Origin: Candidatus Bathyarchaeota archaeon
GTDB lineage: Archaea; Thermoproteota; Bathyarchaeia; Bathyarchaeales; Bathycorpusculaceae
NCBI GenBank assembly: GCA_963828195.1
Contig: CAWHDT010000005.1
Location: 160,001 to 224,000 of the forward strand
DNA: 64,000 nucleotides
Reading direction: 5' to 3'
Positions 1 through 64,000 of this stretch are shown piece after piece. Positions within the stretch are counted from its first letter, which is position 1; each line of letters begins with the position of its first letter. The notes under the pieces were generated by a model. That model saw nothing but the letters and a program-made list of their open reading frames with translations. It did not search any database and was not told where the DNA came from. The translations under genes and the position numbers were made by a program.

Positions 1-594
1 GACGGCTTATACACCGCCGACCCCAAAGAACCAAATGCACAATTGATAAAAGCCGTGGAAGCCATAACTCCTGAACTGAAAAATTCGCTTAGTGGAAAGA
101 GTAAGTTGGGCAGGGGTGGAATTCAAAGCAAAATTAAAGCCGCGGAAATTGCCACTTCATGCGGAATCCCAGTGGTTATTGCAAACAGCAGAAGAGAAAA
201 CGTGTTACTTGACGTTCTGGCTGGAAAGGACGTGGGCACATTCTTTAAGCCCCAGAATCCAATGCCCGCGGTGGAACGCTGGATTGCTTATGGAGCCGCA
301 GTTAAGGGGCAAATCCAGGTTAATGAAGGCGCCAAGAAAGCCATACTTGAAGGTTCAAGCCTCTTGCCCGTTGGCATAACGAGGGTTGTAGGTCACTTTA
401 ACGTCGGAGATGTAGTCAGCATCATCGATGAAAACAGGGTTGAGTTTGCGAAGGGCAACCCCAATTACACGAGCGGCGAGTTAAACCTGATTAAAGGATT
501 ACAGGCAACCGAAGTCCACAGTCACCTCGGCAAAGATAAGCCTAAAGAGGTAATCGAGCATAGAAACATACACCTAATCGAGGAAGAAAAATGA
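1..594 (+). CDS. proB: Glutamate 5-kinase, C-terminal part with PUA domain (5' end outside window)
   Basis: Frame open from base 1 (DGLYTADPK...); GRGGIQSKIKAA, DVGTFF and PUA-like SLLPVGI...GDVV; overlaps proA start. Confidence 0.95.
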   Translation, partial: DGLYTADPKEPNAQLIKAVEAITPELKNSLSGKSKLGRGGIQSKIKAAEIATSCGIPVVIANSRRENVLLDVLAGKDVGTFFKPQNPMPAVERWIAYGAAVKGQIQVNEGAKKAILEGSSLLPVGITRVVGHFNVGDVVSIIDENRVEFAKGNPNYTSGELNLIKGLQATEVHSHLGKDKPKEVIEHRNIHLIEEEK

Positions 595-1832
595 TAGTTG
601 AAATATGCCAGAAAGCAAAAGCCGCCTCAGTTGAAATGGCGAAGCTTTCAGCAGAAGCCAAAAACACGGCGCTATGCAGAATGGCAAGCGCTCTTGAAGC
701 GAATGCAGAGAAGATTTTGGCTGCCAACAAGGTTGACGTGGAAGCTGCTAAAGCAAAGGGGGTTAAGGCGGCAATGCTTGACCGTTTGGCTCTTGACAAA
801 AAGAAAATTCAAGCGATGGCTAGTGACATGCGGGAAGTTTCAGCCCTACCTGACCCTATCGGCACAATCTTAAGCACTTGGAAACGCCCCAACGGCTTGA
901 TAATCAGTCAAGTCCGCGTGCCCTTAGGCGTTGTAGGTGTAATTTATGAATCGCGACCTAACGTAACCTCCGATTCTGCAGGCATCTGCGTCAAATCTGG
1001 GAACGCAGTTATCCTAAGGGGCGGTTCAGACTCGTTAAACTCGAACGTGGCCATCGGCGATGTGCTGCGGGATGCTTTGACTGCGACAGCCGTGCCAGTT
1101 GATGCGGTTCAAGTGGTGAATTCTCCTGACCGCAAAGTTGCTGAAGAACTGATGCGCATGCGTCAGTACATTGATGTGCTTATTCCTCGTGGAGGAGCCG
1201 ACTTAATCAAAACTGTGGTTGAGACTTCGCGCATCCCCGTTATTGAAACCGGAACGGGCAACTGCCACATCTACGTTGAAGAAGACGCAGACTTGGAAAA
1301 AGCGACGCCTATAGTGATAAACGCTAAGTGCCAGAGACCGGGAACCTGCAACGCCGCAGAAAAACTTTTAGTTCACAGCAAAATCGCACGGCGTTACCTG
1401 CCCGTTGTGATTGCTGCTCTTAGAAAGGAGGGCGTGGAAGTTAGGGGTGACGAAGAAACCCAAAAGATTGTTGCGGACGTGAAGGCGGCAACTGAACAGG
1501 ACTGGTTCACCGAATACTCAGACTTAATCATAGGCGTAAAGGTTGTGAAAAACCTAGACGAAGCCATAGCTCACATTAACAAGTACGGCACCAAACACTC
1601 AGACGCCATCCTCACCGCCGACTTCGACAAAGCCATGCGTTTCATACATGAAGTCGATTCAGCCGCAGTCTACTGGAACGCATCCACGCGGTTCACTGAC
1701 GGCAACCAGTTTGGATTAGGCGCGGAAATAGGCATCAGCACCCAGAAGCTTCATGCAAGAGGACCTATGAGCGTACAGCACCTGACGACGACAAAATACG
1801 TTGTTTTAGGCAGCGGGCAAATAAGAAAATAA
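591..1832 (+). CDS. proA: Gamma-glutamyl phosphate reductase
   Basis: RVPLGVVGVIYESRPNVT, LIPRGG, catalytic CNAAEKLL, GAEIGISTQKLHARGPM. Confidence 0.97.
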   Translation: MIVEICQKAKAASVEMAKLSAEAKNTALCRMASALEANAEKILAANKVDVEAAKAKGVKAAMLDRLALDKKKIQAMASDMREVSALPDPIGTILSTWKRPNGLIISQVRVPLGVVGVIYESRPNVTSDSAGICVKSGNAVILRGGSDSLNSNVAIGDVLRDALTATAVPVDAVQVVNSPDRKVAEELMRMRQYIDVLIPRGGADLIKTVVETSRIPVIETGTGNCHIYVEEDADLEKATPIVINAKCQRPGTCNAAEKLLVHSKIARRYLPVVIAALRKEGVEVRGDEETQKIVADVKAATEQDWFTEYSDLIIGVKVVKNLDEAIAHINKYGTKHSDAILTADFDKAMRFIHEVDSAAVYWNASTRFTDGNQFGLGAEIGISTQKLHARGPMSVQHLTTTKYVVLGSGQIRK

Positions 1833-1853
1833 AAGTGAACTTTTCGGTGGTAA

Positions 1854-1878
1854 AGCGCCCTAAAACGGCGCTATTTTT
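1854..1878 (+). terminator. Hairpin plus T-tract after proA
   Basis: agcgcc-N7-ggcgct followed by attttt. Confidence 0.4.
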
Positions 1879-2104
1879 AATCTTGCCATGATGTATTAAT
1901 AATGGTTTAAATAGAAAATTCCAAAAAGTTCCCTTGCACTTAAGGCAACTAATGAAGAAAAAAGCTTTCAGCCTATTGATAGTTTAGATTGAAAATTAAA
2001 AATCGGGTTTTTCGGGTGGCTGGTTTTAACTTATTCTTTCAATCACTCTTTTATATTTAATTTCTTAAGGGGGTAACAATTAACTGAATTAGGAGAACGA
2101 TAAC

Positions 2105-2755
2105 TTGGTTAATCGATTCTTAGGTAAATGGAAAGCGAAAGAAGAACAACCATCTATCACATCGAAAATTAAAGAAATAGGCAAGCCTCAGCAAGGTGTA
2201 AAAGAACAAATCGGTTTTGTAACAAACCGCATTGATAATCAAACCCAGAGCTTGGATTTGGCGGTGAAACGTTTTGAAACTCGCGACGCCGCTATTTTCC
2301 AGCGTGTTGTGAAAGCCATGGCGGATAGGGATCAGGCGCGTGCAAACATCTATGCCACCGAACTGGGGGAAATTCGCAAAGTTGAGAAAATGTTGACGCA
2401 AGCGTCAATTGCTTTGGAAAGCGTCTCGATGCGCCTTAAAACTGTTTCAGAGGTCGGGGATTTAGTTGCGGTCTTGGCTCCAGCAGCGAGTGTACTGAAC
2501 AACATTCGCGATGGGATGTGTACTGTTTTGCCGCAGGCAAGCCAGGAACTTGAAAGCATCGGAAGCCTGCTTGGAGACATTTGCACTCAAACTAGCCAAT
2601 CGTCAGAGTCGCCAGTAAATCTTGGTGCAGCAAACGAGGATGCATTAGCAATCTTGCGGGAAGCGGAGGTAGCTGCCGAGAAGAGGCTAAGCGACCAATT
2701 TCCCGAAGTAGCGACTGGGGCTGCTCAGAGAAAAAGGACAAGCCTTGAAGCTTAG
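2105..2755 (+). CDS. ESCRT-III / Snf7 (CdvB-like) protein
   Basis: Helical Snf7 pattern ARANIYATELGEIRKVEKML...LESVSMRLKTV..GD; C-terminal ILREAEVAAEKRLSDQFPEV; AGGAGA RBS before a TTG start. Confidence 0.88.
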   Translation: MVNRFLGKWKAKEEQPSITSKIKEIGKPQQGVKEQIGFVTNRIDNQTQSLDLAVKRFETRDAAIFQRVVKAMADRDQARANIYATELGEIRKVEKMLTQASIALESVSMRLKTVSEVGDLVAVLAPAASVLNNIRDGMCTVLPQASQELESIGSLLGDICTQTSQSSESPVNLGAANEDALAILREAEVAAEKRLSDQFPEVATGAAQRKRTSLEA

Positions 2756-2960
2756 CAGCATAGAATTTGAAGCGGTGCAAAGACTCTACTTCACTATTTT
2801 TTCTTTTTTTGTTTTTGGCGTTTGTTTGTTCTGCAGCTTCCGTAACATTGCCTTAGGCGCAATAATTTTTCTTAAATTTTGAAAGAACAACAACGCTTGG
2901 GGAGCAACTGTTGTTCTTCTATTGAATCCAGATTTAAGGCAGCAATCTAAAAAATAAAAT

Positions 2961-3004
2961 TAAAAGAAGAAGAAGCCTAAAAAAACAATTTTTCTTCTTC
3001 TTCC
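2961..3004. repeat. (GAA)n/(TTC)n hairpin, dispersed repeat copy 1
   Basis: taaaagaagaagaag...aaaacaatttttcttcttcttcc; shares an exact 22-mer with 44601-44622. Confidence 0.7.
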
Positions 3005-3393
3005 TGTTGCTTTTTGCAGTTCAGTTTTTGCACAAATAGCAGGTATCCTCTTAGGTAGGCTGGTGTCTGCTACAGTTTACAAAATAGTCTGCCAGATGGC
3101 CCAAATTAGACGCTAAACGTGATTCAACATAGTTCAACCTATGAAAGGGGTGTGCATTCTCAACTTTAAGCTGTGTTTTTCTCTGCGGAAACGTTGGTTT
3201 ATTAATGGTGTTGTTTGGAGTTCTGGAACTTATGATAAACCGCTAAAAGCATGGGAAAGTATGCATTAGCGGTGTGCAATAAGCATGTATAAGTGTTCAT
3301 TAAGGGTTTAACTCCGGGCGCACGCTTAGTATAAAATCTTTAACTGTCCATATCTTTTCTATCTCAAAGAAAAAGTTGAACGCCCAACGCCGC

Positions 3394-4026
3394 CTATATT
3401 GCAGGCTCTGCGCTGATCTCTAGTGTCTGAAGCTGAAAACCTGTAATTTCCTCGTGACTATAAACACCCAAATAAATAGAAAGGGCTCCAGTATCTCCAA
3501 AATTTAGCCAAACATCGGACGCAGAAGGGGGAGGAAACCCAATTTCTATCAAATCAGTTGAGTTGACCACGTTGTTTCCACTGAATAATCCCGCCGTCAT
3601 GTAAACATAAGTTCCATTAAAGCCGTACCAATCGTTTGGTGACGGGTTCTGTGCTGAATAATCGTTGCGGAGTGTAACGTTGATGACAACACATGGTTCG
3701 TCGTGCCTGACAATCCAACCTCCCCCAAGTGTCCCGTTTGGAAGTTGATATTCGTCTGTTTGATAAGTGTCATATGGGTAAGAACTAGCTCTGATGTTTA
3801 CAGAAACTACGAAGATTTTGCTAGTGTTCCCTTCAAAAGGCAGATAATAGCCTGTGGCTGGTTGGATTGGACCGATAGAGGGCTTTACAACTTTTAAAAT
3901 CGATTCGTCGGTTTTTACAATTGTTAAAGACGATTCGTCAGTTCTCAGCACATAAATAGTTGCTCCCACCGCAACGGCTATGATTGCCGCGAGGAGCATT
4001 GCAAGGGCTTTTCTCCGAGTATCCAT
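3394..4026 (-). CDS. Hypothetical membrane-anchored or secreted protein
   Basis: 210 aa ORF with N-terminal basic plus hydrophobic anchor and a beta-rich ectodomain. Confidence 0.75.
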   Translation of the reverse strand: MDTRRKALAMLLAAIIAVAVGATIYVLRTDESSLTIVKTDESILKVVKPSIGPIQPATGYYLPFEGNTSKIFVVSVNIRASSYPYDTYQTDEYQLPNGTLGGGWIVRHDEPCVVINVTLRNDYSAQNPSPNDWYGFNGTYVYMTAGLFSGNNVVNSTDLIEIGFPPPSASDVWLNFGDTGALSIYLGVYSHEEITGFQLQTLEISAEPAI

Positions 4027-4420
4027 GGATAATGCTCACCGGTCCCAAAAAGTGCAATCAGAAATTTTTCTTGTTTTCATTCTAGTTCCATGCGCTAAAT
4101 TGGTTGTTTTCCTGTTTGTTATGTTTAGGGATATAAAATTTACTATTTTGAGCCACAAATTTTGGTCGCTCGCGCTAGTTCAAACGGATACAGTTTTAGA
4201 GCCTACGGTGCAAGCCGTTTAGGAATATAAAAAAAGATGACCTAATTTTAAAAAATCAGTGCTGACGTGGCTACGAATCCATAACTTAAATTGGAAGTGC
4301 GCAACAAGGATATTCTGGAGTTTTGTTGAACAGGTGTGAAAGCAGTGGGTGAAACGTGCACAGTTTATTAATGTCGTATGACTTACGATTCAAAACAGAA
4401 TACTTGGGGGTAGTAAAAAA

Positions 4421-4561
4421 ATGAGTATGATGAAAACAATACTCGCAAGCGACGGCGTAATAATCGAAGAAAGACAAATTGCTCGATTGCAGAAAGAAAT
4501 CGAATACATGAACGACGAACTTCAATACAGGCAAGCCAAACTCAAAAAACTAAAAAAGTAA
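4421..4561 (+). CDS. Small coiled-coil protein (46 aa, not in ORF track)
   Basis: MSMMKTILASDGVIIEERQIARLQKEIEYMNDELQYRQAKLKKLKK; GGGGGT upstream; heptad pattern. Confidence 0.6.
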   Translation: MSMMKTILASDGVIIEERQIARLQKEIEYMNDELQYRQAKLKKLKK

Positions 4562-4736
4562 CCGCAAAAAACGGGCAACTACAATTCCCAATTCCCTTAT
4601 TTTCCTTTTATCCAGCACCTCAACGGTTCAGTTTTCGGCAGCAACCAAGACAAGCTTAGGCATTTTTGGCAATCTTTTCGGGTTTGAACACTAAAAGAAA
4701 ATGAAAAGATTGTTTTGGTTAGAGACGCTTGCTTTT

Positions 4737-6245
4737 TTACACCGTGGGCAGATTCGGGATGATTTGTTGAAGTTGATGTACAACCGGGTGGATTAGGTTT
4801 AGCACGATGCTCGGGAACAAGCCCAGTATTATCAGTGATCCGGCTAGGATGAAGATTGGAATAAGTATTCGTTTTGGCTCTTTTATCGGTGTTTCGTCTT
4901 TTGCGTTCTTTCCGTACATGACATAGATTAGCCTGAACAAGTAAGCAGTTTGCAGAACACTTGTCAAAACTCCAATAACTGCTAGCCAGCTTAGGTTTGC
5001 TTCTATCGCCGCAGTGAAAACCAAATATTTACCTATAAATCCCCCTAGAGGCGGAACACCCGCAAATGATAGCCCAGCTATCACTAAGGCTAAGCATACA
5101 AGCGGCATTTTCTTTCCTAAGCCTGAGAAGTCATCCATGCTTTTGAATCCGTGACTGTTTATGATCCCGATTGCCATGAAGGCGAGGGCTGTGGTTATGC
5201 CGCCGATTAAGAAGAAGTAGAGGTTGCCAAGCAAGCCAGTAGCGGTTACGCTTGATATTGCAACAAGGTTGTAGCCGACGTCTGCAACGCAGATATACGC
5301 CATTAAACGTTTAACGTCATTTTGTATCAGGGCGAACAGGTTGCCGACAATCATGGTGACCGCTGCTAAAACTGCTAGCATGATAGTCCAGTTTACGGTT
5401 GAGGGAAGTAAAACGTACAGGAGAACTCGTATGAGTATGTAGTAGCTGCCCTGGTCAATGAGGGCGGAGAGGAAGGCTGCTGATGGTGCGGGAGCTGCGG
5501 TGTAAGCGTCAGGTAACCAGAAATGGAAGGGCACAATTGCCGCTTCAATCGCGTAGCCGGCTGCTATGAATATGAAGGCTATGATAAGCAAGTGATTATT
5601 GCTCATAGTTGTTAAAGCCGACCCAACCCCCAAGTAGTTGAGGGTCCCCGTTAAACCGTAGACAATTGACATCCCAAGCATAACGAATGCTGAAGCGATG
5701 ATGACCATGATAAGATATTTCAGTGTGGCATTGATTGAAAACGCGTTTTTCTTAAACAGCATCAGGAAAGCTGCGCCTGCCGTTGCTATTTCCCAGAATA
5801 TGAAAAGCGTTAGCAGGTCGCCTGCAAGAACAGCGCCAAGTACGCCCGCGGTAGTCATCAGCATTATGGCGAAGTATCGTTCTGAGGGCCTGTCGTTTGA
5901 GCCAACGGAGAACACGGTGTAGGTTACAACTACGGCGCTAAGAGCCACTATGATTATTGACATGTAAATGGAGATGGCGTCTACCAGGAAGGCGCTTGAG
6001 AAAATTGATGAAGTAGTCCCGCTTAAGCCCAAAGTGACAATGCTCGGTGAGGGGACGCTGTAATAGCTTAGAGCTAAGTTAGCTACCCACAAACCTGTAA
6101 TTGCGAATACAGCTAAGAACCAGCCCAGGGTTAAGGCGGTCTTGTGATTGCTGTTTCTTATCAGCTTAAACACGGGGATAGTTAACAATGCTGCAATAGC
6201 AAGAGTGAATATGGGTAAGAGGACATCTATTGTTTCAATCATCAA
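4737..6245 (-). CDS. nuoN: Antiporter-like membrane subunit N (NuoN/FpoN-like) of Hfo-type hydrogenase
   Basis: LFIFWE, PFHFWLPDAY, AGVPPLGGFIGK; last gene of Nuo-ordered operon. Confidence 0.85.
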   Translation of the reverse strand: MMIETIDVLLPIFTLAIAALLTIPVFKLIRNSNHKTALTLGWFLAVFAITGLWVANLALSYYSVPSPSIVTLGLSGTTSSIFSSAFLVDAISIYMSIIIVALSAVVVTYTVFSVGSNDRPSERYFAIMLMTTAGVLGAVLAGDLLTLFIFWEIATAGAAFLMLFKKNAFSINATLKYLIMVIIASAFVMLGMSIVYGLTGTLNYLGVGSALTTMSNNHLLIIAFIFIAAGYAIEAAIVPFHFWLPDAYTAAPAPSAAFLSALIDQGSYYILIRVLLYVLLPSTVNWTIMLAVLAAVTMIVGNLFALIQNDVKRLMAYICVADVGYNLVAISSVTATGLLGNLYFFLIGGITTALAFMAIGIINSHGFKSMDDFSGLGKKMPLVCLALVIAGLSFAGVPPLGGFIGKYLVFTAAIEANLSWLAVIGVLTSVLQTAYLFRLIYVMYGKNAKDETPIKEPKRILIPIFILAGSLIILGLFPSIVLNLIHPVVHQLQQIIPNLPTV

Positions 6246-6254
6246 AGTTCACCT

Positions 6255-7808
6255 TTAGGTAATCGGACCGAACCTCACTGTTTGAATTAGATTTATGAAG
6301 AATGTCGGGTAGATCCCAACAAGAATAATCAGCACCACCAAGATAGCAAAGGATAGTTTCATGTAGTTTGAAACCTCAAAAGTCTTCTTCTCCTCGGCAC
6401 CTTCCGCGATTTCTTCACCCTCTTCGCCTTTGGGTAGACCTAGGAAAACTTTTGAAGTGAATCTCAGCATGTAAGCAAGCGAAATTACTGTAGCAATGAG
6501 CATAAGCGCAGTTGGTATAATGTAAAATGAGTCCACGTGGATAACTTGGAAGGCCCCGACAAATATTAGAAATTCGCTGATGAAGCACGCAAACGGCGGC
6601 GCTCCGCCAATACTTAATGCAGCTATGATTGAGGAAACCGCTGTGAACGGCATCTTGGAGGCTAATCCACCCATTTTGCGGATATCACGTTTTTCTGTTT
6701 GATGCATCACTCCGCCTGCGCCAAGGAAGAGAAGGCCCTTGCTTAAGGCGTGGCTGACAATATGCAGGACGGTTCCAGTTATTGCGAGGGATGAGACTAA
6801 GATGACGGCTGCTCCTGCTGCGACGTTTGATGGGAAGAGGGATAGCCCAAACATGATGTAGCCCATGTGGGCGATGCTTGAGTAGGCGATGAGCCGTTTT
6901 ATGTCAGTTGCAACTAACGCTATTAAAGAGCCAAAGAAAGCTGAAAGTACACCGATAATCGCTAAGGCATGCAAAAAGTCTGTTCCAAATGTTATTCCAA
7001 CGGAGGGGAAAACCATTCCCAGTGAAAGACGGAGAATTGCGTAAGCTCCCGCGCTGATAATGACACCGCTTAAGAGCGCTGACATTGGTGCTGGAGCTTC
7101 GCCGTGTGCGTCAGGCAGCCACATGTGGACGGGTATGACAGCCATTTTAACGGCGAACCCAGCGGTTAAGGCTATGATAATCCACTGGGCAATACCTACA
7201 TGCCCAAGTAAAGCTGTTTGTGCACTAAATATGTCGGTGGTTCCCGTTGTGAAGTAGATTGCGCCTATGCCTAAGAGTACGAAGACGGCTCCTGCATGGG
7301 TGTATATGAAGAATTTTAATGCTTGCTTGTATGAATCTTTGTAGCCCCATTCGCCTATGATGAAGAACGCTGGAACAAGCATTAGTTCCCAGCAGAAGTA
7401 GAACAAGATCAGGTTAGATGTTAAGAAGACCCCGACTAGACCAACTGAGAGCAGGCATAGCAATGCATAGTAAACGGGCAGATGCTTTTTTCCAGCCATG
7501 TAAGATATTGAGAAAATTGAGGCTACCACCATCAGAATTAGGCTCACAAGGGCGATGGAAACGCTTATGCCGTCTGCGAAAAGTGTAAATGAAGTATTTA
7601 TAACGGGTATCCATGTGTGGGGCTCAACGTACTGGTGAGATGAACTGTTAAGAATTGTTGGAACAGTCGTTAAGAGCAGCGCTATGTTAACCATGGCAAT
7701 GAGGGCAACAAATATTGCTGCAGCTTTCGGCGATTTTCTCCCTGTCAAGTAAACAAATGGAATGCTTAGAGTTGGAATCGCAAACACTGCTAGAAGAGTA
7801 AACGTCAT
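6255..7808 (-). CDS. nuoM: Antiporter-like membrane subunit M (NuoM-like)
   Basis: FYFCWELMLVP, KMAVIPVHMWLPDAHGEAP, DIKRLIAYSSIAHMG. Confidence 0.88.
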   Translation of the reverse strand: MTFTLLAVFAIPTLSIPFVYLTGRKSPKAAAIFVALIAMVNIALLLTTVPTILNSSSHQYVEPHTWIPVINTSFTLFADGISVSIALVSLILMVVASIFSISYMAGKKHLPVYYALLCLLSVGLVGVFLTSNLILFYFCWELMLVPAFFIIGEWGYKDSYKQALKFFIYTHAGAVFVLLGIGAIYFTTGTTDIFSAQTALLGHVGIAQWIIIALTAGFAVKMAVIPVHMWLPDAHGEAPAPMSALLSGVIISAGAYAILRLSLGMVFPSVGITFGTDFLHALAIIGVLSAFFGSLIALVATDIKRLIAYSSIAHMGYIMFGLSLFPSNVAAGAAVILVSSLAITGTVLHIVSHALSKGLLFLGAGGVMHQTEKRDIRKMGGLASKMPFTAVSSIIAALSIGGAPPFACFISEFLIFVGAFQVIHVDSFYIIPTALMLIATVISLAYMLRFTSKVFLGLPKGEEGEEIAEGAEEKKTFEVSNYMKLSFAILVVLIILVGIYPTFFINLIQTVRFGPIT

Positions 7809-7812
7809 TTCA

Positions 7813-9747
7813 TTACACACCTACCGTTAATATTAGTACCACAACGATTAGTATCAGGCCAACTATTCCTGCTGCAATGTAATTTTGAACGGTCGAGGAC
7901 GGTACCTTTTTCAGCTTTGAAGAGGTAAGCACAAACCAGCCTGCAAACGCGTTCAGCCCCAAATTCGCCTGATCTTCAACATGTTTAAGGCCGTCAGAAA
8001 ACTTTCCAAGTCCTCTTGCGAAGGCATAGTAAATGTCGTCAACGAAGTAGCCATGGTTTAGTATGGTTGCAATTGGGTTTGAACCGCCGCCAACACTTCT
8101 TATGCGCAGGGCGTTTTTGTAATATGCCCAGTACACAAGCAAACCAGTTGGAACAAGAATTGCAAGGAAGATTGGTGTTTCCAAGTCGGTGAAGGAGCCG
8201 AGGATCGAGATTCCAAGGCTTAAATGCATAAAGTTCTCGACCACAGTCATTGACAAGCCCCAGACAATGCATAATCCTGCAAGGATTGCTGCTGGGATCA
8301 GCATGACTTTTGGAGCTTCATGGGGATGCTGCTTTTCCAAATGCTCTGATTCTTTACCCATGAAAACTAGGCTGAACATGCGTATTACGTAGGCAAACGT
8401 AATGGCTGCTGTGGCGTAAAGCAGAATTGCCTGTATCAGACCTGCAGAAGTGCCTAAACTGCTTACGCTTGAGATAATCAAGCCTTTGCTGAAGAACGCG
8501 GCAAAAGGAGGCAGACCGCTTGTCGTTATAACCATTATACCCATTAAAACAAAGGTCACTGGCATTGCTTTCCTCAGCCCACCCATTAACCGCATGTCTC
8601 GCGTGCCAAGTGCGTGAATGATGCCGCCTGCGAGGAGGAATCCGAGACCTTCGAAGAAAGCATGGCTTACCATGTGGAATATACTGGCGAACCACCCAAT
8701 GGATGCCGCTCCCGTAACAGCTGCACCTAATGCAGCCATCATGAAGCCGATTTGACTAACAGTTGAGTATGCAAGGACTCCCTTGATGTCGGTTGTGGTT
8801 ATCGCCAGCGTAGCGCCGATAAAGGCTGTTATGACGCCTATCCAAGCAACGGTGGGGAACCAGGCTGGTTGAAGCGCGACGATTAAGGGATACGCTACTG
8901 AGGCTATGAGTATGAATCTTGCAAGAAGGTAGATACCTGCTTTAACCATTGTGGCGGCGTGAAGCAGGGCGCTGATTGAGGTGGGTGCTTCCATTGCGCT
9001 GTAGAGCCAAGTGAACAAGGGGAATTGAGCGGACTTAGCGAGGGCACCCCCCAAAACTAAGAAGAATACGGTGACAAGAAGCCCTGTATTGAGGGTTCCG
9101 GCTTTGGCGCCTGCCGTGAGGGCAGCTATTATTGCGCTGAAACTAAATGACCCGATTGCGTGTCCTGCAACAAGAGGTCCCGCGTAAAGTATGCCTATGG
9201 CTGCAAGCAGGGATACGTCGCCGATGCGGGTCATGATGAAAACTTTATTGCCTGCATTTATTGATGCGGGGCGTTTGTACCAGAAAGCAACTAACGCGTA
9301 GGAGCATAAGCCCACCATTTCCCAGAAAATAAACATTTGAAGCAGGTTATCTGAGATTACAAGGCCTATCATTGAGCCTATGAAAAGCAGAATGAGGAAG
9401 TAGTATCGTGTTAATCCTTCTTCGCCCTTCATGTAACCCCAAGAATAAATGACTATGATTAATGCAAAGAAGCCAACAAGGCACGTGAACAATACAGACA
9501 GCGGATCAATGTACACTCCGGCACTGATGCCTGCAATCCAGGGAATTGTCGATTCTGTCGCTGACCCGTTACCTGAAAGGATGCTGGGTATAAGTGAAAA
9601 TGCCAAGCCCGCGGTTACGGCTGCGACTGCTATTACATAGTAGTTTCGTATTTTGTCGCCTTTTTTTGCGATTATTGGAACGAACAGGCATGCAACAAGG
9701 GGGAATATCCAAACAAGCCATGCGGAAACAATATTATACGTTATCAT
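7813..9747 (-). CDS. nuoL: Antiporter-like membrane subunit L (NuoL-like)
   Basis: FIFWEMVGLCSY, KSAQFPLFTWL..AMEAPT.ISALLHAATMVKAG. Confidence 0.9.
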   Translation of the reverse strand: MITYNIVSAWLVWIFPLVACLFVPIIAKKGDKIRNYYVIAVAAVTAGLAFSLIPSILSGNGSATESTIPWIAGISAGVYIDPLSVLFTCLVGFFALIIVIYSWGYMKGEEGLTRYYFLILLFIGSMIGLVISDNLLQMFIFWEMVGLCSYALVAFWYKRPASINAGNKVFIMTRIGDVSLLAAIGILYAGPLVAGHAIGSFSFSAIIAALTAGAKAGTLNTGLLVTVFFLVLGGALAKSAQFPLFTWLYSAMEAPTSISALLHAATMVKAGIYLLARFILIASVAYPLIVALQPAWFPTVAWIGVITAFIGATLAITTTDIKGVLAYSTVSQIGFMMAALGAAVTGAASIGWFASIFHMVSHAFFEGLGFLLAGGIIHALGTRDMRLMGGLRKAMPVTFVLMGIMVITTSGLPPFAAFFSKGLIISSVSSLGTSAGLIQAILLYATAAITFAYVIRMFSLVFMGKESEHLEKQHPHEAPKVMLIPAAILAGLCIVWGLSMTVVENFMHLSLGISILGSFTDLETPIFLAILVPTGLLVYWAYYKNALRIRSVGGGSNPIATILNHGYFVDDIYYAFARGLGKFSDGLKHVEDQANLGLNAFAGWFVLTSSKLKKVPSSTVQNYIAAGIVGLILIVVVLILTVGV

Positions 9748-10061
9748 TATTGTTCAGCCTCGGTATCCGTTTTTTCCTGCATTTTTAGTATTTCATTGAT
9801 GTTACTTGTTCCGTACTTTTTGGTTACGATAACCAGCAACGCCAGAACTACCCCGCTGACGGTGGTATCGGTGGAAAACGCGAGTATCAGAAAAGCTTGC
9901 CCTAAGCCTTGACCCATGGTGGAAGCAAGCATAACAAAATTCAAAGTTGCCGCAGTAGCGATTAGCTCTATTGAAATGAAGACTTTCAAGAGTTGCCGAT
10001 TAGTCAGCAAGCCGTAGACGCCGATTGCCAGCATTACAAGTGACAATATGACAAAGTCCAT
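9747..10061 (-). CDS. nuoK: NuoK-like small membrane subunit
   Basis: Three TM segments, IGVYGLL...SIELI; operon position. Confidence 0.85.
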   Translation of the reverse strand: MDFVILSLVMLAIGVYGLLTNRQLLKVFISIELIATAATLNFVMLASTMGQGLGQAFLILAFSTDTTVSGVVLALLVIVTKKYGTSNINEILKMQEKTDTEAEQ

Positions 10062-10528
10062 TATTTCGCACCCTTCTTCTCATATAAAATGATCGCGATT
10101 CCTAAAGCCACCGTCAAAATAACGAGGGCTTGCAAAATAACATCTACGCCGCTTAAGTTCCAGAGGGCGTTCCCAAAAGAAGTGTTAGAATAATAGGATT
10201 CTGTTGAACTTGATATTGAAAGAAAGATGGCGGGCAACGATAAAATTGCGCCTGCACCGATCAATGCTGAGAGTTTTATGGGCGAAGTTTTCTTGGTAGA
10301 TTTCTCGCTCAGCATTTCTCCTGATAAAAACAGGATGGCTAATGTGCCTACGCCGACTACGAACTGGAAAATAGCTGCGTAAACCGCGCCGTTTTCTAAG
10401 TAAAGTAACGCTGTAAAAAGAAAGGTGCCTGCTAAAGCTGCAACGGAATATACTACTTCGTCAAGAAATAGTGCGAGGCACGCGGAAATTATTAAGCCGA
10501 TTGAGAGGATTTCAAGGATGATGATCAT
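10061..10528 (-). CDS. nuoJ: NuoJ-like membrane subunit
   Basis: A.YAAIFQ..VGVG.LAILFL; position between I and K. Confidence 0.8.
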   Translation of the reverse strand: MIIILEILSIGLIISACLALFLDEVVYSVAALAGTFLFTALLYLENGAVYAAIFQFVVGVGTLAILFLSGEMLSEKSTKKTSPIKLSALIGAGAILSLPAIFLSISSSTESYYSNTSFGNALWNLSGVDVILQALVILTVALGIAIILYEKKGAK

Positions 10529-10989
10529 TTTTTCGCAGGCTCCTTAGCGTTCGGTTGAGGTTTTACAATTAATGACGATTTATCGGTTGTGGCTAACTCG
10601 TAGTCGCCTGAGCCTTTTATTGCAGCTCGGGGGCAGCTTTCTACACATTGATTGCAGAAAATGCATTTGTTAAAATCGAATTGCGGACGTTTTTTGCCAT
10701 CCACCTCCACTATTTCGATTGCGAAGGCTGGGCAATCTCGGGCGCATACGGTGCAATGTGTGTTGACTAGTGCCTGTACATCAAAACCTAACTCGCCTTG
10801 TGTGCCGCTGAGATCGATCATGTTGCATGATTTAATGGTGTAAACTGGCTTGCCTCTATAATCCTCGGGAAGCTTCGGTTTCACGAAGGGGTACTTTGTC
10901 GTGGCTGGTTTAGTGAAGATGTGGGAAACAGTTCTTTGCCACATTGGAGATAAACGTGATTTCTTTGTCTTTGCCTTTGTCTTAGTCAT
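10525..10989 (-). CDS. nuoI: NuoI-like 2x[4Fe-4S] ferredoxin subunit
   Basis: T.KYPF...YRG; CTVCARDCP and CIFCNQCVESCP. Confidence 0.9.
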   Translation of the reverse strand: MTKTKAKTKKSRLSPMWQRTVSHIFTKPATTKYPFVKPKLPEDYRGKPVYTIKSCNMIDLSGTQGELGFDVQALVNTHCTVCARDCPAFAIEIVEVDGKKRPQFDFNKCIFCNQCVESCPRAAIKGSGDYELATTDKSSLIVKPQPNAKEPAKK

Positions 10990-10993
10990 TTTT

Positions 10994-11977
10994 TTACACC
11001 AGCGGGAAAACCCATGTTTTCAGTGCTACAGTTAACATTAGTGCCAATATTGCTGCGGGCAAGAGTATTCTCCAGTTTGCTGACAACACTTGGTCTATGC
11101 GCAATCTCGCAAAAAGGGTAGTTATGTACTCAGTAACTATTACGACCGCCAACAGCTTAAGAACAAACCACAAGGAATACCAGAACGCAGGCAATCCAAA
11201 GAACACGGGTCCATATGGCCCGCCGAGGAACAATTCAACCACCAGAGCCGCTCCGAAAACAATCTGCACGTCTCGGGTTAAATGGAGGAAGGCTAATTTG
11301 GCGCCTGTGTATTCGGTTGTTATTCCGCCGACCAATTCGCTTTCTGCATCAGGGACGTCAAAGGGGTCCTTTTCCAGCTCGGCCTGCATAACTATTAGGT
11401 ACAGCACGAAGCCATAGGGCGCTAAAAGTATGTATGGAATTGCTTGATGGGCTATGGCGAATATGCCTAAGGTTCCCGCGAGAAATGCGGGTGTTAACGC
11501 AAGAATGAAAAGAGGTATGTCGTATCCGAGAAACTGGGTTAACACTCTTGCTGAACTGATAGTGCCGTAAGGATTGCATGATGCCCAACCTGAAAGGAAC
11601 AGCAGAAAGCTAGCGATGGTTGAGAAGGTCAAAATAATAATTAAGTCACCGTTAAACCCTGTTGTGGAGAGGACGCTGGCACCGTCAATAGGCAAGAAGC
11701 ATATGGCGAAAACCATAACTGTGAACGCTAAAAGGGGTGCAAACTGGAAAACGGTTCTTTTAGCATCTCGTGGTTCAATGTCTTCTTTTGTTAATAGCTT
11801 TATTAAGTCCGCTACTGGCTGAAAAAGTCCGCCGGGTCCTGCGACCATTGGTCCAACGCGGTTTTGTAGGCGTGCTTCGATTTTCCGTTCTACCCAATCG
11901 CAGAATAAGGTTAAAAGTAAAATGAATGTGAAGCCTGGGAAAATTAGGATTCGGAGGATTAAATCGAAGTCAATCAT
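10994..11977 (-). CDS. nuoH: NuoH-like membrane subunit
   Basis: ERKIEARLQNRVGP, QPVADLIKLLTKED, PFDVPDAESELVGG. Confidence 0.92.
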   Translation of the reverse strand: MIDFDLILRILIFPGFTFILLLTLFCDWVERKIEARLQNRVGPMVAGPGGLFQPVADLIKLLTKEDIEPRDAKRTVFQFAPLLAFTVMVFAICFLPIDGASVLSTTGFNGDLIIILTFSTIASFLLFLSGWASCNPYGTISSARVLTQFLGYDIPLFILALTPAFLAGTLGIFAIAHQAIPYILLAPYGFVLYLIVMQAELEKDPFDVPDAESELVGGITTEYTGAKLAFLHLTRDVQIVFGAALVVELFLGGPYGPVFFGLPAFWYSLWFVLKLLAVVIVTEYITTLFARLRIDQVLSANWRILLPAAILALMLTVALKTWVFPLV

Positions 11978-11983
11978 TGCGGA

Positions 11984-13555
11984 TCATCTGTCTGTGCATG
12001 AGAAGCAGGGGTCTAAGCTTACAAAGTTCGGCGGAACATCAGCGATGTTTTCCCCTATTGCTGTCTTCAGGAATGAGGGTATGTTTGCGAAGGTTGGAGT
12101 GCGCACTTTAACTCTTTCTGGGTTTGGAGTGCCGTTGCCTTTAACGTAGTAGAACAACTCGCCTCTTGGAGCCTCATTGCGGGAAACGGCTTCTCCTGCA
12201 GGCACGTTTCTGGGCACAGTAACTCGGAAAGGCCCTGTTGGCAAATGGTCAACTGCATACTGGATTATGTTAATGCTTTCTTCAACTTCATCCATGCGAA
12301 CATTCATTCTTGCCCAAGTGTCGCCAGTAGTGTAAACTATCTCTTTGAAGGGAATCTCGCCATACGCCTCATACGGGTCGTCTTTGCGAACATCGATGTC
12401 ATAGCCTGATCCTCGGGCTACGGGACCAACGACGCCAAGCTTTATTGCATCCTCCCTTTTGAGTACACCTACATTTTGCATACGAGCCTTTATTGACGCC
12501 TCATGTTCGTAGATTTGACGGTAAAACGGCAGCTTCTTTCTCAGATCTTCCAAGGTTGTCTTGATTTTGGGGATATCGGTTTCTTTCAGGTCTCTTCTAA
12601 CTCCGCCTATAGTCATCATGGAAGCGTAAACGCGGTTACCGCTTGTTAACTCGATTAAATCCATGATTGGTTCTCGGTCTCTCCAGAAATATTGAAATAG
12701 GGTCTCGTAGCCGATTTCTAATCCAGCGTGGCCTAAAGTTAGCAAGTGACTGTGGAGCCTGTTTAGCTCTAAAGCTACGACTCTTAGGTATTTTGCTCTT
12801 GGCGGAACGTCGGTTTGTAATATTTTCTCAGTTGCAGCAACAAAGCCGTAGGCGTGGCAAGCGTTGCAGATGCCGCAGATTCGCTCCACCAAATAAACAT
12901 CCTGCACGTAAGTCCGAGACTCAGACGCTTTTTCTATGCCGCGATGAACATAGCCGATTCTGGGTTCAACCTTGGTTACGGTTTCTCCTTCGACGGTTAC
13001 AGCGAATTTTTCTGGCTCAAGCAACGCAGGATGCTGTGGACCAATAATGATTTTTACGACGTTCTTATCTGCAGGTTGCTTAGTTTCTGCCGGCGCCGGG
13101 TTAAGTTTTACTTCGTTCGCTTTAACATCTTTTCTTAACGGGTAAACGCCTTCAGGCCAATACTCAGATAAAACAAAGTGACCTGATAATGTATTTCCTT
13201 CGAAAACTACGCCGAAAAGGTCTGATACTTCCAACTCAGAAAAGACGGCGCCTGGAATAATGTCGGTTATTGTTTGGATTTTTGGGTTGTCTTTAGGTAC
13301 TTCAGTGCGTATGGTTATGAAAGCGTTTGATGTACGTATGTGGTATAATACGCCCAGGTTTGCGCCAAGGTCTAAACCTGTTATGGCGGTGATGGTGGTT
13401 TTTTCGTCTGCTTCGACCATGGCTTGGAGAACATCTCTTTGTAATCCATTGCTGGTTGTTATGGCGGCTGTGCCAAGTTGACCTAGTTGAATTTGGACTT
13501 TACCTTTAAGTTTAGATTCAATCGCACTAACAATATCTATTCTACTGTTTGACAT
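11984..13555 (-). CDS. Group 4 [NiFe] hydrogenase large subunit fused to NuoC-like domain (NuoCD-like)
   Basis: N-terminal 30-kDa-like domain (ELEVSDLFGVVF...YPLRKD); Ni-binding L1 ERICGICNACH and L2 DPCFSCTDR. Confidence 0.92.
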   Translation of the reverse strand: MSNSRIDIVSAIESKLKGKVQIQLGQLGTAAITTSNGLQRDVLQAMVEADEKTTITAITGLDLGANLGVLYHIRTSNAFITIRTEVPKDNPKIQTITDIIPGAVFSELEVSDLFGVVFEGNTLSGHFVLSEYWPEGVYPLRKDVKANEVKLNPAPAETKQPADKNVVKIIIGPQHPALLEPEKFAVTVEGETVTKVEPRIGYVHRGIEKASESRTYVQDVYLVERICGICNACHAYGFVAATEKILQTDVPPRAKYLRVVALELNRLHSHLLTLGHAGLEIGYETLFQYFWRDREPIMDLIELTSGNRVYASMMTIGGVRRDLKETDIPKIKTTLEDLRKKLPFYRQIYEHEASIKARMQNVGVLKREDAIKLGVVGPVARGSGYDIDVRKDDPYEAYGEIPFKEIVYTTGDTWARMNVRMDEVEESINIIQYAVDHLPTGPFRVTVPRNVPAGEAVSRNEAPRGELFYYVKGNGTPNPERVKVRTPTFANIPSFLKTAIGENIADVPPNFVSLDPCFSCTDR

Positions 13556-14111
13556 CTGTTTTTGTCTCCTTTATTTCTGGTTTGACTTCTGGCGAAGCCA
13601 CAATCACCTCAGGTTGGGCAACAACTGGTTTTGCCGGCGCCTCAGGAAGCGGGGGCTGTTTTTCCTGTTTCGGCTGCTTCTTCGGTTTAGGCGGATCTAA
13701 CGCGTTCAGAAGCTTTACCACTCCATCGATGAGGGCTTCAGGCCGCGGTGGGCATCCAGGTATGTAAGCGTTAACTGGGAGGATTTTGTCTACGCCGCCT
13801 ACTACATTGTAGTTTCCCTCAAAAACGCCGCCGCTGCACGCGCAGGCGCCGATGGCGACAACGAATTTGGGCTGTGGCATTTGATCGTAGACTCGTTTCA
13901 ATCTTTCTGCGCATTGTTGAGTGACGCAGCCTGTTACCAGCAGGACGTCGGCGTGTCTTGGCGAAGGCTCAAGTTTTATGCCGAATCGTTCAACATCATA
14001 CTTCGGCGTTAGCAAAGCAACTATTTCAATGTCGCAGCCATTGCACGCGCCCGAGTTAAAATGCAGGACCCAAGGAGACTTTACTCTTGCCCAAGTCACA
14101 TAGTTCGTCAT
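13542..14111 (-). CDS. nuoB: Hydrogenase small subunit (NuoB-like)
   Basis: CNGCDIE (CxxC hydrogenase type), SPRHADVLLVTG, IGACACSGG, IPGCPPRPE. Confidence 0.92.
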   Translation of the reverse strand: MTNYVTWARVKSPWVLHFNSGACNGCDIEIVALLTPKYDVERFGIKLEPSPRHADVLLVTGCVTQQCAERLKRVYDQMPQPKFVVAIGACACSGGVFEGNYNVVGGVDKILPVNAYIPGCPPRPEALIDGVVKLLNALDPPKPKKQPKQEKQPPLPEAPAKPVVAQPEVIVASPEVKPEIKETKTDVKQ

Positions 14112-14455
14112 CAGTCTTTTCCTCCTTCCAAAAGAACGAAGCCTGCGGCAAGGATAATGCCGAGATACAAGATTAAAAGATACGGATTTATGCCGGCTAT
14201 GGCGATGGAAGCAAAAGCAAGGACAAGCACGGCTGAGTCAAAAATTATGAAGTAAATTAAATATTTGTAGAGGGAAACGTTGATTTTTAATCCTGGGAAA
14301 GACGCTTTTTCTCCGCAAGCGTAAGATGCCTGCTCGTTTTCGCTTATGGTTGTTTTAGGCGCGGACCTTTTGCCTAAAGCGTAGATTCCAAGCGTCAGTA
14401 TGAATATCAAAATAAACGCGATGATGGCTTCAATAATCATCCATTGTTGCTCCAT
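14111..14455 (-). CDS. nuoA: NuoA-like membrane subunit
   Basis: YACGE loop, YLIYFIIFD, three TM segments; first gene of operon. Confidence 0.85.
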   Translation of the reverse strand: MEQQWMIIEAIIAFILIFILTLGIYALGKRSAPKTTISENEQASYACGEKASFPGLKINVSLYKYLIYFIIFDSAVLVLAFASIAIAGINPYLLILYLGIILAAGFVLLEGGKD

Positions 14456-14931
14456 TATGGCTTTTGTGTTTAAACATTAAAGCTGCCTCAGAGGTACGTT
14501 TAAATTGGGACTTGGTATAGCCAAAAACGGCGTTATGAAGATATTTAAGCTTATTTGCAGTAAAACTGTTCAAACAGGCAGTCTCGTTGATGGGCAAAGC
14601 GTCGTCTTCCCCCAAATAAGCGAGATCAGCTTGATACCCGTATATACGGTATATACTCTCTCGTGCAGCTAATTCTTCTCCCATACTACCCCGAGCTAGT
14701 TCTCAATAAGAGCAACGCTTAGATTTAAATATTAACAAATAAACGGTGCGAATTCAATGACTTGGTCCCGTGGCTAACGCAGGAATTTTTGGAAAACAAA
14801 TAAATCTCAAGTGAGTTTCAGCTTGAAAAACTCACGTAAAGAACACAGACCTCATGCATCTCTAATTAACAGTGAAAAATTTTGATGCGAAATTTTTAAT
14901 GGTTTATCAAAAAACGATGACCTTCAGCTAA

Positions 14932-15417
14932 CTATTCATGCATCAACACAACCTCACCGGGGGCAAGCCAAATGTCCCTGTAAAACGCAAAAACTCGTCC
15001 GCCGAAAAGCCGCCAAAGCTCCAGAAAACCCATTCTTCGAAAGCCGTTAAGTGTCAATACGCGCAGGGCACCGGTATTTCGTCTTTGGGTAGAGGCGAAA
15101 ACTGCTTTTGCCCCATCTTTTTTAAGTTGCTGAGTTCCCTCGTTTGTAAGTGCGCTTGCAACGCCTTTTCTGCGAAAATGCGGATGGACAGCTATCCAAA
15201 ATATGCAGCCGAACTTTGCGGAGCCGACTTGGAAGCTTATGAGTTTAACAAATCCAACCACTGCTCCTTGCGCTTCGGCTACAAACACTGCCCCCTCTTC
15301 ACTTAAGCTATGTAAGGCAAAAAAACCCAGAAACCTTGAAAAAGAAACATCTATTATTTGCTTAACACTATCGGCGTCGCTTGGCATCATTTGCCTAATT
15401 ATAAACTCTGAGTTCAC
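14932..15417 (-). CDS. GNAT family N-acetyltransferase
   Basis: IAVHPHFRRKGVASAL motif A; NTGALRV...GF. Confidence 0.9.
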   Translation of the reverse strand: MNSEFIIRQMMPSDADSVKQIIDVSFSRFLGFFALHSLSEEGAVFVAEAQGAVVGFVKLISFQVGSAKFGCIFWIAVHPHFRRKGVASALTNEGTQQLKKDGAKAVFASTQRRNTGALRVLTLNGFRRMGFLELWRLFGGRVFAFYRDIWLAPGEVVLMHE

Positions 15418-15481
15418 AACAGACCCTTAGTCTAAGAGTAATTTAAAACTAATTGAAGATAAAAAATTAAAAGCGCTTAAT

Positions 15482-16624
15482 CTACGGTGGAGTTAGGGGT
15501 GGGACGCCAGGTTTCGGCTCCAGCGTCTCGTCGGGTTTTTTGTTTGAAAATATTAGGGAGGTTGATTTTACGATCTGTGGCACTCCTGCAAGGTCTTCAA
15601 AGACTAGCAAGCCACGTGCAAGCAATGCGAATGCGGCTATTGGCGCGACCAGTTCTGGGTGTGCAGGAACGTTAGCGACGAGTCCCAAGATGCCTATAAT
15701 TCCGAATTCTTGCACGCCGATTCCCGCTGGAGTTATTGGCACGAATGCGAGAGCGGTTACTAGCGGGTGAATCAGGAAGAAAGCTAACCACCACCACCAG
15801 GTTAATTGTGAGATTCCTAATGCGTAGCCTAAAAACCACCATTCAAAACCTTTTATAACCCAACATGAGAAGGTCAAACCTAATATTTCTGGGATAGCTT
15901 TGCTAGTGGCGCCGCTGCTTTCTTTGTATTCCTCAAGCTTTCCCATTATGCCGCCTGTAAACCTTTTTAGAAATCTTGAATTTGCAATTTTGTCAAATAT
16001 TGAAATGGCTCTTTGAGACCATGTAAAAGCTGCAAGCACGGCTGCCCCAACTGTCATCAATGCTATTCCGAGTATTGCCGCAAGAATGCCAATATTTACT
16101 CCAAAAATGCTTACATGATGAAATACTTCAGCCCATGTTGCGGGTGGCGCTACGCTTACAAGAAAAATTACCGCGCCTATTCCGCCGATTACCTTGATTA
16201 GAAATTCAAATGTTTGGATGCCAAGAACGCTTGAGAGACCCTTTGCTGCTGGAACGTTTTGGTCTCTTAAATAAACTGGCGTTAGAATGTATCCTGAGCG
16301 TCCAGGAGTGACATCGCTTGTTAGCATACCTGCATACTGGGCGAGTAATGTTTTGCCAAATGATGTTTTAACATTATTTTTGCTTAGAACTCTCCTTAGC
16401 CTCACTGTGAATAGAAGGTTTATTCCAAAGTACATGAGGAAAGCAAGAAGCAAGTACTCGACCTTGATATGCAGCAGAGCAGTGTAAACAGACCCTACAC
16501 CCACATACCAAAATAACGCTGCTAAAATCGCCACCATGAACACTACTTCAAGAGCGATTCGGAGAATTTGCCTTGAACGATGAGATTTTTGTTTTTGCTG
16601 ACTTAATAACACTGAGGTCGTCAT
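15482..16624 (-). CDS. Lysylphosphatidylglycerol-synthase-TM / UPF0104 flippase-like membrane protein
   Basis: SDVTPGRSG and VPITPAGIGVQE motifs; multiple TM segments. Confidence 0.85.
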   Translation of the reverse strand: MTTSVLLSQQKQKSHRSRQILRIALEVVFMVAILAALFWYVGVGSVYTALLHIKVEYLLLAFLMYFGINLLFTVRLRRVLSKNNVKTSFGKTLLAQYAGMLTSDVTPGRSGYILTPVYLRDQNVPAAKGLSSVLGIQTFEFLIKVIGGIGAVIFLVSVAPPATWAEVFHHVSIFGVNIGILAAILGIALMTVGAAVLAAFTWSQRAISIFDKIANSRFLKRFTGGIMGKLEEYKESSGATSKAIPEILGLTFSCWVIKGFEWWFLGYALGISQLTWWWWLAFFLIHPLVTALAFVPITPAGIGVQEFGIIGILGLVANVPAHPELVAPIAAFALLARGLLVFEDLAGVPQIVKSTSLIFSNKKPDETLEPKPGVPPLTPP

Positions 16625-16873
16625 TGTGAAAGAACCATCTGGTTTGACTGTTAAATCTCTTACGGAAAAAAACGGATAGTTGTTCCTTAGAAAATAAGAG
16701 ATAAATCAAGTTAACTAGGCCCAAAGAGGGTTAAAGTTCAGGTAAAAACGTAATCTATCACAGACACAACGAAAACCAAAGGGGAAATATCATTGTATTC
16801 TTCTCGTAAGATAATTTACCTATAATCTATAAGCCTTAAATAATCATCCCTAACAATGCCTATACAGGTTTAA

Positions 16874-17803
16874 ATGAAGCTTCGCATACCCGTCGTTCTC
16901 CTTATCGCTGTGGCATGCCTACTGATAATAGCGCCCTTGGGAAAAGTTCAAGCTCAAACCTACAGCCAATACAAAATCATGCTGAACAGTGACGGCTCCG
17001 CTTCTTGGACAATCACTCAAGTATCAGACTTAAACGGAACAGTTGATACATTTGCAGATTTTCAGCAAAAAGTCACCATCCTCGTATCCGCGGCAGCAAA
17101 TCAAACCCAAAGGCCAATGCAGGCAGACAGCGATTCCTTCCAAACAAGCACCAACATTACTTCAAGCGACTCAAAAACCACCGAGTACATGTTCACATGG
17201 CTTAACTTCAGCGAAACAGAAAATCAGCGATTAATTGTAGGAGACGTTTTCACGGTACCTGAATTTTTTAATCAGCTTTACGGTGACGGCGCCCTACAAA
17301 TCAATTATCCCGCGAACTACACGCTGCAGTCTGTTTCCCCCACGCCTGACGAAAAAGATGCTTCGACACAGACGCTTCAGTGGCTTGGAACCCAATTTTT
17401 CGTAGCTTCCCACCCCAGCATCATCCTTGTAGCCCAAGACCAAACTCCAGCCAGTTCTGGACAACAATACTTTCTATTCGGCTCAATCGCAGCAGCGTTT
17501 GTTGCCGCAGTAGCTGTTGCATCATGGTTCCTGCTTTCAAAGCGACGCCATAAACAAACCGTTAAAGAAGTGCCAGCAGCAGCTGAGACCTTACTTGAAA
17601 CTGAGGAAGAAAAAATCCTCAAAGTTCTACGGTCAAACGGCGGCAGCGCATATCAATCTGCTATCACGGAGCAGAGCAGGTTTTCTAAAGCCAAAACAAG
17701 TCAACTGTTGAGTGCCTTAGAGGCTAAGGGTGTTGTGCGAAGATATAAAAAGGGAAGGGATAAAATAGTTACCCTTAACGAACAGGCAAAAGGCGGAAAA
17801 TAA
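16874..17803 (+). CDS. Membrane-anchored transcriptional regulator (ectodomain-TM-wHTH, COG2512-like)
   Basis: Signal peptide, extracellular domain, TM, then EEKILKVL...YQSAI...SKAKTSQLLSALEAKGVVRRYKKGRDKIV. Confidence 0.85.
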   Translation: MKLRIPVVLLIAVACLLIIAPLGKVQAQTYSQYKIMLNSDGSASWTITQVSDLNGTVDTFADFQQKVTILVSAAANQTQRPMQADSDSFQTSTNITSSDSKTTEYMFTWLNFSETENQRLIVGDVFTVPEFFNQLYGDGALQINYPANYTLQSVSPTPDEKDASTQTLQWLGTQFFVASHPSIILVAQDQTPASSGQQYFLFGSIAAAFVAAVAVASWFLLSKRRHKQTVKEVPAAAETLLETEEEKILKVLRSNGGSAYQSAITEQSRFSKAKTSQLLSALEAKGVVRRYKKGRDKIVTLNEQAKGGK

Positions 17804-18595
17804 ATGCAATTTAACATGAAAAAAACAAGCGTAATTGCGCTATTAATTGTTGCTTCATTATTAGTTGTTTTACCTCTTCAAATGGTCAAGGCGCAAACAA
17901 CAACGGTGGCTGTTTCGCCACAGACAAGCACCCCTGTTGTAGGGCAAACCTTAACGATTAACATTCAGTTAAACAACGTTCAGAACCTCTACGGAGTCGA
18001 TGTGACTCTTAATTGGAACCCAGCTTATCTGAGTCTTAAGACAAATCAGTCTTTTGTGGATGTGAAAACCTATCCCAATGGAATATTGAATGATCCAGTG
18101 TCTGTGGTTGAGGATACAGCGACCCAAACAACGGGCGAATATCACTTAGTTGCGACTTCATATAGCCCAGCAACGGGATTCAGCGGAAGCGGAACTATAG
18201 CAACCTTAACGTTCACGGTAACAAGTGCTGGACAATCCTCTTTAACGCTATCAAGCACGCTTGCTAACTACGCGCCAGGTGGAACATCAGAGCCCATAAC
18301 CCACACTGACATAAGCGGCACAGTTGACGCCACCCAAACCTCATCTTCACCCTCGACATCTCCAACCCCCTCATCGTTATCCACAGCTTCACCTTCGTCT
18401 TCACCATCAACGTCTCCAACACCTTCATCATCGGCGACTTCTTCGCCCTCCACTTCATCTTCGCCTAAACCTTTCTTGCAATCAGCTACCTTTGTCGAGC
18501 TTCTCGCAGTAATCGTGGTGGTAGTTGTCATATTAGTGTCAGCAGCCGTCGTTCTATCAAGAAAAATCATGAAGAAAACTGCTTCATCCACTTAA
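17804..18595 (+). CDS. Cohesin-domain cell-surface protein with S/T/P linker and C-terminal TM anchor
   Basis: VGQTLTINI.LNNVQNLYG.DVTLNWNP, FSGSGTIATLTF; Ser/Thr/Pro stalk; TM plus basic tail. Confidence 0.8.
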   Translation: MQFNMKKTSVIALLIVASLLVVLPLQMVKAQTTTVAVSPQTSTPVVGQTLTINIQLNNVQNLYGVDVTLNWNPAYLSLKTNQSFVDVKTYPNGILNDPVSVVEDTATQTTGEYHLVATSYSPATGFSGSGTIATLTFTVTSAGQSSLTLSSTLANYAPGGTSEPITHTDISGTVDATQTSSSPSTSPTPSSLSTASPSSSPSTSPTPSSSATSSPSTSSSPKPFLQSATFVELLAVIVVVVVILVSAAVVLSRKIMKKTASST

Positions 18596-18670
18596 CTCAA
18601 CCAGACGGAATACCCGCCCTATGTCATATTTTGCGGATTCCTGTTTCTTTGCCAAATGTTGACTAATTAC

Positions 18671-18961
18671 TCAATTTTTCGCTGTTGCTTGTTTTGGTTC
18701 GCAGCCGTCGAACATTTGCCCTTTCCTTGTTCGATTTAAAATGCTGATTAATACAAACTGGAGAATGCCTCCTGAAGCGCTGGCCAATACCCATGACCAT
18801 GCGCCGAAAGCGTGAAACGAAAATGCAAAGATTGCGGTGCCAACTAGGAAAACGACGAAGCCTACGATATTGAATTTAACAAAACGTACGATCCAGTCCA
18901 AAGCCGTTTTTCCAAAACGCGTCCTAGCCTGCTTACCCATAATTATCACACTCAAAAACAA
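18671..18961 (-). CDS. GtrA-like small membrane protein
   Basis: RFVKFNIVG N-terminal motif; two to three TM segments. Confidence 0.55.
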   Translation of the reverse strand: MFLSVIIMGKQARTRFGKTALDWIVRFVKFNIVGFVVFLVGTAIFAFSFHAFGAWSWVLASASGGILQFVLISILNRTRKGQMFDGCEPKQATAKN

Positions 18962-19189
18962 GCTCCACTATATTCTGGACCATGGTAATATTTAAGCAAT
19001 ACAATTTCTTCGTCACCAAAAGGCAAACCACTCAAACGGAACGCAATCTGTCAGAAAAATTTGGGAGGGCGAGCCACCGAAAAAGTCAGAATTTGGGGGG
19101 TTGAATTCGCGTCTTCTTAACGGAAAATTTTAAAAGCGTATTTTTGATGTAACTATGTTGACTGTTTAATTTCCTGAGAGGTTGATAAA

Positions 19190-20470
19190 ATGAAAAAAAT
19201 ATTAGCTGTAATAATTATTGGAATTTTTTGTTTATCTATGTTTGCGGTTTTCGCTCCGAAAGTAAAGGCACAATCTTCCGTGGATTGGTGGCCGACATTT
19301 CAGCATGACTCAGCACATACAGGGTCCTCTACTTCCACATCGCCGATCACAAATCAGCTCTTATGGAACTACACAACAGGCAATTCTATAGATTATTCAT
19401 CGCCTACTGTCATGAACGGGGTGGTTTACTTTGGTTCAGATGACCACTACGTTTACGCTTTAAACGCTGCAACAGGCAGCCTAGTATGGAGTTACAAGAC
19501 AAACGGTGACGTGGATTCTGCCCCAGCCGTTGCTAACGGAGTAGTCTACATCGGCTCAGAAGACCACAAAATGTATGCTTTGAATGCTGCAACAGGCAGC
19601 CTGGAATGGAGTTACAAGACAGGCGGCGGAGTAGAATCTTCTCCCACAGTCGTCAACAATATAGTCTACTTCGGGTCAGACGACAGCAAAGTTTATGCTT
19701 TGAACGCTGCAACAGGCACCAAAAGCTGGAGCTATAGTACAGGCGGTTCTGTGGATTCGTCTCCAGCGGTTGTTAACGGTGTGGTCTACGTTGGTTCAAC
19801 AGACGACTACGTTTATGCTTTGAACGCTGCAACAGGCACCAAAAGCTGGAGCTATTTAACGGGCGATGAAGTGGAGTCTTCTCCCGCAGTCGTCAACAGC
19901 ATAGTCTATGTTGGCTCGGATGATAACAGCGTTTACGCCTTGGATGCTACCACCGGCACCAAAATTTGGAGCTTCGGAACGGGATATTCTGTGGATTCAT
20001 CTCCAGCAGTTGTTAACGGTGTAGTCTATATTGGTTCAGAAGACGACAACCTTTATGCTTTAAATGCTACAAGCGGCAGCGAAATATGGAGCCACCTTAC
20101 AGGTAACCAAGTTGAATCTTCTCCCGCAGTAGCCAACGGCATAGTCTACGTGGGCTCAGATGACAACAACATATACGCGTTAAACGCGGCAACCGGCAGC
20201 ACAATCTGGACTTACGGAACTGGTGATGAGGTGTTGTCTTCACCCGCAATTGCTAACGGAGTGGTCTACATTGGCTCAAACGACTACAACATATACGCTT
20301 TTGGCTCAATAACGGTTCCCCAACCATCCCCACCGGTACCTTCTCCGACAATTCCCGAGCTACCTAATCAAGCGCTCGCTTTCACATTAGCCGCTATAAT
20401 AGTATGCACTGCATCTGCGATAATCATTACAAAAAAGAAAACAATAAGCAGGAAAAATCTTCAACGATAG
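19190..20470 (+). CDS. PQQ/BamB-like 8-bladed beta-propeller surface protein with PEF-CTERM-like tail
   Basis: Signal peptide; WPTFQHD..HTG; eight 40-aa repeats SSPAV.NGVVY.GS.D..VYALNAATG...W; IPEL plus TM plus KKK. Confidence 0.92.
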   Translation: MKKILAVIIIGIFCLSMFAVFAPKVKAQSSVDWWPTFQHDSAHTGSSTSTSPITNQLLWNYTTGNSIDYSSPTVMNGVVYFGSDDHYVYALNAATGSLVWSYKTNGDVDSAPAVANGVVYIGSEDHKMYALNAATGSLEWSYKTGGGVESSPTVVNNIVYFGSDDSKVYALNAATGTKSWSYSTGGSVDSSPAVVNGVVYVGSTDDYVYALNAATGTKSWSYLTGDEVESSPAVVNSIVYVGSDDNSVYALDATTGTKIWSFGTGYSVDSSPAVVNGVVYIGSEDDNLYALNATSGSEIWSHLTGNQVESSPAVANGIVYVGSDDNNIYALNAATGSTIWTYGTGDEVLSSPAIANGVVYIGSNDYNIYAFGSITVPQPSPPVPSPTIPELPNQALAFTLAAIIVCTASAIIITKKKTISRKNLQR

Positions 20471-20480
20471 AAGAAAATCT

Positions 20481-20512
20481 AAAACGCTGGTGCTCCAGCA
20501 CCAAGCGGTTTT
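20481..20512. terminator. Hairpin between convergent genes
   Basis: aaaacgctggtgct-cc-agcaccaagcggtttt. Confidence 0.35.
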
Positions 20513-20574
20513 GCTTTCGCGATTGCTGAAGCAATGGCCGGACTTAGCTTTATTTGATGCTAACGGCTGTTCCA

Positions 20575-21759
20575 TCAAACTTTAACGTTGCAAACGTTCG
20601 CAATTGCCTTAAGCTTTTTTAATATTTCGGGGCTAACTTTTTTGTGAAGCACATACACTGATATGGCGTAGCCGCTGTTTCCGATTTGTCTTGAGTAGTT
20701 TGCTCTGATGTTTATGTCGTTGTCAGCTAAGACTTTGTCAATATTAGCGAAGACTCCCGGTACATCGCGATGGTGAATAAACAGGGTGTAAACTGGTATC
20801 TCCTCTAACTCTATGTTTTCACCTGCATTCACCGCGTTAACAAAGTCTCCGCCTAAAAGGTAACCTGAAACTACACGCGCTATTTCGATTGATGTTTCAT
20901 TTTGGGCTTCGATTGTTGATGCGCCAAGGTGACTGCTTAAAATGATGTTATCTAACTCTGCGAGTTTGTTTTTGAATTCATCACCTTCTTTTTTGGGTTC
21001 TTCAGCGAAAACGTCTACTGCGGCGCCCGCGATTTTATTCTCTTTTAACGCAAGATAAAGTGCTTGCTCGTCTATGTTGCTGCCCCTTGAAGTGTTAACT
21101 AAATAAGCGGTTTTCTTCATTAACTGTAGTTCTTTTTCGCCGACAACTTGCTCTTTTCCGCCCGTGTGAATACTTACGTAGTCAGCTTTTGCCAAGACTT
21201 CCTGCTTTGACATGAATTTTATGCCTGATTCAAGACACGGCTTTATGTCATAACCAATAACTTCCATGTCAAAGCCGCGACGTGCAATCTCAGCCAGCCT
21301 TTGCCCAATTCTTCCACAGCCCAAAATACCCAGCGTTTTATAAGATAACTCTGTTCCTTTGAACTTGCCTTTTTTCCAAACATCGTTTTTAAGAGAATAG
21401 TGAGCTTGAGGGGTGTTTCTTGAGATGGCAAGCATTAATCCTAAGGTTAATTCTGCCACTGCGTTGGTGCTGCCGTAGGGAGCAGATTTTACCACTACAC
21501 CGTTTTCTGAGGCGGCTTCAACGTCTATGTTATCGTAGCCGACACCTGCTCGTCCAATGATTTTGAGTTTTCCTCGGGCACCCGCTTCGATGACTTCTCT
21601 TGTGACTTTTGTGGCGCTTCGCACGATTAACGAGTCAAATTGACCTATATCGGCGACTAGTTTAGTTTGGTCTCTTTTCTGAGTATCCGTTTCTATGCCT
21701 GCGTCTTGAAAGAGCTTTAAGCCTTCAGCCTCTAAACCGTCATTTAACAGTACCTTCAT
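20575..21759 (-). CDS. serA: D-3-phosphoglycerate dehydrogenase-like enzyme with C-terminal ACT domain
   Basis: IVRSATKVT, GRAGVGYDNID, GCGRIG, SHLGAST.EAQ, ACT HRDVPGV; near glyA. Confidence 0.85.
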   Translation of the reverse strand: MKVLLNDGLEAEGLKLFQDAGIETDTQKRDQTKLVADIGQFDSLIVRSATKVTREVIEAGARGKLKIIGRAGVGYDNIDVEAASENGVVVKSAPYGSTNAVAELTLGLMLAISRNTPQAHYSLKNDVWKKGKFKGTELSYKTLGILGCGRIGQRLAEIARRGFDMEVIGYDIKPCLESGIKFMSKQEVLAKADYVSIHTGGKEQVVGEKELQLMKKTAYLVNTSRGSNIDEQALYLALKENKIAGAAVDVFAEEPKKEGDEFKNKLAELDNIILSSHLGASTIEAQNETSIEIARVVSGYLLGGDFVNAVNAGENIELEEIPVYTLFIHHRDVPGVFANIDKVLADNDINIRANYSRQIGNSGYAISVYVLHKKVSPEILKKLKAIANVCNVKV

Positions 21760-21866
21760 TTTAGCAGACTCCTTTAGTGGTTATCAATATTGGAGATTTA
21801 AGCTGATTGGAAACGGACAATATTAAATATTCTGAAAAAAAGAAAATTTGCTATGCCAAGATATGT

Positions 21867-22151
21867 TTAAGTTCGGTTTTTCAAGGCGGCGACTTGTTCT
21901 TTGCTTAGTTTTGTGACTGCTATGTTGAAGTTCGATGCTTTGTGGCAGTATGGGCATTTTAGGCGTCGGTTGTTTCCACGGTACAGTGAGATGAAGCTGG
22001 CTCCTGGAACCCAATGATAGTTGAATTTTTTCTTGCAGTTCGGGCATGTTAATCTCGATATTGCGTGTGGCCCGTACCTTGGAAGCAGCATGAACACGAT
22101 TACAAAGACCACCGCTGTTACGGCAATATAGATTAAGAAAAGGTCTACCAT
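21867..22151 (-). CDS. Small membrane-anchored zinc-ribbon protein
   Basis: N-terminal TM; CPNC and CPYC. Confidence 0.7.
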   Translation of the reverse strand: MVDLFLIYIAVTAVVFVIVFMLLPRYGPHAISRLTCPNCKKKFNYHWVPGASFISLYRGNNRRLKCPYCHKASNFNIAVTKLSKEQVAALKNRT

Positions 22152-22260
22152 GCAGTTTCAGCTTTCAAGAGAAGAATGTTGCCTTATTAATATTTAGGCT
22201 CAATTTTTGTTTTTAAAAGATTCTTGTCTATGTGCGTTGAAGAAAAATGAAAAAAGGCTA

Positions 22261-23598
22261 TCAGGCCTTTCTGAGGTAGGTTAACGCTTCTTCCACGTTT
22301 TGGAAGCCGTATTTCACATGATTAAACTCTTTCTTAAGCGACAGGACGTCTTCTTTGACTTGAGCGGGTTTACGTTTTTCTTTTATCACGTCAAGCATAA
22401 GGTCGCATAAGTGTTTAATGTCGCCTTCTTTGAAGCCTCGTCTAGTTATGTCTTGGAATCCTATTCTTAATCCTGAGGGGTCATCTTTGCTGCTTTGGTC
22501 ATCGTAAGGCAACAGGTTTTTGTTGACGATTATGTTTGCGTCCTCGAGGTCTTGAGCTATCTTTTTGCCGCCGCCGAAGCCGCGGATATCAACCGCGATT
22601 TGGTGAGATTTAGTGAAGCCTTTTTTCTCCGCCAAAACTTTAACGCCGTTCTCATACAGGTATTGCCCAGCTGTCTGAGCGGTCTTAACTGTTTGCCTTG
22701 CTAATTCGGCGCCGAAAAGCTTCATCTCTAACGCCGCTGTACTTAGCGCGGGTAGCCTTCCAAGGTGAGTGCTTGAAGCGCTTAGCGGGAAAATGGCGAA
22801 CTGGATTTTTTTCGCTGCTTTCTCAAGCGCCGGGTTTGTTGGACTGCCCAAGATGACGCCGCCTTGGGGGCCTGGGAAGGTTTTGTGGGTTGAGGAGGTT
22901 ATGAAGTCTGCACCTTCCCGCAGTGGATCCTGGAATTCTCCTCCTGCAATTAAACCCAAAACGTGAGATGCGTCGTAGGCTATGTATGCTCCTACTTCTT
23001 CGCAGACAGCTCTTAACTCTTTTATCGGATGCGGAAAAAGAAACAGGCTGCCGCCGAAGGTGACTATACCTGGTTTGGCGGCGCGTATGACGTAGGCTGA
23101 CTTGTCTGGGTCAATGTTGAACTCATCTATGTTGTAAACGTGATTGATATTTTCTAAACCTAACACGTTGCCCGCTAAGCCGGTGTAATCGTGGGAAATA
23201 TGTGCACCACAGCTCAGTGGAGTAACTACCATTTTGTTGTTTTTTGAAGCTAACGATAACCCTTTGAACATGGCTAGGTTTGCATGGGTGCCTGAGACTA
23301 AGCGCACGTCCGCCCAGTCAGCTTTGAAGAGGCTCTTCATGATGTCGGTGGTGTAATCCTCGATTTGGGACATGTATTTTTGGCCTTGATAATACCGTTT
23401 TTTCACGTGTCCCTGCGAGTCGTTTTCGCCTTCTGCGTAACGGGCTGCTAGGTCATGTGAGAAACAGAGCATTTGATTTACGGCTGGAGATTTCAATCCT
23501 TCACTCGCAATCATGTTTATGCATTCTTTGTCGCGGTACTGTTCGTGTTTGCGGCTTGCTTCGATCAGGTTTTGGAATAGTTCTGAGAAGTTTTCCAT
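22261..23598 (-). CDS. glyA: Serine hydroxymethyltransferase
   Basis: INMIASE, RYAEG..RYYQG, PLP-Lys motif SSTHKTFPGPQGG, SGLRIG; start chosen at the ATG preceded by GGAG. Confidence 0.96.
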   Translation of the reverse strand: MENFSELFQNLIEASRKHEQYRDKECINMIASEGLKSPAVNQMLCFSHDLAARYAEGENDSQGHVKKRYYQGQKYMSQIEDYTTDIMKSLFKADWADVRLVSGTHANLAMFKGLSLASKNNKMVVTPLSCGAHISHDYTGLAGNVLGLENINHVYNIDEFNIDPDKSAYVIRAAKPGIVTFGGSLFLFPHPIKELRAVCEEVGAYIAYDASHVLGLIAGGEFQDPLREGADFITSSTHKTFPGPQGGVILGSPTNPALEKAAKKIQFAIFPLSASSTHLGRLPALSTAALEMKLFGAELARQTVKTAQTAGQYLYENGVKVLAEKKGFTKSHQIAVDIRGFGGGKKIAQDLEDANIIVNKNLLPYDDQSSKDDPSGLRIGFQDITRRGFKEGDIKHLCDLMLDVIKEKRKPAQVKEDVLSLKKEFNHVKYGFQNVEEALTYLRKA

Positions 23599-23965
23599 TT
23601 TAGTGTCTACTCCACGTATAATTATCAACGGATTGGGCTTTGCAGTATTTAGCCGTTACTGGGCGCAAGTTATAGTTTAGCGATTGCATCCGTTTTAGTT
23701 TTCTGCAAGCTAACTTGCCGGCGTCTAAGTTGCAGGGGAGTGTTTTTTGTTATTTGCGTTTTAAGTAGCTTTTTTTGTTTAGGGATTGAGGTGTTTGCCG
23801 GCTGCGTCTTTTTGCGTTGTTGCCCGTTCTTTTGCGTTTTTCTGCGTTGAATTCCGTTTCTTTCCGACTCTGCGCTACGTTTAAATCAATATACGAGGAT
23901 AATTGAGCTGAAAAATGGAAAAACGTTCACATAATTGCCAGTTTGAAACTTATGTCTTGCGCTTG

Positions 23966-24781
23966 CTAATTAGGCTGCGATGTCTTGTCTTCTGTTTGTT
24001 TTGATGCGGGGGTTATTTTTGCGATAACGACTGCTCCCGACACTATGTTGTTGTTTAAGTAGGTGATTTCTTTTCCCGAATCCAAATTGATGACTGTATG
24101 ATATGGGGTTATTTCTTTGATTGTTCCCTGCTCGTTCATGAAGGGAGTTACTACTCGGTCGCCTATCTCGTAGTGAAATCTGCTTTCTTTACATTTATGC
24201 TCACAAATGGCGGTGACGATTACTCCTCCTGAAGCGATTGCGCTGTTTGGGATGGTAATTTGGCCTACATCAGTTTGTATCCTCATAATGAGTGCGGTCA
24301 TTTCTGTGATTTTTCCGGGGATATTATTCACTATAACGTCGTCGCCTACCTCAAACTTGTAATTAGTGAATACTAGGAAACCTGACAAGAGGCTACCGAC
24401 AAAGGTGGAGATGACTAGCCCAACAGTGACTGAGATTATTCCTGCGCTTGCTAATAGGTCAGTTGCCGAAACATGTATGATGCTTAAGATTACGAAGCTT
24501 ATAACTAGAACTGCTATTGCAAGTAATAGATACTGAAATATTGTTGCAGCTTGGCTACCTACACGCTGAGTCATAAGCGGTTTAAAGCGTCGTATAATCG
24601 CGATAGCTGCCAACCAAAAACTCACACTGATAATTATGTCCACGGCCTGTACAAACAGCTTGGATAAGCTTATGGGTTCGGCGATAAACTGATGGAAAAT
24701 GTATAGGGTAACTATTGTCAAAATTAACATTACAATTAAGTAAATAATGAGCCTTCGCAGGGAAGCAATACGCTGAGTCAT
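23966..24781 (-). CDS. Small-conductance mechanosensitive channel (MscS family)
   Basis: TM helices, LASAGII, F.VGD.V...G.I.E......IPNS. Confidence 0.85.
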   Translation of the reverse strand: MTQRIASLRRLIIYLIVMLILTIVTLYIFHQFIAEPISLSKLFVQAVDIIISVSFWLAAIAIIRRFKPLMTQRVGSQAATIFQYLLLAIAVLVISFVILSIIHVSATDLLASAGIISVTVGLVISTFVGSLLSGFLVFTNYKFEVGDDVIVNNIPGKITEMTALIMRIQTDVGQITIPNSAIASGGVIVTAICEHKCKESRFHYEIGDRVVTPFMNEQGTIKEITPYHTVINLDSGKEITYLNNNIVSGAVVIAKITPASKQTEDKTSQPN

Positions 24782-25022
24782 CTTTTTTCTACCTACCCAT
24801 AACTTGCAAGCATATTTCTATAGTTTTCTCAAACGGAGGATTATTGTTATAACAGGTCTGGTCAACCAATAGCTCTATTGCTTGCACCCCACATAGAAAG
24901 CACAGGAGAGCAAGGAAAAGACTGAAATCTCCATTTTTTTAGACTGTTTAGAAATTCCGTGGCGTGCCATTTATATCCAACTTCAAAGTGCTGGTGCGTA
25001 TTCGAGAAGGATAAGAATAGGC

Positions 25023-26816
25023 ATGAAGTCACCCACATCTTCCAGTGAGTTCGGTTATTATTTTAGAAAATGGGTTCCGATCGCTATTTCGATAGGGGTG
25101 ATCTGCGGAGTGGGAAGCATTATTTTCTACGAGGCGATCAAGCTCGCAAGCACGGTCCTTCTCGGCGACGTAGCTGGTTATTTTGCTCCTACACCAGCCG
25201 GAGAAGGCGCAAGCTTAGGCATAATCTCGTCCCATCCTTGGTTGATTCCGTTAGTAACTACTGTTGGAGGACTCTGCAGCGGTATACTTGTCTATGGCCT
25301 GGCACCAGAAGCAGAGGGACACGGGACTGATGCAGCAATAGATGCTTTTCACAACAAAAAGGGTGAGATTCGATCCAGAATACCTTTGGTTAAGATTGTA
25401 GCATCAGCAATAACAATTGGCTCCGGCGGAAGTGCAGGCAGGGAGGGTCCGACAGCGCAGATGGGAGCAGGTTTCGGTTCCTTCCTAAGCAAGAGATTTC
25501 ATCTCAGTGTCCATGACAGAAGAATCGCAGTTGCCGTCGGCATAGGTGCAGGAATTGGCTCCATCTTCAAGGCGCCGTTCGGAGGGGCCATCATGAGCGC
25601 TGAGATTCTTTACATGGGAGATTTTGAGGTTGAGACGTTGCTGCCAGCTTTCATAGCTTCAATAGTAGGCTACAGTATATTCGCGTCATATGTCGGCTGG
25701 ACGCCTATATTCGGTTATTTGAACCTAACTACTTTCAACAACCCGATTGTTCTGCCCTTTTACGCTGTTTTGGGCATAGTCTGCGGTTTAGTAGGCATCG
25801 TGTACGTCAAGGGATTCTACGGCACACGAGCTTTTTTTCAGCGCCTAGGAATGCCACGTTTCCTGAAGCCAGCTTTGGGAGGATTATTAGTGGGTATTAT
25901 TGGAATGTTTCTCCCGCAAGTGCTCGGCATGGGGTATGGTTGGCTTCAGATATTAATGAGCGGCAACTTTGTCTTACTCCCTATAATTTTGATTCCAATA
26001 ATTATAATAGCCAAAATAGTTGCAACGTCTCTTACAGTTGGTTCAGGAGGGAGCGGAGGGGTCTTCGCGCCGGCCTTGGTGATAGGCGGCTTTCTAGGCG
26101 CAACACTTTGGATATTGTTAAACGGGCTTATGCCAAACTTCGGCGCTGTCATTGCCGCATTCGTTATTGTGGGAATGATGGCGTTTTTCGCAGGCGTAGG
26201 CAAAGTGCCTATCGCCGTCATACTTATGGTTAGCGAAATGACAGGAGGATTTGCTCTGCTGGTTCCCTCAATGATAGCCGTCGCGATTGCATATGTAGTT
26301 GCAGGAAAGTATACGATCTATAGAAGCCAAGTTCCATCAAGAGCAGATTCGCCAGCCCACAGAAGTGAATACTCCACTCCTCTAATGCAGAAGCTCTTTG
26401 TCAAAGATGCGATGACCAAAAAGGTCATCACAGCCACCCTAAACACACCGCTTTCCGAGATTGCTGACGTAATGGCCAAAAACGCAATGAAAGGTGTGCC
26501 AGTCTTGGATGATAACAGTAGACTTGTGGGTGTTGTCGCACTTACGGATGTCCTTAAAGTTAATCCAGAGAAGAGAGCTACTACTATGGTAAGCTCAGTA
26601 ATGACGAAAGAGCTGATTACAACGATTCCTGATGAAAGCCTTTATGCTGCTTTTGGCAAGATGACGAGCAACCAGGTTGGGCGCCTGCCAGTTGTTGAGC
26701 CAGGTGACAACGGAAAGTTGATAGGTATAATTACACGTGAAGACGTCTGGCGTGTCTACAACAAAGAGATGATGTCAAAACTAGAAGAGTCTAAACTTTC
26801 AGGGAGCGTCGAATAA
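25023..26816 (+). CDS. ClC family chloride channel/antiporter with tandem CBS domains
   Basis: GHGTD, GSAGREGP, GGSGGVFAP; C-terminal CBS pair. Confidence 0.94.
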   Translation: MKSPTSSSEFGYYFRKWVPIAISIGVICGVGSIIFYEAIKLASTVLLGDVAGYFAPTPAGEGASLGIISSHPWLIPLVTTVGGLCSGILVYGLAPEAEGHGTDAAIDAFHNKKGEIRSRIPLVKIVASAITIGSGGSAGREGPTAQMGAGFGSFLSKRFHLSVHDRRIAVAVGIGAGIGSIFKAPFGGAIMSAEILYMGDFEVETLLPAFIASIVGYSIFASYVGWTPIFGYLNLTTFNNPIVLPFYAVLGIVCGLVGIVYVKGFYGTRAFFQRLGMPRFLKPALGGLLVGIIGMFLPQVLGMGYGWLQILMSGNFVLLPIILIPIIIIAKIVATSLTVGSGGSGGVFAPALVIGGFLGATLWILLNGLMPNFGAVIAAFVIVGMMAFFAGVGKVPIAVILMVSEMTGGFALLVPSMIAVAIAYVVAGKYTIYRSQVPSRADSPAHRSEYSTPLMQKLFVKDAMTKKVITATLNTPLSEIADVMAKNAMKGVPVLDDNSRLVGVVALTDVLKVNPEKRATTMVSSVMTKELITTIPDESLYAAFGKMTSNQVGRLPVVEPGDNGKLIGIITREDVWRVYNKEMMSKLEESKLSGSVE

Positions 26817-26973
26817 AACAGCGAACCGCACGCTTGAGCAGAAAAATACGCACTCATACCTGTTCCGAAAATTGACAAAAATGGTGTTAATTCCTGTTTC
26901 GCATTTCCACATATGCCCTGATGGTTAATTTTGTACAAAAAAGGGGCGGAGAGGAAAAGGGCCTCTTTCTGGT

Positions 26974-27360
26974 TTAACCTACGATCTGAGTTATTTCTTT
27001 TATGATTCCTTTTTCTACATGTTGAGTCCACAGCATTTCAGGTACGTCAACAGCCAAAAACAACCAGGTTAAAAGAATGCTTTCGACCGCTACCACCGCT
27101 ATGTTCTGGATCCACTTGCCTACACCGACGTGGATTGAGAAATCATTCGGCTGCCCCGTTATTAGTATGCTGAAGGCCCTATCGGCAGTGATGATGTCCC
27201 GCAGGATCCCGGCTTTCTGCGCTTGTATGATCATTCCTAAAGGAGCAGTTTTTGACTGCGTTTTATAGCCCTCAGCAGATAGTTGTTGAACAATTTGCTG
27301 TGACAGTTGAGTTAGGTCCTTGTTTTTTCCTTGAAAATGCATTACTTTCTCAGTTACCAT
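26974..27360 (-). CDS. Conserved hypothetical protein
   Basis: 128 aa ORF, GAGG RBS, alpha/beta pattern with hydrophobic C-terminal segment. Confidence 0.75.
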   Translation of the reverse strand: MVTEKVMHFQGKNKDLTQLSQQIVQQLSAEGYKTQSKTAPLGMIIQAQKAGILRDIITADRAFSILITGQPNDFSIHVGVGKWIQNIAVVAVESILLTWLFLAVDVPEMLWTQHVEKGIIKEITQIVG

Positions 27361-27497
27361 TTCCTAAAAACCTCACCCACAGTTAAAGCGGCGAGTAATT
27401 AATAGTTTTTCACTCATCGATAATGCAAAAGACCAATTGTTCAGTTCGAGATCATAAAGGCTAAACAGCATTTTTGAATCGGCCAAAATACAGGGTT

Positions 27498-29972
27498 TCA
27501 CGATGAACTGGATGGATTAGGTGTTGAAGTCGCCTTATCGCTTACATCTTGTTCCTTTACATCGTTTTCAAACGTGCGGAAATAACGGATTTTCAAAAAG
27601 TCTGTCAATACGAATTCAAGCAGAGCGTAACCCCAAACTAAACCAGCCAGTCCCCAACCTATGGGGCTTATTAGCACACCATACACCGCTAAGACCGTTG
27701 CGAATACCTGCGTGCCTTCTGCAGCAATCACCAGTTTACCCGCTGGGAACGGGCGCTCCCAGAAGTGTTTGTTGTGTGTTCTTGCAAGATATAGAGTCAT
27801 GTGGCCCGCCACCATCATCTTCAGAAACATAAGTGTCTGGAGAGCGAGTGGGCTGAGATGGAGCACATCAAGTCCGATAATAAAGAGCAGGAAGCTCGCA
27901 ACTAAACCGGTGATGCCCAGCAGGGAAGCAACGATTATGACTTCACGCATATTCCACCGCACGGGTTTTGCGTGAATTCTCACGTTGTCGTACGCAATCA
28001 TCATGATGGGCAAATCGTTAAGCAACGCCAACAGGACAATCATCACTGGTGTTAATGGATAAAAGTTGAAGATTATGATTGTCAGTGACAAGAAGAATAG
28101 CACACGCATGGTCTCTGCAATGCGGTAGACTGCGTAGTTGTTCATCCGCGCGAAAATCTTGCGGCTCTCCTTAATAGAATCGATAATCACTGAGAGACCA
28201 GGCTTAGTGAGCACTACATCCGCCGCAGATTTAGCCGCGTCAGTCGCCCCATCAACAGCAACGCCTGCGTCGGCCTTCTTTAAAGCTGGAGCGTCGTTAA
28301 CTCCGTCGCCCGTCATGCCAACAATATGATTTTTTCTTTGAAGCAATTCAACAATGCGGTATTTGTGCTCAGGAAAAACTTGGGCAAACCCATCTGCGTT
28401 CTCAATAAGTTCTGTCGCTTCGCTGTCTGGCTTGTCTATGAAAGAAGAAGCAGGAATGATGTTTGTGCCCAGATTAACTTCTTGAGCAATCTCTTTGGCT
28501 ATTGCAATGTGGTCGCCAGTGACCATTTTGACGTTTATTCCCATCTTCTGAGCTGTTTTTATTGTTTCAGCCGAGTCTTCGCGTGGCGGGTCATAAATTG
28601 CAAGAAGCCCAACGTATTGCCAGTTATCTGCCGCGTCTCCCTTAATTACGCCTAATGCCCGCTGCCCTTTACTTGCAAAAGTGTTTACGACGTCGTTTAC
28701 TTTGTTTTCGATTTCTGCCTTGTTTGAAACAAGAGACAAAACAACTTGTGGAGCGCCCTTGGAAACTTTAAAGCTTCCACCATCACGGCTCTCCACAGTG
28801 GCTTCTGTCCTCTTCAAAACAGGGTCAAACGGCTTAAAATCAGCAACACTGTATCGACCCAGAACATCGACAACCGCACTGACCGACTTGGCTTTAGCGA
28901 TAACGGCGTCATCGATGGGGTCATGGTTTTCTGCTCTGGAAGCCAATGTTCCATACAAGAGAGCATCGTTGATTTCGAATTTTCCAAAGGCTTGCGCTTC
29001 CGCAACGGTAAGTTCATTCTTCGTTATCGTGCCTGTCTTGTCTGAACATAACACGTCAACGCCAGCCATCTCTTCAATTGAAACCAGCTTGCTCACGATA
29101 GCTTCTTTTTTGGCAAGGGCGATTGCGCCAACAGCCATGGTGACCGTCAAAACTGCAGGTAATGCTACTGGAATCGAAGCTATAACCAAAACCAGCACAA
29201 ACTGAAGAATAGTTAATGGGTTAGCGTGTCTAAGGAGCGCCGTGACAAACACTGCAGAAACCATTATTGCTGCAAGGATGATGAGGTAGTTTCCTATTTT
29301 TATGACGGCTTTTTGGAAGTGGCTTCCACTTCTGGCTTCTGCCACAAGCTTGGCGGTTTTGCCAAAAAAGCTGGTTATTCCGGTTGCGACAACATAAGCG
29401 TCCATTTCACCCTGCTTAATGATAGCTCCTGCATAAGCAAGATCGGAAACATGCTTCTCTACAGGTAGAGATTCACCGGTTAATGCGGATTCGTCAGCGA
29501 GCAAGTAGTCGCCTTTCATAAGCTTAACGTCAGCGGGAATAATGTCGCCTAAGCGGACACGTACGACATCGCCGGGGACAAGCTCTTTCGAGGGTATCTC
29601 ACGCCATGTTCCATCTCTTAGAACTCGGGCTTTTGGGGCAAGCCGCTTCTTTAGCAACTCGATAGCATTATCCGCTTTGCGTTCCTGCCAAAATCCCACC
29701 ACCGCGTTCACAATTAACAGCGTAAAAATTAACGCAAAATCCTCCCAGCGCTGAATGACTATAGATAATGCCGCCGCGATTTCTATCATCCAAGGAATGG
29801 GTCCCCAAAAATACCCCAAAAACTTGCGGTACGGGCTAATTTTCTTTTCAGGAATTTCGTTAGTACCATACTTTTGAAGCTTTTGTGCAGCTTCTTCTGA
29901 AGACAGCCCCGTATTGGCATATTCTGAAAATGGAGTTTCTTCATGCGGTTTTTTTGGCTGCGCGGATTCCAC
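27498..29972 (-). CDS. P-type (IIIA) plasma-membrane proton-efflux ATPase
   Basis: FWGPIPWMIE, LTGESLPV, IPVALPAV, CSDKTGT, KGAPQ, TGDGVNDAPALK. Confidence 0.95.
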   Translation of the reverse strand: MESAQPKKPHEETPFSEYANTGLSSEEAAQKLQKYGTNEIPEKKISPYRKFLGYFWGPIPWMIEIAAALSIVIQRWEDFALIFTLLIVNAVVGFWQERKADNAIELLKKRLAPKARVLRDGTWREIPSKELVPGDVVRVRLGDIIPADVKLMKGDYLLADESALTGESLPVEKHVSDLAYAGAIIKQGEMDAYVVATGITSFFGKTAKLVAEARSGSHFQKAVIKIGNYLIILAAIMVSAVFVTALLRHANPLTILQFVLVLVIASIPVALPAVLTVTMAVGAIALAKKEAIVSKLVSIEEMAGVDVLCSDKTGTITKNELTVAEAQAFGKFEINDALLYGTLASRAENHDPIDDAVIAKAKSVSAVVDVLGRYSVADFKPFDPVLKRTEATVESRDGGSFKVSKGAPQVVLSLVSNKAEIENKVNDVVNTFASKGQRALGVIKGDAADNWQYVGLLAIYDPPREDSAETIKTAQKMGINVKMVTGDHIAIAKEIAQEVNLGTNIIPASSFIDKPDSEATELIENADGFAQVFPEHKYRIVELLQRKNHIVGMTGDGVNDAPALKKADAGVAVDGATDAAKSAADVVLTKPGLSVIIDSIKESRKIFARMNNYAVYRIAETMRVLFFLSLTIIIFNFYPLTPVMIVLLALLNDLPIMMIAYDNVRIHAKPVRWNMREVIIVASLLGITGLVASFLLFIIGLDVLHLSPLALQTLMFLKMMVAGHMTLYLARTHNKHFWERPFPAGKLVIAAEGTQVFATVLAVYGVLISPIGWGLAGLVWGYALLEFVLTDFLKIRYFRTFENDVKEQDVSDKATSTPNPSSSS

Positions 29973-30318
29973 TAATAAGAACCTTCTATTCCGCTAAGAG
30001 AATGGATATTTTTGTTAATGGAAGGAGGCAAACTACATTGGCGACGCCGGCTTTTATGCTTCTTGCATGCTGAAGTCGGCTGCTGGCTGCTTCCTCTGAA
30101 GAAATGTCATTTACGCTTGAAATTAGTTTCTTCAATAACTCGGTCATTGTTTTCGTTAAATGCTGCGTCATTTTTGTTGAACTCGTGTAAACACCTTGGT
30201 TAATTGAACCTTATTTGCTTTCTTCTACCTCAATCGTTATAGTTAGCCCCATACACAGATGTGTTGTATCCTTTTAATGTTAGCAACAATTATATGGAAT
30301 GTTCAAGATTCTCTAAGT

Positions 30319-30432
30319 ATGTCTGCTCCTAATTGTCCTTGTCCCAAAAAAGATTGCCCACGCCACAGCAACTGCCAGGAATGCGTAGATCACCATAAAG
30401 CAAAGAATGAATTGCCCTATTGCGCAAGGTGA
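30319..30432 (+). CDS. Small Cys/His-rich metal-binding protein (37 aa, DUF6485-like; not in ORF track)
   Basis: MSAPNCPCPKKDCPRHSNCQECVDHHKAKNELPYCAR. Confidence 0.75.
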   Translation: MSAPNCPCPKKDCPRHSNCQECVDHHKAKNELPYCAR

Positions 30433-30436
30433 AACA

Positions 30437-30691
30437 GTGGCATCTCTTTCCGAAAAAGAAGCCGCCGAGAAAAGAGAAAATATACAAAAACGTTTTTGGA
30501 ATCAAGTTGGCGCCGTCGAACATATTAACTTGCCCAAACTGGAAGACGCCATAAGAAAACAATTCAATACGACGGATGACAGGTTCATTCAAACACAGAT
30601 TCGACTGATGCAGACTGAGGGAAAGATAAGAGTCCAAAACAATGTTAAAGTGTGGATTAAACAGCCAAACATCGATCTGCATGAAATCTAA
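30437..30691 (+). CDS. Small hypothetical protein, possibly winged-helix
   Basis: GTG start after AGGTGA RBS that overlaps the upstream stop; helix-helix-EGKIRV-hairpin pattern. Confidence 0.65.
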   Translation: MASLSEKEAAEKRENIQKRFWNQVGAVEHINLPKLEDAIRKQFNTTDDRFIQTQIRLMQTEGKIRVQNNVKVWIKQPNIDLHEI

Positions 30692-30723
30692 GCGGAAAAA
30701 AAATATTCTACTTACAAAACAGG

Positions 30724-31608
30724 GTGATTAATGAGGTTAAGATGAAAACGCCAACATCCATTGTCTCAAAGATTGAAGCCATTGCTGGACTTTTGAAAAT
30801 TGAGCTTCCCGTTGCCGCGGGCTTATGCATTATTGCTGGTCAAATGTTGGCGATTGGCAAGTTACCGACGCCGTTTGAGGCAGTTCTGGGTTTTCTTGTG
30901 GGTTTCCTGATTTCGGGTGCAATAATGATGTCAAACGACTACTTCGATTTAGAAGTAGACATAATAAACCACCCCAATCGGCCTCTCCCATCAGGCAGAA
31001 TAACGCCACCTGAGTTAACAGCGTTAACGTGCCTGTTCTCAATCGCAGGTTTCCTATCTTCTTATTTGCTGAGTTCACTAGCATTTTTCATCGCCATAGC
31101 TTTGTGGCTGCTTGGTTTCGTCTACAATTGGAAGTTTAAAGAAGCTGGTTTAGTAGGCAATCTGATGGTTAGTCTATCGGTTGCTATGACTTTTATTTTT
31201 GGCGGATTATCGGTTGGCCGCGGTTTTTTGGGTGTAGTTTGGGTTTTTGGGGCTTGCGCATTTGTTTTTGACTTAGGAGAGGAGATTGCCGGAGGTGCAA
31301 TGGATATTGAGGGAGATCGAAAACGCTCCGCTAAAACATTAGCAATCACTAAAGGACGGGGATTTGCTTTGCGCATTTCAAGTTTACTTTACGTGTTATT
31401 TATCGGGCTTACCGCATTGCCATTGATGTTTGGGTGGCTTGGATTAGTTTACCTTGTTTTGCTTTTGCCAACGGATTTTGCTATTGCCTACCTAACAATT
31501 GGGCTCTTAAGAAGTAAAACGCCTAAGGAGGGCAGAGCGAGGACCCGCCAACTCTATCTTGCGCTCGTTATTTTTATTGTTGCGTTTATCGTGAGCCGAT
31601 TAATCTAA
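30724..31608 (+). CDS. UbiA family prenyltransferase (DGGGP-synthase-like)
   Basis: NDYFDLEVDIINHPNRPLPSG; second acidic motif EEI...DIEGD. Confidence 0.88.
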   Translation: MINEVKMKTPTSIVSKIEAIAGLLKIELPVAAGLCIIAGQMLAIGKLPTPFEAVLGFLVGFLISGAIMMSNDYFDLEVDIINHPNRPLPSGRITPPELTALTCLFSIAGFLSSYLLSSLAFFIAIALWLLGFVYNWKFKEAGLVGNLMVSLSVAMTFIFGGLSVGRGFLGVVWVFGACAFVFDLGEEIAGGAMDIEGDRKRSAKTLAITKGRGFALRISSLLYVLFIGLTALPLMFGWLGLVYLVLLLPTDFAIAYLTIGLLRSKTPKEGRARTRQLYLALVIFIVAFIVSRLI

Positions 31609-31724
31609 AGAACGGGTTTGAGGCGTTTTGCAACTCAGATTTTCCTGTTTTTCAGGCAAAATGGCTGGATTGCTACACAACTCTTAAAAGTTAGCTTTTC
31701 GAATTATTCGAAAGTGCAATTAAT

Positions 31725-32183
31725 ATGATAACTACTTCGGAACAAGCGGCGCATGAATTGCTTGAAGTCGTTCCAGCTGTAATGAAGGAATTACGAACTG
31801 AGATGCGAAGCCGAAGAACACCAGATTTAACGGTTCCTCAGTTCCGCACCTTAGCCTTCGTGGACCACAATAAAGGCACTTCACTCTCAGCAGTAGCCAA
31901 TCATATGGGATTGACCCTGCCCTCAACTTCTAGGCTTGTAGATGTCCTTATCTCCCGCGGTATGCTAACGAGAGAAGATAATCCAGCTGACAGACGACGC
32001 GTAAAATTAGACGTCACAGCACATGGCTTAGGAATTTTGGAGACTTCGCGCAGAGGAACTTTGACTTATCTCACAGGCAAAATAGCCAGCCTAAGTGCTG
32101 AGGACAAGGAAGTCATTGTCAAAGCCATGAAAGCTATGCGCTCGGTTTTCGCAAGCGGCGCACAGACACAGGTGGGGAAGTGA
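31725..32183 (+). CDS. MarR family transcriptional regulator
   Basis: LTVPQFRTL, SRLVDVL..RG.L.R...DRRR. Confidence 0.93.
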   Translation: MITTSEQAAHELLEVVPAVMKELRTEMRSRRTPDLTVPQFRTLAFVDHNKGTSLSAVANHMGLTLPSTSRLVDVLISRGMLTREDNPADRRRVKLDVTAHGLGILETSRRGTLTYLTGKIASLSAEDKEVIVKAMKAMRSVFASGAQTQVGK

Positions 32184-32187
32184 AATT

Positions 32188-32985
32188 ATGTCCATCCTCG
32201 TAACGGAACACCTTACGCGTCGTTTCAAAGAGTTAACAGCGGTTGATGACCTGTGCCTATCTGTGAATCAAGGCGAAATCTTCGGTCTCCTCGGACCCAA
32301 CGGTGCAGGCAAATCAACAGTCATCAAAATGGTAACTACCCTCCTGCCCCCCACAACTGGAAGCGCAAAGGTCGGCGGCTTCGATGTACAGCATGAAGCA
32401 AGCAAAATAAGGCGTCTCATTGGCTATGTGCCTCAAATTCTCTCGGCTGACGGCACAATCACAGGTCGAGAGAACCTCATGGTATTCGCTAAACTTTATG
32501 ATATACCCAAAGGTGAGCGAGTAAAACGTATTGCAGATTCGTTGCAGTTCATGGGGCTTTCTGACGCTTCTGATAAGATGGTAAAGAATTATTCCGGCGG
32601 CATGATTCGACGCTTAGAGATAGCGCAGTCTATGCTGCATCTTCCCAAAATACTGTTTTTAGATGAACCTACAATCGGGCTCGATCCAGTTGGCCGCAAA
32701 GCGGTATGGGATCACATCCAGAAACTGCAAGCAGATTACGGAATGACGATTTTTGTTACCACTCATTACATGGAAGAAGCAGACAAGCTGTGCTCAAGAG
32801 TTGCAATTATGCATCTGGGCAAGCTGGCGGTCATAGGTGAACCTGACCGTTTAAAAGCTTCGCTAAATATCGAAGACGCCACGCTTGAAGATGTTTTTAC
32901 GAAATACACTGGCGGCGCCCTTGACAGGGGCGACGGCTACCGCGAAGCATACTCTACAAGACAAACTGCAAAGAGGCTGGGCTAA
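32188..32985 (+). CDS. ABC exporter ATP-binding protein (DrrA-like)
   Basis: GPNGAGKS, YSGGM, LFLDEPT, TTHYMEEA. Confidence 0.95.
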   Translation: MSILVTEHLTRRFKELTAVDDLCLSVNQGEIFGLLGPNGAGKSTVIKMVTTLLPPTTGSAKVGGFDVQHEASKIRRLIGYVPQILSADGTITGRENLMVFAKLYDIPKGERVKRIADSLQFMGLSDASDKMVKNYSGGMIRRLEIAQSMLHLPKILFLDEPTIGLDPVGRKAVWDHIQKLQADYGMTIFVTTHYMEEADKLCSRVAIMHLGKLAVIGEPDRLKASLNIEDATLEDVFTKYTGGALDRGDGYREAYSTRQTAKRLG

Positions 32986-32988
32986 AAC

Positions 32989-33795
32989 ATGATTTCCCAA
33001 CAAATGAAATCTGCCGCGACATCGGTTGCAAGCTTCTTTAACAAAACATGGAGCATAACGCAGATGGAAGTCAGCAAACTGCGCCATGACCCAACTGAAC
33101 TGCTGACCCGAGCGGTGCAGCCTGCTTTGTGGCTGCTAGTCTTCGGAGAAGTCTTCACAAGAGTACATGTGATCAGCACGGGCTCTTTGTCGTACCTTTC
33201 ATTCTTGGCGCCTGGGATTTTGGCTCAGAGTGTGCTATTCATAGCTATCTTCTACGGCATTGCGGTCATTTGGGAACGAGACCTCGGCATTATAAACAAG
33301 TTTCTGGTCAGCCCCACACCGAGGCAAGCGCTGGTTCTAGGCAAAGGGCTGTCCGCTGGAATCAGGGCGCTCTCCCAAGTTGCAATCATCTATCTTCTGG
33401 CCCTGCTGATCGGCGTTGGCATAAACTGGAGCCCCATAAACCTAGCGTTAGTCCTGGTTGTTGCGATGTTGGCTTCGGCACTGTTCTCGACGTTTTCGCT
33501 AATCATAGCTTGCCTCGTTAAGACGCGGGAACGTTTTATGGGGATAGGGCAAATCTTAACCATGCCCATGTTCTTCGCAAGCAACGCCATCTACCCGCTG
33601 TCAATGATGCCAAGCTGGCTGCAAATAATTGCACGATTCAACCCGTTAACTTATGCAGTTGACGCCATGCGTGGACTTATGGTTACGGGTGGAGTAAGCA
33701 TCTATGGGGTCGGATTTGACATGCTTGTACTCTTCGCTGTCACAGCAGCGTTGGTGCTGATCGGAGCTAAACTGTACCCGCGGGTAGTCATCTAA
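32989..33795 (+). CDS. ABC-2 type permease
   Basis: Six TM segments; WERD.G, NPLTYAVDAMRGL. Confidence 0.93.
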   Translation: MISQQMKSAATSVASFFNKTWSITQMEVSKLRHDPTELLTRAVQPALWLLVFGEVFTRVHVISTGSLSYLSFLAPGILAQSVLFIAIFYGIAVIWERDLGIINKFLVSPTPRQALVLGKGLSAGIRALSQVAIIYLLALLIGVGINWSPINLALVLVVAMLASALFSTFSLIIACLVKTRERFMGIGQILTMPMFFASNAIYPLSMMPSWLQIIARFNPLTYAVDAMRGLMVTGGVSIYGVGFDMLVLFAVTAALVLIGAKLYPRVVI

Positions 33796-33940
33796 ACCAA
33801 ACAGCCCTTCAAACAGCAAGCTGAACAGCTGCATTGGCGAAAATAAAGATTAACGAATAAGGAAAAAGCAAAAATTGAAAACCTAAAACAAGATTAAGAG
33901 GTTAATTGGTCTAGTTTTTTAGCTTAAGCTTTAGACCTGT

Positions 33941-34570
33941 TTATCTGCTAGTGGTTTGGCTTTGAAGAACACTGACTGTTCCGGTTTTTCCCAGCCGAAG
34001 TTGCCTCTCGCCTTTAAACGTGGATACTGAAGCGTTCTTAATCTGTACGGTGTCGCCTACATTAACAAAGTCTACCTGTTCATTCCAGAGGCAAAGCTTA
34101 ATTTTTCCGGTCTCATCCGCTATCCAAGCGTTAGTTACTTTGGCGCTGTTTCCGTACCGTGTTTGGACTGTTGCGGGCAGGGGCGTCTCAAGAACTTTAG
34201 CCTCCAAATTAACTTTTTTCATTCCGTGCCTCAGATCCTGCACCATAGTGGATTGTTTGGGCGATGTATTTTGCCTATTCATTTGTCGGCGAATTTTGTC
34301 GGTGTCCATCCAGTTTTCAAAGCAAATGTCTTTTCTTCGCAGAAATTCTTCAGCAACCCGAAACTGAGCGATTACTTTGGAGTCTTTTGTTATTAGAAAC
34401 ATGGCATCGTCTTTTAGGCTGCAACGGTATTCAACCACTAGATTTTGGCAAGCGGTTTTTCCTTTTTCTCTTGCCCCAACAATAGCTTGATAAAGTTCTG
34501 AAAGGTAAATTCCTTGTTTTACGGAGAGAAAAGCAAGGTACTCCATTATCGTTGTCTTTTTTCTATTCAA
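33941..34570 (-). CDS. OB-fold single-stranded DNA-binding protein (SSB/RPA-like) with N-terminal extension
   Basis: DLRHGMKKVNLEAKV...IADETGKIKLCLWNEQ...VGDTVQIKNA...FKGERQL. Confidence 0.85.
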   Translation of the reverse strand: MNRKKTTIMEYLAFLSVKQGIYLSELYQAIVGAREKGKTACQNLVVEYRCSLKDDAMFLITKDSKVIAQFRVAEEFLRRKDICFENWMDTDKIRRQMNRQNTSPKQSTMVQDLRHGMKKVNLEAKVLETPLPATVQTRYGNSAKVTNAWIADETGKIKLCLWNEQVDFVNVGDTVQIKNASVSTFKGERQLRLGKTGTVSVLQSQTTSR

Positions 34571-34894
34571 ATTTTCCCCTTCTGATGTTGCTTGCCAGAA
34601 ATTGTCTCGAAAAAGTACAATCTTGCCCGCAGGTTTACTCTTTCTTCAATAATCCGACAATCAATATGTAATGCACATATACCTATATAGGCTTGTCACC
34701 CGCGAAAAGTCATTTCTTCCAGTAATTTCGATTTTCAAAATCTTCGACGCAGCCGAGGAACCTTAAGCACAATTTGCCATCACCACCACAGTTCACTCTG
34801 TTCGTAAAGGAGTTGCTCAACGAAACCTGACTAATCCTACTGTAGGTTTTTATTTGATGCTTCATTAGGCTAAACCAAATTGGAAGCGAATCTT

Positions 34895-35275
34895 ATGAAA
34901 ACTATTGCTCTTGTAGCACATGATAACAAGAAAAAGGATATGGTTGAGTGGTGTGACTTCAACAAGGGAACCTTATCGCGTTATTACCTGTACGCAACAG
35001 GAAGCACAGGCGAACAAATAATTGGCACAACCGGATTGCCCATAAATCTGCTGAAAAGCGGACCTTACGGGGGAGACATGGAAATTGGAGCTTTAATCGC
35101 CAACAAAAAACTGGACATACTAGTTTTCTTTTGGGATCCCTTGGAGTCACAGCCCCACGATGTAGATGTCAAGGCACTGCTCAGAATGGCCGTACTATAC
35201 AATATTCCAACTGCCTGCAACAGAGCAACAGCAGACATGATTATCTCAAGCCCCCTCTTCAACAGCCAGCAATAA
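34895..35275 (+). CDS. mgsA: Methylglyoxal synthase
   Basis: IALVAHDNKK, ATGSTG, SGPYGGD, DPL..QPHDVDVKALLR. Confidence 0.96.
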   Translation: MKTIALVAHDNKKKDMVEWCDFNKGTLSRYYLYATGSTGEQIIGTTGLPINLLKSGPYGGDMEIGALIANKKLDILVFFWDPLESQPHDVDVKALLRMAVLYNIPTACNRATADMIISSPLFNSQQ

Positions 35276-35442
35276 AATGGCTTGAACAAGAAACCCACAG
35301 GTCCATTCTTCGGGAGCCTACCCTTAATGATGGCTCTAATTTTTGCAGGTTGCTCTTTTTGACCAATGCTACGGCTATTAAAGCGCTTAGTTGTCTATTG
35401 AAAATAATTTTTTAAAATGAAAAAAGAAAAGAAGGGGAGATT

Positions 35443-36228
35443 TTATTTTTTTGCTTTTTTGGTGTATGTGTATGTTCCGAAAGCTACTGCGACCAGCATA
35501 ACTGATGCGATGATTGCTGTTGCTGACGAGAATTCATTTACTGTTGTTGTTGGTGTTGGGCTTGTTGACGGTAATGTTACGCTGCTGCCTGTTGGGATGA
35601 AATATGCTTGTAGTGCGCATGTGCTTGCGCTGACGTTGTAGTCGATTGTGCTTGTGGTGCTGATGCATGAGCCTGCTGCGGCGGAAACCATCCAATATAG
35701 GAAGGTAAAGCCTGTGCCTGGGGTTGCTACGAAGTCATCAGCTGTGCCGATTGTGTAATTAGTGTAGCTGCCTGATGATGGATTGGTTGTTCCGCCTAGT
35801 GAAGTTAAGACGTCGATAGTGGATGTTCCTGAGGTGGCTACTGGTGTGACGTTGCTTGCTGGTGTGAACATTGCCTCTATCGCGCAGCTACTTGATGTTA
35901 AAGTAACTACAAGTGGGTTAGTGGTGTATGTGACTGCGCCTGTAGATGCAGCGTACTCAAAGCATAGGAAATTAAAGCCAGTGCCGGCTACCGCTTCGAA
36001 GGAAACAGCTGTTCCGTTGGCATAAGAGGCTGAGGCTCCGCCCGTGAGAGTTGTTCCGTTACCAGTGATGCTTCCGCCTAGTGATGTGTAAACGTACACT
36101 GAGTCTGTTGTTTGTGCTTTCACGTATGCGATATTCGGACATGTGGCAACAACCAAGATTGCTGCCGTCAATAGAATCAAAGCAAAAACTTTAAAGTTCT
36201 TTGAAGTTTTACTCATTGAATTCACCAA
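35443..36228 (-). CDS. Cell-surface protein with two InlB-B-repeat-like domains and PEF-CTERM-like tail
   Basis: Signal peptide; duplicated TSLGG...Y..GT...F.A...GF.FL; VNEF plus TM plus KKAKK. Confidence 0.75.
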   Translation of the reverse strand: MVNSMSKTSKNFKVFALILLTAAILVVATCPNIAYVKAQTTDSVYVYTSLGGSITGNGTTLTGGASASYANGTAVSFEAVAGTGFNFLCFEYAASTGAVTYTTNPLVVTLTSSSCAIEAMFTPASNVTPVATSGTSTIDVLTSLGGTTNPSSGSYTNYTIGTADDFVATPGTGFTFLYWMVSAAAGSCISTTSTIDYNVSASTCALQAYFIPTGSSVTLPSTSPTPTTTVNEFSSATAIIASVMLVAVAFGTYTYTKKAKK

Positions 36229-36558
36229 TTTTTTGCTTTTATTTAATGGTCAAATCGTTAATAAGCTTTTCCAAGCGCTTTTTTGCCTGCTCCTTGAAGA
36301 AAATCGTTTAAACCTGCTTTTGAAATCAGTTTTGAATATGGCTTATTTTTTCAGAGATTTGAATAAAATTTTTCGGTTGAAAGTTGGCTCGAACATTCAA
36401 AACATCATCCATCGCTTTCATCGACTCACAGTATATTTTCTGCTAAAAATCAAAGCCCCGATAATTTTAATAAATAATCAAGAAAAAACGCCATAAATCA
36501 CAAAACTGGGGCAAACTTCTATATGTTAGCTATTAAACTTTAACTAGCGAGATCAGAT

Positions 36559-36741
36559 ATGAACCCTGAAAATTATAAATCAAAGAGGAAAACTCAGCCC
36601 AAACGGAATAGGGTCGCAACTCGTTCTAAAAGTCAAGAGCTTGCCAAAGCTAAAGTGCTTAATACTTCTCCAAAACTACGTGAAATCTACGCCACAAAAA
36701 CCGAATGGGCGATAAAGACAATGCCCAAATTAAAAGAGTAG
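36559..36741 (+). CDS. Small basic hypothetical protein
   Basis: 60 aa Lys/Arg-rich ORF with ATG, downstream of an AT-rich TATA-like stretch. Confidence 0.4.
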   Translation: MNPENYKSKRKTQPKRNRVATRSKSQELAKAKVLNTSPKLREIYATKTEWAIKTMPKLKE

Positions 36742-37097
36742 AAAAGCCCAAGAAAATCCATCATTGGCGTTTAACCTAATTCCAAAAACAAAATTTAGAA
36801 ACAAACACATTTTTTCAAGTTTAACTTTCAGACTGAAATTCACCAAAAATAGATATCTGATGGAAACTCCATAATTTTTGCAGCGGTGTCTTAACTGAAA
36901 TGAAGGGCAATTGAGGGACGCCGAAGGAATTGGCTGGTTAATTGCGTCTGCTGCGTGAAAAATCAGGTGTTTCGGTTTTTTCTTATGATAACCCTTAAGT
37001 GGCATGGTGCCTATATAGTTGTACCCAAGTTTGCAATCACCTGTCCAAATAATTTTTGGTTCATGTGAGCGGCTAAATTTGGGTGGGTGGGGAATAG

Positions 37098-37349
37098 TTG
37101 AAAATATTTGAGGCAATGGTGTTTAAGAGGGCAATTGGGGCAAGCTGTAGTTTAAACGTAGAGATGCTGGATACTATAAATGACGGCATTGTTTTAAGCA
37201 TAGATGAAAACTTGGTTAGCCGCAACGAACTTGCGTTTATAACCGATTTTGTTCAACAACATAAACTAAGTTTGCTTTTAGACAGCGAGCGCTACTTCAT
37301 TTCTTCAAGTGCCCTGAGTCCGTCCAGCGCATCTATGTGGGAAAGCTAA
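37098..37349 (+). CDS. Small hypothetical protein
   Basis: 83 aa; GGGTGGGG RBS before TTG; resembles 62065-62277. Confidence 0.6.
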   Translation: MKIFEAMVFKRAIGASCSLNVEMLDTINDGIVLSIDENLVSRNELAFITDFVQQHKLSLLLDSERYFISSSALSPSSASMWES

Positions 37350-37357
37350 TACATAGT

Positions 37358-38098
37358 TTAATTGCGTCCGGAGTTTCGCTGCGCAGAAGCTTTCTGTAAT
37401 ACAAGAATAATTGTGGGCGTCTGGGCGCAGCCTGTGGCTTTTAAACGTTTAACTTCGCACAGAGCGAATTTTTTGCCGACGATCTGTTTGACGCGTTCCA
37501 CGGTAAAATAGTTTTTATGGTCGTCGTAAAGTAAGCTTCCTATTCCCTCGGGAGTTTCTATTATCAAATGACCATTAGCCCTAATTAGTCTGTAAGCATC
37601 ATCAAAGAAATTATTGGGATTCCACAGATGCTCCAGCACCTCAGAGGCGATAACTACGTCGAAACTGTTGGTGGCAAAAGCTAAATGCTCAGCGTCGTTA
37701 GCCACAACCGAGGGGGCTCCACAATTCTGAGCTAACGCGGCAATTGTCGGCAGCTCTACAGAAACAACGTAATTGCCCATTTTCTCCAAAGGTTTACCGA
37801 TAACGCCCTCGCCGCACCCCACATCTAAAATCGTCAAATTCGTGCCTAAACGGCTAAAAATATCGGAGAAAATTTGCAGCCGAGCTGTGTTCAGGGCGCT
37901 TCCGCGCATGAACTCGGGAGAAGCCTGCATCAGGGTTATGTGTCTTGAGCAGCCGTATTTCTGCCACTCCACCCAATCCTGTTTACTTCGATATCTCCGC
38001 CTATAGACCGTTTCTCTCATAATCAGCCGTTGAAGCTGCCGGGGATGCGACACCAAATATGGAAACCCTTGAACCCGACTTTTCACCATCTTTAACAT
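37358..38098 (-). CDS. Class I SAM-dependent methyltransferase
   Basis: ILDVGCGEG, SFDVVIASEVLEHL. Confidence 0.9.
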   Translation of the reverse strand: MLKMVKSRVQGFPYLVSHPRQLQRLIMRETVYRRRYRSKQDWVEWQKYGCSRHITLMQASPEFMRGSALNTARLQIFSDIFSRLGTNLTILDVGCGEGVIGKPLEKMGNYVVSVELPTIAALAQNCGAPSVVANDAEHLAFATNSFDVVIASEVLEHLWNPNNFFDDAYRLIRANGHLIIETPEGIGSLLYDDHKNYFTVERVKQIVGKKFALCEVKRLKATGCAQTPTIILVLQKASAQRNSGRN

Positions 38099-38426
38099 AG
38101 GCTTCCATATCCCCTCTGCGTAGCAATTAAGGAGTTATCTTCAAAGATATTTTGGCTCCCCATTTTTCAACCTTATTTATAGATTCAAGCGAGTTTGATT
38201 TAAATCTTCTTTCCTTTGAAATAAATGAAAAATGAGTTCAGACTTTGGTGTTTTATTTCCTTTTTTAACATGATCGACGCTAATGCGTCGCAAGAAAATG
38301 CATTTCGCTGTAAAGTTTTATGTTTCGGGTGTTCTCAGAAAAGTATTTCTTTGGGTTTTATCCCATAACTTGGTTCATATGGATGGTAAGATAGCCTTTT
38401 CCTAATGGGGTCTGTGAGCAGCAAAA

Positions 38427-39881
38427 ATGCGTGTTTGTTTGATTAATCCTCCTCGTATCCAACCGAAATCGTGGGGAAAACCCAATGTTTTTCAACCCTT
38501 AGATTTAGCATACGTGGCGGCGCTGCTTGAAAAAGAGCATCAAGTAATCATTATAGATGCACCTACTGAGGGCCGAGGGAATCTTGAGGACGTTGGCGGA
38601 ACTAAATATCGGGTGGGGCTGTCAAATGAAGAAATAGCAAATAGGATTAGACAGTTCTCGCCTGACTTGGTTGAAATTCATATTCCGTTCTCTGGATGGT
38701 GCCAACCAGCGTATGAAGTCGCTTCAACGACTAAAGGCATCAACAAAGACACCGTTACCGTGCTTAGCGGGCTACATCCAACTTCAAGACCTGAAGATTC
38801 CCTAAAGCAACCAAACGTCGATTTTGTTGTAATGGGCGAAGCAGAACAAACCATGCAAGAGTTAACCGACATATGCGAACAGAAAACAAGTAAGAACCTT
38901 GATAAAGTAAAAGGAATTGGCTACCTAAAAAATGGAAAAACAGTTATCAATCCTCCAAGACCGCCGCTTGAAAATCTCGATTCCTTACCTTTTCCCGCAA
39001 GACACCTGCTTCCGATGGAAGAATACTTTGCCGCAGTAAAAGAAAATCCGCTTGGAGGAGAAATACACAAACCATGGGCAATGATGGTGACCAGTAGAGG
39101 CTGCCCGTACAACTGCGTTTTTTGTTCGATTCATGTTGTTATGGGAAGAAAGTGGCGTGGCAGAAGCCCCGAGAACGTTGTTGCAGAGATAGAGCAGCTG
39201 GTTCAGACTTATCATGTCAAACAAATCGACTTCTTAGATGACAACATGACGCTGAACAAGAAACGTATGGAGACCATCTGTGACTTAATCGTGAAAAAAC
39301 GCTTAGACATCGAATGGTTCACCCCAAACGGCGTAAGAGCGGACACCCTTGACGAAAATCTTTTAAAGAAAATGAAGGCGTCTGGCTGCAGGAAAATAAA
39401 AGTGGCTCCTGAATCGGGGGTTCAACGCGTCGTGGATCAAATTATCAAAAAGGACCTGAATCTAGAAGCGGTGGAGAACGCCGTGGTTTTATCAAAAAAA
39501 TTAGGCATCAAAGTAGGCTGCTTCTTCATTATAGGTCTAATAGGTGAAACAAAAGAAGACATAAAAACGACTATAAAATACGCTTATAAGCTGAGACGAT
39601 TGGGAGCAGACAGTTTCTATTTTAGCTATGCCACACCCGTATATGGAACCGAACTCTATGAACAGGCTAAGAACGGCGGCTTCTTAAGAGACTGCTTCAG
39701 CGACGAAGTTTTAGCTGCCGCAGAACCGCTCATTGAAACTCCCGAGTTCACGGCAAACGATCTGCGGGAATTATGTGCTCAAGCCATTTTGGTAAACCCA
39801 ACTTTTACTCGTGACAAAATTATAAAGGCAATTCGTGATCCAAAAAAAGCAATAAAAGTTTTAGTTGGAAAAGTAGGTTAA
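38427..39881 (+). CDS. Cobalamin-binding radical SAM protein
   Basis: PLDLAYVAA B12 domain; TSRGCPYNCVFC; ESG.QR. Confidence 0.92.
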   Translation: MRVCLINPPRIQPKSWGKPNVFQPLDLAYVAALLEKEHQVIIIDAPTEGRGNLEDVGGTKYRVGLSNEEIANRIRQFSPDLVEIHIPFSGWCQPAYEVASTTKGINKDTVTVLSGLHPTSRPEDSLKQPNVDFVVMGEAEQTMQELTDICEQKTSKNLDKVKGIGYLKNGKTVINPPRPPLENLDSLPFPARHLLPMEEYFAAVKENPLGGEIHKPWAMMVTSRGCPYNCVFCSIHVVMGRKWRGRSPENVVAEIEQLVQTYHVKQIDFLDDNMTLNKKRMETICDLIVKKRLDIEWFTPNGVRADTLDENLLKKMKASGCRKIKVAPESGVQRVVDQIIKKDLNLEAVENAVVLSKKLGIKVGCFFIIGLIGETKEDIKTTIKYAYKLRRLGADSFYFSYATPVYGTELYEQAKNGGFLRDCFSDEVLAAAEPLIETPEFTANDLRELCAQAILVNPTFTRDKIIKAIRDPKKAIKVLVGKVG

Positions 39882-40074
39882 CATAAAAACACTTACAAAA
39901 TTAAGCCTTCATCTATTCAGCATAGAGTGATTCTTTTGCATTTTTGAAATCATAAAAAGCTTGTTTCTCGAAATCTCTAAAGTCCTATAAGCAAGTTGCT
40001 TTGAGAAAGGGTTCTGTTGAGCAATGGCATTTATGCTCGTTGCTTAACAAAAAAATTAAGGAGAAAAAGAAAAA

Positions 40075-42849
40075 ATGCAAATTGCTAAAAACAGAATTGC
40101 AGCTATTGCGATTGCAGTATTTTTAACACTCTCAATGTCAGCTTCAATGATGTTTGTACCCTCTGTTAGCGCACACAGTCCGCCATGGAACCTTCCAACG
40201 TTCGCGTACATACAGGTCTCGCCTAACCCGATAGGTGTCGGTCAAACGGCGACTGTATACATGTTTCAAACCAACACTTATGACAATGCAGCTGTAGTAA
40301 ACAACTATAGATTCCAAAACTACGAGCTCATCATTACTGCACCTGACGGCACAACATCCTCAGTGAATTTTCCGTATATATCTGACCCAACATCAAACCA
40401 GGCTTACAGTTGGACACCTACCCAAGTCGGCACGTACAGCTTTAACTTTACTTTCCCAGGACAAACACTAACCACCAGCAATGACCTCTCAACCTCAGCG
40501 TACATCAATGATACTTACCTGCCCAGCTCCGCATTTTGCACATGCACCGTCCAGCAACAAACAATCCCGATATTAGGCAGCGCACCACTTCCAACCAGCT
40601 ACTGGACACGCCCAATATACGGGGAAAACACCAACTGGTACACGATTTCGTCAGACTGGCTCGGCTCAGGCTCAGCAGGCTACGGCGTCAACGCAGCAGG
40701 CTCCGATGTACCCCCAGGAGGAGCAGTGGGACCTCAAACTAGCCACATCATGTGGACCTACCCGATTGACATGGGCGGAGTTGTAGGAGGAAACAACTTT
40801 GTCACACCAGGAACCGCGTATTTCGAAGGGTCCGCATACAACGGCAGATTCACCAATCCAATAATAATCGACGGATTCCTATACTACACTGAACCAATAT
40901 CGTTCTCAGGCACCACTGCCGGACCAACTGTCTGCCAAAATCTGCAAACAGGACAAATCATTTGGAGCAGCACTCAAGTGCCCGCCTTATCCTTCGCCTA
41001 CGTCTATGACCTAAATGACCCAGACCAACACGGAGTTTACCCACCAATACTCTTTACATCTGGCTTTGCCCGAGCTTTTGATGCATACACGGGAGACCCA
41101 CTTTTCAACGTGACCGGCGTTCCAACAGGCACAGCAATTCCTGGTCCCTCAGGAGAACAGCTGAAACTCATATTGGCTAACGACGGCAACACTACCAACC
41201 CACAGATGTACCTAAGTGAATGGAACTCCTCCAGACTTTGGGAGACTTTTGAAAACCCATGGACCCTTGCAGCCGTCACTAACCCAACACTTTACAACGA
41301 CTCCACGAGTACTGGCGCTGTTTTAACCACTGGCCAATCACAAGAGGCAAACGTAACTCAGCCAGCGGTAGGCTCTTTCGCAGGAAATAGCAACGACCAA
41401 CCAGCTACCTACAACTACTTAGTCTACGCAAACGTCGTAAACTCGACTAGTCCACTGTACAGTTATGACTATAACATTTCGCTGTCTTGGGCTAACACTG
41501 TTACACCAGTACCAACGATAGTTGCAGCTTGGGAGGGCAACATGATGCTTTGCATAAGCGGCTCTTACCCAGCGTTAGACGGCTCACAAACACCCTACAC
41601 ATACTACGGCGTCAACCTTAACGCGTCTGTGGGTCCAATCGGCTCATTGCTATGGAGCAATACTGTTCAACCTGCACCAGGCAACGTCACTGTCAGCTAT
41701 TGTGGCCCAAGCAACGGCGATCCAACGTACGGTGTCTTCGTTGAATTCCACAAGGAAACCATGCAGTTTGTAGGATACAGCATGGCGACGGGAAAGCAAA
41801 TTTGGGGTCCAATCGGCAACTATTCAGATGACCAGCTGATGTACTATAACATCGGATACAACAGCGGCGGCGACGAATCAGGAGCTTCAGTTGCTTACGG
41901 CAATCTCTACTACGACGGATTCGGAGGAGTAATGTCCTGCTACAGTTTAGCAACAGGAAACCTACTGTGGACTTACGGCAACGGCGGCCCAGGCAACAGC
42001 ACCAGCAGCGGCGGCATGACATATCCCGATGGTTACTATCCAACATCCATATTCGCTATCGGCAACGGAATAGTATACACAACAACTACTGAGCACACAG
42101 TGGAAAACCCGATTTACAAGGGCGCATTGCAACGTGCAGTAAACGCAACAAATGGACAAGAAATCTGGACCTTAAGCGACGTCACATCTGAAGCAGGTTC
42201 ACCATCCGGAGCTCTAGCTACAGGCGCTATCGCAGACGGCTTTTCCGTAACCCTAAACGGCTATGACAACCAAATTTACTGCGTCGGCCAAGGACCAAGC
42301 GCCACAACGGTTTCAGCACCAGATGTAGCAGTACCGTTCGGAACCCCCGTACTAATCAAGGGCACAGTGATAGATGTATCCGCTGGCACACAGCAAACAG
42401 AGCAGAAAGGCGCATTTCCAAATGGAGTTCCAGTTGCATCTGACGCATGCGAAAGTGCATGGATGAGCTACGTTTACCAGCAGCAGCCAATCCCAACCGA
42501 CTTTACCGGTGTACAAGTGAACATAAACGTCATCGACTCGAACGGCAACTACAGAACCATAGGCACCGCAACAACTACTTCAGACGGCACCTACAGCCTC
42601 ACGTGGACGCCTGACATCGCCGGCAACTACACAGTGATCGCAAACTTCGCAGGAACCAACGCTTACTGGGGATCAACAGCCCAAAACGCTTTCACAGTAA
42701 TGCAGCCAGTGTCACCAACCGCCGCACCTACAGCATCACCCACATCTGCTGCAGACACGTACTTCGTTCCCGCAATCGCTGGACTATTCGTCTTAATCAT
42801 CATAGTCTTAGCTGTAGTCGTACTGCTGATGTTCAGAAAACGACCATAA
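40075..42849 (+). CDS. Large cell-surface protein with PQQ-like beta-propeller and Ig-like domains
   Basis: Signal peptide, VSPNPIGVGQ, PLPTSYWTRPI, AVNATNGQEIW, C-terminal TM plus RKRP. Confidence 0.85.
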   Translation: MQIAKNRIAAIAIAVFLTLSMSASMMFVPSVSAHSPPWNLPTFAYIQVSPNPIGVGQTATVYMFQTNTYDNAAVVNNYRFQNYELIITAPDGTTSSVNFPYISDPTSNQAYSWTPTQVGTYSFNFTFPGQTLTTSNDLSTSAYINDTYLPSSAFCTCTVQQQTIPILGSAPLPTSYWTRPIYGENTNWYTISSDWLGSGSAGYGVNAAGSDVPPGGAVGPQTSHIMWTYPIDMGGVVGGNNFVTPGTAYFEGSAYNGRFTNPIIIDGFLYYTEPISFSGTTAGPTVCQNLQTGQIIWSSTQVPALSFAYVYDLNDPDQHGVYPPILFTSGFARAFDAYTGDPLFNVTGVPTGTAIPGPSGEQLKLILANDGNTTNPQMYLSEWNSSRLWETFENPWTLAAVTNPTLYNDSTSTGAVLTTGQSQEANVTQPAVGSFAGNSNDQPATYNYLVYANVVNSTSPLYSYDYNISLSWANTVTPVPTIVAAWEGNMMLCISGSYPALDGSQTPYTYYGVNLNASVGPIGSLLWSNTVQPAPGNVTVSYCGPSNGDPTYGVFVEFHKETMQFVGYSMATGKQIWGPIGNYSDDQLMYYNIGYNSGGDESGASVAYGNLYYDGFGGVMSCYSLATGNLLWTYGNGGPGNSTSSGGMTYPDGYYPTSIFAIGNGIVYTTTTEHTVENPIYKGALQRAVNATNGQEIWTLSDVTSEAGSPSGALATGAIADGFSVTLNGYDNQIYCVGQGPSATTVSAPDVAVPFGTPVLIKGTVIDVSAGTQQTEQKGAFPNGVPVASDACESAWMSYVYQQQPIPTDFTGVQVNINVIDSNGNYRTIGTATTTSDGTYSLTWTPDIAGNYTVIANFAGTNAYWGSTAQNAFTVMQPVSPTAAPTASPTSAADTYFVPAIAGLFVLIIIVLAVVVLLMFRKRP

Positions 42850-43021
42850 AAGCGCGCAACCAAAAATCCATATTTCCCTTTTTTATTTTTTAAATAATAG
42901 ATGTTCATCAAAGTAAATTCTGCACTTTCTAAATGAAACAGGTGTTTTTGCAGGTTGAATAGCCCAGGTGGCTGTTGACTCTATGGTAAATGTTTAAAGC
43001 TTGATTGACAGATAGGATTCG

Positions 43022-43861
43022 GTGTTTCAGATGGATAAATCAACGGTCGCAATTGTGAAGGGTGAAAGAGGGCACGAGCCCGTTTTTAAGGCGCTTGACT
43101 TGGTAGATTACAAATCATGCTTATCAGGCTACAAAAAAGCCCTCATAAAAGTCAATTTCATAACCACTAAAACATGGGATTCGGGAGCAACAACCGACCC
43201 GATTGTTGTCGAAGCTATAATTCAGAAGCTAAAGCCCCTATCCATGGAAGTTTACGTCGTCGAATCCGACGCAACCATAACTAACGCTGACAAAGCCTAT
43301 GAAGCCACCGGCATGAAGGAAATGTGCGAGCAAAACGGCGTGGAGTTCCTTAACTTGCGGTACCAAAAAGACAAAGTCAAAATTTCCATTCCCAGCTGCG
43401 AAACCTTAGGCAGCATTAAAGTGCCGCGTATCGTTACGGAATCAGCCGTAATAAGTGCCGCAAAAATGAAAACTCACATGGCTACCAAAGTCACATTGGG
43501 CATGAAGAACATGTTCGGTCTGTTGCCTGATAAACTCAAATTCAAATTCCACGCGAAAGGCATAAGCAGTGTTGTAGTTGACATAAACACTGTAATCAAA
43601 CCCGCGTTAACGGTGATAGATGGCTTCGTCGCTATGGAAGGACACGGACCAACGGATGGCACCCCAGTCAAAATGGACCTTATCATCGCTGGGAAAGACG
43701 TGGTGGCTACCGACGCAACCGCCGCGAGAGTCATGGGTTTTGACCCCATTGAGATTTCGCATATCCGCAAAGCCGCCCAGAAAGGACTTGGAAACATTGA
43801 TAACATAGAAATTGTCGGTTCAAAGCTTGACGAAGTTAAAAAGGTGTTTAAGAAGGCTTAG
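43022..43861 (+). CDS. DUF362 domain protein
   Basis: LIKVN, TTDP, KMKTH...VTLGMKNMFG, DG..AMEG.GP..G. Confidence 0.88.
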   Translation: MFQMDKSTVAIVKGERGHEPVFKALDLVDYKSCLSGYKKALIKVNFITTKTWDSGATTDPIVVEAIIQKLKPLSMEVYVVESDATITNADKAYEATGMKEMCEQNGVEFLNLRYQKDKVKISIPSCETLGSIKVPRIVTESAVISAAKMKTHMATKVTLGMKNMFGLLPDKLKFKFHAKGISSVVVDINTVIKPALTVIDGFVAMEGHGPTDGTPVKMDLIIAGKDVVATDATAARVMGFDPIEISHIRKAAQKGLGNIDNIEIVGSKLDEVKKVFKKA

Positions 43862-44010
43862 TGCGGTAAGTAGATTATACCAGCTTAGGGCTTTGTTACT
43901 GACGCGGCGCAGTCACAATTTCTTTTATATGCGCTGATGCTACAGCCTAGTTAGAGCCAACTTCGTTTAAAAAAACGAATGGCTGGCTACTTTTTAATAG
44001 GCGAAAACCC

Positions 44011-44460
44011 ATGCAGAAAAAAATAGTTTCAGCACCAATATTGCTGTTAATCGGGGGAGTAGCATTTTTTGCGCTGGGACTGCTGTTGATTCTGCAGTTA
44101 AACCCCGTTTTTAACTTATTTTCTCAGGCTGTAACGGGCGTTCAGGAAGTTGAGTCGGTCGGCGTGATCTTTCAGTTTTTGGGGCAAGCGATGGTGGTTT
44201 TCGGCGTAGTTAGATTAGTCTCGCGTAATTTGGTTTCAAGCATTCAAGCTGAGAGGCAAATTGCGATGGATGGGTTTGCCCAGAACATTCGCTTGCTGCA
44301 GGCGGGATACGTGCAGACAATGACAAAACTTGATACGGTAATAGCAAATCAGAAAGCGGCAGCAACGGCGCCGAAAACAATTATGCAGTTAAACTGCAAG
44401 TTCTGCGGAGCCACAATGCAGCAAAGCCGCTTCTGCCCTCAATGTGGCAAAGCCAATTGA
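44011..44460 (+). CDS. Membrane protein with C-terminal zinc ribbon
   Basis: Two TM segments; CKFCG...FCPQCG. Confidence 0.8.
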   Translation: MQKKIVSAPILLLIGGVAFFALGLLLILQLNPVFNLFSQAVTGVQEVESVGVIFQFLGQAMVVFGVVRLVSRNLVSSIQAERQIAMDGFAQNIRLLQAGYVQTMTKLDTVIANQKAAATAPKTIMQLNCKFCGATMQQSRFCPQCGKAN

Positions 44461-44579
44461 CGCTTTGAATAGGTAAAGTTTTTCAGCCTACTTTAGTCTT
44501 GTCTCTCTTACAGTTTACCCTCGGTTTTCTGGATAAACCAATTGAGGCCACGTGAAAATTCTGCTGCGTGATTTTTTTT

Positions 44580-44626
44580 TAAAAGAAGAAGATGCTGGTG
44601 AAAACAATTTTTCTTCTTCTTCTTCC
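44580..44626. repeat. (GAA)n/(TTC)n hairpin, dispersed repeat copy 2
   Basis: taaaagaagaaga...aaaacaatttttcttcttcttcttcc. Confidence 0.7.
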
Positions 44627-44972
44627 AAAACCATCCAATCAGTAACATACAAACTGATTGCAGTAACATAACTTTTAAGTCAAGATGGCTATTTGTCGGA
44701 GCTTAGGCAGGTTTTTACACGCTCAATTAGGATCTTATAGAGGGTCCAAATAGGTTTTGAAAAAGCATTTTTCCCTTCTTTAACACCCGCCCTTTGGTCC
44801 AGCAGAGAAGCCGTCAACCGATGTCATGGTTAAAAACAGATATTTTCCTCAAACTCACGGCATTCATAGTTATTTACATAGTTATTTATACCCTCGAATT
44901 TCATAAATTACACACCAGACACTTTCAGGACAGAAAAGGGAAATTAGAAGATTTGACTGTGAGGTAAAAAAA

Positions 44973-46208
44973 ATGAAGCATAGGGTGACAAAGGCGCTGA
45001 GAGTTGGCTACATCCTTCTCGCCATCTTCTTTCTGCTCTTTGCTTTCGCATTGTTGCCTCAGCCAGTTCGAGCACAGACAGTGACGGCGACAGTGAACGG
45101 TCTGAGCGAGCCTTTTGAGGTGGCGGTAACACCCAACGGCGACTATGCGTACGTTACAAATGGCGGCGGTTCGGTGTCGGTGATTAGCACTGCGACGAAC
45201 AAGGTGACGGCGACTATAAACGGGGGAAACGGTCCTTTTGGCGTTGCTATAACACCCAACGGCGACTACGCATATGTTACGAATGGCGGCAGCGGTTCAG
45301 TCTGGGCAGTTAACACAGCTACCAATGAAGTGACGTCGAAAATAACTGTTGGAAACGGCCCTTTCGGTGTAGCTATATCGCCCAAGGGCGACTATGCGTA
45401 TGTAACTAATTTTGGCAGCGATTCAGTGTCGGTGATTAGCACGGCTTCGAATAAAGTGATTGGGACGGTAACCGTCGGAGGTGATCCTCAAGATGTGGCT
45501 GTTACCCCCAACGGCGGCTACGCATATGTTACAAACTTTGGCAGCGGCACGGTTTCGGTGATAAATACGACTACGAACAAGGTAGCGGCGACGGTAACTG
45601 TTGAAAGCGGTCCCTATGGTGTAGCTGTAACACCCGACGGCGACTACGCCTACGTTGCAAATTCTGGAAGCGGGACGGTCTCGGTGATAGACACGTCTAC
45701 GAACACAGTCACGGCGACGATAACGGGTCTAAGCGAGCCTTTTGGGGTAGCTGTAACGCCTAACGGTGCCTACGCCTACGTCACGAATGATGACAACAGC
45801 ACGGTTTCGGTCATAAGCACGGCTACAAATAAGGTGACCGCGGAAGTAACTGTTGGAAAGGACCCTTATGGTGTGGCGGTAACGCCCAATGGCACATTTG
45901 CCTACGTGGTGAATTTTGACAGCGCAACGGTCTCGGTGATAAATGTGGCTTCTGCTAATGTGACTCCAACGCCAACTTCAACTCCAACACCCGCGTTGAC
46001 GCCATCAGCGACTGCGACAGCATCTGTTAATGCGTTTGGAAACGGCGAGTCGAATTCAAACTTGACCGTCTATCAGCAGCATTCAGTGGCTATTGCAATA
46101 GCAGCTGCAGTAGCTATTGTGGTGGTTAGTACTATCTTAATTAAAGTGAAACCCAGACATCCAGGCAAAAGGTTTCAGGCTAACCAGCAAAGATTGAGTT
46201 GTAAATAA
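44973..46208 (+). CDS. YVTN-repeat 7-bladed beta-propeller surface protein
   Basis: Seven repeats of about 42 aa, P.GVAVTP.G.YAYVTN..S..VSVI; T/P linker; C-terminal TM. Confidence 0.93.
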   Translation: MKHRVTKALRVGYILLAIFFLLFAFALLPQPVRAQTVTATVNGLSEPFEVAVTPNGDYAYVTNGGGSVSVISTATNKVTATINGGNGPFGVAITPNGDYAYVTNGGSGSVWAVNTATNEVTSKITVGNGPFGVAISPKGDYAYVTNFGSDSVSVISTASNKVIGTVTVGGDPQDVAVTPNGGYAYVTNFGSGTVSVINTTTNKVAATVTVESGPYGVAVTPDGDYAYVANSGSGTVSVIDTSTNTVTATITGLSEPFGVAVTPNGAYAYVTNDDNSTVSVISTATNKVTAEVTVGKDPYGVAVTPNGTFAYVVNFDSATVSVINVASANVTPTPTSTPTPALTPSATATASVNAFGNGESNSNLTVYQQHSVAIAIAAAVAIVVVSTILIKVKPRHPGKRFQANQQRLSCK

Positions 46209-46227
46209 AAAATAGGAAGACGCAAAG

Positions 46228-47442
46228 ATGACTTGGGAACTTCCCAGCAACATTGCATTGCCCGTATTCGCCGCAATAATACTGGTGGGAATCTACCTCA
46301 TCCTTAAACTGACCAAAAACAAAACCAATAAAGTTAGCAGACTGAGACTTTTCATCCAAATAAACGCTGCTATCGCAATATTTATGGGGCTTATATTGGG
46401 TCCTTTCGATACACCGCTATGGCGGCCCATGGGACCTTCACCACGCAGCCTTTTAATCGGATCCACATTTTTGAAGAACCAGTTTCCAGACGGCTTCTCA
46501 GTCCCTGCTTTAGCATGCTACTACTCCAATGGGCGAACAGTCACTTGCGCTCTTTGGCAACTTCAAGCCTACATTTTCCCATACTGGAACTACTCAAACG
46601 GCTATAACGCCATATACTCAACCTCAGGTTTGGAAAAAATAGGCATAGTTGTAGGCTTGCTGGTGGTCGCATCCCTAATTTTGGGAAGAGCTTTCTGCGG
46701 TTGGCTATGCCCCTTCGGCCTCTATATGGACGTTTTAACCCGAATCCGCAAAACCACACGGCTACGACATCTGCACTTTTCCGAAAAAACAAACCAGGCG
46801 ATTGCACAATCAAGATATATCATCATTGCGGTTATTTTGATTCTTTGCGTCATCTTTGCTTCATACGCCATTTTTGGTGCCCAGCTTATTCCAGGCACCA
46901 CACCTGCAGGACCCACGGGACAAGCAGGGATTGTCGGTAACCTCGACGAACCTTTTTGCTTGGTTTGCCCAATGAGGCCTCTCTGCATTTTAATAGAGTG
47001 CGCTTTGGGAGAAATGAAGTTTTCATACATCGCGAAAATAGCCAGTGGACCCTTATGGATAACAGGCTTCTACGTTACATCCATAAACTTAGCCGTCCTA
47101 ATCGCCGTCACAGTTTTAGCTTTAGCCTACAGGAGGTTCTGGTGCCGAATCTGCCCCCTAGGCGGCTTAACCGCGTTATTCAGCACTTTCACCCCCTTCA
47201 AGCAAATCGCCATGACCAAACTCACCAAAAACAAAGAAAAATGCACCAAATGCGGAGTCTGCAAACGCGTCTGCCCAACCCAAGCAACCGATGTGTACGA
47301 GAAGAAAGGCGGCGACGTAACCGAATCCAGATGCATCCTCTGCGCACGATGCGTCGAAGCTTGCCCCTACGAAGACGCCTTGGAAATGAAGTTTGCAGGA
47401 AAAACAATGATGAAATCAAGAAACTGGCTGGAACAACAATAA
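46228..47442 (+). CDS. Membrane 4Fe-4S protein (NapH/MauN-like)
   Basis: GRAFCGWLCPFG, RRFWCRICPLG, CTKCGVCKRVCP, CILCARCVEACP. Confidence 0.9.
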   Translation: MTWELPSNIALPVFAAIILVGIYLILKLTKNKTNKVSRLRLFIQINAAIAIFMGLILGPFDTPLWRPMGPSPRSLLIGSTFLKNQFPDGFSVPALACYYSNGRTVTCALWQLQAYIFPYWNYSNGYNAIYSTSGLEKIGIVVGLLVVASLILGRAFCGWLCPFGLYMDVLTRIRKTTRLRHLHFSEKTNQAIAQSRYIIIAVILILCVIFASYAIFGAQLIPGTTPAGPTGQAGIVGNLDEPFCLVCPMRPLCILIECALGEMKFSYIAKIASGPLWITGFYVTSINLAVLIAVTVLALAYRRFWCRICPLGGLTALFSTFTPFKQIAMTKLTKNKEKCTKCGVCKRVCPTQATDVYEKKGGDVTESRCILCARCVEACPYEDALEMKFAGKTMMKSRNWLEQQ

Positions 47443-47611
47443 ATCCACAGAATTAGGCGCTACTTAATGCTGATTTTCTGGAAAACTAAAGATTATGAAA
47501 GTGAATAAAAGAAAAATGCGACCTGCAAAACAGATGCAAACATGAGGGCGTTGTCTGTTTAGTCCACGAAGGATGTATAGTTTACATTATATATTTTATT
47601 AACTGACTTGT

Positions 47612-48061
47612 ATGGCTGAAAAAACAGTTTCGATTCTTAAAGCATTAGGCAACCCCAACAAAGCCAAAATAATCGCTCACTTGGCAAAGCACAAAGGAGA
47701 AACGGCAGAACAAATCGGGAAACATTTAGGCTACCCTCTACCCACAGTCTACAAATACCTGCGGGAACTCGAGGCTGCAAGAGCAGTCGAGAGCGAAGCC
47801 AAAGGCAACACCCGACTGTATTTTGCTGGCGACTTCAAACTTGAGGTTTCGCCTGAGAAGCTGATGGAGGCATTCGAGGAGCAGACCATGACAAATTTCT
47901 ACAGAGGCAGATTTGGGGATGAGGGGATGGCTAAGTTTAACGAAGTTGCAGCTAAAGCGAAGGCTGGAAAAATGACGTTCAGACAAGCAGCCGCGACTTT
48001 GGGAATAACCTACTACGAGTTTGTCTCACTTCTCGATGAAGCCGGCGTACTTGATGCCTAA
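47612..48061 (+). CDS. ArsR-like HTH fused to UPF0175-like domain (putative antitoxin)
   Basis: LKALGNPNKAKII..L...TVYKYLRELE; C-terminal GKMTFRQAAATLGITYYEFVSLL. Confidence 0.8.
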   Translation: MAEKTVSILKALGNPNKAKIIAHLAKHKGETAEQIGKHLGYPLPTVYKYLRELEAARAVESEAKGNTRLYFAGDFKLEVSPEKLMEAFEEQTMTNFYRGRFGDEGMAKFNEVAAKAKAGKMTFRQAAATLGITYYEFVSLLDEAGVLDA

Positions 48062-48548
48062 CTACCTTGTTGTAGATTCATCAGTTATCTTATTCTTTGA
48101 TAGAAAGGGGAAACTGGAAGAGTTCTTGTTTCAGAAAAAGAATGAAAACTATAAAGTAATAATCCCGAGAGCGATTGCGCAAGAAGTCGTTGATGAGCCG
48201 CAAGAGTTTGCAGTGAGAATTAGAGAAAGAGACCTAAAGTTAGCAAACAAAGTATTGGATTCTGTCGAAAGGATCAACTCGGCTATCAAGCAAGGATTAA
48301 TTCAAGTTGAAACAGTGAATTACAGAAAGCATTCTAAAGTTATCGATAACGTCAGAAAACACCTAAGCGAAATAGAGGCAAAGCCCGAATACGCACTAAA
48401 GAAGGGCGACCCAGAACTTATAGCGCTCGTTATCCAGCTCTATGATGAATCCAAGGAAAAGGTCTTTGTTGCAACATTGGATAAGGGACTACTAAAAGCG
48501 CTAAAGCCATTCAACAGCAGAGTTGAATATGAAGTCTTGAAACTTTAA
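48054..48548 (+). CDS. PIN-domain (VapC-like) ribonuclease, putative toxin
   Basis: LVVDSSVI, IPRAIAQE, GDPELIAL, VATLDKGL; overlaps upstream stop. Confidence 0.8.
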   Translation: MPNYLVVDSSVILFFDRKGKLEEFLFQKKNENYKVIIPRAIAQEVVDEPQEFAVRIRERDLKLANKVLDSVERINSAIKQGLIQVETVNYRKHSKVIDNVRKHLSEIEAKPEYALKKGDPELIALVIQLYDESKEKVFVATLDKGLLKALKPFNSRVEYEVLKL

Positions 48549-48740
48549 AAATCAGAAGGCAAGACTCAATCGACTGCAGACCAAGTCAAAATAAACCTCA
48601 TCATGGCTGGAAAGGTGCAGTCGTCATAGAAGCAACCTCAGGCAAAATAATATGATTTGACATGCTCAAATCTTCACAAAAATGAGATTCGAGAATGAAA
48701 AAGCATAAAAGAAAAACGGTCACATCAAGAATGATTACAA

Positions 48741-49349
48741 ATGAGCCCTAAATGGCTATCAAACATATTCAATCCGCCTTCGTCGATTCCACTGAAAGCA
48801 AAAGTGGAGTTGTCCACGCAGAAAAGCCAATATTCACTAGGGGAGCAAATTAAAGGTTTTATTAAAATAACGTCTGATGAAGCCTTTTTAGTGAACCAAG
48901 CTTTTGTCTGCTTAAACTGCAACGAAAACATCAAGAAAAGCCGAATCTGGGCAAATCAATATGGAACCCACCAAACCGAATACTGGGACACAGCCATCAC
49001 CTACAGCACCACCTGCAAGCTGTTTGAGTATGCAAGCATACCTCAAGGTTTTTCGGCCTCATATGGATACGCTTTAAACGTATCTCAAGCAGCAAAAGAA
49101 ACACTCTACAGCATCGATCACTACGTCAAATGGCTTCTGTATGCAGCTGTTGAAGCGAAAGAGCGCCCAAAAATGCAGACAACCACCTACGAAATACAAG
49201 TAACAAAACCACAAGTCGCTCAATCCTCGCCCACCATCATGAAGGAAGTAACGCGAGAAGTGGTTTTGATACCCTGCGCATACTGCAGCGGATTGATGCC
49301 TCAAACTTCCATATTCTGCCCAAACTGTGGAGCAAGAAGAAAAACGTAA
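48741..49349 (+). CDS. Arrestin-N/SpoOM-like protein with C-terminal zinc ribbon
   Basis: K..YSLGEQIKG.I.I beta-sandwich start; VKWLL; CAYC...FCPNCGA. Confidence 0.7.
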   Translation: MSPKWLSNIFNPPSSIPLKAKVELSTQKSQYSLGEQIKGFIKITSDEAFLVNQAFVCLNCNENIKKSRIWANQYGTHQTEYWDTAITYSTTCKLFEYASIPQGFSASYGYALNVSQAAKETLYSIDHYVKWLLYAAVEAKERPKMQTTTYEIQVTKPQVAQSSPTIMKEVTREVVLIPCAYCSGLMPQTSIFCPNCGARRKT

Positions 49350-49463
49350 TAAAATTATCATATTCGTAGAGTCAAGTTTTTATGTTTTAAAATGGAGCTG
49401 ACAGGATTAAAGAGCTGCGTTGCTGGAAAGGTTTATTTCATTGCATGGCACTATGATGTGAAA

Positions 49464-49522
49464 TTGCAGGCGGACAACCGTGTCCGTTGGGATGTGGTCC
49501 TTAGGGACTGAACCGTAAGCAA
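49464..49522 (+). promoter_or_regulatory. Structured 5' leader of eL15 (putative ribosomal-protein leader with K-turn-like motif)
   Basis: ttgc/gcaa closing stem, hairpin gcggac-aaccgt-gtccgt, gg-gatgtg-gtcc-ttag-ggac-tga-acc. Confidence 0.6.
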
Positions 49523-49547
49523 ATGAAGCATTTAGGAGAAAAAACAT

Positions 49548-50162
49548 ATGGCATACAAATACATCGCGGAGGAATGGGCTCAACCCGAAAAATCCTTCGT
49601 TGAAGAACTCATGCGGGAAAGATTAGTGCAGTGGCGAAAACAGCCCTCAACACTTCGCATTGAGCATCCGACAAGGCTTGACCGCGCAAGAAAACTAGGC
49701 TACAAAGCCAAACAAGGCTTCGTCGTGGCAAGAACAAAAGTGCGCAGAGGCGGCCTACGAAAAAAACGCCCACGCTCAGGCAGACGACCCAAACGCATGG
49801 GAGTCGCCAAATTTAAACCAGCAAAAAGCATAAGGCTTATAGCTGAAGAGCGGACAGCAAAGCATTTCCCAAACCTGGAAGTTCTTAACAGTTACTGGGT
49901 AGGCGAAGACGGAAAGCACAAGTGGTTCGAAGTTATTCTGCTTGACCCAAAGAGCCCAGTGATAAAAACCGACAAAGACGTCAACTGGATAACGGAGAAG
50001 CAGCATACAAGCAGAGTCTTCCGAAGCTTAACAAGTGCAGGCAAAAACGTCAGAGGTCTAAACCACCGAGGAGCAGGAGCAGAAAAAGTAAGACCAAGCC
50101 ACCGCAGAGGAGCAAGAAAACGAGCACAGGCAACAACCAGAAAACCAAACCCAGGGCGATAA
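49548..50162 (+). CDS. rpl15e: 50S ribosomal protein eL15
   Basis: [30 protein letters not shown]. Confidence 0.98.
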
Positions 50163-50386
50163 ACTACTCCCTATTTTCTAGTTTTTTGTTCTAATTTCCG
50201 CAATTTTATTATTCTTTCAACATTGTTTTGCTCTTTCGATTGATTAGCTTTAAAAGTTTTTTACTTGTAAAGAAGGACTCAAACAAAAAATCTTGAAACT
50301 GTCACGGATAAACAGCCAACAAACAAGCTAACTTTTTAGCAGATTTTTTCACAAGCGAATTATTCATATGTCTGGATGCAGCTACA

Positions 50387-50659
50387 GTGGATATGCACGA
50401 TATAAAAGTAGTAATTACTAAGCATAACAAAAAACACAACCTCGGCAAAGGTTTCAGCCCAACGGAACTGAAGAATGCTGGCGTAAACAGGCAGCAAGCC
50501 AGAAAAATTGGCTTACCCGTAGATATCAAAAGAAAATCTGCCCACGAAGAAAACGTTGCTTGCATAAAAGAACTCGTGGAAAAAGCAAAGGCAGAGGCAG
50601 CAGCAAAACCTATAGAGCCCGTGACCGAGCCTAAGCCAAAGAAAAAAGCTAAAAGCTAG
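50387..50659 (+). CDS. rpl13e: 50S ribosomal protein eL13
   Basis: GKGFS..ELK.AG....ARKIGLPVD.KRKS.HEENV. Confidence 0.9.
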   Translation: MDMHDIKVVITKHNKKHNLGKGFSPTELKNAGVNRQQARKIGLPVDIKRKSAHEENVACIKELVEKAKAEAAAKPIEPVTEPKPKKKAKS

Positions 50660-50684
50660 AAGATCAAAACAAAATCGGTGTCCC

Positions 50685-51131
50685 ATGTCTTCTAAACCGC
50701 CCATCGCCTACATTGATATTCGAGTCTTCGCACATGCAACCGAGGACACAGAGAAAACTCAAGCTGCAGTAAAGAACCTGTTGCCAGATGAACTGGCTCA
50801 AACACTTATTTTTGAAAAAACAAGTTTAACGGGGCACTATGGAAACCCCATCACCCTTTTTACAGCTAAACTAACCGAAAAAAAAATGCTTCCGGCAGCG
50901 CTCCAAAAAATCGGCTCAGGCTTGAACTCGCTGGACAAGGAAGAGCTGTGCCGAGACCTAAAACTTCACCTGGAAAAAGGAAACCTATACCTCAGATTCG
51001 ACAAGCAATCCGCTTATCTGGGAAACACAAAGTTCACCCAAAACGACCCTGTCCACTTCAAAATCCACTTCAAAAACAAATCGCCCCAAGAAATAACTGA
51101 TTTATGCAAAAACGCTGGGTTGCTGCCATGA
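50685..51131 (+). CDS. Exosome-operon RNA-binding protein (COG1325-like)
   Basis: HATED.EK, GHYGNPI, LYLRFDKQ.AY. Confidence 0.9.
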   Translation: MSSKPPIAYIDIRVFAHATEDTEKTQAAVKNLLPDELAQTLIFEKTSLTGHYGNPITLFTAKLTEKKMLPAALQKIGSGLNSLDKEELCRDLKLHLEKGNLYLRFDKQSAYLGNTKFTQNDPVHFKIHFKNKSPQEITDLCKNAGLLP

Positions 51132-51859
51132 CACGAGCCTTCGCGGATTTGCATTTACGTATTAACCCCAAGGATCAGCAGGCAACACAGAAACTTATCA
51201 GTAAAGCAGCACGGTTCGGCTACAGCCAAATATCCATCCCGTTCACTTCAGGTCTGCGCGAAGAAGAATTAACCCAGCTTAAAGCAGCATGCAGCGAAGC
51301 AGGCTTAGATTTTGTTTCTCGAGCAGATTTCCATCCAAGATCAGAAAATGACCTTACCCATTTTCTGCGCAAGTTCAGACGAAGATTCGAAGTCATATGC
51401 ATCTCATGTGACAGCAAAGAAGTGGCTAGACAAGCAGCCAAAGACAGGCGCGTAGACCTGCTTAGCTTTCCCAGCTTTGACTATCATAAACGGTTTTTTG
51501 ACCGAGCCGAAGCCGAATTAGCCAGCAACTGCTTAGCCGCCCTAGAAGTGGATGTTAAGCCGCTTTTGATTTTGGAAGGTCCACCCCGAGTTCGATTGCT
51601 CATGAGTCTGCGCCGAGAGGTCGCCACGGCACTCGAATTTCATGTGCCCATAGTGGTTTCAAGCGGTATCTGTGAGGAGCGGCTTATGCGGGCGCCAAGG
51701 GACATGGCAAGCTTAGCTTACCTGTTTGGACTAGAGGAAGCTCAAGCTTTAGATGCAACCTCAACGTGTCCAGCGGCAATGGTTGCGCGTAACCGCGAAA
51801 AACTCAGCAGCCGATTTGTCGCACCTGGCATAACCATAGTTAAGGAGGGCAAATCTTGA
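51128..51859 (+). CDS. rnp3: RNase P protein Rpp30
   Basis: FADLH, ARQAAKDRRVDLL, VSSG....LMRAPRD. Confidence 0.9.
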   Translation: MTRAFADLHLRINPKDQQATQKLISKAARFGYSQISIPFTSGLREEELTQLKAACSEAGLDFVSRADFHPRSENDLTHFLRKFRRRFEVICISCDSKEVARQAAKDRRVDLLSFPSFDYHKRFFDRAEAELASNCLAALEVDVKPLLILEGPPRVRLLMSLRREVATALEFHVPIVVSSGICEERLMRAPRDMASLAYLFGLEEAQALDATSTCPAAMVARNREKLSSRFVAPGITIVKEGKS

Positions 51860-52170
51860 AGCGGGTTAAAAGGCGATACCTCGCCCTGCAAGTGGAATGC
51901 GAAGCCACGCCGACAGAACGCGAATTTGTTGACGCCGTTTGGGCAGCTGTAACCAAACTCTACGGTGAAGTGGGCGCAAGCCAAACCAGCTTAGCCTTGA
52001 TTAGTTTTGACGCGGAACGCAGAGTTGCTGTGATAAGGGTTTCGTTGGCTACGCTAAACATGTCGAGGGCATCGTTGGCAACAATCACAAGCGTCGGCGG
52101 CAAAGAGGCAGCCGTGCATGTTTTGGGTGTTTCAGGCACAATTAAAGCACTGTATTCACAGGCGAGATAA
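51856..52170 (+). CDS. rnp2: RNase P protein Pop5
   Basis: KRRYL, LYGEVGAS, LGVSGTIKAL. Confidence 0.92.
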   Translation: MKRVKRRYLALQVECEATPTEREFVDAVWAAVTKLYGEVGASQTSLALISFDAERRVAVIRVSLATLNMSRASLATITSVGGKEAAVHVLGVSGTIKALYSQAR

Positions 52171-52341
52171 TTTTTTATTTTGCAAATGTTGCCACTTCAA
52201 ATTATTTGAATTTGCGCTATGAGCAGATTGGCGATTTTTGGCATTATTAGCATTTTTTTGAGGTTTAGTCTTGATTGTTTGATAAGTTATAAATACTGAC
52301 AGTGGCAGAAGGGGTAAATACAGCGCGGGAGAATAATTTAG

Positions 52342-52635
52342 ATGAGCAAAGTGAAAATGGCAGAGGTTAAAATCGTAAAGTTAGATCCTGCTCTAGAAAA
52401 AAGGGTAACAGTGAAACTTACTAGGGCAAGGGAAGATATGGAGTGGTTCTTTGCTAACGAGAAGAAGCTTCGCTCAAAATACCTAAACAAATACGTAGCC
52501 ATCAAAAACAAAAAAATTCTATTAATAGCCGATACTCCTGAAGAAATGTACACTAAGATAGAAGCTTCCGGAGAAGACCCAAATGATTTGCTTTGCGATT
52601 ACATGCGTAAAGAGCCAAGATGCCTCCTCTACTAG
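52342..52635 (+). CDS. DUF5678-like small protein
   Basis: WF..N..KL.SKY.NKYVAI...KI...AD..EE pattern. Confidence 0.75.
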   Translation: MSKVKMAEVKIVKLDPALEKRVTVKLTRAREDMEWFFANEKKLRSKYLNKYVAIKNKKILLIADTPEEMYTKIEASGEDPNDLLCDYMRKEPRCLLY

Positions 52636-52647
52636 GAAGGCGTAATC

Positions 52648-53094
52648 TTGAAATTATCCGCATATTTAGACCAACATAAGCATGCTTATCTGAATGGACA
52701 AATAATCTCCGTTCAAGTGAACAATTTTGTGCCCATACATTTCTTGGTTGATACAGGCAGTACTTACACGACAATATTGGGTCAAGATACTTTTAAACTT
52801 GGAATAAAAGTCAAAAGACTTCCCAGATCAAAATGCTCGTCAGACACGGCGAAGGGACACCTGCTGCCCTATGAATTGCCAGATGTTAAATTGAGATTTG
52901 ACACAAACGCCGATCCAGAAGAAAGCCCTATTATCATTCCATTAGAATTTATCCAGTGTTTGCCGCCTCCCAAAGAACTAAACCGTTTACATCCGCTTAA
53001 CCTGATGTTCTCCTACAGCTTGCTCGGTATGGACGTATTAAAATTCTTCAAACGATGGCAATACACGGAGACCACACTTATCCTGGAAACTTGA
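52648..53094 (+). CDS. Clan AA (retropepsin-like) aspartyl protease
   Basis: FLVDTGSTYT catalytic motif and SLLGMDVL. Confidence 0.85.
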   Translation: MKLSAYLDQHKHAYLNGQIISVQVNNFVPIHFLVDTGSTYTTILGQDTFKLGIKVKRLPRSKCSSDTAKGHLLPYELPDVKLRFDTNADPEESPIIIPLEFIQCLPPPKELNRLHPLNLMFSYSLLGMDVLKFFKRWQYTETTLILET

Positions 53095-53273
53095 CGAAGC
53101 GGATGCTTTTTCGGTTAAAATTAGCTTTCGCTGTCGGTTTATGTGTAAAGTTTTTATTTACTTTTATGCTCTGCATTTAGTAGCTAAGTCTTCTATTTGG
53201 TTGAACAAATTTACAAAAGTAGCTCAGAAACGTTTATCAATTACATGAAAGCGTTATTCACGAACAAAAAAGC

Positions 53274-54533
53274 TTGAAAAGAAACATAAACAAGACGGAG
53301 TCGTTAAGAACGGATTTACAAGACTTTTATTTCAAAATGCCCCTAAAAACCGAGCCAATAATAGATGACACTACACTTCGCGACGGCATTCAAATGCCAG
53401 GGTTAGCTGCTGGCCCCAAAGACTCCGCGAAAATAGCGCAGTTCCTATCAGAAATCGGAGTAGAACGCATCGAACTGTTCCATTATCAAGAGCCAGACAA
53501 GAAAGCTGCAAAACTCATCGCAGACTTGAACCTTGACCTGCGCGTTGCGGGCTGGTGCCGAGCGTTAAAAGAGGACATTGACAGCGCGGTTGCATGCGGA
53601 TTCAAAGAAGTCGGCATCTCCCACCCCGTCTCCGACATACATTTTAAAGCTAAGTGGCCCGAAAAAACGCAAGAGCAGATCTTAACCAACATTGTAAGCG
53701 TGGTTGAGTATGCAGCTAAAACCTGCGGACTAAGAACATTTGTCCACGGCGAAGACAGCACAAGGGCAGATTGGAATTTTGAGAAAAAATTAATTAACGC
53801 TGTTGCAGACGCAGGCGCGGAATGCTACCGTATCTGCGACACGGTCGGCATCGGCTTATCTGATCCCACGGCGCCATTACCCAACGGTGTCCCAGCCAAG
53901 GTATTGGCCATCAAGAAAGAAACCAGAATCGACGCCGTAGAGATTCACGCGCACGACGACTTCGGGAACGCAGTTGAAAACACGATGGCGGCAATTAAAG
54001 CAGCCTCGGGCGTGTGGGATAAAGTTTACGCCAGCACTACGTATCTGGGCATCGGCGAACGCGCAGGCAACGCAGAAACGGAGAAGGTACTGTTAAACCT
54101 GTATCTGCATCATGACGTCAAAAAATTTGAAGGCAAAACCCAGAAGCTCAAGGCAACCGCCGACTACATAGGCAAAGCAACAGGCTACGTGGTTCCGCCT
54201 AACAAGGCAATCGTCGGTGACTACGGATTCGCCCATGAATCAGGAATCCACACTCACGGCGTCTTAAGCGACCCATGGACCTACGAGCCTTACCCGCCTG
54301 AACTGGTCGGCAACGAACGGCGTTTAACCATTGGAAAACAGTCGGGTAAAGGCATAATCAAGCACAAAATAACAGAGCTTGGGGGAAACGAACCAGACGA
54401 TCAGACAGTAGCGATAGTGGTGGAAAGAATAAAAGACATCTACGCCAACGGCAGACGTGCTTCGTTGAAAGAGGAAGAATTCAAAAAAATCCTCCGCATA
54501 CTAAAAGTCCTGCCAGAAAACAACAGCCACTAA
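53274..54533 (+). CDS. DRE-TIM metallolyase (homocitrate/isopropylmalate synthase family), Re-citrate-synthase-like
   Basis: DTTLRDG.Q, HAHDDFG, GIGERAGNA, AHESGIH; no LeuA regulatory domain. Confidence 0.85.
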   Translation: MKRNINKTESLRTDLQDFYFKMPLKTEPIIDDTTLRDGIQMPGLAAGPKDSAKIAQFLSEIGVERIELFHYQEPDKKAAKLIADLNLDLRVAGWCRALKEDIDSAVACGFKEVGISHPVSDIHFKAKWPEKTQEQILTNIVSVVEYAAKTCGLRTFVHGEDSTRADWNFEKKLINAVADAGAECYRICDTVGIGLSDPTAPLPNGVPAKVLAIKKETRIDAVEIHAHDDFGNAVENTMAAIKAASGVWDKVYASTTYLGIGERAGNAETEKVLLNLYLHHDVKKFEGKTQKLKATADYIGKATGYVVPPNKAIVGDYGFAHESGIHTHGVLSDPWTYEPYPPELVGNERRLTIGKQSGKGIIKHKITELGGNEPDDQTVAIVVERIKDIYANGRRASLKEEEFKKILRILKVLPENNSH

Positions 54534-54663
54534 AATTCAAATTATTTTTTCTTTTTCCAGGGTTAATGGAATCGTTTAAATGCGTTTGTTGACTTTGAAA
54601 AACAATGCGGTTATCAAACAACTGCAATAGACCAAAAGTAAACTAAATAAAAAGTGATTTTGC

Positions 54664-55602
54664 ATGCTGCGTTGTACTCTTGCCGGTTTGATTCCTTTGA
54701 TGATGTCAGAAAAGTATTCGGCTTTTACGGAGGAATTTTATCAGGAGCAAAAGGGCGATTTCAACAAAATTATTAAGAATAAAAGTTTTTATTTAATTCG
54801 GGATTTACCCGTCGAGGTAGCCTCCCGAATACTGTTGCCTGAAATACCCGGGGTTCTGTCTAAACAAAAAACCAACGGCCTTTGGTATAATTCAACCAGA
54901 GTTACTTACGATATTTTGTCAGCCTTCAGCCGCATAGGCATTCTTGATAGTTTGGCGGCGAACAAAAAGCTGAAGAATGTGGCAGATAAATTAGCCGATA
55001 AATATGACTATGAGTCTCTACTGATTAAGTCAATAATATATCGCCAGACCAATAAAAACGATGTCAACGAAATAAACAAACTTATAGAGGATTCCAGGTG
55101 CATGCAAAATGACAATGGTTCATGGGAAGAAACAGTTGTCGCAACAGTTTTCCAGATCGAAAAATTGGCAAGTTTAGGCGTATCCTTTAGCGATCCCTGC
55201 ATCCAGAGAGGAGTTGCTTTTCTTTTTAAAAATTTAAACTTGAATTGGGATGGACTCCAGGGCTCGGGTAAACCGTACGGGCTGCAAAGTCACCTTGTCT
55301 TTTCAGCTGAGAACCGTGACCGCGAATTTGAAAGTGCCGAAAAATACAAAGGGGAAATGGTGCCACGGTTAATTTGTTATAGACACTTAGGGATTATGCA
55401 GAATTTTTTATGTCTGAAATTATTTTTGCAGATGGGGCTTGAACATGATGATCGGGTGGAATGTGCACTTGACAATCTTTTTTCCTTATACAAGAAGTAC
55501 AACAGTCTCTGTTACTTTACAATCCAGAAGAAATTTGTGGCTGCCAAAAGAGCAAAGCTGCACAAAGAAATTCATTCCTTCAGAAATGATTTAAATGTGT
55601 GA
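54664..55602 (+). CDS. Hypothetical protein with prenyltransferase/squalene-cyclase-like QW repeat
   Basis: MQNDNGSW and DPCIQRGVAFL motifs; helical. Confidence 0.55.
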   Translation: MLRCTLAGLIPLMMSEKYSAFTEEFYQEQKGDFNKIIKNKSFYLIRDLPVEVASRILLPEIPGVLSKQKTNGLWYNSTRVTYDILSAFSRIGILDSLAANKKLKNVADKLADKYDYESLLIKSIIYRQTNKNDVNEINKLIEDSRCMQNDNGSWEETVVATVFQIEKLASLGVSFSDPCIQRGVAFLFKNLNLNWDGLQGSGKPYGLQSHLVFSAENRDREFESAEKYKGEMVPRLICYRHLGIMQNFLCLKLFLQMGLEHDDRVECALDNLFSLYKKYNSLCYFTIQKKFVAAKRAKLHKEIHSFRNDLNV

Positions 55603-55637
55603 TCGAGAAGTTAACAAAAAATAAGAAAAAAGAAAAG

Positions 55638-56600
55638 TTAGGCTTGCTCACATTTTTGAAGGAGCCGTTGCCAGTTTTCATCAGTTAAGCGCTGCATCTC
55701 ATCTACTATGTGCTGGTTTTGCGGGGTGAACAGGTGCCTGAATCTGCCTTGCCCAGTAAGGTAATCTTTTACGGGTCGCTTTTTCTGCGGCGCCAACGAA
55801 ATCAGTTTGCTTGGTATTGAAAGTTGCCGTTTGCCGTTTACTGCTTCCCAAATCGGGAACACGCAGGATTCCACAGACAGCTTTGAGTACTCCATGGTTT
55901 TGCCGGGTTCAGTGCGCCAACCTCTGGGGCAAGGGGCAAAAACGTGCAGAAACGCTGGTCCGTCTACTTCTAAGCCTTTGCGGACTTTTGTCAGCATATC
56001 CTTCCAATAGTAAGGTGTTGCAGTTGCCACATATTGCATGTCGTGCGCCAACATGATTTCGTCGATGGGTTTCTTCTTTTCCAGTTTTCCAGGAATAACT
56101 GAGCCGGCTGGGGTGGTTGTTGTTGCCGCGCCTATGGGTGTGGAGCTGCTTCGCTGGATGCCTGTGTTCATGTAGCCTTCATTATCGTAGAGGATAAACA
56201 AGAAGTCGTGTCCACGTTCAACTGCGCCGGATAAAGCCTGCAAGCCAATGTCGTAGGTTCCGCCGTCACCAGCCAACGCGATGATGTCAATGTGATCTTT
56301 CACTTTGCCCTTCTTGCTCATCGCTTTCAACGCGGCATCGATGCCTGAGGCGTTCGCCGCGGCGTTCTCAAAAGCCGTGTGGAGCCATGGTAGCGCCCAA
56401 GAGGTGTAGGGGTAAATGGACCCGACTATTTCCATGCAGCCTGTTGCCTGAGTCACAATTGTTGGTCCACGCGTAGCCTTCATTATCATCCGAAGCATTG
56501 ACGCTGGCCCACAGCCTGCGCATGCCCGATGACCCGAAAGGAACAGGTCTGGTTTAGACGCAATATCTTTTGCCGTGAATTTCCATTCTTGAGTTGTCAA
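55638..56600 (-). CDS. porB: Pyruvate:ferredoxin oxidoreductase beta subunit
   Basis: GHRACAGCG, ATGC, TPP motif GDGG...YDNEGYMNTG, PCPRGW. Confidence 0.95.
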   Translation of the reverse strand: MTTQEWKFTAKDIASKPDLFLSGHRACAGCGPASMLRMIMKATRGPTIVTQATGCMEIVGSIYPYTSWALPWLHTAFENAAANASGIDAALKAMSKKGKVKDHIDIIALAGDGGTYDIGLQALSGAVERGHDFLFILYDNEGYMNTGIQRSSSTPIGAATTTTPAGSVIPGKLEKKKPIDEIMLAHDMQYVATATPYYWKDMLTKVRKGLEVDGPAFLHVFAPCPRGWRTEPGKTMEYSKLSVESCVFPIWEAVNGKRQLSIPSKLISLAPQKKRPVKDYLTGQGRFRHLFTPQNQHIVDEMQRLTDENWQRLLQKCEQA

Positions 56601-56614
56601 CTATTTTTCCTCCT

Positions 56615-57847
56615 CTACTCCCTTAATCCCCAATATTTCACCTGCGTTTCCACTTGTCCAGTTTTGGCGATTTGCATTAGGTCTTCGAAGATTCTTCGCA
56701 GATCACGTGGGCTTGTGTCTCTTCCGCCTAAACCGAAAATGTAGTTTACGATGGTTGGGTGAATATCTGAGTCGTACAGTGCATTTCTCACTTCAGTAAA
56801 TACTGCGCCGCCGAAGGCGCCGAAACTCATGCTTTTATCCATAACCGCCAGTGTTTTGACGTTTTTGAGTGCAGTTCGAAGTTCTTCGATGGGGAACGGG
56901 CGGAACGTTCGTAATCGCAGAATCCCTGCTTTGATGCCTTCTTGCCTGAGTTGATCAACAATTACCTTTAAGGTTCCAGCTGTGGAGCCCACAACCACAA
57001 TTGCAATTTCAGCGTCAGCTAGTTGATATGCATCTACGAGTCCGTCGCCGTAGCTTCTGCCACTTAGTTTGCCGTATTCAATATTGATTTCTTGAATCTT
57101 TTTTAGGGCATTTCGCATCCCCTCGTCCTGCTGCCTTTTGAATTCAAAATAGAAATTCGGCGAAACATTTGGCCCCATGGTCATAGGGTTTTCAGGGTCA
57201 AGCTTGTATGGCACGTTTTTTCCCTGCTGTGTAAAAACGGAGGGCAACGGTCTTTCTCCAACGAACTCTTTGACTGTATCTTCCGCGAGCACATCTACCT
57301 TTTCAAGTGTATGGCTAATTGTGAAACCGTCTAAACCAACAATTATGGGCAACGAGACACCAACGTCCTCAGCTATCTTGAAAGCTTGAATGATGGAGTC
57401 ATAGGCTTCCTGAGCGTTTTCCACGTAAATCTGGATCCACCCGCTATCTCGCTCCGCCATGCTGTCGGATTGGTCGCCGTGAATATTGAGCGGCGAAGAC
57501 AAGGCGCGGTTAGCAACCGCCATCACAACGGGAACACGAGAACCTGAAGTTACAAAAAGCATCTCATGCATCAAAGCTAACCCGGCGGATGCGCTGGCGG
57601 TAAAAGTTCTAGCTCCAACCGCTGCTGCTGAAAGACACGCGGTCATAGCGCTGTGCTCTGATTCAGTGCAGACAAACTCTGTCTGGACTTCTCCGTTAGC
57701 TACGTATTCACTGAATTTCTCAACAATGATTGTTTGAGGTGTAATAGGGTAGGCAGCAACGACGTCAACGTCGCATTGTTTAACGGCGAAGGCAACAGCT
57801 TCATCTCCGTTTAAAGCCATAGTTTCCTGTTTAGTTTGTTTCTGCAT
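56615..57847 (-). CDS. porA: Pyruvate:ferredoxin oxidoreductase alpha subunit
   Basis: AYPITPQT, ESEHSA, NRAL..P.NI.GD.SD. Confidence 0.95.
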   Translation of the reverse strand: MQKQTKQETMALNGDEAVAFAVKQCDVDVVAAYPITPQTIIVEKFSEYVANGEVQTEFVCTESEHSAMTACLSAAAVGARTFTASASAGLALMHEMLFVTSGSRVPVVMAVANRALSSPLNIHGDQSDSMAERDSGWIQIYVENAQEAYDSIIQAFKIAEDVGVSLPIIVGLDGFTISHTLEKVDVLAEDTVKEFVGERPLPSVFTQQGKNVPYKLDPENPMTMGPNVSPNFYFEFKRQQDEGMRNALKKIQEINIEYGKLSGRSYGDGLVDAYQLADAEIAIVVVGSTAGTLKVIVDQLRQEGIKAGILRLRTFRPFPIEELRTALKNVKTLAVMDKSMSFGAFGGAVFTEVRNALYDSDIHPTIVNYIFGLGGRDTSPRDLRRIFEDLMQIAKTGQVETQVKYWGLRE

Positions 57848-57852
57848 GCTTT

Positions 57853-58134
57853 TTACTCCTTTTCCATTTTCATGGTTATCGCTTTAGTTGGGCACTCGTT
57901 TGCGCATATTCCGCATCCTTTACAGAAACTCATGTCAAACCAGATTTGCCCCTTATCTGGAGTCAATTTTATTGCCCCTTCAGGACAAAACATCACGCAA
58001 GTTAAGCAAAGAGTGCATTTTTGCAGGTCCCGCACGGGCATGTAGGTTTTCCAGTCGCCAGTCAAAAAGCCCACGCTTGATTTTGTGCAGACTCCCGCTA
58101 TAGGAAGATCTTTCCAGCCTTTTTCTTTACTCAT
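57853..58134 (-). CDS. porD: Pyruvate:ferredoxin oxidoreductase delta subunit
   Basis: TGDWK..P, CTLCLTCVMFCP, CKGCGICANECP. Confidence 0.94.
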   Translation of the reverse strand: MSKEKGWKDLPIAGVCTKSSVGFLTGDWKTYMPVRDLQKCTLCLTCVMFCPEGAIKLTPDKGQIWFDMSFCKGCGICANECPTKAITMKMEKE

Positions 58135-58694
58135 TCAGTTTTTGCCTCCAGATAAGATTCCTTGATAATCGCGAAGTTTTTCTCCGCTAAGTCCGCTCTG
58201 AAACGTCCCTTCAGCGTCTTCTGTATGCCTTCCAAAGTTACTATTCCAGTTGCTTTAGCGACGCAACCCAACATTGCGGTGTTTGTTATTGGGGAACCCA
58301 AAATTTTTATGGCAATTTCGGTTGCTGGGACCGTCCACACTTTGCCTTTCGCCACCTTAAGTTTTTCTTTCAGTACACTGGGTTCCTCAGGGGAATTGAT
58401 GATCAGTATGTCTTCATCATCGTTCAATCCAGCTGTAACTGGAACAGATTTGAGCAGAGTGTTATCTAAAACCACAACAACGTCTGGCTCATAAATAGCG
58501 CAATGTAATCTTATTGGTTCAGTGCTTATTCTCGTAAACGCGGTCACTGGTGCACCCATTCGTTCAGGCCCAAATTCAGGAAATGACTGAATGTACTTGC
58601 CTTCGTCGAGGGCTGTCCTTGCCAACAGTTCGCTGGCTGTCCATGCTCCTTGACCGCCTCTACCATGCCATCTAAACTCAATCATGCTTTTCAA
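58131..58694 (-). CDS. porG: Pyruvate:ferredoxin oxidoreductase gamma subunit
   Basis: RWHGRGGQGA, FGPERMGAPV, NTAMLG. Confidence 0.94.
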   Translation of the reverse strand: MKSMIEFRWHGRGGQGAWTASELLARTALDEGKYIQSFPEFGPERMGAPVTAFTRISTEPIRLHCAIYEPDVVVVLDNTLLKSVPVTAGLNDDEDILIINSPEEPSVLKEKLKVAKGKVWTVPATEIAIKILGSPITNTAMLGCVAKATGIVTLEGIQKTLKGRFRADLAEKNFAIIKESYLEAKTE

Positions 58695-59011
58695 ATAATC
58701 CTATTCTCCGAACGCGGTTTTGTACTAAATAGTCAAATACCTTGATATATTTTTCTACTAAACTGTCAAATTTTCCGTTTAATGTAAAAATTGGGCTTTT
58801 TAAAAGTTGACAAAGTTATGATTATTGCAATTATAAGGTTAGTCAAAGTTCATGCATAAGAAACATAGCAAATGAGCATTCGATTTGGGGAAACTTTTGG
58901 CAAAATCGAATATTTTTTCGTAAGAAGTATGGGTGAGCTTAGGTTGTTGCTGTTTTGTGCTAATCACATATTCTTAAATGAAACAAAAAGACACCGTTAT
59001 ATTGATATCTT

Positions 59012-59809
59012 TTGTTTAGAAATAAAAAGAATGCAAGTATAGTGGTGACAATAATCGTCATTATTGTTATTGCGCTGCTTGTCATAGAGTACTTTATGCC
59101 GTTGAACTTCAGCAGTCTTTCTAAGCCGCCAGAACTTCCCATCCCCGCGGTTTCAGTAGCTCGAAACTGGGCAGGATACGCCGTTGCCACCAATTTCTTA
59201 ACTCCGCAACCAAACGTTCAAGGAGTAAGCGCCTCTTGGAACGTGCCCACAGTCGAAAATACCGGGACAAATGCTTATTCATCCGTTTGGATTGGCGTAG
59301 GCGGGCAGTTTGACAAAACGCTGATTCAGGTTGGCACAGAACAGGATTACACGAATGGGGCGGCACAGTATTCTGCATGGTATGAAATGCTTCCAAGCAA
59401 CTCTGTTTCTATCAGCTCAATGCATGTGTCTCCAGGAGATCAAATGTCGGCTTCGATTTCTCTGGTGGATTCAAACACTAACTTATGGTTTATTTCCATG
59501 CAGGATTTATCAACTCATGAGAGTTTTCAGAGCAACTTCACCTATAGCTCCGAAAAGTTAAGTGCTGAATGGATCGTTGAAAGACCCGAAATCAACAATG
59601 CCCTATCTCAGTTAGCCGATTTTAGCGGCGTCACCTTCACCGACTGCCAAGCCACTTTGTCTGGGAAAACGGGTGGAATAACTGATTTTTCCTACAACAT
59701 CGTTGTTATGGATCCACAGATAATAAATAATCGTTCAGTACAGTTAGTTAATATTTCTGGCTTTAAAAACGCAGGCACCCAGTTTACAGTGAGCTATTCA
59801 GCTACGTAA
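59012..59809 (+). CDS. Membrane-anchored G1 family glutamic peptidase
   Basis: NWAGY, ASWNVP, WIGVGG, LIQVGTEQ (catalytic Q), AWYE, SAEWIVERP (catalytic E). Confidence 0.9.
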   Translation: MFRNKKNASIVVTIIVIIVIALLVIEYFMPLNFSSLSKPPELPIPAVSVARNWAGYAVATNFLTPQPNVQGVSASWNVPTVENTGTNAYSSVWIGVGGQFDKTLIQVGTEQDYTNGAAQYSAWYEMLPSNSVSISSMHVSPGDQMSASISLVDSNTNLWFISMQDLSTHESFQSNFTYSSEKLSAEWIVERPEINNALSQLADFSGVTFTDCQATLSGKTGGITDFSYNIVVMDPQIINNRSVQLVNISGFKNAGTQFTVSYSAT

Positions 59810-59834
59810 ATTTCAATTTTTTTGGAAAAAAGCC

Positions 59835-59963
59835 CTATTTTATTACCTTGAATTCGTTTTTGCATTCTCCACAGGTATATGCTTCGATTACGAAGAAACT
59901 GTTCTTTAACACTGCTTGTGGTTTTGAAGTAACTTCTTTGTGGCAATATCGGCATTCGGTCAT
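59835..59963 (-). CDS. Small zinc-ribbon protein (42 aa, not in ORF track)
   Basis: MTECRYCHKEVTSKPQAVLKNSFFVIEAYTCGECKNEFKVIK; AGGAGA RBS upstream. Confidence 0.78.
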   Translation of the reverse strand: MTECRYCHKEVTSKPQAVLKNSFFVIEAYTCGECKNEFKVIK

Positions 59964-60172
59964 ATTTGAATTATCTCCTGTAGTACGATACAATACTTTA
60001 AGCATATATAACCTTATTTGTCACACCCTGCACCAACCAAAAAACAAAAAATTTACCTCTGATCCCAGGCAATTACCAATATTTGCCACAGGGGACTAGG
60101 CAAAAGTTATATTTGCCTCGAGCATAGGAATAAACATTCACAGATTTTAAAGTGAAGAAGGGTGAAGGGGCT

Positions 60173-61633
60173 ATGGCAGAGGTAGTGTTAACTGCTGACA
60201 GGACTTTAATGAGCAACTATCACAATAACGAGTTTCTCGGGTTCGGTACATGTGCCCCTCCAAATTTTATTCCAGAATGGCTCTACAGCTACCTGTTCTT
60301 TCCACCCATAAAAACAAAAAATAGCCACCCCACACAAGCACCCTACGGACTGCGGAAAACTGAAGCCCAGCTTTTAAAAGACGGCTTCCACGTTGAAACA
60401 GTAAGCCCAAAACATCTAAGCCGCTACCTTAAAGACGCAAAAATTCTCGGCGTACACGCGATGGACCCATTCGGGTTAGGTCCTGCCTCCACAACTTTAG
60501 CGTCACTCTTCAAAAAAGAATCTTACCTCGCAAAACATTTTCATGCATTACTGGACGATCCAGCCATTAAAAAAGCGAAGCAAAATGGGTTAAAAATTGT
60601 TGTTGGCGGACCTGGCGCATGGCAGTTCCATTACCGAGAAAAAGCCGTTAAAGACTTAGGTATTGACTGCGTTGTTGAAGGCGAAGCGGAAAATGTCATT
60701 GGGAAACTTTTTAGGGCAATAATTGAAGGTCAAGAAATTCCCAGTCATTATGAAGTTGGAGTCGACCAGTCGCCTAGTTTAGAGGAGATCCCCGATATTG
60801 TTAAGCCTTCAATTAACGGTTTAGTTGAGCTTGGAAGAGGCTGCTGCAGAGGCTGCCAGTTCTGCAATGTCACTTTGAGGCCTCTTAGGTGGTACCCGAT
60901 TGAAAAGGTTGAGCGTGAATTAAGCGTTAACATTGATTCTGGCATTAAAGGTGTTTGCCTCCACGCAGAAGACGTGATGCTCTACGGCTCAAAAAACACG
61001 ACACCGAACGAAGAAAAACTTGTGGCGCTGCACGAATTAGTAACTAAAAAGGTTAATGGGGTCAGTTGGAGCCACTGTTCGCTGGCTGCTGTTGCATCAA
61101 AACCCAAGCTGCTAGCAAAGCTATCCGAACTTATCTTGCAGAACCAAAAGTGGTGGGGCGCAGAAGTTGGAATAGAAACGGGTTCTTCAGAGATTGCAAA
61201 GAAGATCATGCCCGCTAAGGCGCATCCTTTTAGCGCTGACAACTGGCATGACGTTGTGGTTCAGGGTCTAGGCGTGATGCATGACAACATGCTTGCTCCA
61301 GCCTGCACGTTGATTGTTGGGTTGCCTGACGAGACTGAATCAGATATTCTTAAAACGATGGATTTAGTTGACGACTTGAAAGACATGCGGTGCCTCATAG
61401 TGCCCTTGTTCTTTGTGCCGCTGGGTCATTTGACAAATGAAGACTGGTTCACCAACACTAAACTGAATGATTTGCACAAGAAACTTTTGATTCAATGCGC
61501 CGAACGTGACTTCCGCTGGGTAGACAACCTGATTGACTTGTCATTTGAGGATAAGTGGTATCAGCATATTACGAAAGAATTCTATAAGGGGTTCTCGGCA
61601 ATAGCAAAATACAAAGTGCGTCAAATAGAATAG
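60173..61633 (+). CDS. Radical SAM protein (archaeal, B12-binding-like N-terminal domain)
   Basis: VVLTADRTLMS, APYGLRK.EA, GRGCCRGCQFC, GIETGS. Confidence 0.88.
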   Translation: MAEVVLTADRTLMSNYHNNEFLGFGTCAPPNFIPEWLYSYLFFPPIKTKNSHPTQAPYGLRKTEAQLLKDGFHVETVSPKHLSRYLKDAKILGVHAMDPFGLGPASTTLASLFKKESYLAKHFHALLDDPAIKKAKQNGLKIVVGGPGAWQFHYREKAVKDLGIDCVVEGEAENVIGKLFRAIIEGQEIPSHYEVGVDQSPSLEEIPDIVKPSINGLVELGRGCCRGCQFCNVTLRPLRWYPIEKVERELSVNIDSGIKGVCLHAEDVMLYGSKNTTPNEEKLVALHELVTKKVNGVSWSHCSLAAVASKPKLLAKLSELILQNQKWWGAEVGIETGSSEIAKKIMPAKAHPFSADNWHDVVVQGLGVMHDNMLAPACTLIVGLPDETESDILKTMDLVDDLKDMRCLIVPLFFVPLGHLTNEDWFTNTKLNDLHKKLLIQCAERDFRWVDNLIDLSFEDKWYQHITKEFYKGFSAIAKYKVRQIE

Positions 61634-62064
61634 TTTGAGAAAAAGTTTTCCGTCGATTAAATAATCGGCAGTTGCCCTGAAAAGGGTTTTAAGAAGGCGG
61701 ATTTAATTGGGCTCTTAGGTTTCGCGTTTTTTTCATTAACGCAATCTTCTTCTTTCCCTGTTTAGTATTGGTTTTTGTTCGGAAAATGACTCCGTGAGTA
61801 TTTTGATAGAATTTGTTTCCTTTATTTCTCAAGATAATTCAACCTTTGCTTACAGATGGGAAACTGATTATTTGAGTGTACCTATAGTTTTTCTTCTAAA
61901 TCTAACATAAAAATTACAAAGTTAAACAACATGTGCTTGTGGCTTAATCGCCTGAACTTTTGTGCAAATTTTTCTGAAACAAAATGGGTGCTCGGCTTGT
62001 TGCCCTAAGAAAACAAAAACAAAATTACAAATAGGTCAAAGTTTGACCACTGGGGTCTTTTCCG

Positions 62065-62277
62065 CTAAGGCGTAAAAATAGTCAAGTAATCATTTTTCAT
62101 TTCGAACAACAAATGCTTCTTCTTTAGAAATATTTCGATTCGACGACGATCAAAATCGCCTCTAACCTGCAATTGAGATTTATCAGGACTTCTCTGTTCA
62201 ATAAGCACTAAATTTGGGTTAACAAGTTGGTTAGCGCCCAATTCGCTTAAAATAACCGCAGCCTCTTTTCTATCCAC
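62065..62277 (-). CDS. Small hypothetical protein
   Basis: 70 aa; GGGGAAG RBS before GTG; resembles 37098-37349. Confidence 0.65.
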   Translation of the reverse strand: MDRKEAAVILSELGANQLVNPNLVLIEQRSPDKSQLQVRGDFDRRRIEIFLKKKHLLFEMKNDYLTIFTP

Positions 62278-62581
62278 ATTCTTCCCCTACCGTACAAGAG
62301 AACTATGCGAGACTAATTAACCATTACCCCAAAAATTATGGATAACCAACCTAAGACACCGCGTAGATCCAAAAACTAAATGAGAATTAGGAATCCGCCG
62401 TTTGCCACCGCACATAAGCATCGAATTATGCGATTTATCTTAACTGTACATTGCTTCTAATGAGCCGCCTAAACGCGCAAAAAGATTTAGTTTTCAAGCT
62501 TGTTCAATGGTTGTTTCGTCGGGAAAGATTATACTTAAATAGTATATTGAAACTGAAAAGTGGATTAGGGCTTTATGATGT

Positions 62582-62658
62582 GCCGTCGTGGCTCAGCCCG
62601 GTAGAGCGGCTGGCTGTTAACCAGTCGGTCAAAGGTCCGAATCCTTTCGACGGCGCCA
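62582..62658 (+). tRNA. tRNA-Asn(GUU), intronless, CCA encoded
   Basis: Acceptor stem gccgtcg/cgacggc; D arm gctc/gagc; anticodon arm gctgg-ctGTTaa-ccagt; T arm aaagg-tccgaat-ccttt. Confidence 0.96.
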
Positions 62659-62764
62659 CTCCCGCTTCCACAAACTACCGTTTTTATGAAAAGTTCCCCT
62701 TCAATGATCTTTTTGTTTATGTCACAACCATCTTAAAACTGCTATTGTATATAGAAATTCATAT

Positions 62765-62782
62765 ATATAGAATTCTCTATAT
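62765..62782. repeat. 18-bp inverted repeat, left arm
   Basis: atatagaattctctatat is the exact reverse complement of 63967-63984. Confidence 0.8.
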
Positions 62783-62801
62783 TTGAGGTCGGCGCAAAAC
62801 A

Positions 62802-63956
62802 ATGGTGGTCGTAGGCAAACCTCAAAAAGAAGTTATCGATCGGGAAGAAGAGATAGAAAAACTTGTTAAAAGCCTGTCAGATCCCTCTAAACAAGTTAAT
62901 TATGCGCTAATTGGTCCTCGACGCATCGGGAAGACAACGATACTTCTGAAAGTCAAAGAGCAGCTTGAAAATAACAAAATAATTGTCGCTTACGTGGATC
63001 TCTCAATTTACAAGTTTTCTCCTTATGATTTTGCGCAAAACATAATGTCTCAGGTCACTCGGGCTTATGCCAAAGATCTGGGCAAGACAGAAAAAGCTTC
63101 AACCATCATAGCTAATCTCTTAAAAACTTTGACGAAACTAAAGAAACTCCGTTTAACGTTAGAGCCTTCCATAGATGAAACAGGACAATTCTCCATCAAA
63201 ATAAGACCCGAAATAGAAGAAACCCAGGATTACAAGAACATTTTCCTCTTAGCTTTTGATTACTTCAATGAAGTTTCAAAAAAATGTGGCAAGCGAATAG
63301 TGATAATGATTGATGAGTTTCCCAGCATAATCGAATTTAAACGTTATTCTACTTTAGAAGCGATTACGGAGATTTTTAGAAGCGTTCTTGAAAACAGGGA
63401 AAACGTGCAATATGTCGTCAGCGGCTCTAGAGTTCATTATATGAGGGACATTCTTGGGAAGGGAGAAAGCCCATTATTTGGGCACTTTGTCATTGTAGAA
63501 GTTGGATCATTGCCTGAAGAATATGCAGTTCAATTATACATGCAAAGTGCTAAATCGACCAGAAAAGAGGCGGAAGAGGCATGGAAAATACTAGGGGGTC
63601 ACCCATATTACCTCATAATGTTGGCTGAAAACCGCAAACCCGATGAATCCGTAGAAGAAACATACGAGAGAATTCTCACAAGTTCCTCCGGCGCACTAAA
63701 CTTGTATGTTAACTACATTTTGAAAGATGATTTAGGCTCCTCAACAAAAGAAGCACGCCTCATGCGAATCCTACAAGCAATCTCACGGGGAAACAACACT
63801 TCAGCCCAAATCGCCAAACAAGTAAACCTGAAACTTACTAGTTTACCATTCTATCTTCAAGAGCTAGAAAAATACGACTTGATCGCGAGAAAAGAAGGAA
63901 AATACCAAATTAAAGATAAGATCGTCAATGATTATTTTACGAAGCTGCAAGAATAG
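62802..63956 (+). CDS. Archaeal P-loop ATPase (ATPase_2/STAND-like) with C-terminal winged helix
   Basis: IDREEE, Walker A GPRRIGKTT, Walker B IMIDEF, VSGS, GGHPYYL, C-terminal HTH. Confidence 0.9.
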   Translation: MVVVGKPQKEVIDREEEIEKLVKSLSDPSKQVNYALIGPRRIGKTTILLKVKEQLENNKIIVAYVDLSIYKFSPYDFAQNIMSQVTRAYAKDLGKTEKASTIIANLLKTLTKLKKLRLTLEPSIDETGQFSIKIRPEIEETQDYKNIFLLAFDYFNEVSKKCGKRIVIMIDEFPSIIEFKRYSTLEAITEIFRSVLENRENVQYVVSGSRVHYMRDILGKGESPLFGHFVIVEVGSLPEEYAVQLYMQSAKSTRKEAEEAWKILGGHPYYLIMLAENRKPDESVEETYERILTSSSGALNLYVNYILKDDLGSSTKEARLMRILQAISRGNNTSAQIAKQVNLKLTSLPFYLQELEKYDLIARKEGKYQIKDKIVNDYFTKLQE

Positions 63957-63966
63957 ATTTTTCTAT

Positions 63967-63984
63967 ATATAGAGAATTCTATAT
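63967..63984. repeat. 18-bp inverted repeat, right arm
   Basis: atatagagaattctatat, starting 11 bp after the ATPase stop. Confidence 0.8.
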
Positions 63985-64000
63985 GTCTAAAAAAGGCCAC

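Follow-up and report, generated by a model that had tools for sequence, protein, structure and literature searches.

Twin palindromic sites around an archaeal ATPase/winged-helix gene are candidate operators for its own control

The gene for an ATPase joined to a winged helix, located near the end of the 64,000-nucleotide stretch of Bathyarchaeota DNA analysed here (the window), is enclosed between two copies of a palindromic site. Comparison with related loci indicates that these sites are most likely bound by the ATPase/winged-helix protein itself for self-control and are not the ends of a mobile element. A sequence-only reading of the window had drawn attention to an exact 18-bp inverted repeat around the gene. 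Every detail given for that repeat holds, and the observation is incomplete rather than wrong, since either side of the gene in fact carries a 30-bp double palindrome, of which the 18-bp arm is only one piece. The inverted repeat probably arises because one composite protein-binding site is present in two copies. The relevant features of the window are as follows.

62582-62658, + strand: intact tRNA-Asn (GTT), detected by ARAGORN and by Rfam (RF00005, 66.4 bits)
62659-62685, + strand: tRNA trailer up to a T-run, conserved with the trailer after a tRNA-Asn fragment upstream of the L005 orthologue
62751-62780, no strand: upstream composite site (S_up), ATAG-aaattc-ATAT-at-ATAG-aattct-CTAT
62765-62782, + strand: upstream 18-bp arm, ATATAGAATTCTCTATAT, the second palindrome of S_up plus 2 nt on either side
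62802-63956, + strand: ATPase/winged-helix gene, 384 aa, with Pfam ATPase_2 (PF01637) at residues 12-274 and HTH_45 (PF14947) at residues 321-373
63953-63982, no strand: downstream composite site (S_down), ATAG-attttt-CTAT-at-ATAG-agaatt-CTAT
63967-63984, - strand: downstream 18-bp arm, the second palindrome of S_down plus 2 nt on either side

The upstream arm stops 19 nt short of the ATG (62802), and the first base of its exact reverse complement is the 11th after the TAG stop codon (63954-63956). Each arm is quasi-palindromic, and the related half-site TATATAGAAATTC is present at 62748-62760. When up to three mismatches are allowed, the 18-mer has four matches in the window, namely both arms on both strands; two places yield four matches because each arm is nearly palindromic. 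Only 0.02 such matches are expected in shuffled sequence, and none of 100 shuffles reaches four. The flanks of the gene also form a 32-nt direct repeat with 75% identity. Both sites are one-mismatch versions of one palindrome, with the mismatch in opposite arms, and thus the exactness of the 18-bp match is incidental.

The composite site conforms to ATAG-N6-[A/C]TAT-AT-ATAG-N6-CTAT and consists of a pair of 14-bp palindromes (consensus ATAG-RAA.TTY-CTAT), spaced 16 bp from centre to centre and joined by the TATA-like sequence CTATATATAG. The palindromes of S_up occupy 62751-62764 and 62767-62780, and its TATA-like centre spans 62760-62770. The first spacer of S_up is A-rich and BRE-like, and reads AAAnTn in 6 of the 7 Bathyarchaeia loci described below. 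Its centre, ATATATATA, is located at -41..-32, and the TATA-like boxes of other genes in the window reside mostly at -55..-30. S_up has features expected of an autoregulatory operator, in that it is dyad-symmetric, overlaps the BRE/TATA-like core promoter of its own gene, and is kept among orthologues. S_down begins within the stop codon of the gene, whose TAG is contained in the first ATAG of the site.

Both composites are present in all seven Bathyarchaeia loci compared, which comprise the window and six further loci (L001-L006) whose proteins are 59-89% identical to that of the window; the window, L001, and L005 are close relatives of one another. In each locus 16-25 nt separate the end of S_up from the ATG, and the TAG stop codon lies within the first half-site of S_down. 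The distance from composite to composite is 1193-1205 bp (7/7 loci), which corresponds to two operator pairs approximately 1-2 kb apart, although its variation over this range means that helical phasing is not kept. Alignment of the upstream flanks with MAFFT reveals invariant columns only at the half-sites, the centre, and the ATG; those of the downstream flanks are the half-sites, the centre, and two columns in the last codons. No conserved sequence was found outside the composites in the seven loci. Across the 28 sites, the A, T, and G of ATAG are retained in 28, 28, and 28 cases, and the A and T of CTAT in all 28 likewise. The centre of S_down is more variable, being CTATATATAG in the window, L001, L004, and L005, CTATACATAG in L002 and L003, and CCATATATTG in L006. 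The CTATACATAG centres indicate that the half-sites, and not a TATA element, are what is kept. Moreover, whereas the window's best repeat pair is inverted, that of L002 (16 nt) is direct, which suggests that the orientation of the pair is irrelevant, as with symmetric dimer sites.

The sites also appear to be private to this gene. The single motif ATAG-N6-CTAT has 5 matches in the window versus 0.5 expected, and three of these are at the ATPase gene. The strict double motif is confined to the ATPase gene, both in the window (2/2 matches) and in L001-L005 (9/9 places); the downstream copy of L004 and both copies of L006 are degenerate and fail the strict pattern. A weight matrix, built from the same 28 sites that it scored, was used to scan approximately 178 kb, and all matches of at least 13 bits fall at these sites, with the exception of one at L002:832. 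The composite was found nowhere else in this DNA. Rfam families have no match at S_up or S_down. The mean spacer distance among the four sites is 2.57 within genomes versus 2.80 between genomes, a difference that is not significant, being equalled in 416 of 5000 shuffles of the labels. Concerted evolution of a genome's four sites was rejected on this basis, and so there is no additional sign of co-evolution at the level of the spacers.

The protein encoded between the sites combines an ATPase with a C-terminal winged helix. Its ATPase_2 domain scores 70.3 bits (cut-off 33.2) and aligns with profile positions 2-225 of 225, and its HTH_45 domain scores 28.8 bits (cut-off 25.5); neither a sensor nor a nuclease domain was found with Pfam. 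The ATPase includes a Walker A motif (GPRRIGKTT) and a Walker B motif (IDEF), wherein G38, R40-K44, T46, and D171 are invariant among 28 orthologues and E172 is nearly so. The protein is 383-384 aa long in most of approximately 90 orthologue clusters at 59% identity or more, which derive mostly from metagenomes. In a structure model (mean pLDDT 76.4), residues 314-370 form three helices and a wing of two strands. Foldseek matches the model best to the PF01637 structures 2qen and 2fna (E 7e-14 and 2e-13, respectively; TM approximately 0.6 and identity approximately 20%), followed by the Orc1/Cdc6 proteins 2qby, 1fnn, and 1w5t. A sequence search of the PDB gave only weak Walker-motif matches to Clp/Hsp104. 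Prediction of a two-copy homodimer returned no support, a result that carries no weight either way.

Orthologues from a second class, the Nitrososphaeria, provide a further comparison. All five carry a different palindrome, CATATATG, and only upstream of the gene: two exact copies 16 bp apart are present in four of the five and one exact copy in L011, and no exact copy was found downstream of any of them. The Bathyarchaeia and Nitrososphaeria copies form separate identity groups, and the predicted recognition helix differs between the classes (SSLP[FY]YLQELE versus TDLPKLLTTLIE). To the extent that the predicted helix is a guide, site and protein appear to change together between Bathyarchaeia and Nitrososphaeria. 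An ATPase_2 paralogue in L001 has yet another sequence, GATTATCC, two copies of which, at a spacing of 16 bp, flank TTTATA immediately before the start of the gene.

Autoregulatory operators are favoured because the sites are dyad-symmetric, overlap the promoter, are conserved in all seven loci amid variable flanks, are private, and are class-specific. We consider it reasonably likely that they are private operators over the BRE/TATA promoter of the gene, accompanied by an operator pair at its 3′ end. The sequence-only reading had offered two interpretations of the 18-bp arms, and of these the proposal that they are operators bound by the winged helix of the adjacent gene fits the comparative data best, whereas the proposal that they are recombination sites is not supported, as discussed below. 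We infer the assignment of the sites to the ATPase protein from adjacency and co-variation.

If this assignment is correct, the ATPase product would bind each palindrome as a dimer via its C-terminal winged helix. The upstream palindromes would cover the BRE side and the stretch from the TATA box to the transcription start, and the bound protein would then block TBP/TFB or RNA polymerase. Repression of its own gene is proposed because of this placement, and such blocking is the usual mode of action of archaeal repressors. The 3′ pair would offer two more dimer sites approximately 1.2 kb away, and would most likely bridge cooperatively to the 5′ pair, with the ATPase domains oligomerising in a nucleotide-dependent manner. 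Such bridging would enclose the gene in a loop, as lambda CI does at OL/OR, an arrangement that we put forward by analogy. Simple autoregulation leaves the purpose of the 3′ site unaccounted for, and the Nitrososphaeria orthologues do without this site. Two other roles were considered and rejected. Long-range RNA pairing of the arms would call for spacer complementarity, which is complete only in the window, and the upstream arm is probably situated before the transcription start. A terminator function for S_down is contradicted by its T-run, which is found only in the first spacer of the window copy.

An unlikely, yet not negligible, explanation for the 3′ site is that S_down is a second promoter, directed either onward to a tRNA or small RNA or antisense into the gene, and perhaps under the control of the same protein. 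The symmetry of S_down would permit either direction, the TATA-like centre is intact in four loci, and the 53 nt between S_down and the tRNA-Asn copy in L005 contain no other TATA-like stretch. However, the centre is altered in L002, L003, and L006 while the half-sites are kept, there is neither conserved sequence nor an Rfam match past S_down, and the next ORF is convergent in four of six loci. By this last test, S_down is not the promoter of a downstream gene.

The tRNA-Asn just upstream of the gene, which had been noted as a typical integration hotspot, bears on whether the sites belong to a mobile element. The tRNA and its trailer match L005 positions 9836-9879 (blastn-short, 91% over 44 nt, E 9e-8), and in both L001 and L005 fragments of the tRNA-Asn 3′ core, CCTTTCGA(CG), lie to either side of the orthologous gene. 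In L001 these are at 6524-6543 and 7897-7911, with further fragments upstream; in L005 the fragment at 9836-9879 is paired with a tRNA-Asn copy at 11235-11309. Apart from noise, permissive Rfam scans of these two loci yielded only the L005 tRNA (47.5 bits). The window extends 16 nt past the downstream arm, and this comparison of tRNA repeats rests on L001-L006. A search for a duplicated tRNA 3′ end was thus positive in relatives, and the presence of tRNA-Asn fragments on both sides in close relatives marks the tRNA as a recombination hotspot. Recombination at the tRNA is real and, judging from the repeated segments, uses the tRNA core and not the 18-bp repeat.

Indeed, the 18-bp repeat does not behave as a pair of recombination ends, because its orientation is not conserved and no recombinase accompanies it. 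There is no transposase, invertase, or intact integrase among 57 ORFs of the window and 41 neighbour ORFs, and no integrase within the 1.4-1.5-kb segment between the tRNA-Asn repeats of L001 and L005. Target duplications beside the composites are likewise absent, with the bases outside the sites differing on the two sides in all loci. The enzyme, target duplication, and fixed inverted ends of a transposon or invertible segment were therefore not found, which argues against the suggested mobile or invertible single-gene cassette. Nor do the relatives reveal the cassette array or defence island envisaged beyond the window, as the next ORF is convergent in most of them.

A broader version of mobility is that site, gene, and site form a portable module of tRNA-integrating elements, either as edge cargo or as a minimal element that is mobilised in trans. 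The composites would then work for the element, be it in replication, in partition, in the control of excision, or in a similar role. We regard this joint reading as distinctly unlikely. It keeps some room because the neighbourhoods wholly differ and tRNA or integrase remnants are nearby in four of seven loci. No neighbour gene is common to any two Bathyarchaeia loci within approximately 10 kb, even at 89% protein identity, but the genomes may be too diverged for synteny: the sole possible orthologue pair besides the ATPase is a 925-aa surface protein, which is 39% identical between L001 and the window. The tRNA-Asn fragments flank the gene in L001 and L005, but in L002, L003, and L006 neither a tRNA nor a tRNA fragment is located nearby. 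L004 has a tRNA-Cys approximately 830 nt downstream of the gene and, between the two, a truncated integrase ORF that scores below threshold (23.5 bits versus a cut-off of 27.1), but no flanking repeat and no tRNA-Cys fragment upstream were found there. The gene is AT-rich as had been stated (38.8% GC versus 44.6% for the rest of the window) and in 10 of 12 loci its GC content is below that of the surrounding locus, but gene GC follows that of the host. Finally, the protein is very stable in length and sequence, and the separate identity groups of the two classes are as vertical descent predicts.

It is improbable that the sites are bound by an unlinked factor, such as a global regulator or a TBP/TFB variant, of which the ATPase gene is only a target. 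Adjacency is all that ties the sites to the ATPase protein under this explanation, the TATA-like core is part of the motif, and a stand-alone HTH_45 protein is encoded 770 nt upstream in L002. Such a neighbour occurs in only one of six loci, however, and a global factor should have other targets, of which none is seen in the approximately 178 kb scanned. The motif also changes between classes along with the predicted recognition helix of the ATPase protein, which favours the operator reading.

The fold matches invite two further explanations in which the protein is not a transcription factor. It is similarly improbable that a self-contained portable module exists in which an Orc1/Cdc6-like protein travels with its own end sites, repeatedly at tRNA hotspots, and acts as the initiator, partition, or maintenance protein of a minimal integrating element or of a domesticated remnant in Bathyarchaeia. 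Very improbable is an initiator-replicator pair, wherein an Orc1/Cdc6-like AAA+/winged-helix protein is encoded between its own sites in the manner of bipartite dnaA origins. Origin recognition boxes have polarity, and the palindromes observed here have none. Orc1/Cdc6 folds are the best matches after the two PF01637 structures, but the protein scores only 15.7 bits against the NCBIfam ORC1-type model NF001624 (cut-off 354). The sites flank a 1.15-kb coding region rather than an AT-rich unwinding element, and no AT-rich unwinding stretch was found between or beside them beyond the TATA centre of 8-10 bp. Cumulative GC skew shows no turn at the end of the window, which is weak evidence given that 64 kb are covered. 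Domain matches to Arch_ATPase and Cdc6 coincide in putative Methanococcales initiators, according to a review (PMC4009838), and Helicobacter pylori is known to have a bipartite origin around dnaA. Lastly, the arms are TA-rich and nearly palindromic, but a chance match in low-complexity DNA can be dismissed given the shuffling result and the same architecture in six other genomes, and an artefact of the contig end is excluded because the identical protein is encoded on a 954,115-bp contig and the layout recurs in those six genomes.

The operator reading would give the PF01637 group a precise predicted DNA target, paired ATAG-RAA.TTY-CTAT in a fixed geometry, and this makes both the DNA binding and the nucleotide switch of the family directly testable. 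Winged-helix PF01637 ATPases are among the commonest uncharacterised archaeal proteins. No functional account of PF01637 was found in open-access text, nor any reported DNA target or function for its solved members SSO1545 and PABY2304. The layout itself is unusual, and an operator pair embedded in the regulator's own stop codon and conserved across a class was not found in open-access text. If looping occurs, the locus would be a clear parallel in archaea to long-range autoregulation of the lambda type. For annotation, the case demonstrates that an exact long inverted repeat around a tRNA-adjacent gene need not signify a mobile cassette.

Among known systems, integrative elements at tRNA 3′ ends resemble the locus in that the gene of L001 and that of L005 lie between direct repeats of the tRNA-Asn 3′ core, but here the segment has no integrase and the 18-bp repeat is not the repeated core. 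The PADLOC model PDC-S27 matches the ATPase part of the protein (64.9 bits, profile positions 65-301 of 474). This system is described as an ATPase fused to a PD-(D/E)XK nuclease (PMC12988326), whereas the protein studied here ends in the winged helix HTH_45. The closest relatives by fold are SSO1545 (2fna) and PABY2304 (2qen), which belong to the same PF01637 family and share the order of ATPase core followed by winged helix, despite the low sequence identity. In mycobacteria, the ATPase domain of IniR was modelled on SSO1545, and the protein was tested as a direct activator of the iniBAC promoter (PMC5760070). STAND regulators such as MalT and IniR likewise join a nucleotide-switched ATPase to a DNA-binding domain, but they are bacterial activators with a sensor domain and a LuxR-type HTH.

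Archaeal repressors such as MDR1, LrpA, and Phr, and those of the YtrA type, bind over the BRE/TATA or between the TATA box and the start. The palindromes described here are similarly positioned over the regulator's own core promoter, and repression would likewise operate by blocking TBP/TFB or polymerase. Those proteins are small one-domain regulators, however, and we know of no archaeal repressor of that kind in which a second operator pair is conserved at the stop codon of the repressor gene. Lambda CI, a small bacterial HTH repressor that is sigma-70 dependent and has no ATPase, forms a long-range loop around cI between OL and OR. Unlike that system, the 3′ set here overlaps the stop codon, and oligomerisation would be mediated by an AAA+/STAND-like domain, with looping proposed from the parallel itself. 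The parallel lies in the arrangement: in both cases two places 1-2.4 kb apart each hold two adjacent dyad-symmetric operators, the gene for the regulator lies between them, and one operator set overlaps the regulator's promoter.

The 18-bp inverted repeat around the ATPase gene is confirmed and far from chance. Its upstream arm, ATATAGAATTCTCTATAT, occupies positions 62765 to 62782, 19 nt ahead of the ATG at 62802, and the exact reverse complement occupies positions 63967 to 63984, past the TAG stop codon at 63954 to 63956, in agreement with the sequence-only reading. With up to three mismatches, the 18-mer occurs in only two places in the 64 kb, which yield four matches when both strands are counted because the arms are nearly palindromic (0.02 expected; 0 of 100 shuffles reach four). 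The window stops 16 nt past the downstream arm. Neither a chance match in TA-rich low-complexity DNA nor a contig-end artifact, both named beforehand as possible refutations, accounts for the repeat; the latter is ruled out because an identical protein is encoded on a 954-kb contig.

The gene flanks also form a direct repeat (32 nt, 75% identity). Aligned in register, both read ATAG-N6-[A/C]TAT-AT-ATAG-N6-CTAT, and thus each arm belongs to a larger composite site:

62751 to 62780, upstream composite site, two 14-bp palindromes
63953 to 63982, downstream composite site, two 14-bp palindromes

Within each composite, the palindrome centers are 16 bp apart and are linked via the TATA-like CTATATATAG. 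The stop codon TAG provides the final three bases of the first ATAG in the downstream composite. The inner palindromes, ATAGAATTCTCTAT and ATAGAGAATTCTAT, each differ by one mismatch from ATAGAA-NN-TTCTAT, and are exact reverse complements because their mismatches fall in opposite arms.

As originally described, the gene has a somewhat raised AT content (38.8% GC versus 44.6% in the remaining window) and follows a tRNA, which is tRNA-Asn(GTT) at 62582 to 62658. The near-palindrome TTATACTTAAATAGTATATT (62530 to 62549), ∼35 to 50 nt before this tRNA, is probably its TATA region and unrelated to the ATAG-N6-CTAT sites. The 384-aa product matches Pfam ATPase_2 (“ATPase domain predominantly from Archaea”; 70.3 bits, cut-off 33.2) and carries a C-terminal HTH_45 winged helix (28.8 bits, cut-off 25.5), with Walker A and B residues that are invariant or nearly so across 28 orthologues. 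The folds nearest to its AlphaFold2 model (pLDDT 76.4) are 2qen and 2fna, the two solved ATPase_2-family members, followed by archaeal Orc1/Cdc6 and NB-ARC/STAND proteins; membership in Orc1/Cdc6 itself was rejected (15.7 bits, cut-off 354). Relatives of the same length are plentiful (about 90 clusters, 59–92% identity), and those that are named are all from Bathyarchaeia. The other window content is that of an ordinary archaeal chromosome, including a complex-I-like operon, ribosomal proteins, RNase P subunits, and pyruvate:ferredoxin oxidoreductase. Directly before the eL15 gene (49548 to 50162) lies an Rfam eL15 ribosomal-protein leader (RF03144, 49471 to 49519, +, 43.5 bits), a “Euryarchaeota” model matched here in a Bathyarchaeia-like genome.

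A genome scan with the protein as query gave 11 loci, none of them from the source genome itself: six from Bathyarchaeia (L001–L006, 59–89% identity to the window's protein) and five from Nitrososphaeria (L007–L011, 41–48%). The question of whether homologous ATPases carry the same flanks is answered by the Bathyarchaeia copies, wherein both composites occur at fixed positions in seven of seven. The upstream composite ends 16 to 25 nt short of the ATG and the downstream composite starts with the stop codon in every copy; in the most distant one, L006, the composites are slightly degenerate, with ATTG and CCAT half-sites. MAFFT alignments of the flanking DNA show invariant columns upstream only at the half-sites, the center, and the ATG, and downstream only at the half-sites, the center, and two positions in the last codons of the gene; DNA beyond the sites is unalignable between loci. 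The outer bases hardly vary across the 28 palindromes (28/28 for each of A, T, and G in ATAG), and the spacer pattern is RAA.TTY.

Within the DNA examined, the sites are private to the ATPase gene. A search for further copies of the motif had been suggested; neither the remaining window nor the DNA flanking the loci (up to ∼10 kb per side) holds another strict double motif. The single palindrome ATAG-N6-CTAT has five matches in the window versus 0.5 expected, three of them at the ATPase gene. In a weight-matrix scan of ∼178 kb, all hits of at least 13 bits except L002:832 fall on the 28 sites, although the matrix was trained on these same sites and only the scarcity of other hits is informative.

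The Nitrososphaeria orthologues carry a different palindrome, CATATATG, upstream instead of the ATAG-type site (5/5). Two exact copies lie 16 bp apart in four of these loci and one exact copy is present in L011; L010 has a third, one-mismatch copy another 16 bp upstream. The last copy ends ∼20 nt short of the ATG, and no exact copy was found downstream in the five loci. The predicted recognition helix (residues 348–357) likewise differs, being SSLP[FY]YLQELE in Bathyarchaeia versus TDLPKLLTTLIE in Nitrososphaeria. Thus site and protein change together, and it is mainly for this reason that we assign the sites to the ATPase protein. L001 also encodes a second, DUF234-fused PF01637 ATPase (10184 to 11551, +) that shares 26% identity with the window's protein; two copies of GATTATCC, spaced 16 bp apart on either side of TTTATA, lie right before its start. 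As a single instance, this parallel is only suggestive. The stop codon of this paralogue is followed by GAATCCTTTC (L001 11564–11573), 10 nt that match the tRNA-Asn T-arm and may do so by chance. In L002, ∼770 nt ahead of the ATPase orthologue and beside ribosomal protein S10, there is a gene for a stand-alone HTH_45 winged-helix protein (8931 to 9227, +, 55 bits).

The upstream center, ATATATATA, is located at −41 to −32 relative to the ATG; TATA-like boxes of other window genes are mostly at −55 to −30. The first spacer of the upstream composite is AAAnTn (BRE-like) in six of seven loci. Archaeal transcription usually starts 26 to 27 nt from the TATA center, and by this rule transcription of the ATPase gene would begin ∼10 nt ahead of the ATG. 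This would place the first palindrome over the BRE side and the second between the TATA box and the predicted start, the two places at which repressors in archaea act by blocking TBP/TFB or polymerase.

For the downstream composite, we prefer a reading wherein a second set of dimer sites would cooperate with the first pair via the ATPase domains, so that the ATPase gene would lie within a closed DNA loop; the composites are 1193 to 1205 bp apart. A live alternative is that the downstream composite is a promoter, for an antisense RNA or a tRNA. No conserved co-directional gene that it could serve is present in L001–L006: a convergent ORF follows in L001, L002, L003, and L006 (with Pfam support for two of the four), and the next feature is tRNA-Asn in L005 and a short integrase fragment in L004. 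In L002 and L003, the downstream center is CTATACATAG and the half-sites are retained, and therefore selection there seems to act on putative protein-binding half-sites rather than on a TATA box.

We consider it improbable that site, gene, and site travel as a portable module. A duplicated tRNA 3′ end, whose presence the sequence-only reading proposed to check, does occur in the two closest relatives, L001 and L005, and L004 holds other remnants:

L005, 9836 to 9879, tRNA-Asn 3′ fragment whose trailer matches that of the window's tRNA, ∼100 nt before the upstream composite (E 9e-8)
L005, 11235 to 11309, nearly intact tRNA-Asn, 83 nt past the last codon (47.5 bits)
L001, 5296 to 5315 and 6524 to 6543, tRNA-Asn 3′ fragments upstream of the gene
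L001, 7897 to 7911, tRNA-Asn 3′ fragment downstream of the gene
L001, near 6275 to 6335, degenerate tRNA-Asn-like stretch with a CTGTTAAC anticodon loop
L001, 5957 to 6205, −, DUF433 antitoxin gene amid tRNA remnants
L004, 3819 to 4115, +, truncated tyrosine-integrase fragment (98 aa; Phage_integrase 23.5 bits, below cut-off), between the ATPase gene and tRNA-Cys
L004, 4298 to 4370, −, tRNA-Cys

The L005 tRNA-Asn has one acceptor-stem mismatch and shares a TGATGT leader with the window's tRNA. Because the L001 and L005 repeats have the tRNA-Asn core CCTTTCGA(CG) in common, the lineage has a tRNA-Asn recombination hotspot, with the gene between core repeats. In L001, the 1.4 kb upstream of the gene (5100 to 6545) is full of tRNA remnants, including a tRNA-like 3′ end near 5160 to 5200, and looks like the product of repeated integration and decay. 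In L005, a TumE-family toxin ORF (9554 to 9859, −, 60.3 bits) begins within the tRNA-Asn 3′ fragment, whose reverse complement forms its first codons. The L004 integrase fragment is probably what is left of an integrated element; no upstream tRNA-Cys fragment was found there. A 13-nt exact match to the tRNA-Asn 3′ end (TTCGACGGCGCCA, window 30508 to 30520, −, E 0.34), in or near a family-less 117-aa ORF, may be fortuitous or may mark a former attachment site.

Also in keeping with a portable module, no neighbor genes are common to any two Bathyarchaeia loci. However, the sole candidate orthologue besides the ATPase, which is the only window–L001 similarity outside it in the sampled DNA, is only 39% identical, and the genomes may therefore have diverged too far for synteny to persist:

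Window, 40075 to 42849, +, ∼925-aa secreted-type protein with Ig-like/beta-propeller hits
L001, 2207 to 4984, −, ∼925-aa secreted-type protein with Ig-like/beta-propeller hits

Moreover, L002, L003, and L006 lack tRNA or integrase remnants near the gene. The GC content of the ATPase gene tracks that of its host, and the Bathyarchaeia and Nitrososphaeria copies fall in separate identity groups, which point to mainly vertical inheritance.

The originally proposed alternative, that the arms are recombination sites of a mobile or invertible cassette, is unsupported, since their orientation is not kept, the composites have no adjacent target duplications, and no recombinase gene is present among the window ORFs or the neighboring ORFs of the loci. 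The best-matching arm pair is inverted in the window and direct in L002 (ATAGAAACTTCTATAC at both ends), and in L003 both downstream palindromes are identical to one another. Such variation counts against transposon ends and inversion sites, where orientation matters, and is immaterial for symmetric dimer sites. The proposed integrase search gave no integrase, transposase, or Orc1 among the 57 window ORFs, and only the truncated, sub-threshold fragment in L004.

Of the two original proposals, the operator reading is therefore the one that is best supported, and on sequence evidence we consider it on balance probable; its autoregulation part is more secure than its looping part. The protein is also not a member of the defense candidate PDC-S27, to which its ATPase part matches partially. 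PDC-S27 is described as a fusion of an ATPase with a PD-(D/E)XK nuclease (PMC12988326), whereas the window's protein has no nuclease domain. The layout of the sites is a variant of a known regulatory arrangement, here associated with a large, functionally uncharacterized protein family.
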